In this document: positions 1-27,995 of the stretch, in pieces
Position numbering within the stretch: position 1 is the first letter of the stretch
How the letters are laid out: every line of letters begins with the position of its first letter
DNA from: Actinomycetes bacterium
GTDB taxonomy: Bacteria > Actinomycetota > Acidimicrobiia > Acidimicrobiales > Palsa-688
Direction of reading: 5' to 3'
DNA length: 27,995 bases
Assembly (NCBI GenBank): GCA_021827285.1
Contig: JAKAWM010000001.1
Span: 1 to 27,995 of the forward strand
Translations under genes and position numbers: made by a program
The notes under the pieces: generated by a model
Databases searched by the model: none
What the model was told of the DNA's origin: nothing
Seen by the model: the letters and a program-made list of their open reading frames with translations, nothing else

Positions 1-1
1 G

Positions 2-484
2 CTCCGCCACGCCAAGTCAGACTGGGGCGACCCGGGCTTGCCAGATCACGGTCGGCCCCTCTCTCCCCGAGGAGAACGGGCCGCTCGTGACCTGGCTACC
101 TACCTGCGGCGTATGGGGGTAACGCCGGCGCTCGTGCTGTGTTCCAGTGCCCTGCGGGCGCGCCAAACGCTGGGCGCATTGGCCATTAGCGGGGAGGTCC
201 GTTACGAGGACGCGCTGTACGGAGCTAGTGCCGGTGAGCTCGTGGAGCGGCTTCAGCTCGTGCCCGAGGCCACGCCTTCGGTCCTACTCGTGGGGCACAA
301 TCCCGGCCTCCAGGAACTAGCCCTTCTCCTCGCAGGGGAAGGAAGCGCCGCTCTACGGGCACGCTTGGGCGAGAAGTTCCCGACGGGCGCGCTGGTCGAG
401 TTGGTGTTCCATGGGCCTTGGGCTGAGCTGGCAGGGGACGGGGCAGAGCTGACCGCCTTCATCGCGCCCCGCGACATCGCGTAG
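2..484 (+). CDS. sixA: SixA-like phosphohistidine phosphatase (histidine phosphatase superfamily), 5' end outside window
   Basis: Frame from base 2 reads LRHAKSDWGDPGLPDHGRPLSPRG, in frame with the listed ORF. It has the RHxK catalytic His motif, then LVLCSSALRARQT and LLVGHNPG, all typical of SixA. Confidence 0.88.
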   Translation, partial: LRHAKSDWGDPGLPDHGRPLSPRGERAARDLATYLRRMGVTPALVLCSSALRARQTLGALAISGEVRYEDALYGASAGELVERLQLVPEATPSVLLVGHNPGLQELALLLAGEGSAALRARLGEKFPTGALVELVFHGPWAELAGDGAELTAFIAPRDIA

Positions 485-512
485 AGGCAGAGCACTAGCA
501 GCTCCCGGCTGA

Positions 513-1790
513 CTAACGCCTGGCCGGGAGACCATACGGTGCGTTGGCCAGCTCAGCTTCAATGGCGAGCAGCCGGTTGTACTTGGCCACCCGCTCGCCC
601 CGTGCTGGTGCGCCCGTCTTCAGCTGGCCGCAACCCACCGCGACGGCCAGGTCGGCAATGAAGCTGTCGGGGGTCTCGCCGGAGCGGTGGGACACCATCT
701 GCGTGTAGCCGGCCTCGTTGCAAATGGCGATGGCTTCGAGGGTCTCGCTGACCGTGCCGATCTGGTTGAGCTTTATCAGGGCGGAGTTGCCCACCTTCCG
801 GCCGATCGCCTCACGGATTATGGAGGGGTTGGTCACAAAGACATCGTCTCCCACCAGCTGGGCTCGCCCGCCTAAACGTGCGGTCAGTTTTTCCCATCCG
901 TCCCAGTCGTCCTCGGCCAAACCGTCCTCGATGGACCAGATGGGGTAGTTGGCGACCAGCGTTTCGTACCGCGCGATCATCTCGGCGGTGCTGAAGCGGT
1001 GGCCGGGGGAGTAGCGGTAGCTGCCGTCCGGCTCATGCATCTCGGACGCGGCCGGGTCGAGAGCTATGGCCACCCCCTGGGCCCCGGGGGCGTAACCGGC
1101 AGAGTTGATGGCCTCAACCAATAGGTCAAGGACCTCTTCGGGCGTGCCCAAGTTGGGCGCGAACCCGCCTTCGTCCCCCAGGCCGGTCGAGTGCTTGCGG
1201 GAATGGAGCAGGCTGCGCAAGGCCTGGTAAATCTCGGCTCCCGCCCGTAGCGCTTCGGCAAAGGTGGGAAGCCCTATGGGGGCGAGCATGAACTCCTGGA
1301 ACTCGAGGTCGTTCTGGGCGTGGGCACCGCCGTTCACCACGTTGAAGTGGGGGACAGGAAGGCGCAGCTCAGCGCCCTGAGGCGATAACCATCGGTAAAG
1401 GGGTTGACCCGCAACGGTGGCCATGGCGCGCGCCGCGGCCATGGATGTCCCCACAATCGCGTTGGCACCCAGGCGGGCCTTGTTGTCGGTACCGTCCAGC
1501 TCGATCATGGCCCGATCGAGCTCTGCCAGGCTGGCCCAGGACCGCCCGGACAGCAGGCTGCTTATTTCCGTGTTCACGTTGTTCACGGCCTTGCTGACAC
1601 CCTGGCCCTTGAAGCGCTTCTGGTCCCCGTCTCTCAGCTCTACCGCTTCACGGGTACCGGTGGAAGCTCCGGAAGGGACCCCGGCACTCACGACGGGCCC
1701 GTTGGAGAGGCGCAAGCTCACTTCGAGGGTGGGCCGTGCCCGAGAGTCGAGGATCTCGAGGGCGTGTACTTCGGCGATCTCGTAGGACAT
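513..1790 (-). CDS. eno: Enolase (phosphopyruvate hydratase), divergent type
   Basis: Likely start at ATG 1790 (MSYEIAEVHALEILDSR). Enolase motifs present: PSGASTG, NGGAHA, FQEFM, GDEGGFAP, SIEDG, LVGDD, LIKLNQIG, SHRSGET, QLKTG. The N-terminal extension in the ORF track is not enolase-like. Confidence 0.97.
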   Translation of the reverse strand: MSYEIAEVHALEILDSRARPTLEVSLRLSNGPVVSAGVPSGASTGTREAVELRDGDQKRFKGQGVSKAVNNVNTEISSLLSGRSWASLAELDRAMIELDGTDNKARLGANAIVGTSMAAARAMATVAGQPLYRWLSPQGAELRLPVPHFNVVNGGAHAQNDLEFQEFMLAPIGLPTFAEALRAGAEIYQALRSLLHSRKHSTGLGDEGGFAPNLGTPEEVLDLLVEAINSAGYAPGAQGVAIALDPAASEMHEPDGSYRYSPGHRFSTAEMIARYETLVANYPIWSIEDGLAEDDWDGWEKLTARLGGRAQLVGDDVFVTNPSIIREAIGRKVGNSALIKLNQIGTVSETLEAIAICNEAGYTQMVSHRSGETPDSFIADLAVAVGCGQLKTGAPARGERVAKYNRLLAIEAELANAPYGLPARR

Positions 1791-1882
1791 GGCGGCGTTC
1801 CTCGCTTTCTGTTCGGCTGCGTTGCTCTGCGGGCCGGCGCCGCCAGCCCCGCACCCCAACCTAGCCTGGCCCGCCAGCCGGG

Positions 1883-1969
1883 TCGAAGGGCCGAACGTCA
1901 CATGGCGATCGAAGGGCCGAACGTCACATGGCGATCGAGGGGGCGAACGTCACATGGCGATCGAAGGGC
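1883..1969. repeat. 26-bp tandem repeat, about 3.3 copies (TCGAAGGGCCGAACGTCACATGGCGA)
   Basis: Units at 1883-1908, 1909-1934 and 1935-1960 (two substitutions), plus a partial copy from 1961. Intergenic, between the radical SAM stop and the eno start. Confidence 0.95.
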
Positions 1970-2005
1970 GAGGGCCTCACGGCGGTCGGGCGGCCGCGGC
2001 CGCGC

Positions 2006-3124
2006 TCAGGCTGGCACGTACCCGCAGGCCGGGTCCTGGCCCAGGGGATCGCCAAAGCTCGCCCATGCCCGCGAGCGCGACCCGCCGCAGAGGTCGCGCA
2101 GCTCGCAGCGCCCACAGCGGCCCGAGAACTCGGCCCTGCGGATGGCCTTGAGCAACTCGTGGTCGCGATATATGGCCACGGGGTCCTCCTCCTTCACGTT
2201 CCCGAGACGGAGGGGGAGGAAACCGGCTGGAAATGCCCAGCCGTCGTGCGAGATGAAGAAGATGCCCTTGCCGTCCCTCGTCCCTGCGCTGGCCGAGTTG
2301 GACGCCTTTTCCGCTGGTCCGAGGCGATGGCGGAGCTCCTCGGACAACTCCTGGTAGAGGGGGCCAAGAGCACGGGCCGAGGCTAGGCCCCCTACCCGCT
2401 CTCGCGCTCGCTCAGCCATGACGCGGCGGTACCAGGGTGCCTCTACCGTACGCACCGCGAAACCGTAATGGGACGCGTCGTAGAGGAAGTGGCAGACATC
2501 CTCGTTCTCGGGTGGGGACAGCTCCTGCTGGTCCCGTCCTCGGCCCACCTTCACGAGAAAGAAGACCTCCCAAGCCGAGGCGCCAACCTCCTTCACGATG
2601 GCGGCCACGCCGGCCAATTCCCGGGTATTGGCGCGCATGACGGCCGTGTTGACCTGCGTCTTGAAGCCGAGGTCGGTGGCCAGCCGCAACGCAGCCAGCG
2701 TCAGCTCGAAGTGGCCCGCCACTCCCCGGATCCCCTGGTGGGTAGCTGGTGTGGCGCCGTCCAGGCTGATCGAGATGCTGCTGACCCCGAGATTACGCAG
2801 CTCGGTCAGTACCGTGGGTGTGAGCCGGGGTGTGACGCTGGGCGCCAGCGCCACGCTCAGGCCGGCCAGGCGGGCGGCTGACACCAGTTGGAACAGGTCC
2901 GGGCGCATCAGCACATCGCCCCCGGTCAGCACGAGCACGGGTAGGCGTTCCGTTGGCGAGGCCCGAAAATGGCTGAGCTTTTCGATGAGCGCCAACCCCT
3001 CGTCGGTGGTCAGCTGGCCCGGCCCCGGGTTGGGCATGGCCGAGGCCCGGCAGTGCCGGCAGGCAAGCTCGCAGGCCTGGGTGGTCTCCCAAAAGACCAG
3101 GGCCGGCGTTCTGTCGAAGTTCAC
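2006..3124 (-). CDS. Radical SAM/SPASM-domain protein (TIGR04053-like; NirJ/AhbC/AhbD/PqqE-related)
   Basis: Motifs: WETTQACELACRHC (CxxxCxxC), LTGGD, SISLDG, QVNT, and C-terminal CGRCELRDLCGGSRSRA...DPAC. Probable start GTG 3124 (VNFDRTPALVFWE); the upstream part of the listed ORF looks non-coding. Confidence 0.88.
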   Translation of the reverse strand: MNFDRTPALVFWETTQACELACRHCRASAMPNPGPGQLTTDEGLALIEKLSHFRASPTERLPVLVLTGGDVLMRPDLFQLVSAARLAGLSVALAPSVTPRLTPTVLTELRNLGVSSISISLDGATPATHQGIRGVAGHFELTLAALRLATDLGFKTQVNTAVMRANTRELAGVAAIVKEVGASAWEVFFLVKVGRGRDQQELSPPENEDVCHFLYDASHYGFAVRTVEAPWYRRVMAERARERVGGLASARALGPLYQELSEELRHRLGPAEKASNSASAGTRDGKGIFFISHDGWAFPAGFLPLRLGNVKEEDPVAIYRDHELLKAIRRAEFSGRCGRCELRDLCGGSRSRAWASFGDPLGQDPACGYVPA

Positions 3125-3157
3125 CCAAATACAATGGGTCAGGCAGACCAGCGGCGG

Positions 3158-3177
3158 GCAGGGCCGTTGGTCCCGAA
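3158..3177. promoter_or_regulatory. DosR/DevR-like (NarL/FixJ-family regulator) operator GCAGGGCCGTTGGTCCCGAA
   Basis: Compared with the mycobacterial consensus TTSGGGACTWWAGTCCCSAA, the right arm GTCCCGAA is exact and G4-G5-G6-C8 are present in both halves. Lies between the divergent radical SAM and PNPOx-like genes. Confidence 0.6.
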
Positions 3178-3318
3178 TCTGCTTGGCGTCGGTACATCGC
3201 TGCCTGCGAGGAAGGGCAAAGCCGGGCGGGCTGGGGCCACTGCGTCCCCAAGCACAGGGTGCTCGTGGGCACCCCGGCGAAGCCTGGTGGCCCTTGCCGT
3301 GGTGCAAAGATCGTGGCC

Positions 3319-3825
3319 GTGATCTTGGACATGACACCCGAGGAGGTGGAGGGCTTCCTCCGCGAGCAAGTGGTTGGCCGGGTCGGCTGCCACACGGGCG
3401 GCAGGACCTATGTGGTCCCCGTCATCTTCGCCTGGGAGGACGGCTGCGTCTACGTGTACTCGATCGAGGGCCAAAAGGTACGCATGATGAGGCAGAACCC
3501 CGAGGTCTGCTTCGAGGTGGACGAGTACCGCCCCGGTGGTAGCTGGCGGAGCGTGATAGTGCAGGGGACATACGAAGAGCTGAGCGGCGACGACACCGGC
3601 CTGACACTGCGTCTACTGGGCTCCCGCTTCGCTCGCCGAGCCAGCGGCCGGGCCAGCACGGCCGGCAGCTCAGGCGCCGAAGGCAGAGGGCAAGGGCGTA
3701 CGCCGGTGGCCTTTCGCATCCGCGCCCGCGAGGTTACGGGACGCCGGGTAAACCGCTCCTTCGAGGCGAGCGCAAAGCGGCGCGCGGGCAGGTTACTCAC
3801 CCGGCGGATGGCGAAGGGTTCCTAA
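3319..3825 (+). CDS. Pyridoxamine 5'-phosphate oxidase-like flavin-nucleotide-binding protein (NimA/PNPOx split-barrel family)
   Basis: FLREQVVGRVGC...YVVPVIFAW...GQKVRMMRQNPEVCFEVD...SWRSVIVQGTYEEL is the family pattern. Start is GTG 3319 or ATG 3331. Confidence 0.85.
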   Translation: MILDMTPEEVEGFLREQVVGRVGCHTGGRTYVVPVIFAWEDGCVYVYSIEGQKVRMMRQNPEVCFEVDEYRPGGSWRSVIVQGTYEELSGDDTGLTLRLLGSRFARRASGRASTAGSSGAEGRGQGRTPVAFRIRAREVTGRRVNRSFEASAKRRAGRLLTRRMAKGS

Positions 3826-4017
3826 TGTTCTCCGGGAGCATGTCAAACTTAGGGCCGTCGCCGTGCTGAAATGCTCCAGTTCGTGAACCCTTCTATTTTG
3901 GTAAAGCCTCTATTCCCGGGTACAGCCTGATTGAGGAGAGGTTTAGCCTACTTTTAGACGATCCGGTAAAACTACTGCTCGCTCCAGGGTATGCTGGTGG
4001 CCAGAAAGAAGGCTGCC

Positions 4018-4899
4018 ATGGCCAGATGGCATTGCCCCGTTTGTGGGCTAGATTTCGCTTTTCACTCCGAGCTCGACTGGCATATTCGTGAATCCCATGC
4101 TCTTAAGCGTACCGCCGGCCTGGCCGGGCAATTGGAGAGAAAGGCCGTGCTCAGCTGGGGCCTGCTAAAGCAATTGCACTCTGCTCAAGAGGGCCTCTCT
4201 GCGTCATTGTTCTTATGGACGACCCCAGCCCCGGTTATGACCCGTTCGGACGCCGCTAACCTTCGCCAACTGGCGGCGCGCGCCAGCGAACGGCTTTCCC
4301 GAGACCTCCGAGGAGAGGCGTTGGCGCGGATCGAGAGCCGGCTGGGCGAAGCGGTCAGGGCCGCTCAGAGCGGGCCCACCGACCATGGCCTCGCCCTGTT
4401 CGTGAGCCAGACGGGTGCCGCGGTGGTGCCCTTGCCCTTCGCGCCCCGGGAGAGGGTCGTGGTCAACCCGACCTTCGCGGTGCGCGAGTTGCTCGATGGC
4501 CTGGAGAGGTGCCCTATGTACCGGGCGCTGGTACTGCGCGGCCCCGGGTTCCGGTTGCTCGAAGGCCGCGGCGAACGCCTCAGCGAGATCCGCGACTGGC
4601 AGGTGCCGAACCCGTCGCTATGGCGTGCCGCTCGGGCCGAGGCCAACCAGCCCTGGGCCAGATGTTGGACGCCCCGGCAGCGGCGGCGGGCCGCTTTTGC
4701 AGGCCCGGGCCGGGACCGGGTTGCGGCACAGCTGGGACAACCCCCGGGCGTCGCCGGGCATATCGCCCTCGACGAACCTGGCCTAGCCCCAGTCCAAGCG
4801 TCGAACTGGCCACCAGCCTCGTGGTCCGGGAAAGCACAGCCCCGCCACGGCCGTAGAGCCCCACCGCCCGTCCCGGCACTAGCCCCGCCACGGCCGTAA
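4018..4899 (+). CDS. C2H2 zinc finger fused to a baeRF3-like (bacterial archaeo-eukaryotic release factor family 3) domain; C-terminus apparently truncated or scrambled
   Basis: N-terminus CPVCGLDFAFHSELDWHIRESH fits C-x2-C-x3-F-x5-L-x2-H-x4-H. It is followed by DHGLALFVS...VVPLPFAPRERVVVNPTFAVRELL...YRALVL...RLLEG...LSEI, which I recognise as baeRF3-like. Start is ATG 4018 (AGAAGG upstream) or ATG 3991. Confidence 0.72.
   Translation: MARWHCPVCGLDFAFHSELDWHIRESHALKRTAGLAGQLERKAVLSWGLLKQLHSAQEGLSASLFLWTTPAPVMTRSDAANLRQLAARASERLSRDLRGEALARIESRLGEAVRAAQSGPTDHGLALFVSQTGAAVVPLPFAPRERVVVNPTFAVRELLDGLERCPMYRALVLRGPGFRLLEGRGERLSEIRDWQVPNPSLWRAARAEANQPWARCWTPRQRRRAAFAGPGRDRVAAQLGQPPGVAGHIALDEPGLAPVQASNWPPASWSGKAQPRHGRRAPPPVPALAPPRP
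4740..4856 (+). pseudogene. Possible C-terminal remnant of a LacI-family regulator
   Basis: An alternative frame ends VELATSLVVRESTAPPRP*, a typical actinobacterial LacI C-terminus. No HTH or sugar-binding body is present upstream. Confidence 0.45.
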
Positions 4900-4905
4900 A
4901 GCCCC
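4838..4905. repeat. 25-bp imperfect direct repeat AGCCCCGCCACGGCCGTA(G/A)AGCCCC
   Basis: Copies at 4838-4862 and 4881-4905 differ by one base. Each copy contains a stop codon (TAG or TAA) that ends one of the two overlapping frames. Confidence 0.85.
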
Positions 4906-4911
4906 GGCGCC

Positions 4912-4960
4912 ATTCTGGTGGTCCTAAGTGCCCCCAGCACGCATTTCGGACCACCAGAAT
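4912..4960. terminator. Inverted repeat between convergent genes, probable terminator
   Basis: ATTCTGGTGGTCC (4912-4924) and GGACCACCAGAAT (4948-4960) form a perfect 13-bp stem between the baeRF3-like and fumC stops. No long U-tract, which is common in actinobacteria. Confidence 0.6.
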
Positions 4961-4986
4961 ACGGCTTCGCCTTCCTCCGAAGGCAC

Positions 4987-6381
4987 TTACTTGACGATCC
5001 CGCCCCTTGTCATCGCCTCCACCGCTAGGGCGCGATCGACTTCCTCTTCGGAGAGCAGCCCCCGCTCTAGCACCACCGTCCGCAGGTCTTTACCCTCGGC
5101 GAGCGACTGTTTCACCACTCGAGCCGCCTCCTCGTAACCGATATAGGGATTGAGAGCGGTAACGATGGCGGGTGACGAAAGAGCGTAGTTGCGGCATCGC
5201 TCGGCGTCGGCTTCCAGCCCGGCAATGCAGCGATCGGCGAACAGGCGGCTCACATTGGTGAGTAGCCGCAGCGATTCGAGGAGGTTGCGGGCAATTACAG
5301 GGAGCATAACGTTCAACTCGAAGTTCCCGCCGGCGCCGCCAAAGGCAATGGAAGCGTCGTTGCCGATGACCTGGGCCACAACCTGGGACACGGCCTCTGG
5401 TATCACCGGGTTCACCTTTCCCGGCATTATCGAGCTCCCCGGCTGGAGGTCGGGGATCCGGATCTCGGCCAACCCGGCCCTGGGCCCGCTCCCCATCCAG
5501 CGCAAGTCCGTGGCGCATTTGTAAAGGGATACGGCCACCGTCCGCAGCACGCCCGAAACTTCGACCAGGGCGTCGCGTGAACCCTGGGCTTCGAAATGGT
5601 CCCGGGCCTCCCTTAGGGGCAAGCCCAGTTCGGAGGCCAGCCGTCTTATAACCCCGGCGGCAAATCCCGGCGGGGCGTTCAGCCCAGTACCCACGGCAGT
5701 ACCACCCAGGGGTAGCTCCCCTACCCGGGGCAAGCTGGCCTCCAGGCGTTCGATGCCGTGCTCAATTGCGGTGGCATAACCGCCCATCTCTTGGCCCAAG
5801 GTTACTGGGGTGGCGTCCATCAGATGCGTACGACCGGCTTTCACCACGCCGGCAAACTCAGCTGCTTTTTGGCGGAGCGTGCTGGCCAGATGCCCGAGGG
5901 CGGGGATGAGGGCGTCCTTCACCTCGGAGGTCGCAGCTAGGTGGATGGCCGATGGGAACACATCATTGGAAGACTGGGAAGCATTGACGTGGTCATTGGG
6001 GTGCACTTGCTGGCCCATGCGCTCCGTAGCCAGCGTGGCCAGGACCTCGTTCATGTTCATGTTGGAAGAGGTACCCGAGCCGGTCTGAAAGACGTCCACG
6101 GGGAACTCGCCGTCCCACTTGCCGCCGGCTACCTCGGTGGCCGCCTCGGTGATAGCCGCAGCGATGGCGGCGTCGATGACGCCCAACTCGGCATTTTGCT
6201 GGGCAGCGGCCCGTTTCACCAGGGCAAGTGAGCGTACGAGGGAACGCTCTATGGGCTGGCCAGAAACAGGGAAGTTCTCCACTGCCCGCTGGGTTTGGGC
6301 CTGCCACTTGGCCCGGGCCGGCACCCGGACCTCGCCCATGGAGTCATGTTCCACCCGGTAGGCCTCAGTCGTACCACTCAT
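4987..6381 (-). CDS. fumC: Class II fumarate hydratase
   Basis: Motifs: [57 protein letters not shown], and the [11 protein letters not shown] signature. Likely start ATG 6381. Confidence 0.96.
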
Positions 6382-6512
6382 ACCCATGAGGGTACTCCGC
6401 AACCCGATGGGACTGCCTAAACGAAGCTACCCGTGACGGCTGGGGCAGAAGTTGTTAAAGTGACTGGCGGGGCCGGTGAGTCGGGGGACCGGTTCGTCGC
6501 GAGGAGGTAACC

Positions 6513-8228
6513 GTGAAGCGCACTCTCAGTGCTCCGCTCGCGGCTGTCCTCGCGGTTGCCCTCTCCGGGGCCTCGGTCGCGTCCGCAAGCTCGCCCCGCG
6601 CCGGGAGCCCTCCCAGCACGGCACCAACTGCCGCCGCGGGCCCCTCAGGGTCAGCCCGCCTGGCTGCCACGGAGCGTGCCCGCGCCACCCAGCTGACCGC
6701 GCTGATCCAAGCTGAGGGGGTACAGCTGGCCAAGCTGTCCGAGGTGGCCGACCAGGCGGGGGTACGCGCCCAACGCTTGGACGGGGAGCTGCGGGCAGCC
6801 GGCCAGGCGGCACAGGCAGCTCGCGCCCGGCTAGGCCAGACCAAGGCGCTTCTTCTAACTCAAGCGGTCGAGGAGTACACCAGCGGGGACCAGCTCGGTT
6901 ACCCGCTGAGCCTCCTCACGGGTACACGTCTGGTGCTAGTCGCCGGCTACGAGGCGGCGCTGGGACGCCAGATGCAAGTAGCGATCGATGGGTACACGGC
7001 AGCCCTCGCCCGAGAACAAGCCTCCGTCGCCGTCTTGGCGAGCCAGCGCCGGCTGGTGGAGTTGTCGGCCAAACGGCTCTCGGCTGATCGCTCCGCCGCC
7101 GCCCGCCAGCAGGCGGTCCTCAAGGCCACCCTCAAGGAGGTTAGGGGCGAGTTGGCGGTGGCGGTGGCCATCGTACGGCGCCAGCAGCAGGTGGCCCAGA
7201 TAGCCGAGGAAAAGGCCATGCTGGCCAGCGCCCACCAGCTGCCTCCCGAGGGACGAGCGGGGCGGCCCGGCACGTCTGCGGTAACCACGACAGCCGCTAC
7301 GACCACCACGACCATCCTGGCCAGCACCACTACCGCAGCTACGACCACCACGACCATCCTGGCCAGCACCACGACCACTTCGGCCCCGTCCAGCGATCCG
7401 GCCCGTACCTCCACCATCTACCCCACCACGCCGATTGCAGGAAGTGCCCTCTCTACTGGGATTGCAGGAAGTGCCCTCTCTACTGGCCCCGCCATTTCGA
7501 CGGTTGGGACCCCCGGACCAAGCGCCCGCCTGCGGGCCAGGAACGCAAGCGGGGCGGGTACAGGAACGGGGCTGGTCAGTACGGCATCGATGAGTGCGGC
7601 CACACCCGAACCAACCGAGCCGTCGGGTGCTAGCTCTCTGCCTTCGTCCCGCCGCCCCACCTCCTCTCGAAGCGTCACCCCGTCAAGCAGCACCACGCCC
7701 GGCAACACCACGCCGAGCAGCACCACCTCTTCGACCAGCACCACCCCGCCGAGCAGCTCTACCCCGCCCAGCAGCACTACGACTTTGGGCGCCACTACCC
7801 CGACCCCCCTGACGGCACCCACCACCACATCGACAACCACGGTCCCCGCGGGCTCGGGTGCCGCAGGGGCACCGGCCTCGGGCTGGCAAACGGCGGTCGC
7901 CTTCGCCGAGTCGCAGCTGGGCAAGCCCTATCAGTGGGCTGGCTCTGGACCGAACAGCTACGATTGCTCCGGGCTCACCATGGTTGCCTGGTCAAGAGCG
8001 GGTGTGCTCCTCCCGCACTCAGCACAGGACCAGTACAACATGACCGCCCGGGTCGCCATCGGCCATCTTTTGCCCGGGGACATGGTGTTCTTTGGCACAC
8101 CGAGCGACGTCTACCACGTTGGCATTTACATAGGCGGGGGCAAAATGGTGGACGCTCCAGAAACGGGCGAGAACGTGAGCATCCAGCCCATTTACTGGAC
8201 GAACCTCCTGGGCGGCGGGCGAGTCTGA
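6513..8228 (+). CDS. Secreted NlpC/P60 peptidoglycan endopeptidase with coiled coil and long Thr/Ser/Pro-rich linker
   Basis: AGGAGG ribosome-binding site before the GTG, then a signal peptide and an Ala/Gln-rich helical region. C-terminus reads QLGKPYQWAGSGPNSYDCSGL...GDMVFF...YHVGIYIGGGKMVDAP, giving Cys-His catalytic residues. Confidence 0.92.
   Translation: MKRTLSAPLAAVLAVALSGASVASASSPRAGSPPSTAPTAAAGPSGSARLAATERARATQLTALIQAEGVQLAKLSEVADQAGVRAQRLDGELRAAGQAAQAARARLGQTKALLLTQAVEEYTSGDQLGYPLSLLTGTRLVLVAGYEAALGRQMQVAIDGYTAALAREQASVAVLASQRRLVELSAKRLSADRSAAARQQAVLKATLKEVRGELAVAVAIVRRQQQVAQIAEEKAMLASAHQLPPEGRAGRPGTSAVTTTAATTTTTILASTTTAATTTTTILASTTTTSAPSSDPARTSTIYPTTPIAGSALSTGIAGSALSTGPAISTVGTPGPSARLRARNASGAGTGTGLVSTASMSAATPEPTEPSGASSLPSSRRPTSSRSVTPSSSTTPGNTTPSSTTSSTSTTPPSSSTPPSSTTTLGATTPTPLTAPTTTSTTTVPAGSGAAGAPASGWQTAVAFAESQLGKPYQWAGSGPNSYDCSGLTMVAWSRAGVLLPHSAQDQYNMTARVAIGHLLPGDMVFFGTPSDVYHVGIYIGGGKMVDAPETGENVSIQPIYWTNLLGGGRV
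7434..7487 (+). repeat. In-frame 27-bp tandem duplication (IAGSALSTG x2) in the NlpC/P60 linker
   Basis: ATTGCAGGAAGTGCCCTCTCTACTGG(G/C) at 7434 and 7461. A separate duplication (TTTAATTTTTILAS x2) lies at about 7285-7370. Confidence 0.9.
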
Positions 8229-8479
8229 GGCCTCTGCCAAGCCGGCCAGCCGGGGAGCCACCGGTCCCCAGAACAAGGGGCGGGCGGCCTTGGCACTATC
8301 GCTTGGACCTGGCCTTTCGTGGCAGGGTGCGCGATCTGGAACTTTTGGTCCACGAGCCGTGGCGCGTCGCGTCGAAGGAGCGGTCCAGTACGACGCGAGA
8401 GTACATTGGCGCCGTAGTGGACATCGCGGCGCTGCGCGATGGCAGGGGGGAGCTCGAGACCGAGGCCGCCTTCTACAGG

Positions 8480-8721
8480 TTGCTCAAGCTTTCGCCGGAC
8501 CGCCCATCTCCGACCATCTAAGCACAGCCAGGGCCCAACGTAGGCCGTTCCATTGGGAGAACCGCCGGCTACGGGTCCCAGAGCTTCAGCGTCTCTTCAC
8601 ATTCCCTGACGAGTTCACCTTCGTTGGACGTCGCAGTTCGGTTCAAGCCCAGATCGGCAACGCCGTGCCGCCCTTGATGGCTCGCCGCGTTGCCGAGTGT
8701 GTGAAACAGGCGGTCGGATAG
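8480..8721 (+). pseudogene. C-terminal remnant of a C5-cytosine DNA methyltransferase (Dcm-like) with a nonsense codon and a frameshift
   Basis: Reads LLKLSPDRPSPTI*AQPGPNVG (TAA 8519-8521), then shifts frame near 8545 into PFHWENRRLRVPELQRLFTFPDEFTFVGRRSSVQAQIGNAVPPLMARRVAE (motifs IX-X). The N-terminal FxGxG and PC motifs are absent. Confidence 0.85.
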
Positions 8722-8776
8722 GCATTACCGTCAGGCCTGCCGGGGCGGGTGTCAGTTACTGCCGGGGTGGAGGTAA

Positions 8777-9346
8777 TTACGGCCGGGGCGGTGGACGGCG
8801 CGGTAGGGGCGGTTCCTGGTCAGGAGGGTGTGGTGGACGATGGGGCGGCGGGGGTGGCATCGAGTCGATGCCGGGGGGCTCGCCGGGCCAAACGAGCAGC
8901 ACATCGCAAGGAGCGTGGTCGACGACAAAGCGGGTGGCGTGGCCCAGGCTGTGGGGGCCAAGCCGGGCACGGTCCCCGTCGCGGGCAGCCACCAAAAGGT
9001 CAGCGCCGTTACAAGCCTGGACCACCTCACGCTCGGGGTGCCCGCGTCGGTGGAGCAGTTCGACGTCACTGCGCCCAAGCTGCGCCGCGCCGGCAGAAAG
9101 CAGCGCCGACGCCTCTTCGGCCATGGCTTCTCCAGCGTCTTCAGCCGGGTGGCGATGATGCCCGTGGAACGCTCGCCCGAGCAATCCAGCCGCGGCGGCC
9201 TCGGCCGTTTCTGAGGGCTCTGCAGGGGTGACGTAAAGCAGGGTTACGGTGGCACTGGGAAGGCCGGACAGCACGCTGGCCGCCCCCTCTATGCAGCCGG
9301 CCCAGGTGCCTTCGACCAGCCAGACTACGACCCGCATGGGGTGCAT
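8777..9346 (-). CDS. Universal stress protein (UspA family) with Pro-rich tail
   Basis: Motifs: MRVVVWL, VTLLYV, RRGHPEREVV, ADLLVAARDG...LGPHSLGHATRFVVDHAPCDVLLV. Start is ATG 9346 or 9337. Confidence 0.88.
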   Translation of the reverse strand: MHPMRVVVWLVEGTWAGCIEGAASVLSGLPSATVTLLYVTPAEPSETAEAAAAGLLGRAFHGHHRHPAEDAGEAMAEEASALLSAGAAQLGRSDVELLHRRGHPEREVVQACNGADLLVAARDGDRARLGPHSLGHATRFVVDHAPCDVLLVWPGEPPGIDSMPPPPPHRPPHPPDQEPPLPRRPPPRP

Positions 9347-9397
9347 CTTCGCGCGCCGGAGGGCTTCGGGGCGGTCTTCGTGCAGCACGCGTCCGTT

Positions 9398-10672
9398 TCA
9401 GCCCAGCAGCCGTATCGACACCCAGAGGGCAACCGTGGAACTGGCTAAGACCAGCGGCACACTCAGAGCACCGAGGCTGACGAATTCTCTGATGACTGGT
9501 CGTTCGCCCTCGCGGTAAAGCACTCGGCGCCACAAGAGGGTGGCCAGAGAGCCCGTGTAGGTGAGGTTGGGCCCGGTATTCACGCCAATCAGGACCGCCA
9601 GCACCGCTCCTGGGCCGATAGCACCCGCGGCCGGCAAGAGCAGTAGCACGGCGGGAAGGTTATTGATCAGATTGGCAAGCAGGGCAGCCAGGGCAGCCAG
9701 GGCCAGGAGGCTCGCCAGAGACTGGCCGCCCGGGAGCAGCCGGGCGACAAGCCGGCCCAGTCCGTGCACAGACACGGCTTGGACCACTATGCCGAGCGCC
9801 AACACGAAGGCCAGGAAGGGGATGTCGAGGGCAAAGCCCATCTCGCGCCAGTTGGCACGCCGGTAGATAAGGGCCGCCACCCCGAGCACTACTGCTCCGG
9901 CCAGGGCCGCGAACACAGGTGCGACGCCCAGGGTGGAGGTAATAAAGAAGGCGGCCAAAGTCAAGACGACCACAACGCCAGCCAAAAGGGAACCACCACG
10001 TTGACCACTTCCACCCGTGCCTGGGTGGTGGCCAGCGCCGACTTCGCCCCTTCCTACCAGGTCAGCAGCAAAGAAGCGGCGCAGGACGGCCCACTCGACC
10101 AGGATCGCCACCAGCCAGGGCAAGGCCATGGTGGTGGCGAAGCGGGCGAAGGACAGCCCGCTGGCGCGATAGGCGAGCAGGTTGGTGAGATTGGAAACGG
10201 GCAAGAGCAGCGAGGCGGAGTTGGCCAGATGGGTGCAGGCGTACACATGTGGCTTGGCCCGAAGGCGAAGCCGAGCCGCGCTAGCCATCACGACCGGGGT
10301 GAGCAGAACCACGGTGGCGTCCAGGCTGAGCACAGCGGTCACAGTGCTCGCCACCAAGAACACGGCCGCCAGCAAACGGACCGGCACGGCACGGCTGGCG
10401 CTGGCCATCTTTTGCCCCGCCACAGCGAACAACCCGAAGCGGTCGCACAGGGCGGCGAGGACAAGGACCGCGGCAAGAAAGCCGAGCGTGGGGCCCAGGG
10501 CGTTCGCCACCTGGCGTGCCTGGCGGAGGTGGAGCGAGCCGGACAAAAGGACGATGGCGGCGGCAGGCACCGCAATGACAGCCTCCGGCAGCCCTCTCGG
10601 CCTCGTTATCGCGCCGGCCAGAGTGAGGACCAAGAGGATGACGGCCAGCGCCTCAGCCGCGGAATTGGGCAC
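9398..10672 (-). CDS. ArsB/NhaD (ion transporter superfamily, SLC13-like) permease
   Basis: Many transmembrane segments with motifs SLDATVVLLTPVV, LLLPVSNLTNLLA, NLINNLPA and GVNTGPNLTYTGSLATLLWRR. Probable start GTG 10672 with AGGA upstream. Confidence 0.88.
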   Translation of the reverse strand: MPNSAAEALAVILLVLTLAGAITRPRGLPEAVIAVPAAAIVLLSGSLHLRQARQVANALGPTLGFLAAVLVLAALCDRFGLFAVAGQKMASASRAVPVRLLAAVFLVASTVTAVLSLDATVVLLTPVVMASAARLRLRAKPHVYACTHLANSASLLLPVSNLTNLLAYRASGLSFARFATTMALPWLVAILVEWAVLRRFFAADLVGRGEVGAGHHPGTGGSGQRGGSLLAGVVVVLTLAAFFITSTLGVAPVFAALAGAVVLGVAALIYRRANWREMGFALDIPFLAFVLALGIVVQAVSVHGLGRLVARLLPGGQSLASLLALAALAALLANLINNLPAVLLLLPAAGAIGPGAVLAVLIGVNTGPNLTYTGSLATLLWRRVLYREGERPVIREFVSLGALSVPLVLASSTVALWVSIRLLG

Positions 10673-10905
10673 AGTGGTCCTGATGGTAAACCGCGCAAAG
10701 CGCCCACCTCGTGCGTCGCCCTCGACCTCCCAGCCTTTGACCGGCCCTATGGCTTTCAGCCGCCGGTTCGGCACCCAAGCTCGAAGTACTTTGACGGGCA
10801 AGTCGACGTGGTTCGACGGGCGGCTCGAAGTGCGCGGGAGGAGGGTGGAGCCTCCCCGGCCGAGGTCGGGCGGAGATCTTGGTCGCGCTACAAGAAGGAG
10901 CCTGG

Positions 10906-11802
10906 CTAGTTTAGGGTTCGCTGCTGCCCGGCCAGGGCAAAGTGCTTACGCTGGGCCACCTTCACAGCGTCTGTATGCCCCAAAAGGAAGATCCCTGCCA
11001 CCATGAGGGCCAGCGACACTACTTCGGCGGTCGTGGCCAGCGGGCCCACCCGAACCGCCTCGCCGAATGCCACCGCTCCAATGGCCACGCTGACCACCGG
11101 GTCGGCAGCCGACAGGGCGGGTAGAGAGGCATCCAGCGGGCTGGCTTGGAAGGCGCTCATAGCCAGGACCATGCCCGCTGCGCCGGCGCCTATCAACACG
11201 TAGAGCTGCCAGCTCTCCACCAGATGGACAACACCCAAGGAGAGGAGATGGGCGCTGGTCTTGGTCAGGGCAGCGCACTCCCCGTACACAACCCCCCCTG
11301 CTGCCCCGTAGGCCATCCCTTGCCACCGCGGGCTCGACTCGTGCCCTACCGCCACCAGCACAGCAGCCACCGCCGCGCCGGCGCCCAGGAGGATGCCCCA
11401 CGTCAGCGGGCTCACGTTGGGGTGGCCGGCAGCCGGGCTACTGGCCACTAGGAAGACTGCCAGCCCGAGCGTCGTGAGCACGGCCGCGGTCCAGTCGCGC
11501 CGGCGCATGCGGTAGCTGGCAAGACGCGCCTTTATGGGAAGGGCGAACAGCAGCCCTGCGACCAGCAACGGTTGGACCACGACCAGGGAACCCCACATGA
11601 GAGCCAGCCATTGAAGGGCATAGCCACCTACGTCGCTGGCCAGGCCGGCCAACCACTGAGGCCGTTTGGCCAGGCGAGCCAGGAGGCTCAGGCGCAGGGA
11701 CGTCGTACCAGGCTGACGCTCGGCCTCGCGTTGCTGCAGCGCCGACGCTAGGGCGTAGAGCAAAGCGGCCGCCAATGCAGCAAGCACTGACACATCGACC
11801 AA
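10906..11802 (-). CDS. DMT-superfamily membrane transporter (actinobacterial NIPA/EamA-like)
   Basis: About 9-10 hydrophobic segments. ASALQQREA, PQWLAG and ALMWGSLVVVQPLLVAGLLFALP match this DMT group. Confidence 0.8.
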   Translation of the reverse strand: MVDVSVLAALAAALLYALASALQQREAERQPGTTSLRLSLLARLAKRPQWLAGLASDVGGYALQWLALMWGSLVVVQPLLVAGLLFALPIKARLASYRMRRRDWTAAVLTTLGLAVFLVASSPAAGHPNVSPLTWGILLGAGAAVAAVLVAVGHESSPRWQGMAYGAAGGVVYGECAALTKTSAHLLSLGVVHLVESWQLYVLIGAGAAGMVLAMSAFQASPLDASLPALSAADPVVSVAIGAVAFGEAVRVGPLATTAEVVSLALMVAGIFLLGHTDAVKVAQRKHFALAGQQRTLN

Positions 11803-11990
11803 CGCTACCAGGGGGGATGCCTGGTAGCCCAGGGGAAGGTCCGGGGGAAAGTCTTACCCCTGTGCGCTGTCCTGGAGTCGGATGGGAACGCTGGTGCGCA
11901 CCAGGTTGACCTCAGCGGGGAGCGTGGTCCAGCACCCTCCCGGTAGGTGCCGGCCGGCATCAACCTGGCAGAGCTGGTCATGACTGGACC

Positions 11991-12038
11991 GGCACTGGGC
12001 CGGATGGGCACTGGGGCGGATGGGCACTGGGGCGGATG
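11991..12038. repeat. 16-bp tandem repeat x3 (GGCACTGGG(C/G)CGGATG)
   Basis: Units at 11991, 12007 and 12023 within the roughly 900-bp intergenic region. Confidence 0.92.
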
Positions 12039-12273
12039 AGCCGATCGCCGTGCCGTCCTAGACTGGCCTTTGTTGGACTCGCACCACGGGCGCGTGGTGG
12101 AACCGGTAGACACAGCGGGCTTAAACTGCGTAAAAGGGCAGGTAGAAGGGGATAGCGGAGGCTGGTCCCGCAAAGAAAGGTGCAGGTCAAAAGGGGTGTG
12201 TCGCGAAGGGCCCAGCGGCCGAAGGTAGCTCGGCAAAGCCGAAAGTAGCTCAGTTTGAGGCCAAATTGAGTCC

Positions 12274-12289
12274 AATGGTATAAACCAAA
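12274..12289. promoter_or_regulatory. dre-like palindrome AATGGTATAAACCAAA (DasR/NagR, HutC-subfamily GntR type)
   Basis: TGGT-N4-ACCA core in an AT-rich patch. It resembles the DasR dre consensus ASTGGTCTAGACCAST and the NagR-type ATTGGTATAGACAACT. Confidence 0.45.
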
Positions 12290-12631
12290 TTGGCGGCCTA
12301 ACCACTCTGGGTGACAACGGGTCGCCGGGCGACCGATGTGACTTGACCGAGAGGGTCACCAGTATCTTGGGAGACGCGACGACCCCAATGTCGAAGCGAG
12401 CTGTGAGACGGAGCAGCTCCCGGCCCTGGTCGAGGGCACCCGCGGGCTTAGCTACCTCGCCTCCCTGAGGGTGGGCGATTGCCTACCAGCTCCCCCGGGC
12501 TCTCGGGGTACCGCAGCAGCTAGCAGTTGCGTTCTAGCGATATGGGCCGAGAAGAGAGCGACCAGCCCGCCATCCCCGCGGGGCGGACCGAGGTCCTCTG
12601 GGCATGGTCAGTGTTAGGTGACGTAGAGGAC

Positions 12632-12660
12632 TTGTCAACCCTTAATTTTAGTAGTAATCT
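12632..12660 (+). promoter_or_regulatory. Housekeeping-sigma promoter candidate for the ROK/glycan operon
   Basis: TTGTCA (12632-12637), a 17-bp AT-rich spacer, then TAATCT (12655-12660), 36 bp before the ROK ATG. Confidence 0.6.
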
Positions 12661-12696
12661 ATTGCTCGAAGGAAGAACACGGAAGGGGTCTGGAGG

Positions 12697-15359
<2,663 letters not shown>

Positions 15360-15372
15360 GGAGATGGTCCGA

Positions 15373-16635
15373 ATGACAAAACTACCACGGGTTGTTAGAA
15401 AGACCGCGGCCGTCGTCTCGGCGGTCGCTTTGTCGGCACCCCTTCTGGCCTCCGGTGCCACGGCGGCCGGTGCTTCCACGCTGCGTCCCGCCGCCCAGAC
15501 GACCACCCTCCAGGTCTGGACAATGGAAACGGCCAGCAGCTTCACCCAGCTACTGCAGGGGTTCACGAAGGAGACAGGCATAAAAGTCCAGGTGGAGCAG
15601 GTGCCCTGGGCCAATGTCAACGACAAGCTCACGACAGCTGTCGCCTCCGGCAACGGCCCGGACGTGGTAGAGGTCGGGCTCTCGGAGCTGCCGTCGTTCG
15701 TTGCGGCCGGGGCGCTCTTGAACCTGAAGCCCTACCTGAAGGCCAACCCGGTGCTCCAGGACAACCATTACCTAGCTGCGGTGTCCTCGAAAGTGACATC
15801 CCCCCGGGGCGAGGACCTCTCCGTCCCCTGGGTAAGCGACGTCCGCATCTTGTTCTACCGGAGTGACATCCTGAAGCAAGCGGGCATCTCCGCACCGCCA
15901 AAGACATGGGCCCAGCTGTTCCAGGACGCCACGAAGTTGGCCCAGCGCGGCACGAACCAGTACGGCTTCTACATCCCGCAATGGGACAGCGCACTACCTG
16001 TGGAGCTGACCTGGCAGGCCGGCGGCCAGGTGACGGGGCCGAATGGCAAGGTCACTTTCAACAGCGCGGCCTTCAGGGCGGCGGTCAACTTCTACACGAG
16101 CTTCTACAAGGACAAACTGGTGCCCACTGCTTCCGACTTCGACCAGACCCAGGGCTTCATATCCGGTGCTGCACCGATGCTGATATCGGGCCCGTACCTG
16201 GCCGCGTCCATCAACAGTGAGGCACCTGACCTGAAGGGCAAGTGGGACGTCGCCCCGCTGCCGAAGGACAAGGACGGCACTTCTCTGTTCGCCGGCTCGA
16301 ACATGGGGATCTGGTACAAGTCAAAGAACGTTGCTGCTTCGCTCAAGCTGCTCGATTACCTGGCAAAGCCCTCGACGCAACTCCAGTGGTTCAAGCTGGC
16401 CGACGAACTGCCGACCAACACGTCCGCCCTGGACGCCCCGAGCCTCATCAGCGACCCGATGGTGCGGGTCTACGTGGACCAGCTCCGCAACGCCGAACCG
16501 CTCCCGCTGGCCCCGCAGTGGAACCAGATCAGCACGGACTTGTTGAACTCCCTCAACAGCATCGTCCTCGACGGCGCCAACGAGCAGGCCACCCTCAGCA
16601 AGCTGAACACAACGGTCGCCTCTCTTCAGCACTAG
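15373..16635 (+). CDS. Carbohydrate ABC transporter substrate-binding protein
   Basis: AAGGAG lies 9 nt before ATG 15373. Motifs: FTKETGIKVQVEQVPW, KLTTAVASGNGPDVVE, LFYRSDIL, PKTWAQL, MLISGPY, KWDVAPLP. Signal peptide has no lipobox Cys. Confidence 0.92.
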   Translation: MTKLPRVVRKTAAVVSAVALSAPLLASGATAAGASTLRPAAQTTTLQVWTMETASSFTQLLQGFTKETGIKVQVEQVPWANVNDKLTTAVASGNGPDVVEVGLSELPSFVAAGALLNLKPYLKANPVLQDNHYLAAVSSKVTSPRGEDLSVPWVSDVRILFYRSDILKQAGISAPPKTWAQLFQDATKLAQRGTNQYGFYIPQWDSALPVELTWQAGGQVTGPNGKVTFNSAAFRAAVNFYTSFYKDKLVPTASDFDQTQGFISGAAPMLISGPYLAASINSEAPDLKGKWDVAPLPKDKDGTSLFAGSNMGIWYKSKNVAASLKLLDYLAKPSTQLQWFKLADELPTNTSALDAPSLISDPMVRVYVDQLRNAEPLPLAPQWNQISTDLLNSLNSIVLDGANEQATLSKLNTTVASLQH

Positions 16636-16659
16636 CAAGCGTAGACACCCAGCCCTCCT

Positions 16660-16691
16660 TGCGGGCGCCGCGCCCTCCCCCGGCGCCCGCA
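16660..16691 (+). other. Intercistronic stem-loop after the binding-protein gene (mRNA stabiliser or attenuator candidate)
   Basis: TGCGGGCGCCG (16660-16670), a 10-nt loop, and CGGCGCCCGCA (16681-16691) form a perfect 11-bp stem at the position typical of sugar ABC operons. Confidence 0.65.
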
Positions 16692-16711
16692 GTGGAGCTT
16701 AGGAGCAGTCC

Positions 16712-17689
16712 TTGAGCACCTCTACGATCGAAGCCATCGCCCCGAGCGCGCCCGCCGTCGTGACCGAGGGCCGACCGGCTGAAGGCCCCCGGCCCAGGAG
16801 GAGGAGACGCGTCAGCCTGACGCCCTACCTGTTCATCAGCCCCACACTGATCTGCCTGGTGGCCTTCGGTGTGCTGCCCATTGCGGTGGCGGCCGTGGTG
16901 AGCCTCACCAACATGAACATAAGCGGCCTGGGCAACCTAGCCAATGTCCACTTCATCGGGCTTTCCAACTACCGCTCCCTCTTCAGCGACCCCGCCTTCT
17001 GGGAGTCGCTGCGCAACACTGGCCTCTACGTCGTCGTAGGGGTGCCCAGCATCATCGTCGGGTCGCTCACCATAGCGATAGCCCTCAACCAGAGCCAGTC
17101 CCGGTTCTTCCGGGCTCTCCGGGCGTTCTACTTCCTCCCGGCGATCACGGCCATCGTCGCCATATCGCTCATCTGGGGCTACCTCTACAACGACCAGTTC
17201 GGGTTACTGAACTACCTGCTCTCGCTCGTCCACGTGCCTCCGGTGGAGTGGCTGACAAGCTCGCTAGTGGCCAAGTTCTCCGTGGCGTTCGTGGCGATCT
17301 GGCGGGCCTCGGGGCTCGACATCGTGATCTTCCTGGCCGGCTTGCAGGCCATCCCCGCCGACTACTACGAGGCCGCGTCCATCGACGGCGCCGGCCAGCT
17401 GCGCCAGGTCTTCAGCATCACCCTTCCCCTGCTCCGCTTCGCCATCTTCTTCGTACTCGTCACGACTCTCATCAGCTGGATGCAGCTGTTCGACGAGCCC
17501 TACGTCCTCACGGCGGGCGGGCCGGTGCACGCGACGACATCCATTTCCCTTTACATCTACCAGCAGGGCTTCAGCTACAACGAGTTCGGGTTCGCGTCGG
17601 CTGCGTCCATGGTGCTGTTCGCCATGATCGCAGTCGTGACAGCCGTCCAGCTCCGCGCCCGGAAGAGGGGTGCCAGTGACAATCTCTAG
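16712..17689 (+). CDS. Carbohydrate ABC transporter permease (MalF-like)
   Basis: Motifs: PYLFISP, FIGLSNY, FWESLRNT, FFLP-like YFLPAI, and the EAA loop LQAIPADYYEAASIDGA. Confidence 0.94.
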   Translation: MSTSTIEAIAPSAPAVVTEGRPAEGPRPRRRRRVSLTPYLFISPTLICLVAFGVLPIAVAAVVSLTNMNISGLGNLANVHFIGLSNYRSLFSDPAFWESLRNTGLYVVVGVPSIIVGSLTIAIALNQSQSRFFRALRAFYFLPAITAIVAISLIWGYLYNDQFGLLNYLLSLVHVPPVEWLTSSLVAKFSVAFVAIWRASGLDIVIFLAGLQAIPADYYEAASIDGAGQLRQVFSITLPLLRFAIFFVLVTTLISWMQLFDEPYVLTAGGPVHATTSISLYIYQQGFSYNEFGFASAASMVLFAMIAVVTAVQLRARKRGASDNL

Positions 17690-18506
17690 TAGGCGGGACC
17701 GTCGGCGCACTGTCCCGATCGGGCTAGCCCTCACCGTCGGCGCCGTACTGACTGCCTTCCCCTTCTTTTGGATGCTGACGACGTCGTTCAAGCCGCTCGA
17801 CCAGTCTTATACCTATCCTCCCAAAGTCGTCCCAACCCGCTGGACGCTCAGCAGCTACATCGAGCTGTTCACGCAGCTCGACTTCGGCCGTTACCTCTTC
17901 AACACCGTCATCGTGGTCCTGGTCAGCTTCGTCGGGCTTTTCTTGATGGCCATGGCCGGCTACGCCTTTGCCAAGTTCCGCTTCCGCGGCAAGGGGCCTC
18001 TTTTCATGCTCGTGCTGTCGACCATGATGATCCCCATCCAGGTGACTATGATCCCGACGTACCTGATCCTGAACAGTGTTAAGTTGACCAACACGCTCGT
18101 CGGGATAGCGCTACCCACGCTTGTCAGCGCGTTCAACGTGTTCCTGTTCCGCCAGTTCATGACGACCATACCCGACGAAGTCCTGGAGGCCGCCCGGCTC
18201 GACGGCGCCCGCGAGGCGCGGGCCTTCTTCTCGATCGTGCTGCCCATGTCCAAGCCCATCCTGGCAGTGGTCGGGGTGCTCACTTTCATCTCAGGGTGGA
18301 ACAGCTTCTTGTGGCCCCTCATCATCGCCAACGACCAGAACCACTACACCCTGTCTGTGGGGGTGTCGCTGCTCAACAAGCAATTGGCCGTGAACCCCCC
18401 ACTTGAGATGGCGGGCGCCTCCATGATGGTGGTCCCCATCGTCATCGTGTTCATGCAGCTGCAAAAGTACATAGTGCGAGGAGTCAACATGTCGGGGCTA
18501 AAGTGA
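17670..18506 (+). CDS. Carbohydrate ABC transporter permease (MalG-like)
   Basis: Motifs: PFFWMLTTSFK, NTVIV, AGYAFAKFRFRGK, and the EAA loop IPDEVLEAARLDGA. Overlaps the upstream permease by 20 bp. Confidence 0.94.
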   Translation: MPVTISSRRDRRRTVPIGLALTVGAVLTAFPFFWMLTTSFKPLDQSYTYPPKVVPTRWTLSSYIELFTQLDFGRYLFNTVIVVLVSFVGLFLMAMAGYAFAKFRFRGKGPLFMLVLSTMMIPIQVTMIPTYLILNSVKLTNTLVGIALPTLVSAFNVFLFRQFMTTIPDEVLEAARLDGAREARAFFSIVLPMSKPILAVVGVLTFISGWNSFLWPLIIANDQNHYTLSVGVSLLNKQLAVNPPLEMAGASMMVVPIVIVFMQLQKYIVRGVNMSGLK

Positions 18507-20152
18507 ACGGCCGGCCGAGGCTCCCCCGGGGACGGCGGCCGAGAGGCTTTTTACACAGGGAGGGCACCCGAGTCGTCGACGGGCAGGGCGAACCCGTGCT
18601 CCTGCGCGGGATGGGGCTTGGGAACTGGCTCCTGCCTGAGGGCTACATGTGGGGCTTCGTCGAGCCAGGCCCACAGTCGCCGCGCGAGATCGAAGCACTG
18701 GTAAGCCAACTCGTTGGGCCAGCGAAGGCGGCTCTCTTTTGGCGAGAGTTCCGGGACCGGTTCATCTCAGAGGACGACATCGCGCGCATCGCGGCCGAAG
18801 GCATGAACCACGTCCGCCTGCCCATCAACTGGCGGGTCGTGATGGACCAAACCGGGGTGCTCCGGCCCGAGGGGACCGCGTTGGTCGACCGGCTCATAGA
18901 GTGGTGCCGCGCCCACGGGCTCTGGGTCGTCCTCGACCTGCATGGGGCGCCGGGGGGCCAGACCGGCACCAACATCGACGACTCTCCTAACCCGGCGCCA
19001 GAGCTGTTCACTGGCGCCCGGTGGCGCGACCTTACGGTAAGCCTGTGGCAACAGCTGGCGGACCGTTACCGCGACGATACCGTTGTCGCTGGCTACGATC
19101 TCTTGAACGAGCCCCTGCCCAACGAATACGGGGACCTCTTCCGGAACGAGCTTGTCAAGCTCTACCGGGAGCTGTCGGTGGCCATCCGGGAAGTCGACCC
19201 CAACCACATGGTTATCTACGAGGGGGCCCGTTGGGCGACGGACTGGAGCATGTTCAGCGAAGTCTGGGACGACAACTCGATGTTGGAGTTCCACAAGTAC
19301 TGGTCGCCGCCTGACCGACCGAGCATCCAGGGCTTCATCGACACCGGGAAGAGCCTGGGCCTGCCTATCTACATGGGCGAGGGCGGGGAGAACAACCTCG
19401 ACTGGGTGCAAACGGCTTTCCAGTTGTACGACGACTGCGAAATCTCGTGGTGCTTCTGGACCTGGAAGAAGGTCGGGGTCCGCACCTCGCCGTGCTCGGT
19501 GGCCCCGCCCGTCGGATGGGACGAAGTTCTCGCGTACGCGGCCGCCAAGGCGGAGAGGCCGGCCAGCGAGAGGGCCTGGCGAGTTCTCCGTGAATTGGCC
19601 AACGCCACGAGCCTTTCCCAGTGCACCTACCAGCCCGAGGTGGTCCGGGCATTGCTCCGGCGCCCGCCGGTGAGGATACCAGCGACCGGCTTCGGGTTCC
19701 GTGGGCCAGGCATTTCCTATCAGACAACTACGGCCGTGGCACTTCGCGACTTTCGCAGCGATGACCTGGTCACGGTCCACCACAGCAACGGCGCAGAACC
19801 CCTGAACTTGGACTTCCACCACTCTCCAGCCACCCCGAGGTCCGCCCAGGATGAGCTGTTCGTCTCGCTTGGCCCGGGTGACTGGGTCGGCTACGAGGTC
19901 GAGATATGCCAACCGGTGCGTCTCGAAGTAGTAGTCCACATGGGGGTCGGCCAAAGGAGCGCCGCCGGTGCCGGAAGCGCCCTTCTCGTCGTAGTCGACG
20001 GCGTAAGGGCAGAGACGGTGGCCACAGGGGACAAAAACGTCGTACGAGCTTCGACAGCCTCGCCCGTCGTAGCAGGGTGGCACACCGTGCGGGTAGTTGG
20101 GCAGGCGCGAGAGGTCCTACTGCATTGGCTAGAGGTGATGCCGGCGCGTTGA
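18503..20152 (+). CDS. Cytoplasmic GH5 glycoside hydrolase with C-terminal CBM6/CBM35-like beta-sandwich
   Basis: Motifs: LRGMGLGNWL, GMNHVRLP, VVLDLHGAPGGQ, YDLLNEP (acid/base), MGEGG (nucleophile), WCFWTWK. C-terminal GDWVGYEV...AGWHTVRV is CBM-like. No signal peptide; GTG start overlaps the permease TGA. Confidence 0.88.
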   Translation: MNGRPRLPRGRRPRGFLHREGTRVVDGQGEPVLLRGMGLGNWLLPEGYMWGFVEPGPQSPREIEALVSQLVGPAKAALFWREFRDRFISEDDIARIAAEGMNHVRLPINWRVVMDQTGVLRPEGTALVDRLIEWCRAHGLWVVLDLHGAPGGQTGTNIDDSPNPAPELFTGARWRDLTVSLWQQLADRYRDDTVVAGYDLLNEPLPNEYGDLFRNELVKLYRELSVAIREVDPNHMVIYEGARWATDWSMFSEVWDDNSMLEFHKYWSPPDRPSIQGFIDTGKSLGLPIYMGEGGENNLDWVQTAFQLYDDCEISWCFWTWKKVGVRTSPCSVAPPVGWDEVLAYAAAKAERPASERAWRVLRELANATSLSQCTYQPEVVRALLRRPPVRIPATGFGFRGPGISYQTTTAVALRDFRSDDLVTVHHSNGAEPLNLDFHHSPATPRSAQDELFVSLGPGDWVGYEVEICQPVRLEVVVHMGVGQRSAAGAGSALLVVVDGVRAETVATGDKNVVRASTASPVVAGWHTVRVVGQAREVLLHWLEVMPAR

Positions 20153-20237
20153 CGTGCACCGGTCCGCCTGGCCTCGCGGGTGCTTGCCCCCCGAAAGTAG
20201 CCACAACCACAGAACGACAAGACATCAGGAGGACACC

Positions 20238-23200
20238 ATGAAGGCACGACGATCCGCAGGATGGCTGGGACGAATGCTACCGGCACTGGCATTACTGCTG
20301 ACCGTATTGCAAGTAACGGCTTCGCCGGCCGCCCGTGCCAGCACCGACCCGAACTTCCTGGCGGCGAGCGGCCCTTACCTGAGGAATAATTCGGGTACCG
20401 GCTCGATCGTAACCCTTCGAGGGACGAACCTTGGCGGCTGGCTGACCATGGAGGACTGGATGTCGCCGTTGGGGCAGTTTGCCCTCGGCCGGACAGGCTG
20501 GACGGCTACGGCGTCAGTGAACAGCTCCACGGCTGGCAACGTGCTCGACGGCGACGGCACCACCGGGTGGACCACGGGAGCGGCCCAGCAAGGGGGTGAG
20601 TGGTTGCAGATCGATATGGGGTCGCCAACATTGCTCAACCGGGTCTTGGTGGACGCGGCCGGGTTCACGGGCGACTACCCCGCCGGTTACCAGGTGCTCG
20701 TCTCTTCTGACGGGAGCACCTGGAACAACGTGGCGAGCGGCTCGGGGACGATGCAGCAGACCTCCATCTTCTTCACGCCTCAAGTTGCCCAGTACGTGAG
20801 GATTGTCCAAACGGGCACATCGTCGGTTCCGTGGTCTGTCGCGGAGTTCAACGCCTTCAGCGACCCGGTCCTGAACGACGGCGGTTTCACGGCGACGGCA
20901 TCGGTCACCGGAGCTGGCTACTCTCCGGCCAACGCGCTCGACGGGAACGTCAACGACCGCTGGACGACGGGTACTCCCCAGAGCCCAGGGCAGTGGTTCA
21001 CGGTCGACATGGGCTCGGTCGTGCCCATGAACGAGGTGATCTTCGACTCTGGTCCGACATCCGCGAACGATTACCCGGCGTCGTACGAAGTCTGGGGCTC
21101 CCAGGACGGCACCAACTGGACCAAGTACGCGAGCGCGCTCGGGAGCGGGCGCATCACGACGGCGACCCTCTGGACTACTGAGTACGTTCGCTACCTCAAG
21201 ATCGTGCAAACGGGGACCAGTTCGTACTGGTGGTCGATCGCAGGGCTCGATGTCTACTCCAGCCTCGCTTTTGACCGCACGGGCTGGACCATAACCGCGT
21301 CGCAGACCGAGAGCGGAAGCTCCCCCAACAATGTCAAAGACGGCAACTCGAACACGCGCTGGACGACTGGCGTCGCCCAGGCACCCGGCCAGTGGCTAGA
21401 AGTGGACATGGGTGCCACGGAAACCTTCAACCAGGTACAGCTGGACAACTCCGTCGACACCAACGATTACCCCCGCGGCTACACGGTCCAGGTCTCGCCC
21501 GACGGTTCGACGTGGACGCAGGTCGCGAGCGGCTCGGGTTACCCCTCTGCGACCCCCATCAACTTCCCCGCCGTTTCCGCCAGGTATATCAAGATAACCC
21601 AGACCGGGTCGTCGTCTAGTTGGTGGTCGGTGGACGAGCTGAACGTGTACCTCAACAACGACGACTACGACATGTACAACGAGTACGAGGCGCGCTTTGG
21701 GGACGCGACCACACAGAGCCTGCTCAGCACCTACCAGAACAGCTGGATCCAGTCATCGGACCTCGACAACATTGCCGCCATGGGCATGAACTTCGTGCGC
21801 CTGAATATCGGCTGGAACACCCTGCTCAACGCCGACGGCACTTGGAGGTCGAACGCCTTCACGGAGATCGACTGGCTGGTGCAGCAAGCCGCACAGCGCC
21901 ACATCTACGTCCTTCTCGACCTGCACACCCTGCCCGGAGGCGACTGCCCTTGGGAGAGCTGCGGGCGCGAGGGCGAGAACCCGAACGAGTTCTGGAACAA
22001 CTCGACCTACCAGGACTGGGTGAACAACATCTGGTCGGTCATGGCCGCACGCTACGCTGGGAACCCCTGGGTGGCTGGTTACGACCTCATGAATGAGCCA
22101 TTGCTCAGCTACAACGAGACAGCGGCCCAAATCCAGCAGAAGAACGACTATTACAACCGGTTGTACAACACCGTGCGGGCTGTCGACCCCGACCACACCA
22201 TATTCATGGAGGCGTTCTTCGGCTGGAGCAACATCGCTTCGCCGTCGACCTACGGGTGGACCAACGTGGCCTACGAACTGCACCCCTACGACATGCCGGA
22301 CGGGCTCGACTGGACCGCGCAGAACAGCCTGGTGCAGAGCCAGCTTTCCTCGGTGGCCGCCCAGCAGGCAGCCTGGGACGTCCCCGTGCTCTACGGCGAG
22401 TACCAGCTCTACGAGTACGACGACGTCTGGTCGGAGTTCATGGCTGGCCTGAACGCTCTGCACGTGTCGTGGTGCAACTGGTCCTACAAGGTGACAGGTG
22501 GTCAGTTCGACGGGGGTGGCGGCTACTGGGGCTTCTACAACAGCGACCCCAACCCGGTGCCCGTCATCAACAACGACAACTCCTCGACCATAAACAGCAA
22601 GCTTGCGATGTTCGCCACCAGCGATTTCCAGCCTAATACCAGTTTCATCAACGACGTCGAGAAGTTCACTGGCGGTTTCGATTGGATGGAGCCGACCCCA
22701 CTGCCGGAGAACAACTGGGTCGCGACCGCCTCGGAGACCGAGCCCGGCGGTTCGCCCGCTAACGCCGTCGACTGGAACACCAGCACCAGGTGGAGCACGG
22801 GTGCCTCGCAGACCCCGGGGCAGTGGTTCCAAGTGAACCTCGGCTCCATGCAGGTCTTCGACCAGGTGTCCTGGGAGACCGAGTCGGACGATACTTGGGA
22901 CTTCCCCCGTGGGTACGAGATCCAAGTGTCGACTGACGGCAGTACTTGGACGACAGTTAAGACCGGGCAAGGCTTCGGGTGGAAACAGGTGGTCGCCTTC
23001 GCGCCGCAGTACGCGCAGTACGTCCGCATAACCCAGACGGGGAACGCACAGGAGTGGTGGTCCATAGCCGAGTTCCACGTCTACGCGGAGATGGCGCTCG
23101 ACCGGTCTCAGTGGACGGCGACGGCTTCGTTGAGCGCTTCTGGGGACCCGCCTTCCAACGCGATCGACGGCAATACCAGCACTCGGTGGAGCACTGGCGC

Positions 23201-23876
23201 AGCGCAGACCCCCGGCCAGTGGTTCGAAATGGACTTTGGGAAAATGGAGACTTTCAACCGGCTGCTCCACGATGCTGGCTCGTCCACAGGTGATTACCCG
23301 CGCGGCTACGAAGTCCAGGTGTCCAACGACGGGTCGACCTGGACGACCGTCGCTACCGGCAGCGGCACCGGTCAGGCCGTGCTGGTCCAGTTCCCAGTGC
23401 AGGTGGCGCGCTACCTGCAGATCGTGCAGACCGGCAGCGCCGGGAACTGGTGGTCGATCCAGGAACTGTACGTCTATGGCGAGCAAGAGGACAGCCAAAG
23501 CGGCTGGAGCGCAACAGCCTCCTCTACCGAACCGGGCGGGTCGACGTCCAATGCCTTGGATGGCAACCTCAACACCCGCTGGAGCACTGGGGCCCCGCAA
23601 GCGCCCGGGGAGTGGTTCGAAGCGGACCTCGGCTCGCCACAGTGGTTCAACCAGGTTGTCATGGACTCCGGCCCGAGCACGGGTGACTACGCGCGTGGCT
23701 ACATCTTGCAAGTGTCGAACGACAACACTAACTGGCAGACGGTGGCCAACGGCGAAGGCAGTGGGCCGTGGGTCGACGTCAATTTCCCTATTGTCCAGGA
23801 CCGGTACATCAAGGTCATTCTCCAAGATAGCTCGAGCAATTGGTGGTCGATCGCCGAGTTCCGGATCTTCCAATAG
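20238..23876 (+). CDS. Secreted multimodular GH5 glycoside hydrolase with six F5/8-type C (CBM32/discoidin) modules, three inserted in the catalytic domain and three C-terminal
   Basis: AGGAGG before ATG 20238 and a signal peptide. LRGTNLGGWL..EDWMSP is followed by three modules (W(T/S)TG..Q..G(Q/E)W, DYP..Y, WS(I/V)). The GH5 domain resumes with ARFG...WI..SDLDNI, NFVRLN, LLDLH, DLMNEP (E at 22095) and VLYGEY (E at 22398), then three more modules. Confidence 0.93.
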   Translation: MKARRSAGWLGRMLPALALLLTVLQVTASPAARASTDPNFLAASGPYLRNNSGTGSIVTLRGTNLGGWLTMEDWMSPLGQFALGRTGWTATASVNSSTAGNVLDGDGTTGWTTGAAQQGGEWLQIDMGSPTLLNRVLVDAAGFTGDYPAGYQVLVSSDGSTWNNVASGSGTMQQTSIFFTPQVAQYVRIVQTGTSSVPWSVAEFNAFSDPVLNDGGFTATASVTGAGYSPANALDGNVNDRWTTGTPQSPGQWFTVDMGSVVPMNEVIFDSGPTSANDYPASYEVWGSQDGTNWTKYASALGSGRITTATLWTTEYVRYLKIVQTGTSSYWWSIAGLDVYSSLAFDRTGWTITASQTESGSSPNNVKDGNSNTRWTTGVAQAPGQWLEVDMGATETFNQVQLDNSVDTNDYPRGYTVQVSPDGSTWTQVASGSGYPSATPINFPAVSARYIKITQTGSSSSWWSVDELNVYLNNDDYDMYNEYEARFGDATTQSLLSTYQNSWIQSSDLDNIAAMGMNFVRLNIGWNTLLNADGTWRSNAFTEIDWLVQQAAQRHIYVLLDLHTLPGGDCPWESCGREGENPNEFWNNSTYQDWVNNIWSVMAARYAGNPWVAGYDLMNEPLLSYNETAAQIQQKNDYYNRLYNTVRAVDPDHTIFMEAFFGWSNIASPSTYGWTNVAYELHPYDMPDGLDWTAQNSLVQSQLSSVAAQQAAWDVPVLYGEYQLYEYDDVWSEFMAGLNALHVSWCNWSYKVTGGQFDGGGGYWGFYNSDPNPVPVINNDNSSTINSKLAMFATSDFQPNTSFINDVEKFTGGFDWMEPTPLPENNWVATASETEPGGSPANAVDWNTSTRWSTGASQTPGQWFQVNLGSMQVFDQVSWETESDDTWDFPRGYEIQVSTDGSTWTTVKTGQGFGWKQVVAFAPQYAQYVRITQTGNAQEWWSIAEFHVYAEMALDRSQWTATASLSASGDPPSNAIDGNTSTRWSTGAAQTPGQWFEMDFGKMETFNRLLHDAGSSTGDYPRGYEVQVSNDGSTWTTVATGSGTGQAVLVQFPVQVARYLQIVQTGSAGNWWSIQELYVYGEQEDSQSGWSATASSTEPGGSTSNALDGNLNTRWSTGAPQAPGEWFEADLGSPQWFNQVVMDSGPSTGDYARGYILQVSNDNTNWQTVANGEGSGPWVDVNFPIVQDRYIKVILQDSSSNWWSIAEFRIFQ

Positions 23877-24261
23877 ACGTCCGACATGAATACCGAGGCA
23901 CCAAATGGTGAAATAGGTATCTCAAGCGCTAGACATTTAGGTTCTCTCGTAGGGTCCATCACTTCAGTGGGGGTCCTCGCGTAGGGTGCTGGGGCCGGTT
24001 CGTCTGGTTCGGCAGGGAGCTTGACCGGGGCGCGCGAGAGCTCGACTCCTCAAACTTGATCGTCGGCTCGACGAGCCTCCCCGGCCCACGTGCATACCTG
24101 TTCGGGAACTGGGTGTCATTCCTGAAGGAGCGCCCCTTGCCAAGGACAGCGCCATCCCTTCGGGCCGGCGCCTTTTCGCTTCTGAGGGTGTCGCGATGGT
24201 CGCATAGCGGTTTTCGGGCGCGCTAGGCCTAGCTTGGTCCGCGGCCTGAGGAGGCGGCTGC

Positions 24262-26859
24262 TCAGCCAACCAGCGTCAGGCCGCGCCTGACAGTGCTACC
24301 GCCGTCTACGAAGATCGTCTGGCCCGACGCCAGGACGCCTTTTAGCGAGGCCAGCAAGTGCATAGCCCTGCTGTTGAGGTTCAGGTAGAAGGTACCGCTG
24401 CCGCCAGCGCTCAGGCCATAGCCGCTGCGGGCCAGCAAGATGTTGTGGGACCAGAGCAGTATGGTTCCCCGGCAACGGGCGCTGGCGCAACGGAGGCGGA
24501 GGCCCACCGAGCCGACGGACACCCTGGTGCGGCCACCGGTCAGGGCGCTGATGGCGGGACGGGTCGGCGCTGGGGCCACCAACGTCACGAGCCGGCGCGC
24601 GGTGTAGCCGCCGTTCACGAAGACGGTCTCTCCCGCCACCAAGGCGTGGCCGTTGGCGTGCTCAAGGACGTTCATCGCCCTGGTGTTGAGGCTTAGGTAG
24701 AAGGTGCCGGTGCCCCCAACGCTGAGGGCATAACCGTTTTGGGCCAGCAGGATGTTGTCGTACCACAGCCGTATGGAGCCGTGGCAATAAGCGCCCGTGC
24801 AGTGCAACTTCAGCCCCGCCAAGTTTTTCGACACCACGACTCGGGCGCTGAGCGGGTCGATAGCCGGCCGAGGAGGTGCCGTGGTCGTTGTCGGCGGGAC
24901 GGTCGTAGTGGTAGTCGTTGTAGCCGGCGCGGAGGACGTGGCGGCCAGTCCCTGCGCGCCCGCAGCCGTCGTGTTAGTGGCTTCGGTGTCAGCACCCAGG
25001 TAGAGGTTGTAGTTGCCCCCGGAGGGGTTGACGGTGCCGGGCATGGTAAGGGTCAGCAAGTCTCCGGCCTGGACCGTGCTGGCCAGCCGGTACCTGACGT
25101 CGTTCGACCCCGCGCCCTGCAGGGCGGCCATGGTCTGGGTGCCAGTGGATGTCGTTGAGTCGCTGAGGGTTGCAGAAGCGGGGAGCTCCGTCCCTGCCGG
25201 CCCGAGCACCTCGATGGTGTCCACGCCGCCGACCAGCGTGGCGGCTGCCTTGAAGGTGCCGATGGTGTAGGTAGCTAGGGCTCCTGCGGTGTTGGGAGAC
25301 ACGCTGACGCTGGGCCCGGTACCTGTTGCGACCGAGCCGATCACGTAGGAGGGTGCGTAGGCGGGCGTGGGGTCTGAAGTGGTCCATACCGACAGACCGC
25401 TTGAGCCGCCGTAGGTCCCGGCCGGCGGGTTCTGGACGTTATAGACCTGGATGGTCAGCGTATTGTTGTCGGCCACAGTGATGTTGGTAACCAAGGTCAG
25501 CGTGTCGCCGGCCGACTTGGTGGTGGACGGCACCAGCCCGCTCAAAACCTGGGTCGCACCGGTTGTGTTATCGGTCACCGTAGCTCCCGTCGCCGCGGCG
25601 AACACGGTACCCGTGGGGCCTTCAACCGTTATCGACCCGCCGGGCGCCAGTGCCCCGCTCGCCCCGACATTGAAGCTGACGTCATAAGTGGAGCTGGAGC
25701 CAGCCGCGTTGCTTGAGAGGCTGAGGGACAGGGCGGAGACCGTCCCACCGAAAAATGCGGGCCCGGCGTAGTGGAAGACGCCCGCCACATCGGCCACGAA
25801 GTAATCAGACTCATTGGACGCCGGGTTCACCCCGACGGCCGAGAGGCTCAGTTCGTTACCAGCCGTAATACCGCTGGGCACCGAGACCTGGAGGAGAACT
25901 CCTCCTTTGGTCGAGGTCGCGGGGCTGATGGAGGTGACAGCGGTGACGCCCAGGATGGCGTTCGTGGTGGTGTCTACCACCTGGTAGCTGGCCAGGTTGC
26001 TCGAAAACGTCACGCCCCCGGTACCCCCAGTGCCACCAGCCGTCACGGAGCAAGTATTCGGCGGCGGTGCCCCAGTGTTGGTGCAAGCCTGCAACTCGAT
26101 GGTGGTCGTGCCCGCGGCGATCGTGGCCGGCACTGCGATGCTGCTCATCTGGTAAGAGGCTCCAGTGCCCAAGCCATACGAGCTCGCCGTGACGGCCATG
26201 GCCCCCGAGCCTGCTGCGATCGCCACGGCGCCGGCGCTGCCCTGCCAGCCCGGGCTCGAACTGGTGCTGGCGTAGAAGGTGTAGGACCCGGGTGCTGGGT
26301 TGATGGCAGCAAAGGTGAGCATCAGGGTGTCACCGGCGTGGACGCTCCCAGTACCACCGAGGTAAACCACGAGGGGTGCGGCTTCGGCCGAGGCCAGGTT
26401 GCTCTCAGCTGCCCCGACGGTCAGGAACCCGTTACCTACGGTGGCGTAGAAGGTGTACCCGGTAGATGGGTCCACAACGCCGACCCCAGATCCGGAGACG
26501 GCGGAGACGACGTGGTTGTAGGAACCGGTTGCCGCGTCGCCCTCGGCGAGCCTGAGGTAGGAAGCACCCGCCTTGTTCGCACTGACGCTGAGCGCCAAGG
26601 GCGTCGTGAACTGCACGGTGTAGTTACCCGTGCTTCCTTGGGTATTGGGTGTGACCGCCGCGCTCAGCCCGGTGACCGCGGATGGGGCGCCGCTGATCGT
26701 ATAGCCCAGGGTTGGCAGGGGCGAAAAGGCGGACGCGCTAACGGCGTTGACCACCGACATCGCTCCGAAGCTGACCATGCCGAGGCCCAAAGCTCCGGCC
26801 AGTAGGCTTGCCTGGCGCCGTCTGGGCCTTACATGCTCGTTAGTCCCTTTTCCATGCAT
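24262..26859 (-). CDS. Large secreted or surface protein: about four Gly/Ser/Thr-rich beta-sandwich repeats, a Thr-rich linker and two Cys-containing C-terminal repeats
   Basis: GGAGG upstream of ATG 26859 and a signal peptide (RRRQASLL...ASA|FS). Recurring V.(P/S)N..G...Y and NP..G.Y motifs. Twin L.L.C....C.G.I.LW..NILLA..GY.LS.GG.GTFYL.LN.RAM domains at the C-terminus. Confidence 0.85.
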   Translation of the reverse strand: MHGKGTNEHVRPRRRQASLLAGALGLGMVSFGAMSVVNAVSASAFSPLPTLGYTISGAPSAVTGLSAAVTPNTQGSTGNYTVQFTTPLALSVSANKAGASYLRLAEGDAATGSYNHVVSAVSGSGVGVVDPSTGYTFYATVGNGFLTVGAAESNLASAEAAPLVVYLGGTGSVHAGDTLMLTFAAINPAPGSYTFYASTSSSPGWQGSAGAVAIAAGSGAMAVTASSYGLGTGASYQMSSIAVPATIAAGTTTIELQACTNTGAPPPNTCSVTAGGTGGTGGVTFSSNLASYQVVDTTTNAILGVTAVTSISPATSTKGGVLLQVSVPSGITAGNELSLSAVGVNPASNESDYFVADVAGVFHYAGPAFFGGTVSALSLSLSSNAAGSSSTYDVSFNVGASGALAPGGSITVEGPTGTVFAAATGATVTDNTTGATQVLSGLVPSTTKSAGDTLTLVTNITVADNNTLTIQVYNVQNPPAGTYGGSSGLSVWTTSDPTPAYAPSYVIGSVATGTGPSVSVSPNTAGALATYTIGTFKAAATLVGGVDTIEVLGPAGTELPASATLSDSTTSTGTQTMAALQGAGSNDVRYRLASTVQAGDLLTLTMPGTVNPSGGNYNLYLGADTEATNTTAAGAQGLAATSSAPATTTTTTTVPPTTTTAPPRPAIDPLSARVVVSKNLAGLKLHCTGAYCHGSIRLWYDNILLAQNGYALSVGGTGTFYLSLNTRAMNVLEHANGHALVAGETVFVNGGYTARRLVTLVAPAPTRPAISALTGGRTRVSVGSVGLRLRCASARCRGTILLWSHNILLARSGYGLSAGGSGTFYLNLNSRAMHLLASLKGVLASGQTIFVDGGSTVRRGLTLVG

Positions 26860-27077
26860 TTCAGTGACACCTCCGCTTGCGCTGAACATGGCAACCCTAC
26901 CGACGGGGGAGGCGTAGGTGCAGGTCGCGCACAGTTTTGTTACAAAGCCGGGCCCGTGCTCGCTCTCTGGGGTGACGTGATCGCATCATCTGGAGATGCT
27001 CCTGTACCTGGCATTGGGCCGCCCTGCAGCGCCCGCGCTACATTCGGGCCTAACCCGTAGCCCAGGAGGACGCCAGC

Positions 27078-27281
27078 ATGCAGCACGCCACCAGCCAGGT
27101 CGTCCTGGCCACCATCAGCAAGCACGACATCGCCGGGATCGTGGCGGCTATCGCGGCCGTCGTACTGCTCGTGTTCGGCCTGGCCAGGATGGCGGCCAAG
27201 GCCGCAGGCGCCGTACTGTGGCCGGTTCTCGGGGTCCTGGCGGCCATCGTGGCCGTGCTGATGTTCACGCGGGCCCTCTGA
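27078..27281 (+). CDS. Small two-helix membrane protein (67 aa), unknown function
   Basis: AGGAGG ribosome-binding site upstream of ATG 27078, two clear hydrophobic segments, and GC3-rich codons. Confidence 0.72.
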   Translation: MQHATSQVVLATISKHDIAGIVAAIAAVVLLVFGLARMAAKAAGAVLWPVLGVLAAIVAVLMFTRAL

Positions 27282-27407
27282 ACTAGCAGCTCCGCGACTA
27301 GCCAGGAGCCACAAGCTCTCGACGCGGGCTTCGATGTGGCATTGTGGAGGTTACCCGTTTAGTACCAGCTGATTCTGCGCCCTGTGTCCCATTTGTCTGG
27401 AGGTTTC

Positions 27408-27995
27408 GTGCGTCGAGCGTGCCTGTTGCTTACAGCTCTGGCCGGTTCGCTGACGGTGGCTACTTCCGCACCGCTAGCCAGTGCCAGCACGTTGCCCAAA
27501 CCGGGAATCTGGTCGGCTATCGCGCCGGCCATCGACGGTCCCAAAGCCGTCCACCACACGGTGGTCAACTTCTGGGTGGTCGGTTCCAAGGTCGAAAACT
27601 GGGGTGGTGCCAACGCGCCGCTGGCCGGCGGTGTGGTGGCTAACGTCGGGGGCGAATCGTTCTGCTCGGCGCTTTTCGAGTACCCGAGCGTCGCCATACA
27701 TGGCGGTTCTTTTTCGGGCACCCTCCCGCTGGCCGGCGGCAAAGTCATCTTCAAGGGGACGTTCACGAGCGCCACGACTGCCGAGGGGTCATGGGAGGAA
27801 ACTGGCCCCTGCTACACACACGTGATCGTCTGGACGGCCAAGGCCGGTGGCAAAGCCCCGACCGGTGTCAACCCAACGACCGGGGCACCGGTACAGTCTT
27901 CTGGTGGCAGATGCTCGCCCCAACCCTGTGGCAACAACGCGGGCGTGATCACCTACGTGAGCGCGCTCGACCGCCACGCCGTTGGCCCCAACGGC
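27408..27995 (+). CDS. Secreted hypothetical protein, 3' end outside window (absent from the ORF track)
   Basis: GGAGG at 27399-27403 before GTG 27408. My translation is open for 196 codons to the window end: MRRACLLLTALAGSLTVATSAPLASA|STLPKPGIWSA...FSGTLPLAGGKVIFKGTFTSATTAEGSWEETGPC... Confidence 0.8.
   Translation, partial: MRRACLLLTALAGSLTVATSAPLASASTLPKPGIWSAIAPAIDGPKAVHHTVVNFWVVGSKVENWGGANAPLAGGVVANVGGESFCSALFEYPSVAIHGGSFSGTLPLAGGKVIFKGTFTSATTAEGSWEETGPCYTHVIVWTAKAGGKAPTGVNPTTGAPVQSSGGRCSPQPCGNNAGVITYVSALDRHAVGPNG

What the first reader, a model, noticed from the sequence alone, without database searches (positions are those of the whole stretch)
513..4899. Candidate hypoxia/dormancy module: divergent enolase, radical SAM, PNPOx-like protein and zinc-finger-baeRF under DosR/DevR-like boxes
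Seen: radical SAM and eno on one strand, PNPOx-like and zinc-finger-baeRF3 on the other, with DevR-like boxes at 3158-3177 and in the repeats upstream of eno. A left half-site (TTAGGGCC, 3849-3856) precedes the baeRF gene. Established: the mycobacterial DosR regulon contains PNPOx-like flavoproteins and USPs and, from memory, a baeRF/eRF1-like protein (Rv2629). Inference: this is a low-oxygen module linking glycolysis, O2-independent radical chemistry and ribosome handling, in a lineage where I know of no such regulon.
Basis: partly seen in the sequence, partly recalled or inferred. Interest (0 to 1): 0.7.

Follow-up and report, generated by a model that had tools for sequence, protein, structure and literature searches.

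The report
DevR/DosR-type operator in an Acidimicrobiales genome
A mine-drainage actinobacterium carries a close relative of the tuberculosis dormancy regulator DevR/DosR, and one of its conserved DNA binding sites sits in this window in front of an oxygen-independent radical SAM enzyme. This extends a known low-oxygen control circuit to a new bacterial class, although the neighbouring ribosome-hibernation gene is broken here.

Summary
The genes are eno 513-1787(-), a TIGR04053 radical SAM/SPASM gene 2006-3124(-), a PNPOx-like gene 3319-3825(+) and a C2H2-zinc-finger/Balon-like (baeRF3) gene 4018-4899(+).

**The box at 3158-3177 is real.**
- Its centre lies exactly 43.5 bp upstream of the radical SAM start codon in six loci from four genera.
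- It ranks 3rd (10th with an independent matrix) among all 20-mers in the genome.
- Boxes of 16 bits or more occur 14 times against about 3 expected, and all 14 are intergenic.

**The regulator and sensor are present.**
- Contig C197 encodes a clear DevR orthologue: 250 bits to M. tuberculosis DevR, against 158 bits for the next-best hit.
- This gene has its own upstream box in six genomes.
- A kinase with a FixL-like haem-PAS domain and a DevS/DosT-like core also carries a box, and in a relative it lies in the same gene cluster as devR.

**Weaker or failed points.**
- The eno repeats hold only weak boxes (8.5 bits), but a single copy is conserved in congeners at the same promoter spacing.
- The half-site at 3849 does not score.
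- The Balon-like gene has lost about 160 codons.
- The four-gene module is not conserved beyond the genus.

Verdict: this is a new member of a known kind, a DevR/OsdR-type regulon in Acidimicrobiales. Regulation by oxygen is inferred, not shown.

The parts
513..1787 (-). eno, enolase (424 aa). It is the only enolase found in this genome.
   Evidence: TIGR01060 566 bits and Enolase_N/C domains. The ATG at 1787 aligns with the start in relatives. One copy was found in each of G000, G001, G002, G007 and G009.
1858..1863 (-). Predicted -10 hexamer TAGGTT of the eno promoter
   Evidence: It is conserved in the window, L028, G001 and G002. In each it lies 21 nt downstream of the conserved 20-mer element. 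This is an inference; no transcription start was mapped.
1883..1969 (.). 26-bp tandem repeat (3.3 copies). Each full copy holds a weak DevR-like box, at 1885-1904 and 1911-1930. The copy nearest eno is centred at about -43.5 from the predicted transcription start.
   Evidence: TRF score 160. The boxes score 8.47 bits. A single-copy element is conserved in congeners at the same spacing. The element occurs nowhere else in the genome.
2006..3124 (-). Radical SAM/SPASM protein of family TIGR04053 (372 aa), the nearest relative of AhbD haem b synthase. It starts at a GTG and is probably leaderless.
   Evidence: TIGR04053 scores 466 bits (cut-off 395), while AhbD TIGR04545 scores 249 bits (cut-off 500). 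Orthologues are 58-87% identical in G001, G002, G007, G009, G022 and L028.
3158..3177 (.). DevR/OsdR-type operator GCAGGGCCGTTGGTCCCGAA, centred 43.5 bp upstream of the radical SAM start codon
   Evidence: It scores 18.4 bits, rank 3 in the genome, or rank 10 with an independent matrix. The spacing is the same in six loci. The core is identical in G007.
3319..3825 (+). PNPOx-like flavoprotein (Pyridox_ox_2), divergent from the radical SAM gene. The GTG start is conserved in relatives.
   Evidence: Pfam PF12900 62 bits. The divergent pairing with the radical SAM gene is kept in L028, G001, G002 and G022. In the last three the box lies 45.5-46.5 bp from the PNPOx start. In the window it is 151.5 bp away.
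3849..3856 (.). TTAGGGCC, an isolated left half of the box consensus and possibly a relic
   Evidence: It does not score as a site. Orthologous genes in G007 and L029 have a full box TTAGGGCAATTGGTCCCC about 190-235 bp upstream.
4018..4899 (+). C2H2 zinc finger (about 4033-4098) fused to a Balon-like/baeRF3 domain. The gene is internally deleted: the junction at about 4701 removes roughly residues 229-392 of the 425-aa homologue, and the 3' end reads on into unrelated sequence. It is probably a pseudogene.
   Evidence: The window copy scores 63.7 bits to NF052287 on its N-terminal part only. The homologues are 402-457 aa and carry PF18845. tblastn and blastn against P0003/L028 define the deletion. 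A unitig in run X1 spans the junction. The copy in G001 is also broken.

Best explanation
The 20-bp palindrome at 3158-3177 is an operator for this organism's orthologue of the actinobacterial dormancy regulator DevR/DosR (OsdR in Streptomyces). Steps 1-4 rest on sequence evidence; steps 5-6 are inferred.

1. **Regulator.** It is encoded on contig C197, behind its own box, so it probably regulates itself.
2. **Likely sensor.** This is a histidine kinase on contig C205. It has an N-terminal FixL-like haem-PAS domain with the proximal histidine conserved, a second PAS domain, a GAF domain and a DevS/DosT-like HisKA_3/ATPase core.
3. **Box position.** The centre lies exactly 43.5 bp from the GTG start of the TIGR04053 radical SAM gene. 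A conserved CANNNT hexamer sits at -12 to -7 and there is no Shine-Dalgarno sequence. This fits a leaderless transcript whose promoter is switched on by a phosphorylated DevR dimer overlapping the -35 region (class II activation). In congeners the same box is equidistant from the divergent PNPOx-like gene and would serve both promoters. In this window about 106 extra bp separate it from that gene.
4. **Regulon.** The site is one of roughly 15-25 such operators in the 60%-complete genome. Other candidate targets are hydrogenase-associated Fe-S proteins, a cytochrome b-like protein, three more PNPOx-like genes, a B12-radical SAM enzyme, BioB, an alpha-glucan phosphorylase, the kinase and devR itself.
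5. **Signal (inferred).** Low O2, or NO/CO/redox state, sensed through haem.
6. **Enzyme function (inferred).** The radical SAM enzyme may be an O2-independent AhbD-like tetrapyrrole decarboxylase that backs up ChdC.

The eno promoter of this genus carries a weak box at the same spacing, triplicated here, so eno may be a secondary target. The zinc-finger/Balon-like ribosome-hibernation gene has strong boxes in related genera. In this genome it is a decayed remnant.
For: **Regulator and sensor**
- The C197 response regulator scores 249.8 bits (E 1.8e-73) to M. tuberculosis DevR (3c3w). The next hit, VraR, scores 158 bits. The recognition helix aligns as ylaEKTVKNYVSnllak.
- An unknown 214-aa gene plus devR form an operon with a box of 11-22 bits upstream in six genomes.
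- The C205 kinase has a box 58 bp upstream of its start.
- Its first PAS domain matches FixL haem-PAS (E 4e-16) with the proximal His aligned. Its ATPase domain matches DosT/DevS (E about 1e-13).
- In G007 the kinase, PNPOx genes, the 214-aa gene and devR form one cluster with two boxes.

**The box in the window**
- The box centre is at -43.5 from the radical SAM start in six loci from four genera, while the flanking sequence diverges.
- The motif fits both published consensus sequences: TTSGGGACTWWAGTCCCSAA (PMC2275270) at 14 of 20 positions with all core G/C kept, and OsdR AGGGCCGATCGGCCCT (PMC5069765) at 12 of 16.

**Genome-wide signal**
- Sites of 16 bits or more: 14 observed against 3.25 +/- 1.2 in third-order Markov simulations. 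All 14 are intergenic, where 19% would be expected (p about 1e-10).
- Sites of 14 bits or more: 28 observed against 14.4 expected, and 22 of 28 are intergenic.
- With a matrix trained without orthologous or own-genome sites, the window site ranks 10th and the top 10 are all intergenic.
- Several top sites lie 41-47 bp from a start codon.

**Targets**
- Cytochrome b-like genes carry a box in both G000 and G007. A Pyr_redox_2-domain gene also carries one in each (GltD in G000, a short unnamed ORF in G007), but their orthology was not checked.
- ChdC is present in all five genomes tested that carry the radical SAM gene.
- AhbD is known in Gram-positives that use the coproporphyrin-dependent haem pathway (PMC13564367).
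Against: - No expression or binding data exist. The signal and the direction of regulation are inferred.
- Raw counts of the core GGGAC-N4-GTCCC are not enriched (6 against 5.3 expected).
- Simple matching to the two literature consensus sequences gives only weak intergenic enrichment (p about 0.01-0.02).
- The strong statistics rely on a matrix derived from relatives' sites. Some of those sites were found with a pattern modelled on this motif.
- The gene calls used for the intergenic test come from my own crude caller.
- Many high-scoring sites flank ordinary genes such as gltD, serC/serA-like, bioB, polA, LacI, a CLC channel and a sulfatase. The regulon is therefore not cleanly hypoxic, and some sites may belong to other factors.
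- The kinase lacks the FixL arginine that contacts bound O2. It is also not adjacent to devR in this fragmented assembly.
- In the window the PNPOx gene is 151.5 bp from the box and its -10-like hexamer has lost the final T.
- TIGR04053 is not AhbD: TIGR04545 scores 249 bits, below its cut-off of 500.
Confidence: 0.7

Rival explanations
1. The palindrome is a real, conserved operator, but a different transcription factor binds it, for example another NarL/LuxR-family regulator or an unrelated dimeric factor. The resemblance to DevR boxes would then be coincidental, and the regulon would answer to a signal unrelated to oxygen.
For: The genome has at least 12 GerE-domain genes. A second pair, a GAF-HisKA_3 kinase with a NarL-type regulator, lies on C210. 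Many flanking genes are housekeeping. Counting matches to the literature consensus gives only weak enrichment.
Against: A box lies upstream of the devR operon in six genomes and upstream of the DevS-like kinase. DevR's DNA-contacting residues are conserved. The half-site and spacing (GGGMC-N4-GKCCC) are those of DevR and OsdR. The C210 regulator is closer to ChrA and VraR than to DevR.
Confidence: 0.12
2. The gene arrangement is accidental. Under this reading eno is a housekeeping gene with its own unrelated regulator site (the TGTGACGTT element), and the 26-bp triplication is neutral slippage. The Balon-like fragment is junk beside a rearrangement breakpoint. Only the radical SAM/PNPOx pair is regulated, so there is no four-gene module.
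For: The four-gene order is found only in the near-identical contig L028. Family-level relatives place the Balon-like gene next to ferredoxin and Hox hydrogenase genes, or near devR and a USP-like gene. eno is single-copy. The eno element scores only 8.5 bits, starts with a CRP-like TGTGA, and is unique in the genome. Contigs from other runs diverge at 4788.
Against: The eno element keeps exactly the same 21-nt distance to a -10 hexamer as the radical SAM box does. Its right arm, GGCCCT, is a perfect OsdR-type arm. This reading is compatible with the best explanation for the radical SAM/PNPOx pair. It disputes only eno and the module concept.
Confidence: 0.45
3. The boxes are chance matches in GC-rich DNA and have no regulatory role.
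For: The core pattern count equals the Markov expectation.
Against: All 14 top sites are intergenic, a 4-fold excess over simulation. The position is identical in six orthologous promoters from four genera. Autoregulatory sites are conserved.
Confidence: 0.03

Closest known systems
DevR/DosR-DevS/DosT dormancy regulon of Mycobacterium tuberculosis
   Same: - The NarL-family regulator aligns with M. tuberculosis DevR over nearly its whole length (residues 3-209; 249.8 bits), with the recognition-helix residues kept.
- The operator is a 20-bp palindrome with GGG..C/G..CCC arms at the same spacing.
- The primary site overlaps the -35 region.
- The regulator gene has its own upstream box.
- Both regulons hold PNPOx-like proteins, ferredoxin or hydrogenase-type redox proteins and a Balon-family ribosome factor (Rv2629 in M. 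tuberculosis). In this lineage the Balon-family member is seen in related genera only.
   Different: - The sensor has a FixL-like haem-PAS domain, a second PAS and one GAF domain, not two GAF domains with haem in GAF-A.
- The kinase is not adjacent to devR in this assembly.
- The gene upstream of devR is an unknown 214-aa protein, not a USP.
- The arms prefer GGGCC/GGTCC over GGGAC/GTCCC.
- Few USPs are found (3 hits), and none has a box that I saw.
- Targets include an AhbD-like radical SAM enzyme and several central-metabolism genes.
- No experimental data exist.
OsdR/OsdK (SCO0204/SCO0203) of Streptomyces coelicolor (PMC5069765)
   Same: It is a DevR orthologue outside the mycobacteria. Its palindromic consensus AGGGCCGATCGGCCCT matches the window box at 12 of 16 positions. 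Boxes cluster around the regulator's own locus.
   Different: OsdR has been shown to bind its sites and to control development and stress genes. Here everything is predicted. The lineage is the class Acidimicrobiia from mine drainage, and the target set differs.
Balon (AOC03_06830) ribosome hibernation factor family (PMC10901736)
   Same: The full-length homologue P0003 matches NF052287 over 345 of 361 positions (146.7 bits). It also matches the Balon chain 8rd8_B (E 1.6e-11), and it carries PF18845 baeRF_family3.
   Different: The score is below the equivalog cut-off of 330. An N-terminal C2H2-type zinc finger is fused to it, which the Balon papers I searched do not mention. The window copy lacks about 160 central residues and is probably non-functional.
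AhbD haem b synthase (radical SAM coproheme decarboxylase)
   Same: It shares the radical SAM/SPASM architecture and is the closest named family (249 bits). The genomes carrying it also have ChdC, like the coproporphyrin-pathway Gram-positives reported to hold AhbD (PMC13564367).
   Different: It belongs to the separate, uncharacterised family TIGR04053 and falls well below the AhbD cut-off. Its substrate is unknown.

Membership tests
DevR/DosR-type regulon | NarL/LuxR-family response regulator orthologous to DevR, with the DNA-contacting residues conserved | tested here: met
   L005:2302-2961 scores 249.8 bits to 3c3w DevR against 158 bits for the next hit. The EKTVKN motif is conserved.
DevR/DosR-type regulon | Cognate HisKA_3 sensor kinase with a haem-based gas-sensing domain | tested here: inconclusive
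   The C205 kinase has an ATPase domain most similar to DosT/DevS. Its first PAS domain is similar to FixL haem-PAS with the proximal His aligned. It is clustered with devR in G007. Haem binding and the pairing with DevR were not shown. The domain type differs from DevS, being PAS rather than GAF.
DevR/DosR-type regulon | 20-bp palindromic operator with GGGAC/GTCCC-type arms separated by 4 bp | tested here: met
   The window box matches the published DosR consensus at 14 of 20 positions with all core positions kept. It matches the OsdR consensus at 12 of 16 (sequence; consensus from PMC2275270 and PMC5069765).
DevR/DosR-type regulon | Operators more frequent than chance and located in promoters | tested here: met
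   14 observed against 3.25 expected at 16 bits or more, and 14 of 14 are intergenic. An independent matrix gives the same picture.
DevR/DosR-type regulon | Regulator controls its own gene | tested here: met
   A box lies upstream of the operon of the 214-aa gene and devR in six genomes. This shows the sites are present; it does not show that they function.
DevR/DosR-type regulon | Induction of targets by hypoxia, NO or CO, dependent on the regulator | not testable with these tools
   None of the six public runs found to hold this DNA is on record as RNA, so expression could not be examined.
Balon / baeRF3 ribosome hibernation factor | Full-length aeRF1-like protein matching the family model | tested here: not met
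   The window copy matches model positions 1-141 of 361 only. It lacks about 160 residues relative to P0003. The intact homologue P0003 scores 146.7 bits, below the cut-off of 330, and 72.9 bits to PF18845, above the cut-off of 31.5.
Balon / baeRF3 ribosome hibernation factor | Binds the ribosomal A site with EF-Tu and inhibits translation | not testable with these tools
   Known for Balon, Rv2629 and Msmeg1130 (PMC10901736). Not tested for this clade.
AhbD haem b synthase (TIGR04545) | Score above the equivalog cut-off | tested here: not met
   248.8 bits against a cut-off of 500. The protein instead meets TIGR04053 (466 bits, cut-off 395).
Enolase (TIGR01060) | Score above the equivalog cut-off with both domains present | tested here: met
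   566 bits against a cut-off of 300, with Enolase_N and Enolase_C.
PNPOx-like split-barrel flavoprotein (PF12900) | Pfam gathering score | tested here: met
   62.3 bits against a cut-off of 27. Matches to F420-dependent PPOX and Nim subfamilies are only weak.

The most novel reading that the evidence does not exclude
The DevR circuit in Acidimicrobiales would be an ancient, rewired form of the actinobacterial dormancy system. It would combine three features:
- a FixL-type haem-PAS domain grafted onto a DevS-type kinase as the oxygen sensor;
- conserved core outputs that include a zinc-finger-bearing Balon-type ribosome hibernation factor, which would make the DosR-Balon link (Rv2629) ancestral to the phylum;
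- the uncharacterised TIGR04053 radical SAM enzyme acting as the long-sought oxygen-independent replacement for coproheme decarboxylase ChdC in actinobacteria.
Probability: 0.2. Interest if true: 0.7.

Novelty: new member of a known kind. Interest (0 to 1): 0.5.

Why it matters
DevR/DosR is studied mainly as the switch for tuberculosis dormancy, and it has been shown outside the mycobacteria essentially only in Streptomyces.

Finding a close orthologue, its operators and a partly overlapping target set in uncultured Acidimicrobiales from mine drainage suggests that the circuit is old and widespread in the phylum. The overlapping targets are PNPOx-like proteins, redox and Fe-S proteins and, in related genera, a Balon-type ribosome factor.

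It also yields three concrete, testable predictions:
- a haem-PAS sensor feeding DevR;
- a fixed -43.5 activator site on leaderless promoters;
- an AhbD-like radical SAM enzyme as a conserved low-oxygen output, which bears on how coproporphyrin-pathway bacteria make haem without O2.

For this window alone the pay-off is modest. One operator is solid, one candidate is weak and one gene is dead.

Tried and rejected
- **Core pattern counts.** I counted GGGAC-N(2-6)-GTCCC and GGGNC-N4-GNCCC against third-order Markov simulations and found no excess. This measure was too crude and I dropped it.
- **Ranking by the M. tuberculosis consensus alone.** The top hits flank LacI, MarR, a CLC channel and an arabinofuranosidase, which gives no coherent picture. 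A lineage-derived matrix replaced it.
- **The C210 pair as DosS/DosR.** This GAF-HisKA_3 kinase and NarL-type regulator were rejected. DevR is only the fifth PDB hit (102 bits, against ChrA at 130), and no DevS/DosT GAF domain matched.
- **Four-gene synteny in family-level relatives.** Not found.
- **Pattern search with up to 2 mismatches in five genomes.** Totals were no higher than the reversed-pattern control. Only the positions of the hits were informative.
It is absent at the corresponding place in L028, and the shorter intergenic regions of G001, G002 and G022 do not contain it. I did not pursue it.
- **Half-site at 3849.** It does not score.
- **P0003 against solved structures.** It matched Balon of P. 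urativorans only. It did not match the mycobacterial homologues at E <= 0.01.
- **Contigs of four public runs laid on the window.** Runs X2, X3 and X5 have no cover over 4694-4787, and X2 and X3 show loose ends at 4788. I draw no conclusion about other alleles from this.
- **Literature searches.** Searches for TIGR04053, and for DosR together with Acidimicrobiia, found nothing.
- **G012.** This unpublished genome enters only the tallies.

Full report
**1. What is in the window**

The window is the whole of contig C177 of a 2.24-Mb, 285-contig, about 60%-complete metagenome-assembled genome. Close homologues are named Acidimicrobiales or Actinomycetota. The DNA is held almost completely by a mine-drainage metagenome run.

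The finding's span contains four genes.
- **eno**, 513-1787(-): TIGR01060 at 566 bits.
- **Radical SAM/SPASM**, 2006-3124(-): TIGR04053 at 466 bits (cut-off 395). The nearest named family is AhbD at 249 bits (cut-off 500).
- **PNPOx-like**, 3319-3825(+): PF12900.
- **Zinc finger + Balon-like**, 4018-4899(+). It starts with a classical C-x2-C-x12-H-x4-H zinc finger. Residues 59-199 then match the first 141 of 361 positions of NF052287, the Balon-type (AOC03_06830) ribosome hibernation factor family.

The gene content was otherwise correct, including the unusual zinc-finger-baeRF3 call.

**2. The Balon-like gene is broken here**

Homologues are 402-457 aa and carry PF18845. The closest is P0003, which is 425 aa and 89% identical.
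- P0003 residues 1-239 align to window 4018-4725, and residues 393-421 align to 4702-4788.
- DNA alignment to its contig L028 stops at 4701.
- About 160 codons, covering most of the baeRF3 domain, are therefore missing in frame. After 4788 the frame runs into unrelated sequence.
- A unitig from run X1, probably the source sample and so not independent, spans 3918-4787 without a difference. The deletion is therefore not a scaffolding artefact.
- A congener, G001, also has a broken copy with a stop codon and another internal gap.
- Intact P0003 matches NF052287 over 345 of 361 positions (146.7 bits, below the equivalog cut-off of 330). It also matches the Balon chain 8rd8_B at E 1.6e-11.

**3. 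The box at 3158-3177**

GCAGGGCCGTTGGTCCCGAA lies in the 194-bp divergent region between the radical SAM and PNPOx genes.
- It matches the published DosR consensus TTSGGGACTWWAGTCCCSAA (PMC2275270) at 14 of 20 positions, including every core G and C.
- It matches the Streptomyces OsdR consensus AGGGCCGATCGGCCCT (PMC5069765) at 12 of 16.

Radical SAM orthologues (58-87% identical) exist in L028, G001, G002, G007, G009 and G022.
- In the window and five of these loci (all except G009), the best-scoring 20-mer is centred exactly 43.5 bp upstream of the first base of the GTG start. The surrounding sequence diverges.
- A CANNNT hexamer occupies -12 to -7, and no Shine-Dalgarno sequence is present. 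I infer leaderless transcripts and a class II activator position.
- In G001, G002 and G022 the same box is 45.5-46.5 bp from the GTG of the divergent PNPOx gene, which also has a GANNNT at -12 to -7. One palindrome there serves two back-to-back promoters.
- In L028 and the window, extra DNA pushes the PNPOx start to 90.5 and 151.5 bp from the box.

**4. Is the motif more than chance?**

Crude counts say no. GGGAC-N4-GTCCC occurs 6 times against 5.3 expected.

A symmetrised 20-position matrix from 14 sites in relatives has the consensus CTAGGGACCATGGTCCCTAG. It gives a different answer.

| Threshold | Observed | Expected (third-order Markov) | Intergenic |
|---|---|---|---|
| 16 bits or more | 14 | 3.25 +/- 1.2 | 14 of 14 |
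| 14 bits or more | 28 | 14.4 | 22 of 28 |

- Intergenic DNA is 19% of the genome by my own gene caller, so 14 of 14 gives p about 1e-10.
- The window site scores 18.4 bits and ranks third.
- A matrix without any radical SAM-orthologous or own-genome site still ranks it tenth, with all ten top sites intergenic.
- Simple matching to the two literature consensus sequences gives only weak intergenic enrichment, p about 0.01-0.02.

The caveats are the home-made gene calls and the partly pattern-selected training sites.

**5. The regulator and sensor exist**

- Of 12 GerE-domain genes, the one on C197 (219 aa) scores 249.8 bits (E 1.8e-73) to M. tuberculosis DevR. The next hit, VraR, scores 158 bits. 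The recognition helix is conserved.
- It follows an unknown 214-aa gene. A box lies 113 bp upstream of that pair here, and at the equivalent place in G001, G002, G007, G009 and G022.
- Orthologues of 85-92% identity occur in G001, G002, G007, G009, G020 and G022, which between them hold every high-identity (64-71%) copy of the Balon-like gene and five of the six radical SAM matches found among the relatives. Copies of 60-70% identity occur in most of the order.
- On C205 a box lies 58 bp upstream of a 604-aa PAS-PAS-GAF-HisKA_3-HATPase kinase flanked by two PNPOx-like genes.
- Its first PAS domain resembles the haem-PAS of FixL (E 4e-16), with the proximal histidine aligned. FixL's O2-contacting arginine is replaced. 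Its ATPase domain resembles DosT and DevS.
- In G007 the genes form one cluster: PNPOx, box, kinase, PNPOx, box, 214-aa gene, devR.
- The other candidate pair, on C210, is not DevR-like.

**6. The candidate regulon in G000**

Genes with a strong box upstream fall into four groups.
- **Redox and Fe-S:** a sulfhydrogenase-beta-like Fe-S protein divergent from a HoxE-like 2Fe-2S protein; a cytochrome b-like protein divergent from SCO1, also a target in G007; and GltD. A Pyr_redox_2-domain gene also has a box in G007, but its orthology to GltD was not checked.
- **Radical SAM and flavoproteins:** a B12-radical SAM enzyme, BioB and another PNPOx-like protein.
- **Carbon and amino-acid metabolism:** SerC divergent from a 2-hydroxyacid dehydrogenase, an alpha-glucan phosphorylase and, more weakly, alanine dehydrogenase.
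- **Regulation:** the kinase and devR.

In G007 further boxes precede a Zn-alcohol dehydrogenase, a YwiC-like protein, a SLAC1/TehA-type channel, and the ferredoxin/Balon-like divergent pair.

Parallels exist in mycobacteria. A PNPOx-family gene next to dosR is DosRS-dependent in M. avium (PMC11876180). Several flanking genes are plainly housekeeping, so not every site need be functional or DevR-specific.

**7. eno and the repeat**

- The 26-bp repeat (1883-1969) carries GAAGGGCCGAACGTCACATG twice, at 8.47 bits each. Taken alone this is not remarkable, since sites of 8 bits or more occur about once per 9 kb.
- In L028, G001 and G002, however, a single copy of ATGTGACGTT(C/G)GGCCCTT is conserved amid diverged flanks. 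It always lies 21 nt upstream of a TAGGTT hexamer. That is the same box-to-hexamer distance as in the radical SAM promoter.
- The element is absent upstream of eno in other genera and occurs nowhere else in the genome.
- One arm is GTGAC rather than GGGAC.
- I rate DevR control of eno at about even odds. The triplication is specific to this genome.
- eno is the only enolase found in G000 and in four relatives that are 91-95% complete. It is therefore not a dedicated hypoxic isozyme.

**8. The module idea**

- Only L028 has His-phosphatase, eno, radical SAM, PNPOx and an intact Balon-like gene in the window's order. There a Tn3-family transposase follows.
- G001 has eno, radical SAM and PNPOx. 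G002 and G022 have radical SAM and PNPOx. G007 has the radical SAM gene alone.
- The Balon-like gene elsewhere sits beside ferredoxin, HypA and a Hox-type hydrogenase. In G020 it lies a few kb from devR.
- The conserved unit is therefore the radical SAM/PNPOx divergent pair with its box. The rest is local.

**9. Function of the radical SAM enzyme (inference)**

TIGR04053 is uncharacterised, and I found no literature on it. Its nearest relative, AhbD, decarboxylates coproheme without O2. AhbD has been noted in Gram-positives that use the coproporphyrin pathway (PMC13564367). All five genomes I tested that carry this gene also have ChdC. A low-oxygen back-up for ChdC is an attractive guess, at about 35%, but it is untested.

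**10. Verdict**

- This is a new member of a known kind: a DevR/OsdR-type regulon in Acidimicrobiales.
- Its distinctive details are a haem-PAS sensor, a fixed -43.5 site on apparently leaderless promoters, and an AhbD-like target.
- In this window it comprises one solid operator, one doubtful one and a dead Balon-like gene.
- Genome G012 is unpublished.

Noticed in passing
window 4018-4130, and homologues P0003-P0040: All roughly 45 homologue clusters of this Balon-like clade begin with a conserved C2H2-type zinc finger (MA.WHCPVCGL.FAFHSELDWHIRE.H) fused to the aeRF1-like body. The two Balon papers I searched do not mention such a fusion.
   Followed up: partly
window 4788 (junction towards fumC, 4987-6402): Contigs from two other runs (X2, X3) match the window from 4788 rightwards but carry different sequence to the left. 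The closest relative contig has a Tn3-family transposase after the Balon-like gene. This points to a rearrangement breakpoint at the end of the remnant.
   Followed up: partly
G000:C197:1441-2085 (L005): A 214-aa protein with no Pfam or NCBIfam match is always encoded directly upstream of devR, behind the autoregulatory box, in six genomes. It occupies the position of the USP Rv3134c in M. tuberculosis.
   Followed up: no
G000:C205:1163-2977 (L002): The sensor kinase combines a FixL-like haem-PAS domain (proximal His aligned, distal Arg replaced by Leu), a second PAS domain and a GAF domain with a DevS/DosT-like transmitter. PNPOx-like genes flank it on both sides.
   Followed up: partly
window 8777-9397 (-): A universal stress protein (PF00582, 36 bits) lies about 4 kb from the module. 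No box of 5 bits or more is near it.
   Followed up: partly
L029-L031 (ENA and NCBI contigs carrying P0006): In a related genus the zinc-finger/Balon-like gene lies between a small ferredoxin and a hypA-hoxHYUF-type NAD-linked [NiFe] hydrogenase operon. A strong box lies between the ferredoxin and the Balon-like gene.
   Followed up: partly
window 7284-7377, 7433-7486 and 7676-7777 (inside the NlpC/P60 gene 6513-8228): Several tandem repeats (periods 42, 27 and 15-18) lie within the NlpC/P60 protein gene. They are probably a repetitive linker region.
   Followed up: no
G000:C197:3007-4605 (L005): An ADP-forming acetyl-CoA synthetase-like gene (ATP-grasp_5, Succ_CoA_lig and Ligase_CoA_2 domains) lies convergent with devR. 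It is also next to the kinase-devR cluster in G007, which hints at a link to fermentative ATP formation.
   Followed up: no

What the first reader, a model, noticed from the sequence alone, without database searches (positions are those of the whole stretch)
4018..4700. Textbook C2H2 zinc finger fused to a bacterial eRF1-like (baeRF3) domain
CPVCGLDFAFHSELDWHIRESH (4033-4098) matches the classical C2H2 pattern including the Phe and Leu core, which is uncommon in bacteria. It is in one continuous frame with a baeRF3-like segment. baeRF proteins are proposed ribosome rescue or release factors and are largely uncharacterised; I do not know this fusion. Inference: a nucleic-acid-binding or Zn/redox-sensing module gating a ribosome-interacting factor. 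Similarity fades after about 4700, so it may be a short variant or a broken gene.
Basis: partly seen in the sequence, partly recalled or inferred. Interest (0 to 1): 0.75.

Follow-up and report, generated by a model that had tools for sequence, protein, structure and literature searches.

The report
Broken zinc-finger Balon hibernation-factor gene
The zinc finger and the eRF1-like segment are real and belong to one gene family, a previously undescribed zinc-finger version of the Balon ribosome hibernation factor found in uncultured Acidimicrobiaceae. The copy in this window has lost its middle and C-terminal domains through an in-frame deletion and is most likely a decaying remnant.

Summary
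Observation confirmed. Window 4018-4899 (+) is one open frame. It starts with C-x2-C-x12-H-x4-H (4033-4098) and continues into an eRF1-like N domain.

The fusion is not a chimera. More than 40 homologue clusters of about 425 aa, all from Acidimicrobiaceae/Acidimicrobiales MAGs, begin the same way. The four zinc ligands are invariant across 18 members at 39% mean identity.

Full-length members hit Pfam baeRF_family3 and align end to end with Balon. Balon is the ribosome hibernation factor characterised in 2024 (PDB 8RD8), so this family is no longer "largely uncharacterised". The finger and linker (aa 1-47) are an N-terminal add-on that Balon lacks. I found no paper describing this architecture.

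The window's copy is damaged. An in-frame deletion of 164 codons at 4701|4702 removes most of the middle domain and the whole EF-Tu-binding C domain. A second breakpoint at 4787|4788 replaces the native stop. An independent assembly of the source sample spans the deletion. Relatives carry independent wrecks of the same gene.

Verdict: a new variant of a known kind, seen here as a probable pseudogene. What the finger does is not shown; my guess is an extra ribosome anchor in a lineage that mostly lacks HPF. The scan has met Balon-type genes before on other DNA, but not this fusion.

The parts
4007..4012 (+). Shine-Dalgarno-like AGAAGG, 5 nt before the ATG at 4018
   Evidence: Read directly from the sequence. 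Homologues start at the equivalent Met.
4018..4899 (+). Open frame of 293 codons: remnant of a zinc-finger Balon-type (baeRF_family3) gene
   Evidence: It is 89-90% identical to P0003 over aa 1-228, then over aa 393-421.
4033..4098 (+). C2H2 zinc finger (Cys6, Cys9, His22, His27; Phe13 and Leu19 core)
4099..4155 (+). Linker, aa 28-46 (KRTAGLAGQLER...). Conserved within the close subclade, variable and acidic-helical in distant members, and predicted with low confidence.
4156..4515 (+). Balon/aeRF1-like N-terminal (decoding-centre) domain, aa 47-166, apparently complete
   Evidence: NF052287 profile positions 1-141 match aa 59-199. Family aa 48-390 align with Balon aa 3-363. Domain limits come from the model of P0003.
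4516..4701 (+). First about 62 residues of the middle (RNase H-like, PF18845) domain: three strands, the variable loop and 10 residues of the basic helix
   Evidence: PF18845 covers aa 168-331 of P0003.
4701..4702 (+). Junction of an in-frame deletion of 492 nt / 164 codons (aa 229-392 of P0003). It removes the rest of the middle domain and the whole C-terminal EF-Tu-binding domain.
   Evidence: A Logan contig of the source run spans 3918-4787 with no mismatch and no branch at the junction.
4702..4787 (+). Retained C-terminal tail, homologous to aa 393-421 of P0003 (includes the last strand, RIAAQLG-like)
4788..4899 (+). Non-homologous read-through of 37 codons to the TAA at 4897-4899. The second breakpoint lies at 4787|4788.
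   Evidence: Homology to P0003 ends at 4788. The assembly graph branches there, and the minor alternative path reads Trp-Ser-Ala-Ala-stop, the native end seen in P0003.
4912..4960 (.). Hairpin with 20-nt arms and a 9-nt loop between the convergent remnant and fumC. Possibly a bidirectional terminator.
   Evidence: I2. No T-run follows it, and the terminator scan did not call it.

Best explanation
The window holds a decaying copy of a lineage-specific gene for a Balon-type ribosome hibernation factor (Pfam baeRF_family3) that carries an N-terminal classical C2H2 zinc finger.

In intact relatives (about 410-450 aa), the finger (aa 1-27) and a flexible linker of about 20 residues precede a three-domain, GGQ-less and NIKS-less aeRF1-like core that aligns end to end with Balon. 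By homology, that core parks in the ribosomal A site of idle or stressed ribosomes. Its N domain sits on the decoding centre, its middle domain next to the peptidyl-transferase centre, and its C domain on EF-Tu, and translation is silenced.

The finger is an add-on, gained once within this clade. I infer that it is an extra anchor on rRNA or a ribosomal protein near the 30S A site or mRNA entry. It may make up for the HPF/RaiA partner that most genomes of this bacterial family lack.

In this genome a 492-nt in-frame deletion (4701|4702) removed most of the middle domain and the whole C domain. A second rearrangement at 4787|4788 replaced the native stop. What remains (finger, linker, N domain and a stub) is most likely non-functional as a hibernation factor.

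Shown: the architecture, its conservation, the homology to Balon, the two lesions, and the decay in relatives. Inferred: ribosome binding, the role of the finger, and loss of function.
For: Architecture and conservation:
- 47 homologue clusters, mostly 420-440 aa with PF18845, nearly all starting M-x-x-W-H-C-P-V-C.
- The zinc ligands are invariant in 18 diverse members.
- All 21 finger-bearing representatives fall in one clade of 26 tips out of 130 on a tree built without the finger.
- All named records are Acidimicrobiaceae or Acidimicrobiales MAGs.

Balon homology:
- NF052287 matches the homologues end to end at E 1e-42.
- The family profile hits 8RD8 chain B at E 4e-29, with family aa 48-390 aligned to Balon aa 3-363.
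- The AlphaFold2 model of P0003 (pLDDT 79.5, pTM 0.73) has Balon, Msmeg1130 and Rv2629 as its best Foldseek matches (E 2e-24 to 1e-13, TM 0.55-0.68), ahead of aRF1, eRF1 and Pelota.
- True NF052287 members are PF18845 members.
- There is no GGQ and no NIKS.
- Balon biology is taken from PMC10901736.

Lesions:
- The in-frame jump from aa 228 to aa 393.
- The junction lies inside an 870-nt mismatch-free Logan contig of the source run, with no branch at 4701.
- The alternative graph path at 4787 encodes the native WSAA-stop end.
- The deleted protein models poorly (pLDDT 44.5, pTM 0.31).

Decay elsewhere:
- A same-genus genome, G001, has a TAG, two deletions and a frameshift in its copy.
- L031 keeps only codons 1-34.
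- Shortened products sit on long contigs: P0038 at 248 aa and P0041 at 190 aa.

HPF context: PF02482 was found in 15 of 16 sister families of the order but in only 3 of 24 genomes of the window's own family, and in none that has the zinc-finger Balon.
Against: - The remnant is still an uninterrupted frame with a plausible ribosome-binding site.
- Its retained 228 codons show dN/dS 0.10 against L001, the same as the neighbouring Pyridox_ox_2 gene at 0.12. So either the deletion is very recent or the short protein is still under selection.
- The junction is spanned only in the sample the window probably came from. Other samples have no contig across 4584-4787.
- The poor model of the deleted protein used a shallower alignment (13 rows against 37), so the comparison is not clean.
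- The Balon 'HP' decoding-centre motif is not present at the aligned positions. This clade has T-x-P-A-x-x-M there, and the family scores far below the NF052287 equivalog cut-off (108-153 bits against 330). Identical ribosome contacts are therefore not assured.
- The HPF-absence pattern rests on related genomes. The lack of overlap (0 of 3) would arise by chance about 22% of the time, and 12 of the 24 genomes show neither factor.
- No RNA data were available.
Confidence: 0.72

Rival explanations
1. The deleted gene is a functional short variant. The finger, linker and N domain alone would plug or mark the decoding centre without touching the peptidyl-transferase centre or EF-Tu.
For: The frame is open, the deletion is in frame, and an SD-like site is retained. 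dN/dS is 0.10 over the retained part. The baeRF-1 clade includes natural families that have lost flanking domains (PMC6514570). The deleted form appears fixed in the source sample, with no branch at 4701.
Against: The breakpoints do not fall at domain boundaries. The deletion starts inside the long helix after the loop and leaves half an RNase H-like sheet. The product models poorly. No other database entry has this form; its 90% cluster has one member. The native stop is also lost. Relatives show unmistakable pseudogenes of the same gene. The low dN/dS is equally expected from a recent deletion.
Confidence: 0.22
2. The finger is a zinc or redox sensor rather than an anchor. Loss of zinc or oxidation of the cysteines would switch the hibernation factor on or off, tying hibernation to zinc supply.
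For: The four ligands are invariant while the surrounding surface varies. Zinc limitation is used to induce ribosome hibernation in mycobacteria (abstract of bioRxiv 10.1101/2024.11.25.625233, seen). The samples come from mine drainage, where metal stress is plausible.
Against: Invariant ligands are equally expected for a purely structural finger. Classical beta-beta-alpha fingers are typically nucleic-acid or protein binders. Nothing in the neighbourhoods points to zinc homeostasis.
Confidence: 0.2
3. The deletion, the fusion, or both are assembly artefacts of a metagenome bin.
For: The window is a whole 28-kb contig of a 60%-complete, 285-contig bin. The assembly graph branches nearby at 4787|4788.
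Against: The fusion is present in more than 40 independent homologue clusters and in 11 intact GTDB species representatives. The junction lies inside a mismatch-free Logan contig assembled independently from the run, and I found no repeat at the junction that could collapse. The window's path across 4788 also has its own bridging contig.
Confidence: 0.04
4. The family is a true peptide-release or ribosome-rescue factor, as originally proposed for baeRF proteins.
For: It has the aeRF1 fold, and Burroughs and Aravind proposed rescue roles for the clade (PMC6514570).
Against: There is no GGQ and no NIKS. The loop at the catalytic position varies from about 14 to 64 residues, the pattern those authors tie to inactivity. 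The nearest characterised relatives are hibernation factors that keep the peptidyl-transferase centre inert (PMC10901736).
Confidence: 0.03

Closest known systems
Balon of Psychrobacter urativorans (AOC03_06830; PDB 8RD8/8RDV/8RDW; NCBIfam NF052287; Pfam baeRF_family3)
   Same: It is in the same Pfam family. The alignment runs end to end (family aa 48-390 to Balon aa 3-363, E 4e-29). It is the best structural match (E 2e-24, TM 0.58/0.65). It has three aeRF1-like domains and no NIKS or GGQ.
   Different: Balon has no N-terminal extension, whereas this clade adds a C2H2 finger and linker (47 aa). Only 18-19% of residues are identical in the structural alignment. Scores are far below the equivalog cut-off (108-153 bits against 330). 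The Balon HP motif is replaced by T-x-P-A-x-x-M, and the middle-domain loop is shorter and variable. The window's own copy lacks the middle and C domains.
Mycobacterial Balon homologues Msmeg1130 and Rv2629 (PDB 8V9J/8V9L/8V9K; NF052288/NF052289)
   Same: They are from the same phylum and have the same fold (Foldseek E 5e-19 and 1e-13, TM 0.55-0.68). [quoted passage not shown]
   Different: Sequence relation is only marginal (profile E 0.002 to 8V9J; NF052288 E 0.004). They have no zinc finger.
Eukaryotic Vms1/ANKZF1 (VLRF-1 clade of the aeRF1 superfamily) with its N-terminal Rei1-like C2H2 finger
   Same: An aeRF1-superfamily ribosome factor that acquired an N-terminal C2H2 zinc finger (PMC6514570). 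This is a parallel in architecture.
   Different: It belongs to a different clade, is catalytically active, works on 60S-stalled complexes and has further domains. The resemblance is an independent acquisition, not homology of the fusion. I did not compare the finger sequences.
Anti-sigma-domain::Balon fusions noted earlier in this scan (e1-1117664)
   Same: Another case of an N-terminal module grafted onto a Balon-type factor.
   Different: The grafted module is different (anti-sigma rather than C2H2), as are the lineage (Chloroflexi-like) and the implied logic. I did not re-examine it here.

Membership tests
Pfam PF18845 baeRF_family3 | HMM score above the gathering threshold (31.5 bits) | tested here: not met
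   The window protein gets no baeRF hit at E<=10, because only about 60 of the 168 profile positions survive the deletion. Full-length homologues do pass: P0003 72.9 bits, P0006 65, P0036 37.2, P0045 38.8, P0051 55, P0061 45.6. The gene therefore descends from a member, but its product no longer meets the criterion.
Balon ribosome hibernation factors (NCBIfam NF052287 equivalog) | Whole-protein score of at least 330 bits | tested here: not met
   The window scores 63.7 bits and full-length homologues 108-153 bits. Fingerless relatives P0080, P0086, P0087 and P0105 pass at 334-360 bits.
Balon ribosome hibernation factors (NCBIfam NF052287 equivalog) | Three-domain aeRF1-like fold superposable on Balon | tested here: met
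   Met for the full-length homologue P0003 (model pLDDT 79.5; best PDB matches 8RDW_B, 8RD8_B, 8RDV_B). Not met for the window's deleted product, which retains only the N domain and a stub.
Balon ribosome hibernation factors (NCBIfam NF052287 equivalog) | Absence of the NIKS and GGQ motifs | tested here: met
   0 of 18 diverse members have GGQ or NIKS. 2 of 37 close members have an incidental GGQ string.
Balon ribosome hibernation factors (NCBIfam NF052287 equivalog) | HP motif in the N-domain loop that contacts A1492/A1913 | tested here: inconclusive
   At the aligned positions Balon has T-H-R-E-H-P, while this clade has T-x-P-A-x-x-M with T68, M74 and D78 invariant. The loop length is the same, but loop alignments at this identity are unsafe.
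Balon ribosome hibernation factors (NCBIfam NF052287 equivalog) | Binds the ribosomal A site together with EF-Tu and inhibits translation | not testable with these tools
   Needs biochemistry or cryo-EM. The window's copy lacks the C domain that contacts EF-Tu (PMC10901736).
Classical C2H2 zinc finger (Pfam PF00096) | C-x2-4-C-x12-H-x3-5-H spacing with a conserved Phe and Leu core | tested here: met
   The spacing is C-x2-C-x12-H-x4-H with F13 and L19. The ligands are invariant, and L11 and F13 are at least 90% conserved.
Classical C2H2 zinc finger (Pfam PF00096) | HMM score above the gathering threshold (25.2 bits) | tested here: not met
   Scores are 14.5-17.5 bits, E 0.005-0.05. The family profile hits the consensus-finger structure 1MEY at E 4e-4.
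Classical C2H2 zinc finger (Pfam PF00096) | Beta-beta-alpha fold that binds one zinc ion | tested here: inconclusive
   AlphaFold2 gives two short strands and a helix (aa 4-26) at pLDDT about 60-75. Zinc binding cannot be tested here.

The most novel reading that the evidence does not exclude
In a bacterial family that has largely lost the near-universal HPF/RaiA hibernation factor, Balon acquired a zinc finger and linker. This module would either take over HPF's job, occupying the 30S mRNA/decoding region while the core fills the A site, or make hibernation depend on zinc or redox state. Either way it would be a one-protein solution to ribosome storage and a bacterial parallel to the C2H2-bearing eukaryotic ribosome factors. 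The repeated wrecks of the gene, including this window's, would then record ongoing turnover of hibernation machinery.
Probability: 0.2. Interest if true: 0.7.

Novelty: new variant of a known kind. Interest (0 to 1): 0.45.

Why it matters
Balon was described only in 2024, and how its many divergent homologues differ is still open.

- A clade with a conserved, classical eukaryote-style C2H2 finger grafted onto the ribosome-binding N domain is a clean natural experiment on how hibernation factors gain extra ribosome contacts or regulatory inputs.
- It occurs in a lineage where the usual partner, HPF/RaiA, is mostly not detectable.
- The same gene is found repeatedly broken. This fits a recent proposal that hibernation factors are unusually prone to truncation, loss and reinvention (bioRxiv 10.1101/2025.11.04.686544).

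For this particular window the practical message is more modest. The gene should be annotated as a disrupted Balon-family (baeRF_family3) gene, not as a novel short release factor.

Tried and rejected
- Pfam on the other two frames after 4415 and 4509, to look for a frameshifted continuation: nothing found. The break is a deletion, not a frameshift.
- Second copy in the window's own genome: none found. HPF (PF02482) and the MSMEG_1130-type factor (NF052288) were also not found, but the bin is only 60% complete, so this says little.
- Conserved operon partners: none. Only the closest relative, L001, shares the radical SAM and Pyridox_ox_2 neighbours. Other relatives sit beside unrelated genes: a Hox-type NiFe hydrogenase, an ABC transporter with MarR, and a response regulator.
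A TTAGGGCAATTGGTCCCC box occurs upstream in two relatives (L004, L013) and a TTAGGGCC half-site in the window, but nothing is shared by all. Left as inconclusive.
- Microhomology or repeats at the deletion junction: none seen.
- The search for related loci with the diverse alignment A3 failed because it had no sufficiently conserved stretch. It was repeated with A2.
- RNA evidence: no RNA run holds the stretch.
- Independent samples across the junction: contigs from the other runs stop at 4583 and resume at 4788, so they give no independent confirmation.
- Literature search for 'C2H2 / zinc finger / ribosome hibernation / Balon': no relevant paper. The Balon paper and the baeRF paper mention no N-terminal finger on bacterial members.
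- HPF absence against zinc-finger Balon presence: suggestive, but not significant and not phylogenetically independent.
- Complex prediction was not used, because no specific protein-protein contact is claimed.
Full report
**What is in the sequence**

Window 3991..4899 (+) is a 302-codon open frame. Homologues start at the second Met, the ATG at 4018, which is preceded by AGAAGG at 4007-4012. From 4018 the product is 293 aa.

Pfam ranks zf-C2H2 first, but below its threshold (E 0.012, 16.4 bits against 25.2). It finds no baeRF domain in the window protein, nor in the two alternative frames downstream. NCBIfam gives one hit: NF052287, 'AOC03_06830 family ribosome hibernation factor', at E 2e-17. 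Residues 59-199 match profile positions 1-141 of 361.

**The fusion is real and conserved**

A search of 5.8 billion proteins returned 47 clusters. Most are 420-440 aa, carry PF18845 (baeRF_family3), and are named only 'hypothetical protein' from Acidimicrobiales or Actinomycetota MAGs. Nearly all begin M-x-x-W-H-C-P-V-C-G-L-D-F-A-F-H-S-E-L-D-W-H.

An exhaustive HMMER search of 1.84 billion representatives found 1120 relatives. Of the 150 best, 24 carry the N-terminal motif, and all 24 lie among the closest 35 or so (36-72% identity, 408-496 aa). The remaining proteins, of about 350-400 aa, align only from query residue 45-80 onward, so they have no finger.

In 18 diverse finger-bearing members at 39% mean identity, C6, C9, H22 and H27 are invariant, and L11 and F13 are at least 90% conserved. 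On a tree built without the finger residues, all 21 finger-bearing rows fall in one clade of 26 out of 130 tips. The five exceptions are N-terminally truncated or have a different N-terminus. That fits one gain followed by a few losses or mis-called starts.

Species representatives with the gene are all Acidimicrobiaceae or Acidimicrobiales MAGs. In a 300-genome sample of the phylum, only two weak, fingerless matches appeared.

**What the family is**

Full-length members pass PF18845 over aa 168-331, up to E 5e-20. They match NF052287 end to end at E 1e-31 to 1e-44, but at 108-153 bits they are far below the equivalog cut-off of 330.

A family profile hits PDB 8RD8 chain B at E 4e-29, with family aa 48-390 aligned to chain residues 3-363. 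The depositors' molecule name for that chain is 'Methyl-accepting chemotaxis protein', but the entry titles identify it as Balon of Psychrobacter urativorans.

An AlphaFold2 model of the 89%-identical homologue P0003 (pLDDT 79.5, pTM 0.73) shows three parts:
- a beta-beta-alpha unit at aa 1-27;
- a low-confidence linker at aa 28-46;
- a confident three-domain core.

Its best Foldseek matches are Balon (E 2e-24, TM 0.58/0.65), Msmeg1130 and Rv2629, ahead of aRF1, eRF1 and Pelota.

Fingerless relatives that pass the NF052287 cut-off are themselves PF18845 members. So baeRF_family3 is the family of the founding Balon protein. Balon binds the ribosomal A site with EF-Tu, keeps the peptidyl-transferase centre inert, aids recovery from long stationary phase, and its mycobacterial homologues inhibit translation in vitro (PMC10901736).

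The clade here has no GGQ and no NIKS. The loop at the former catalytic position varies from about 14 to 64 residues. Burroughs and Aravind link that pattern to catalytic inactivity (PMC6514570).

The Balon 'HP' loop is not conserved at the aligned positions, where this clade has T-x-P-A-x-x-M. I therefore file the family as a divergent baeRF_family3, Balon-type factor. It is not a member of the NF052287 equivalog.

**What is new**

The finger and linker (aa 1-47) are an add-on that Balon, Msmeg1130 and Rv2629 lack. Neither the Balon paper nor the baeRF paper mentions an N-terminal C2H2 on bacterial members. The only C2H2 in the latter is the Rei1-like finger of eukaryotic Vms1, an independent parallel. 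Full-text searches found nothing on this architecture. This scan has met Balon-type genes several times, including one anti-sigma::Balon fusion, but not this fusion.

**The window's copy is damaged, twice**

First lesion. tblastn of P0003 against the window matches aa 1-228 (window 4018-4701) and then, in the same frame, aa 393-421 (window 4702-4788). DNA comparison with the relative's locus L001 puts the junction at 4701|4702. It shows that 492 nt (164 codons) are missing, with no evident microhomology.

On the model, the deletion runs from inside the long basic helix of the middle domain to the penultimate strand. It removes about 100 of the 168 PF18845 positions and the whole C domain that contacts EF-Tu. 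This is why Pfam no longer sees the domain.

An 870-nt Logan contig of the probable source run (a mine-drainage metagenome) covers 3918-4787 without a mismatch and without a branch at 4701. So the deletion is in the reads and is not a product of the bin's assembler. Other samples have no contig across 4584-4787.

Second lesion. Homology ends at 4787|4788, and the assembly graph branches there. A minor path continues with codons for Trp-Ser-Ala-Ala-stop, the native C-terminus seen in P0003. The major path is the window's and has its own bridging contig. It joins unrelated DNA and lets the frame run 37 more codons, to 4899.

The deleted protein models poorly (pLDDT 44.5, pTM 0.31), though with a shallower alignment.

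**Is the remnant dead?**

dN/dS of the retained 228 codons against L001 is 0.10 (dS 0.54), the same as the neighbouring Pyridox_ox_2 gene at 0.12. That fits either a recent deletion or continued selection, and does not decide between them.

The wider picture favours decay:
- A species of the same genus (G001) has a copy with a TAG at codon 76, two deletions and a frameshift.
- Another Acidimicrobiaceae MAG (L031) keeps only codons 1-34.
- L029 has a frameshift, which may be a nanopore sequencing error.
- Shortened products sit on long contigs (P0038, P0041).
- The gene was found in only 12 of 41 related genomes.

This matches a recent preprint arguing that hibernation factors are unusually prone to truncation and loss (10.1101/2025.11.04.686544). 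I put the pseudogene reading at about 0.7 and the functional short variant at about 0.2.

**Context**

The gene is monocistronic. It lies between a divergent radical SAM / Pyridox_ox_2 pair upstream and a convergent fumC downstream, with enolase further upstream. Only the closest relative shares these neighbours, and there a Tn3-family transposase follows the gene. Other relatives have unrelated neighbours.

A 20-nt-arm hairpin at 4912-4960 separates the remnant from fumC.

**How the finger might work (inference)**

The Balon core begins with a helix at aa 47-55 that leads into the strand whose far end forms the decoding-centre loop. A linker of about 20 residues would let the finger reach nearby 30S elements.

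HPF/RaiA (PF02482), Balon's usual partner in the mRNA and P-site region, was found in 15 of 16 sister families of the order. It was found in only 3 of 24 genomes of the window's family, and in none that has the zinc-finger Balon. I therefore favour an extra ribosome anchor that may partly stand in for HPF.

This rests on related genomes. The non-overlap alone would occur by chance about 22% of the time, and half the family shows neither factor.

Zinc limitation is linked to hibernation in mycobacteria (abstract seen). Nothing here tests it.

**Verdict**

The architecture is a new variant of a known kind. This window holds a broken example of it.

Noticed in passing
Genomes G001-G040 (relatives of the window's genome): The near-universal hibernation factor HPF/RaiA (PF02482) was found in 15 of 16 sister families of the order but in only 3 of 24 genomes of the window's own family, many of them more than 90% complete. 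The three with HPF lack the zinc-finger Balon.
   Followed up: partly
window 4787-4788: The assembly graph branches here in the source run and in two other samples. A minor path restores the native Trp-Ser-Ala-Ala-stop end of the gene. On the fumC side, other samples join 4788 onward to a different upstream sequence. This indicates strain-level rearrangement at the point.
   Followed up: partly
window 4838-4911 and 4912-4960: A 31-nt direct repeat (4838-4868 and 4881-4911, 90% identical) lies in the non-homologous tail. It is followed by a hairpin with 20-nt arms and a 9-nt loop between the convergent genes.
   Followed up: no
L001:7376-9397: In the closest relative, a Tn3-family transposase (DUF4158 + DDE_Tnp_Tn3) lies directly downstream of the intact zinc-finger Balon gene, where the window has fumC. 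The 3' flank of this gene appears to be a rearrangement hot spot.
   Followed up: no
L004 about 194 nt and L013 about 237 nt upstream of the gene start; window 3849-3856: A near-palindromic box, TTAGGGCAATTGGTCCCC, lies upstream of the gene in two relatives, and the window has a TTAGGGCC half-site. It loosely resembles a DosR/DevR operator (13 of 20) but is not shared by all loci.
   Followed up: partly
L013:7391-12693: In one relative the gene sits beside a Hox-type NAD-linked NiFe hydrogenase cluster (HypA, HoxH, Oxidored_q6, Complex1_51K) and a ferredoxin gene. This would fit an energy-limitation or hypoxia setting.
   Followed up: no
PDB 8RD8/8RDV/8RDW chain B: The depositors' molecule name for the Balon chain is 'Methyl-accepting chemotaxis protein'. 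A sequence-only look-up would therefore mislabel Balon homologues.
   Followed up: yes
L010 (G001:C87:694-1382): A species of the same genus carries an independent wreck of the same gene: a TAG at codon 76, loss of aa 107-236 with a frame change, and a further gap of about 45 residues.
   Followed up: yes

What the first reader, a model, noticed from the sequence alone, without database searches (positions are those of the whole stretch)
20238..23876. GH5 catalytic barrel split by an approximately 390-aa insertion of three CBM32 modules, with three more at the C-terminus
The first barrel strand and loop (LRGTNLGGWLTMEDWMSPLG, ending 20474) are separated from the rest of the GH5 domain (from about 21651, DDYDMYNEYEARFG) by three complete F5/8-type C modules. 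In related GH5 enzymes this loop is short. After the barrel (NEP and GEY intact) come three more homologous modules. The loop after strand 1 is on the catalytic face of a TIM barrel, so the insert could sit over the active site and clamp the substrate with the C-terminal triplet. CBM32 arrays normally lie before or after catalytic domains; I do not know a characterised enzyme with this nested 3+3 layout.
Basis: partly seen in the sequence, partly recalled or inferred. Interest (0 to 1): 0.8.

Follow-up and report, generated by a model that had tools for sequence, protein, structure and literature searches.

The report
GH5 barrel split by CBM32 triplet
A secreted sugar-cleaving enzyme really does have its catalytic barrel interrupted after the first strand by three sugar-binding modules (with three more at the end), but this layout is shared by hundreds of uncharacterised soil-bacterial enzymes and follows a design principle already known from other GH5 enzymes.

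Summary
The gene (20238-23876, +, 1212 aa) encodes, in order:
- a signal peptide;
- a 46-aa N-terminal piece (hairpin, strand beta1 and the GGWL..E.W loop);
- three CBM32 (F5/8 type C) modules, aa 82-472;
- the remaining 346 aa of a GH5 barrel with intact NEP and GEY catalytic motifs;
- three more CBM32 modules.

Un-nested close relatives run straight from ...WMSPLG-xx to DDY..RFG. The predicted structure places the N-terminal piece in the barrel (Z 40 to a GH5_22 structure).

The layout is not rare. At least 115 of the 120 best homologue clusters share it, in Streptomyces, Micromonospora, Paenibacillus and Microbacteriaceae. Sister lineages carry one or two CBM32 modules at exactly the same point. 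I found no characterised member.

CBMs nested inside GH5 are already known: MtGlu5 has a CBM29-like insert, and plant GH5_14 has a fascin-like module after strand 1. So this is a new variant of a known kind.

The whole seven-domain protein is predicted as one rigid body (pTM 0.89). Whether the insert covers the active site could not be tested, so the "clamp" idea stays open.

The gene sits in a conserved cassette of an ABC importer, a cytoplasmic GH5 and the secreted GH5. The cassette looks horizontally acquired.

Earlier scan notes describe other nested GH5 designs on other DNA, but not this one.

The parts
20238..20339 (+). Signal peptide (aa 1-34, MKARRSAGW...SPAARA); the start ATG is preceded by AGGAGG
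   Evidence: Sequence read directly. The cleavage site is inferred by eye, not predicted by a tool.
20340..20480 (+). N-terminal piece of the GH5 barrel (aa 35-81): a beta-hairpin, strand beta1 (LRGTN) and the GGWL..E.WMSPLG loop
   Evidence: Aligns to beta1 of 9ku5 and 8z2w. Fourteen invariant columns in 56 homologues. pLDDT about 94 with a strand at model residues 26-29. VIA and Atlas alignments start at model residue 1-5 and cover more residues than the C-terminal part alone holds.
20481..21653 (+). Nested insert: three CBM32 / F5/8 type C modules with no linkers between them (M1 aa 82-208, M2 209-341, M3 342-472)
   Evidence: Pfam PF00754 and PF22633. Self-alignment. The modules lie exactly where un-nested relatives have no residues. 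Each position is orthologous across homologues.
21654..22691 (+). Rest of the GH5 (beta/alpha)8 barrel (aa 473-818): helix alpha1 onward, with R521, H563, N619-E620 (acid/base), H682/Y684, E721 (nucleophile) and W745/W748
   Evidence: PF00150 at 102.8 bits. Profile alignments to 9ku5, AoBgl and Candida Exg. Invariant columns. VIA Z 40 to 9ku5.
22695..23873 (+). C-terminal array of three CBM32 modules (M4 aa 820-950, M5 951-1081, M6 1082-1212); the stop codon is at 23874-23876
   Evidence: Pfam, self-alignment. pLDDT 90-96 in the full-length model. Homologues carry either one or three modules here.
18503..20152 (+). Upstream partner gene: an un-nested GH5 of 549 aa without a signal peptide (cytoplasmic); best PDB relative is the GH5_22 exo-beta-xylosidase 9ku5
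   Evidence: It is 58% and 48% identical to the GH5 genes linked to the nested gene in Streptomyces and Microbacterium.
12697..18506 (+). Rest of the locus: ROK regulator, GH1 (interrupted by one TAG), solute-binding protein and two ABC permeases
   Evidence: Pfam. GH1 stop codon.

Best explanation
The gene encodes a secreted, retaining GH5 beta-glycosidase. Its (beta/alpha)8 barrel is encoded in two pieces. A 46-aa N-terminal piece (hairpin, beta1 and the substrate-pocket loop GGWL..E.W) and a 346-aa C-terminal piece fold together. Three CBM32 modules are spliced, without linkers, into the beta1-alpha1 loop on the catalytic face, and three more follow the barrel.

Shown:
- The split is real, all catalytic residues are intact, and the N-terminal piece is predicted to sit in the barrel.
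- The architecture is an old, conserved family trait. It arose from a single nested CBM32 that was amplified in place to three.
- All seven domains are predicted with high confidence as one fixed assembly.

Inferred:
- The six modules form a rigid multivalent glycan-binding platform next to the catalytic pocket. This would hold a polymeric beta-glycan (most likely a beta-1,3/1,6-glucan) while the pocket-type (exo-like) active site trims it.
- The products would be imported by the co-encoded ABC transporter and finished by the cytoplasmic GH5 and GH1.
- The locus was probably acquired horizontally by this lineage.
For: Split and completion of the barrel:
- Sequence match of aa 54-80 to beta1 of GH5 structures.
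- Exact junction against un-nested relatives.
- AF2 model of aa 36-818: pLDDT 92.4, pTM 0.90.
- VIA: 9ku5_A Z 40 with 367 residues aligned over model 2..776 against chain 0..485; Candida Exg Z 34 over model 5..775 against chain 7..390.
- Atlas: a 420-aa un-nested GH5 aligns 377 residues at 1.6 A, more than the 346 residues of the C-terminal part.

Catalytic competence:
- R, H, NEP, HxY, GE(Y) and W are aligned and invariant.
- E72 aligns with the Glu of LEPW in AoBgl. From my own knowledge this is Exg E27, which closes the exo pocket; PDB entry 2pbo is its E27Q mutant.

Family trait:
- 327 homologue clusters were found. Of the best 120, 67 are n-CCC-G-C and 48 are n-CCC-G-CCC.
- Representatives with one nested CBM32 (17) and with two (1) have it at the same site.
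- All nested forms fall in one 32-row clade (SH-aLRT 98). The three-module forms lie inside a clade of one-module forms (SH-aLRT 97).
- Modules cluster by position, not by protein.

Rigidity:
- The modules abut without linkers.
- The full-length model has pLDDT 91.9 and pTM 0.89 over 1178 residues.

Pathway:
- Locus content.
- The same SBP-permease-permease-GH5-nested GH5 order occurs in Streptomyces. Microbacterium adds GH3, GH30, GH1 and ROK. Paenibacillus adds GH3-CBM6.

Horizontal origin:
- The gene was not found in 400 genomes of the own class, 400 of the own phylum, 2 of the same genus or 10 of the same family.
- The contig's enolase is 83-85% identical to that of the same-genus genomes, so the contig is not mis-binned.
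Against: - No member of the family has been assayed, so substrate, exo/endo mode and carbohydrate binding by the modules are all inferences.
- The best solved relative is only 24% identical and is a xylosidase. GH5 specificity is notoriously not predictable at this distance.
- CBM32 modules more often bind galactose-type, GlcN or uronate ligands than beta-glucans, so a beta-galactan or another glycan is a live alternative.
- I could not inspect coordinates, so 'next to the catalytic pocket' rests only on barrel topology (the loop after beta1 lies on the catalytic face).
- pTM is the model's own confidence, not a measurement.
- The complex prediction gave no verdict.
- The GH1 of the locus carries an in-frame stop, so the pathway may be decaying in this genome, or the assembly may have an error there.
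Confidence: 0.6

Rival explanations
1. Ordinary avidity and targeting modules in a permissive loop. The six CBM32 modules only tether the enzyme to a polysaccharide or cell wall, as terminal CBM arrays do. Their nested position is a historical accident with no effect on catalysis or on the shape of the active site.
For: - The number of C-terminal modules varies (one or three) without loss of the family.
- Many close GH5 relatives work without any insert.
- The beta1-alpha1 loop tolerates 0, 1, 2 or 3 modules, and in plants it holds an unrelated fascin-like domain. This suggests a permissive site.
Against: - The nested triplet is kept in 115 of 120 clusters, with position-specific orthology of each module.
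- There are no linkers between modules.
- The model places all domains with pTM 0.89-0.90.
- In MtGlu5, the one nested-CBM GH5 that was tested, the insert extends the substrate groove and raises affinity about 10^5-fold (PMC9063844).
Confidence: 0.25
2. The modules are not carbohydrate binders here. They serve as a structural scaffold, an oligomerisation surface or a cell-surface attachment device, and the enzyme acts on small glycoconjugates rather than on polymers.
For: - The structural neighbours include rutinosidases and endoglycoceramidases, which act on glycoconjugates.
- F5/8 type C domains bind lipids or proteins in other contexts (my own knowledge).
- The very compact prediction fits a scaffold role.
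Against: - The best sequence matches of the modules are proven CBM32s: AlyQ, the chitosanase/glucanase DD1 and DD2 modules, and YeCBM32.
- The locus encodes an oligosaccharide ABC importer and glycosidases, which is typical of polysaccharide use.
Confidence: 0.1
3. Artefact. The N-terminal GH5-like piece is a chance match or an assembly chimera, and the real enzyme is an N-terminal CBM32 array followed by a GH5 that lacks strand 1.
For: The source is a fragmented metagenome-assembled genome (285 contigs, 60% complete).
Against: - The same split occurs in more than 100 independent clusters, including complete Streptomyces, Paenibacillus and Microbacterium genomes.
- Fourteen invariant residues in the 46-aa piece.
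- Exact collinearity with un-nested relatives.
- Structural alignments.
Confidence: 0.02

Closest known systems
Plant GH5_14 exo-beta-1,3-glucosidases (rice OsGH5BG; cotton GhGH5BG model)
   Same: - A non-catalytic, probably glycan-binding module is inserted after beta-strand 1 of a GH5 barrel, the same loop as here (PMC3526467).
- In the cotton model the GH5 domain is residues 25-53 plus 194-495, and the insert is residues 64-176 (PMC10858996).
- Both have a pocket-type, exo-like GH5 related to the fungal GH5_9 enzymes.
   Different: - The plant insert is one beta-trefoil (fascin-like) domain, not three CBM32 beta-sandwiches.
- The plant enzymes have no C-terminal array.
- They are plant-specific.
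- The function of the plant insert is itself unknown.
MtGlu5 of Meiothermus taiwanensis (PDB 7vt8), a GH5 endo-beta-1,4-glucanase with an inserted CBM29-like module
   Same: - It is a characterised GH5 whose barrel is interrupted by a CBM.
- The insert and the catalytic domain bind substrate cooperatively along a continuous groove (PMC9063844).
- It appears among my structural matches (Z 28.5).
   Different: - A single CBM of another family, inserted late in the barrel (the paper's deletion construct keeps residues 1-235 and 366-455) rather than after beta1.
- An endo-acting Cel5A-like cleft, not a pocket.
- A different GH5 lineage.
GH5_22 exo-beta-xylosidase of Geobacillus thermodenitrificans OS27 (PDB 9ku5/9kua), and fungal GH5_9 exo-beta-1,3-glucanases (Candida Exg 1cz1, AoBgl 8z2w)
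   Same: - These are the closest solved catalytic domains: Z 40 and Z 34, with 367 and 325-328 residues aligned.
- They share the RG.NLGGWL..E.W strand-1 motif and all GH5 catalytic residues.
   Different: - Only 20-24% identical.
- Their beta1-alpha1 loop is about 18 residues and holds no module.
- Their substrate specificity cannot be transferred at this distance.
GH10 xylanases with CBMs inside the catalytic domain (cited as Flint 1997 and Wu 2021 in PMC9063844)
   Same: One or more CBMs are nested in a loop of a clan GH-A TIM barrel, so the design principle is established.
   Different: - A different GH family, different CBM families and a different loop.
- I know these only through the citation and from my own memory. 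I did not read the papers here.

Membership tests
Glycoside hydrolase family 5 (clan GH-A, Pfam PF00150) | Significant match to the family profile | tested here: met
   PF00150 scores 102.8 bits against a cut-off of 23.5, over aa 498-751.
Glycoside hydrolase family 5 (clan GH-A, Pfam PF00150) | Complete (beta/alpha)8 barrel | tested here: met
   On the predicted model only. VIA Z 40 to 9ku5 with 367 residues aligned from model residue 2 to 776. Atlas: 377 residues at 1.6 A to an un-nested 420-aa GH5.
Glycoside hydrolase family 5 (clan GH-A, Pfam PF00150) | Acid/base Glu in NEP after strand 4 and nucleophile Glu after strand 7, plus the conserved Arg, His, His-x-Tyr and Trp | tested here: met
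   N619-E620, E721, R521, H563, H682/Y684 and W745/748 align to the corresponding residues of 9ku5, AoBgl and Exg. They are invariant in 56-71 homologues.
A named GH5 subfamily (GH5_22, GH5_9, GH5_14 or other) | Placement in the CAZy subfamily tree or a match to a subfamily HMM | not testable with these tools
   No CAZy or dbCAN subfamily models are available. The nearest solved enzymes are only 20-24% identical. I do not assign a subfamily.
CBM32 (Pfam PF00754 F5/8 type C) | Profile match and beta-sandwich fold for each module | tested here: met
   Six stretches totalling 413 bits, and PF22633 at 327 bits. Sequence matches to solved CBM32s: AlyQ, 4zz5/2rva and YeCBM32. All-beta modules with pLDDT 90-96.
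CBM32 (Pfam PF00754 F5/8 type C) | Demonstrated carbohydrate binding | not testable with these tools
   Needs glycan arrays or ITC on isolated modules.
Nested-CBM GH5 enzymes of the MtGlu5 type | CBM29-like module inserted late in a Cel5A-like barrel | tested here: not met
   Here the insert follows beta1 and is made of CBM32 modules. In MtGlu5 the insert lies between residues 235 and 366. The principle is the same, but this is not the same family.
Plant GH5_14 (fascin-like insert after strand 1) | Single beta-trefoil fascin-like module after strand 1; plant origin | tested here: not met
   The insertion site is the same. But the insert is three PF00754 modules and the family is bacterial.

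The most novel reading that the evidence does not exclude
The nested triplet and the C-terminal array are not loose tethers. Together with the barrel they would build one rigid seven-domain machine. CBM32 surfaces would form part of the substrate path to the pocket, as a composite cleft or cage that feeds a polymer chain end into an exo-acting GH5. The family would be an uncharacterised GH5 lineage with a specificity not yet described for GH5, and with the first tandem-CBM insertion shown to shape an active site.
Probability: 0.25. Interest if true: 0.65.

Novelty: new variant of a known kind. Interest (0 to 1): 0.45.

Why it matters
Inserting binding modules into the loops of a catalytic barrel, rather than hanging them on the ends, fixes their geometry relative to the active site. 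The one tested GH5 example, MtGlu5, gained about five orders of magnitude in substrate affinity this way.

This family offers a natural series at one identical loop position: 0, 1, 2 or 3 inserted CBM32 modules, combined with 0, 1 or 3 C-terminal modules. That makes it a ready-made system for asking what nested and tandem CBMs add.

The family is large, is widespread in soil Actinomycetota and Paenibacillus, and lies in conserved sugar-import cassettes. Yet no member has a known substrate, and databases label the proteins only as 'discoidin domain-containing protein'. Characterising one member would annotate hundreds of genes.

It is not a new principle, so the value is moderate.

Tried and rejected
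- Complex prediction. The protein was cut into three chains: the beta1 piece, the GH5 remainder, and the CBM32 triplet as the partner. The tool gave NO VERDICT: score 0.75, but one control scored 0.59. It is evidence neither for nor against docking of the triplet on the barrel. No contacts were returned, so the 'over the active site' question stayed open.\n- Literature searches. Searches for a characterised member or a described nested GH5/CBM32 architecture found nothing relevant (for the GH5_22 structure paper). Two searches failed on syntax.\n- Triplet duplication. I looked for a one-to-one relation between the inserted and the C-terminal triplets (M1-M4, M2-M5, M3-M6). Identities do not support it (41, 44 and 47%, against 56% for M3-M5). 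The module tree gives only weak hints, with in1 near post2 and in3 near post3 at SH-aLRT 83-89.\n- Plant-type inserts. I first suspected that the representatives with an insert of about 112 aa that my CBM profile missed (P0165, P0229, P0243) were plant GH5_14 enzymes. Pfam finds no domain in the insert, and in the tree they group with a CBM32-bearing bacterial-type row. I make no claim about them.\n- NCBIfam gave no informative family.\n- The promoter and terminator scan around the gene found nothing.\n- Mis-binning of the contig was considered and rejected.
Full report
THE GENE

The long ORF at 20154-23876 (+) most likely starts at the ATG at 20238, which lies 7 nt downstream of an AGGAGG ribosome-binding site. 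The first 34 residues look like a Sec/Tat-type signal peptide (read by eye).

Pfam finds six F5/8 type C (PF00754, i.e. CBM32) stretches totalling 413 bits, and one GH5 hit (PF00150, 102.8 bits) at aa 498-751.

IS THE BARREL REALLY SPLIT?

Yes. Four lines of evidence agree.

1. Split sequence match. In a phmmer search of PDB sequences, the match to the two best GH5 structures comes in two pieces. Residues 54-80 (…LRGTNLGGWLTMEDWMSP…) align to chain residues 31-58, which is strand beta1 and the loop after it. Residues 488 onward align to chain residues 69/76 onward. About 410 residues therefore occupy a place where these enzymes have about 18.

2. Exact junction. I aligned the junction with the closest un-nested relatives found in a search of 1.84 billion representatives (about 50% identical in the catalytic part). 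They run directly from …WMSPLGA(I/V/T) to D(D/E)Y…RFG. Relatives with one, two or three CBM32 modules carry them at exactly that point. By self-alignment the insert is aa 82-472 (391 aa) and consists of three complete modules without linkers. Three more modules follow the barrel, and all six are 39-56% identical to one another.

3. Conservation. The 46-aa N-terminal piece has 14 invariant positions in 56 homologues. This is as conserved as the catalytic core.

4. Structure prediction. An AlphaFold2 model of aa 36-818, built on 71 sequences, has pLDDT 92.4 and pTM 0.90.
   - VIA-align gives Z 40 to the GH5_22 exo-beta-xylosidase 9ku5, with 367 residues aligned across model 2..776 against chain 0..485.
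   - It gives Z 34 to Candida exo-beta-1,3-glucanase, across model 5..775 against chain 7..390.
   - An un-nested 420-aa GH5 from the ESM Atlas superposes on 377 residues at 1.6 A.
   - Both aligned lengths exceed the 346 residues of the C-terminal piece, and both alignments start at the model's N-terminus. So the N-terminal piece is modelled as part of the barrel.

CATALYTIC COMPETENCE

Profile alignments to 9ku5, AoBgl and Candida Exg place the following residues at the positions of the eight GH5 signature residues: R521, H563, N619-E620 (acid/base), H682/Y684, E721 (nucleophile) and W745/748. All are invariant across homologues.

E72 in the strand-1 loop aligns with the Glu of LEPW in AoBgl. 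From my own knowledge this corresponds to Exg Glu27, which helps close the exo pocket. I take this as a hint of an exo-type pocket, not as proof.

HOW COMMON IS THE LAYOUT?

It is very common.

- The word-indexed search found 327 homologue clusters.
- I scored the best 120 with profiles for the N-terminal piece, the CBM32 module and the GH5 remainder. Of these, 67 are n-CCC-G-C (about 945 aa; Microbacteriaceae, Cellulomonas, Agromyces and others) and 48 are n-CCC-G-CCC (about 1215 aa; Streptomyces, Micromonospora, Salinispora, Catenulispora, Paenibacillus). The rest are fragments or one n-CC-G-CCC form.
- They are annotated only as 'discoidin domain-containing protein', or by automatic names.
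- Among the 150 best 50%-identity representatives of the catalytic part, about 100 have no insert and 17 have one CBM32 at the same site, for example Cohnella soli P0123, which is n-C-G-CCC and 59% identical. One has two and three have three.
- A tree of the catalytic residues alone puts all nested forms in one 32-row clade (SH-aLRT 98), apart from 91 un-nested rows. The three-module forms lie inside a clade of one-module forms (SH-aLRT 97).
- A tree of the modules groups them by position (in1, in2, in3, post1, post3) rather than by protein.

The simplest history is one ancient insertion of a CBM32 into the beta1-alpha1 loop, in-place amplification to three, and long retention of each copy. 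This is an inference from quick trees without a root.

IS IT ALREADY DESCRIBED?

I found no paper on this family in the held library. The principle, however, is known.

- Aspeborg et al. [quoted passage not shown] A modelling note on the cotton homologue gives the GH5 domain as residues 25-53 plus 194-495, with the insert at 64-176 (PMC10858996). That is the same loop.
- MtGlu5 (PDB 7vt8) is a GH5 endoglucanase with a CBM29-like module inserted later in the barrel. Its deletion lowers catalytic efficiency, and the full-length protein binds substrate about 10^5-fold better than either part alone, along a continuous groove (PMC9063844). I found this paper through an earlier scan note and read it here.
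- The MtGlu5 paper also cites GH10 xylanases with internal CBMs.

So this is a new variant, with tandem CBM32 modules after strand 1 plus a homologous C-terminal array. It is not a new kind.

HOW MIGHT IT WORK?

The full mature protein (1178 aa, 46-sequence alignment) is modelled with pLDDT 91.9 and pTM 0.89. For seven domains this means the model is confident about their mutual positions. It fits the absence of linkers and the positional conservation of each module.

My best reading is a rigid, multivalent glycan-binding platform fixed next to the catalytic face, since the loop after beta1 lies on that face of a TIM barrel.

The tools return no coordinates. A three-chain complex prediction designed to test it gave no verdict, and I do not count it either way.

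CONTEXT AND SUBSTRATE

The gene is last in a co-directional locus:
- a ROK regulator;
- a GH1;
- a solute-binding protein;
- two ABC permeases;
- a 549-aa GH5 without a signal peptide;
- this gene.

The same SBP-permease-permease-GH5-nested GH5 order is found in Streptomyces sp. NBC_00080. In Microbacterium pumilum the nested gene lies beside GH3, GH30, GH1, the same transporter, the same cytoplasmic GH5 and a ROK gene. In Paenibacillus agaridevorans it lies beside a GH3-CBM6 and a transporter. The cytoplasmic GH5 is 58% and 48% identical to the Streptomyces and Microbacterium ones respectively.

This is the signature of an extracellular-cleavage, import and intracellular-finishing pathway for a beta-linked glycan. 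The structural neighbours (exo-beta-1,3-glucanases, a beta-xylosidase, diglycosidases) and the GH30/GH3/GH1 company make a beta-1,3/1,6-glucan my first guess. A beta-galactan or xylan is not excluded, given what CBM32 modules usually bind.

ORIGIN IN THIS GENOME

The window is a whole contig of a 60%-complete metagenome-assembled genome.

- The nested gene was not found at E <= 1e-50 in 400 sampled genomes of its class or in 400 of its phylum.
- It was not found (at E <= 1e-20) in two same-genus genomes (92-93% complete) or in ten same-family genomes. One of these, G781, is unpublished, and the 'not found in the family' statement partly rests on it.
- The cytoplasmic GH5 partner also lacks a close orthologue there.
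- The contig's enolase is 83-85% identical to that of the same-genus genomes, so the contig is not mis-binned.
- G+C is slightly lower across the locus (0.61-0.64, against 0.65-0.69 elsewhere).

The cassette was probably acquired horizontally. The nearest named relatives are Streptomyces proteins at 64-68% identity, and unnamed metagenomic ones reach 77-81%.

VERDICT

The nested 3+3 layout is real, and I found no characterised member. But it is a common family trait with characterised analogues, and the clamp idea is untested.
- Novelty: new variant of a known kind.
- Interest: moderate (0.45).

Noticed in passing
window 13926-15359 (+), stop near 14319-14321: The GH1 gene of the same locus has a single in-frame TAG exactly where the conserved Trp of LYHWD is expected: it reads TLYH*DMPQ. 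Both halves are otherwise intact. This could be a recent inactivation or an assembly or sequencing error. It bears on whether the pathway is still functional in this genome.
   Followed up: partly
window 12697-23876, against the rest of the genome and its relatives: The whole glycan-use cassette appears foreign to this lineage. Neither the nested GH5 nor its cytoplasmic GH5 partner has a close orthologue in the two same-genus or ten same-family genomes searched. G+C is 2-4 points lower across the locus than in the first half of the contig.
   Followed up: partly
P0165, P0179, P0229, P0233, P0243 (representatives): Five GH5 relatives of about 510-525 aa carry an insert of about 112-138 aa at the same beta1-alpha1 site. 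Neither my CBM32 profile nor Pfam recognises it. It may be a divergent CBM32 or a different nested module.
   Followed up: partly
P0126 (2481 aa): One relative combines the single nested CBM32 with a very long tail: 3 further CBM32, 3 CBM6/35, fn3 and 6 CHB_HEX_C/Fn3_assoc repeats. This shows how freely the family accretes binding modules.
   Followed up: no
window 21945-21962 (aa 570-575, PGGDCPWESCGR): Two nearly invariant cysteines sit five residues apart in the loop after strand 3 of the barrel, next to the conserved His. They may form a disulfide that stiffens an active-site loop. They are not present in the PDB relatives aligned.
   Followed up: no
window 24262-26889 (-): The convergent downstream gene encodes an 875-aa protein with no Pfam or NCBIfam family above threshold (only a weak DUF2808 hit).
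   Followed up: no
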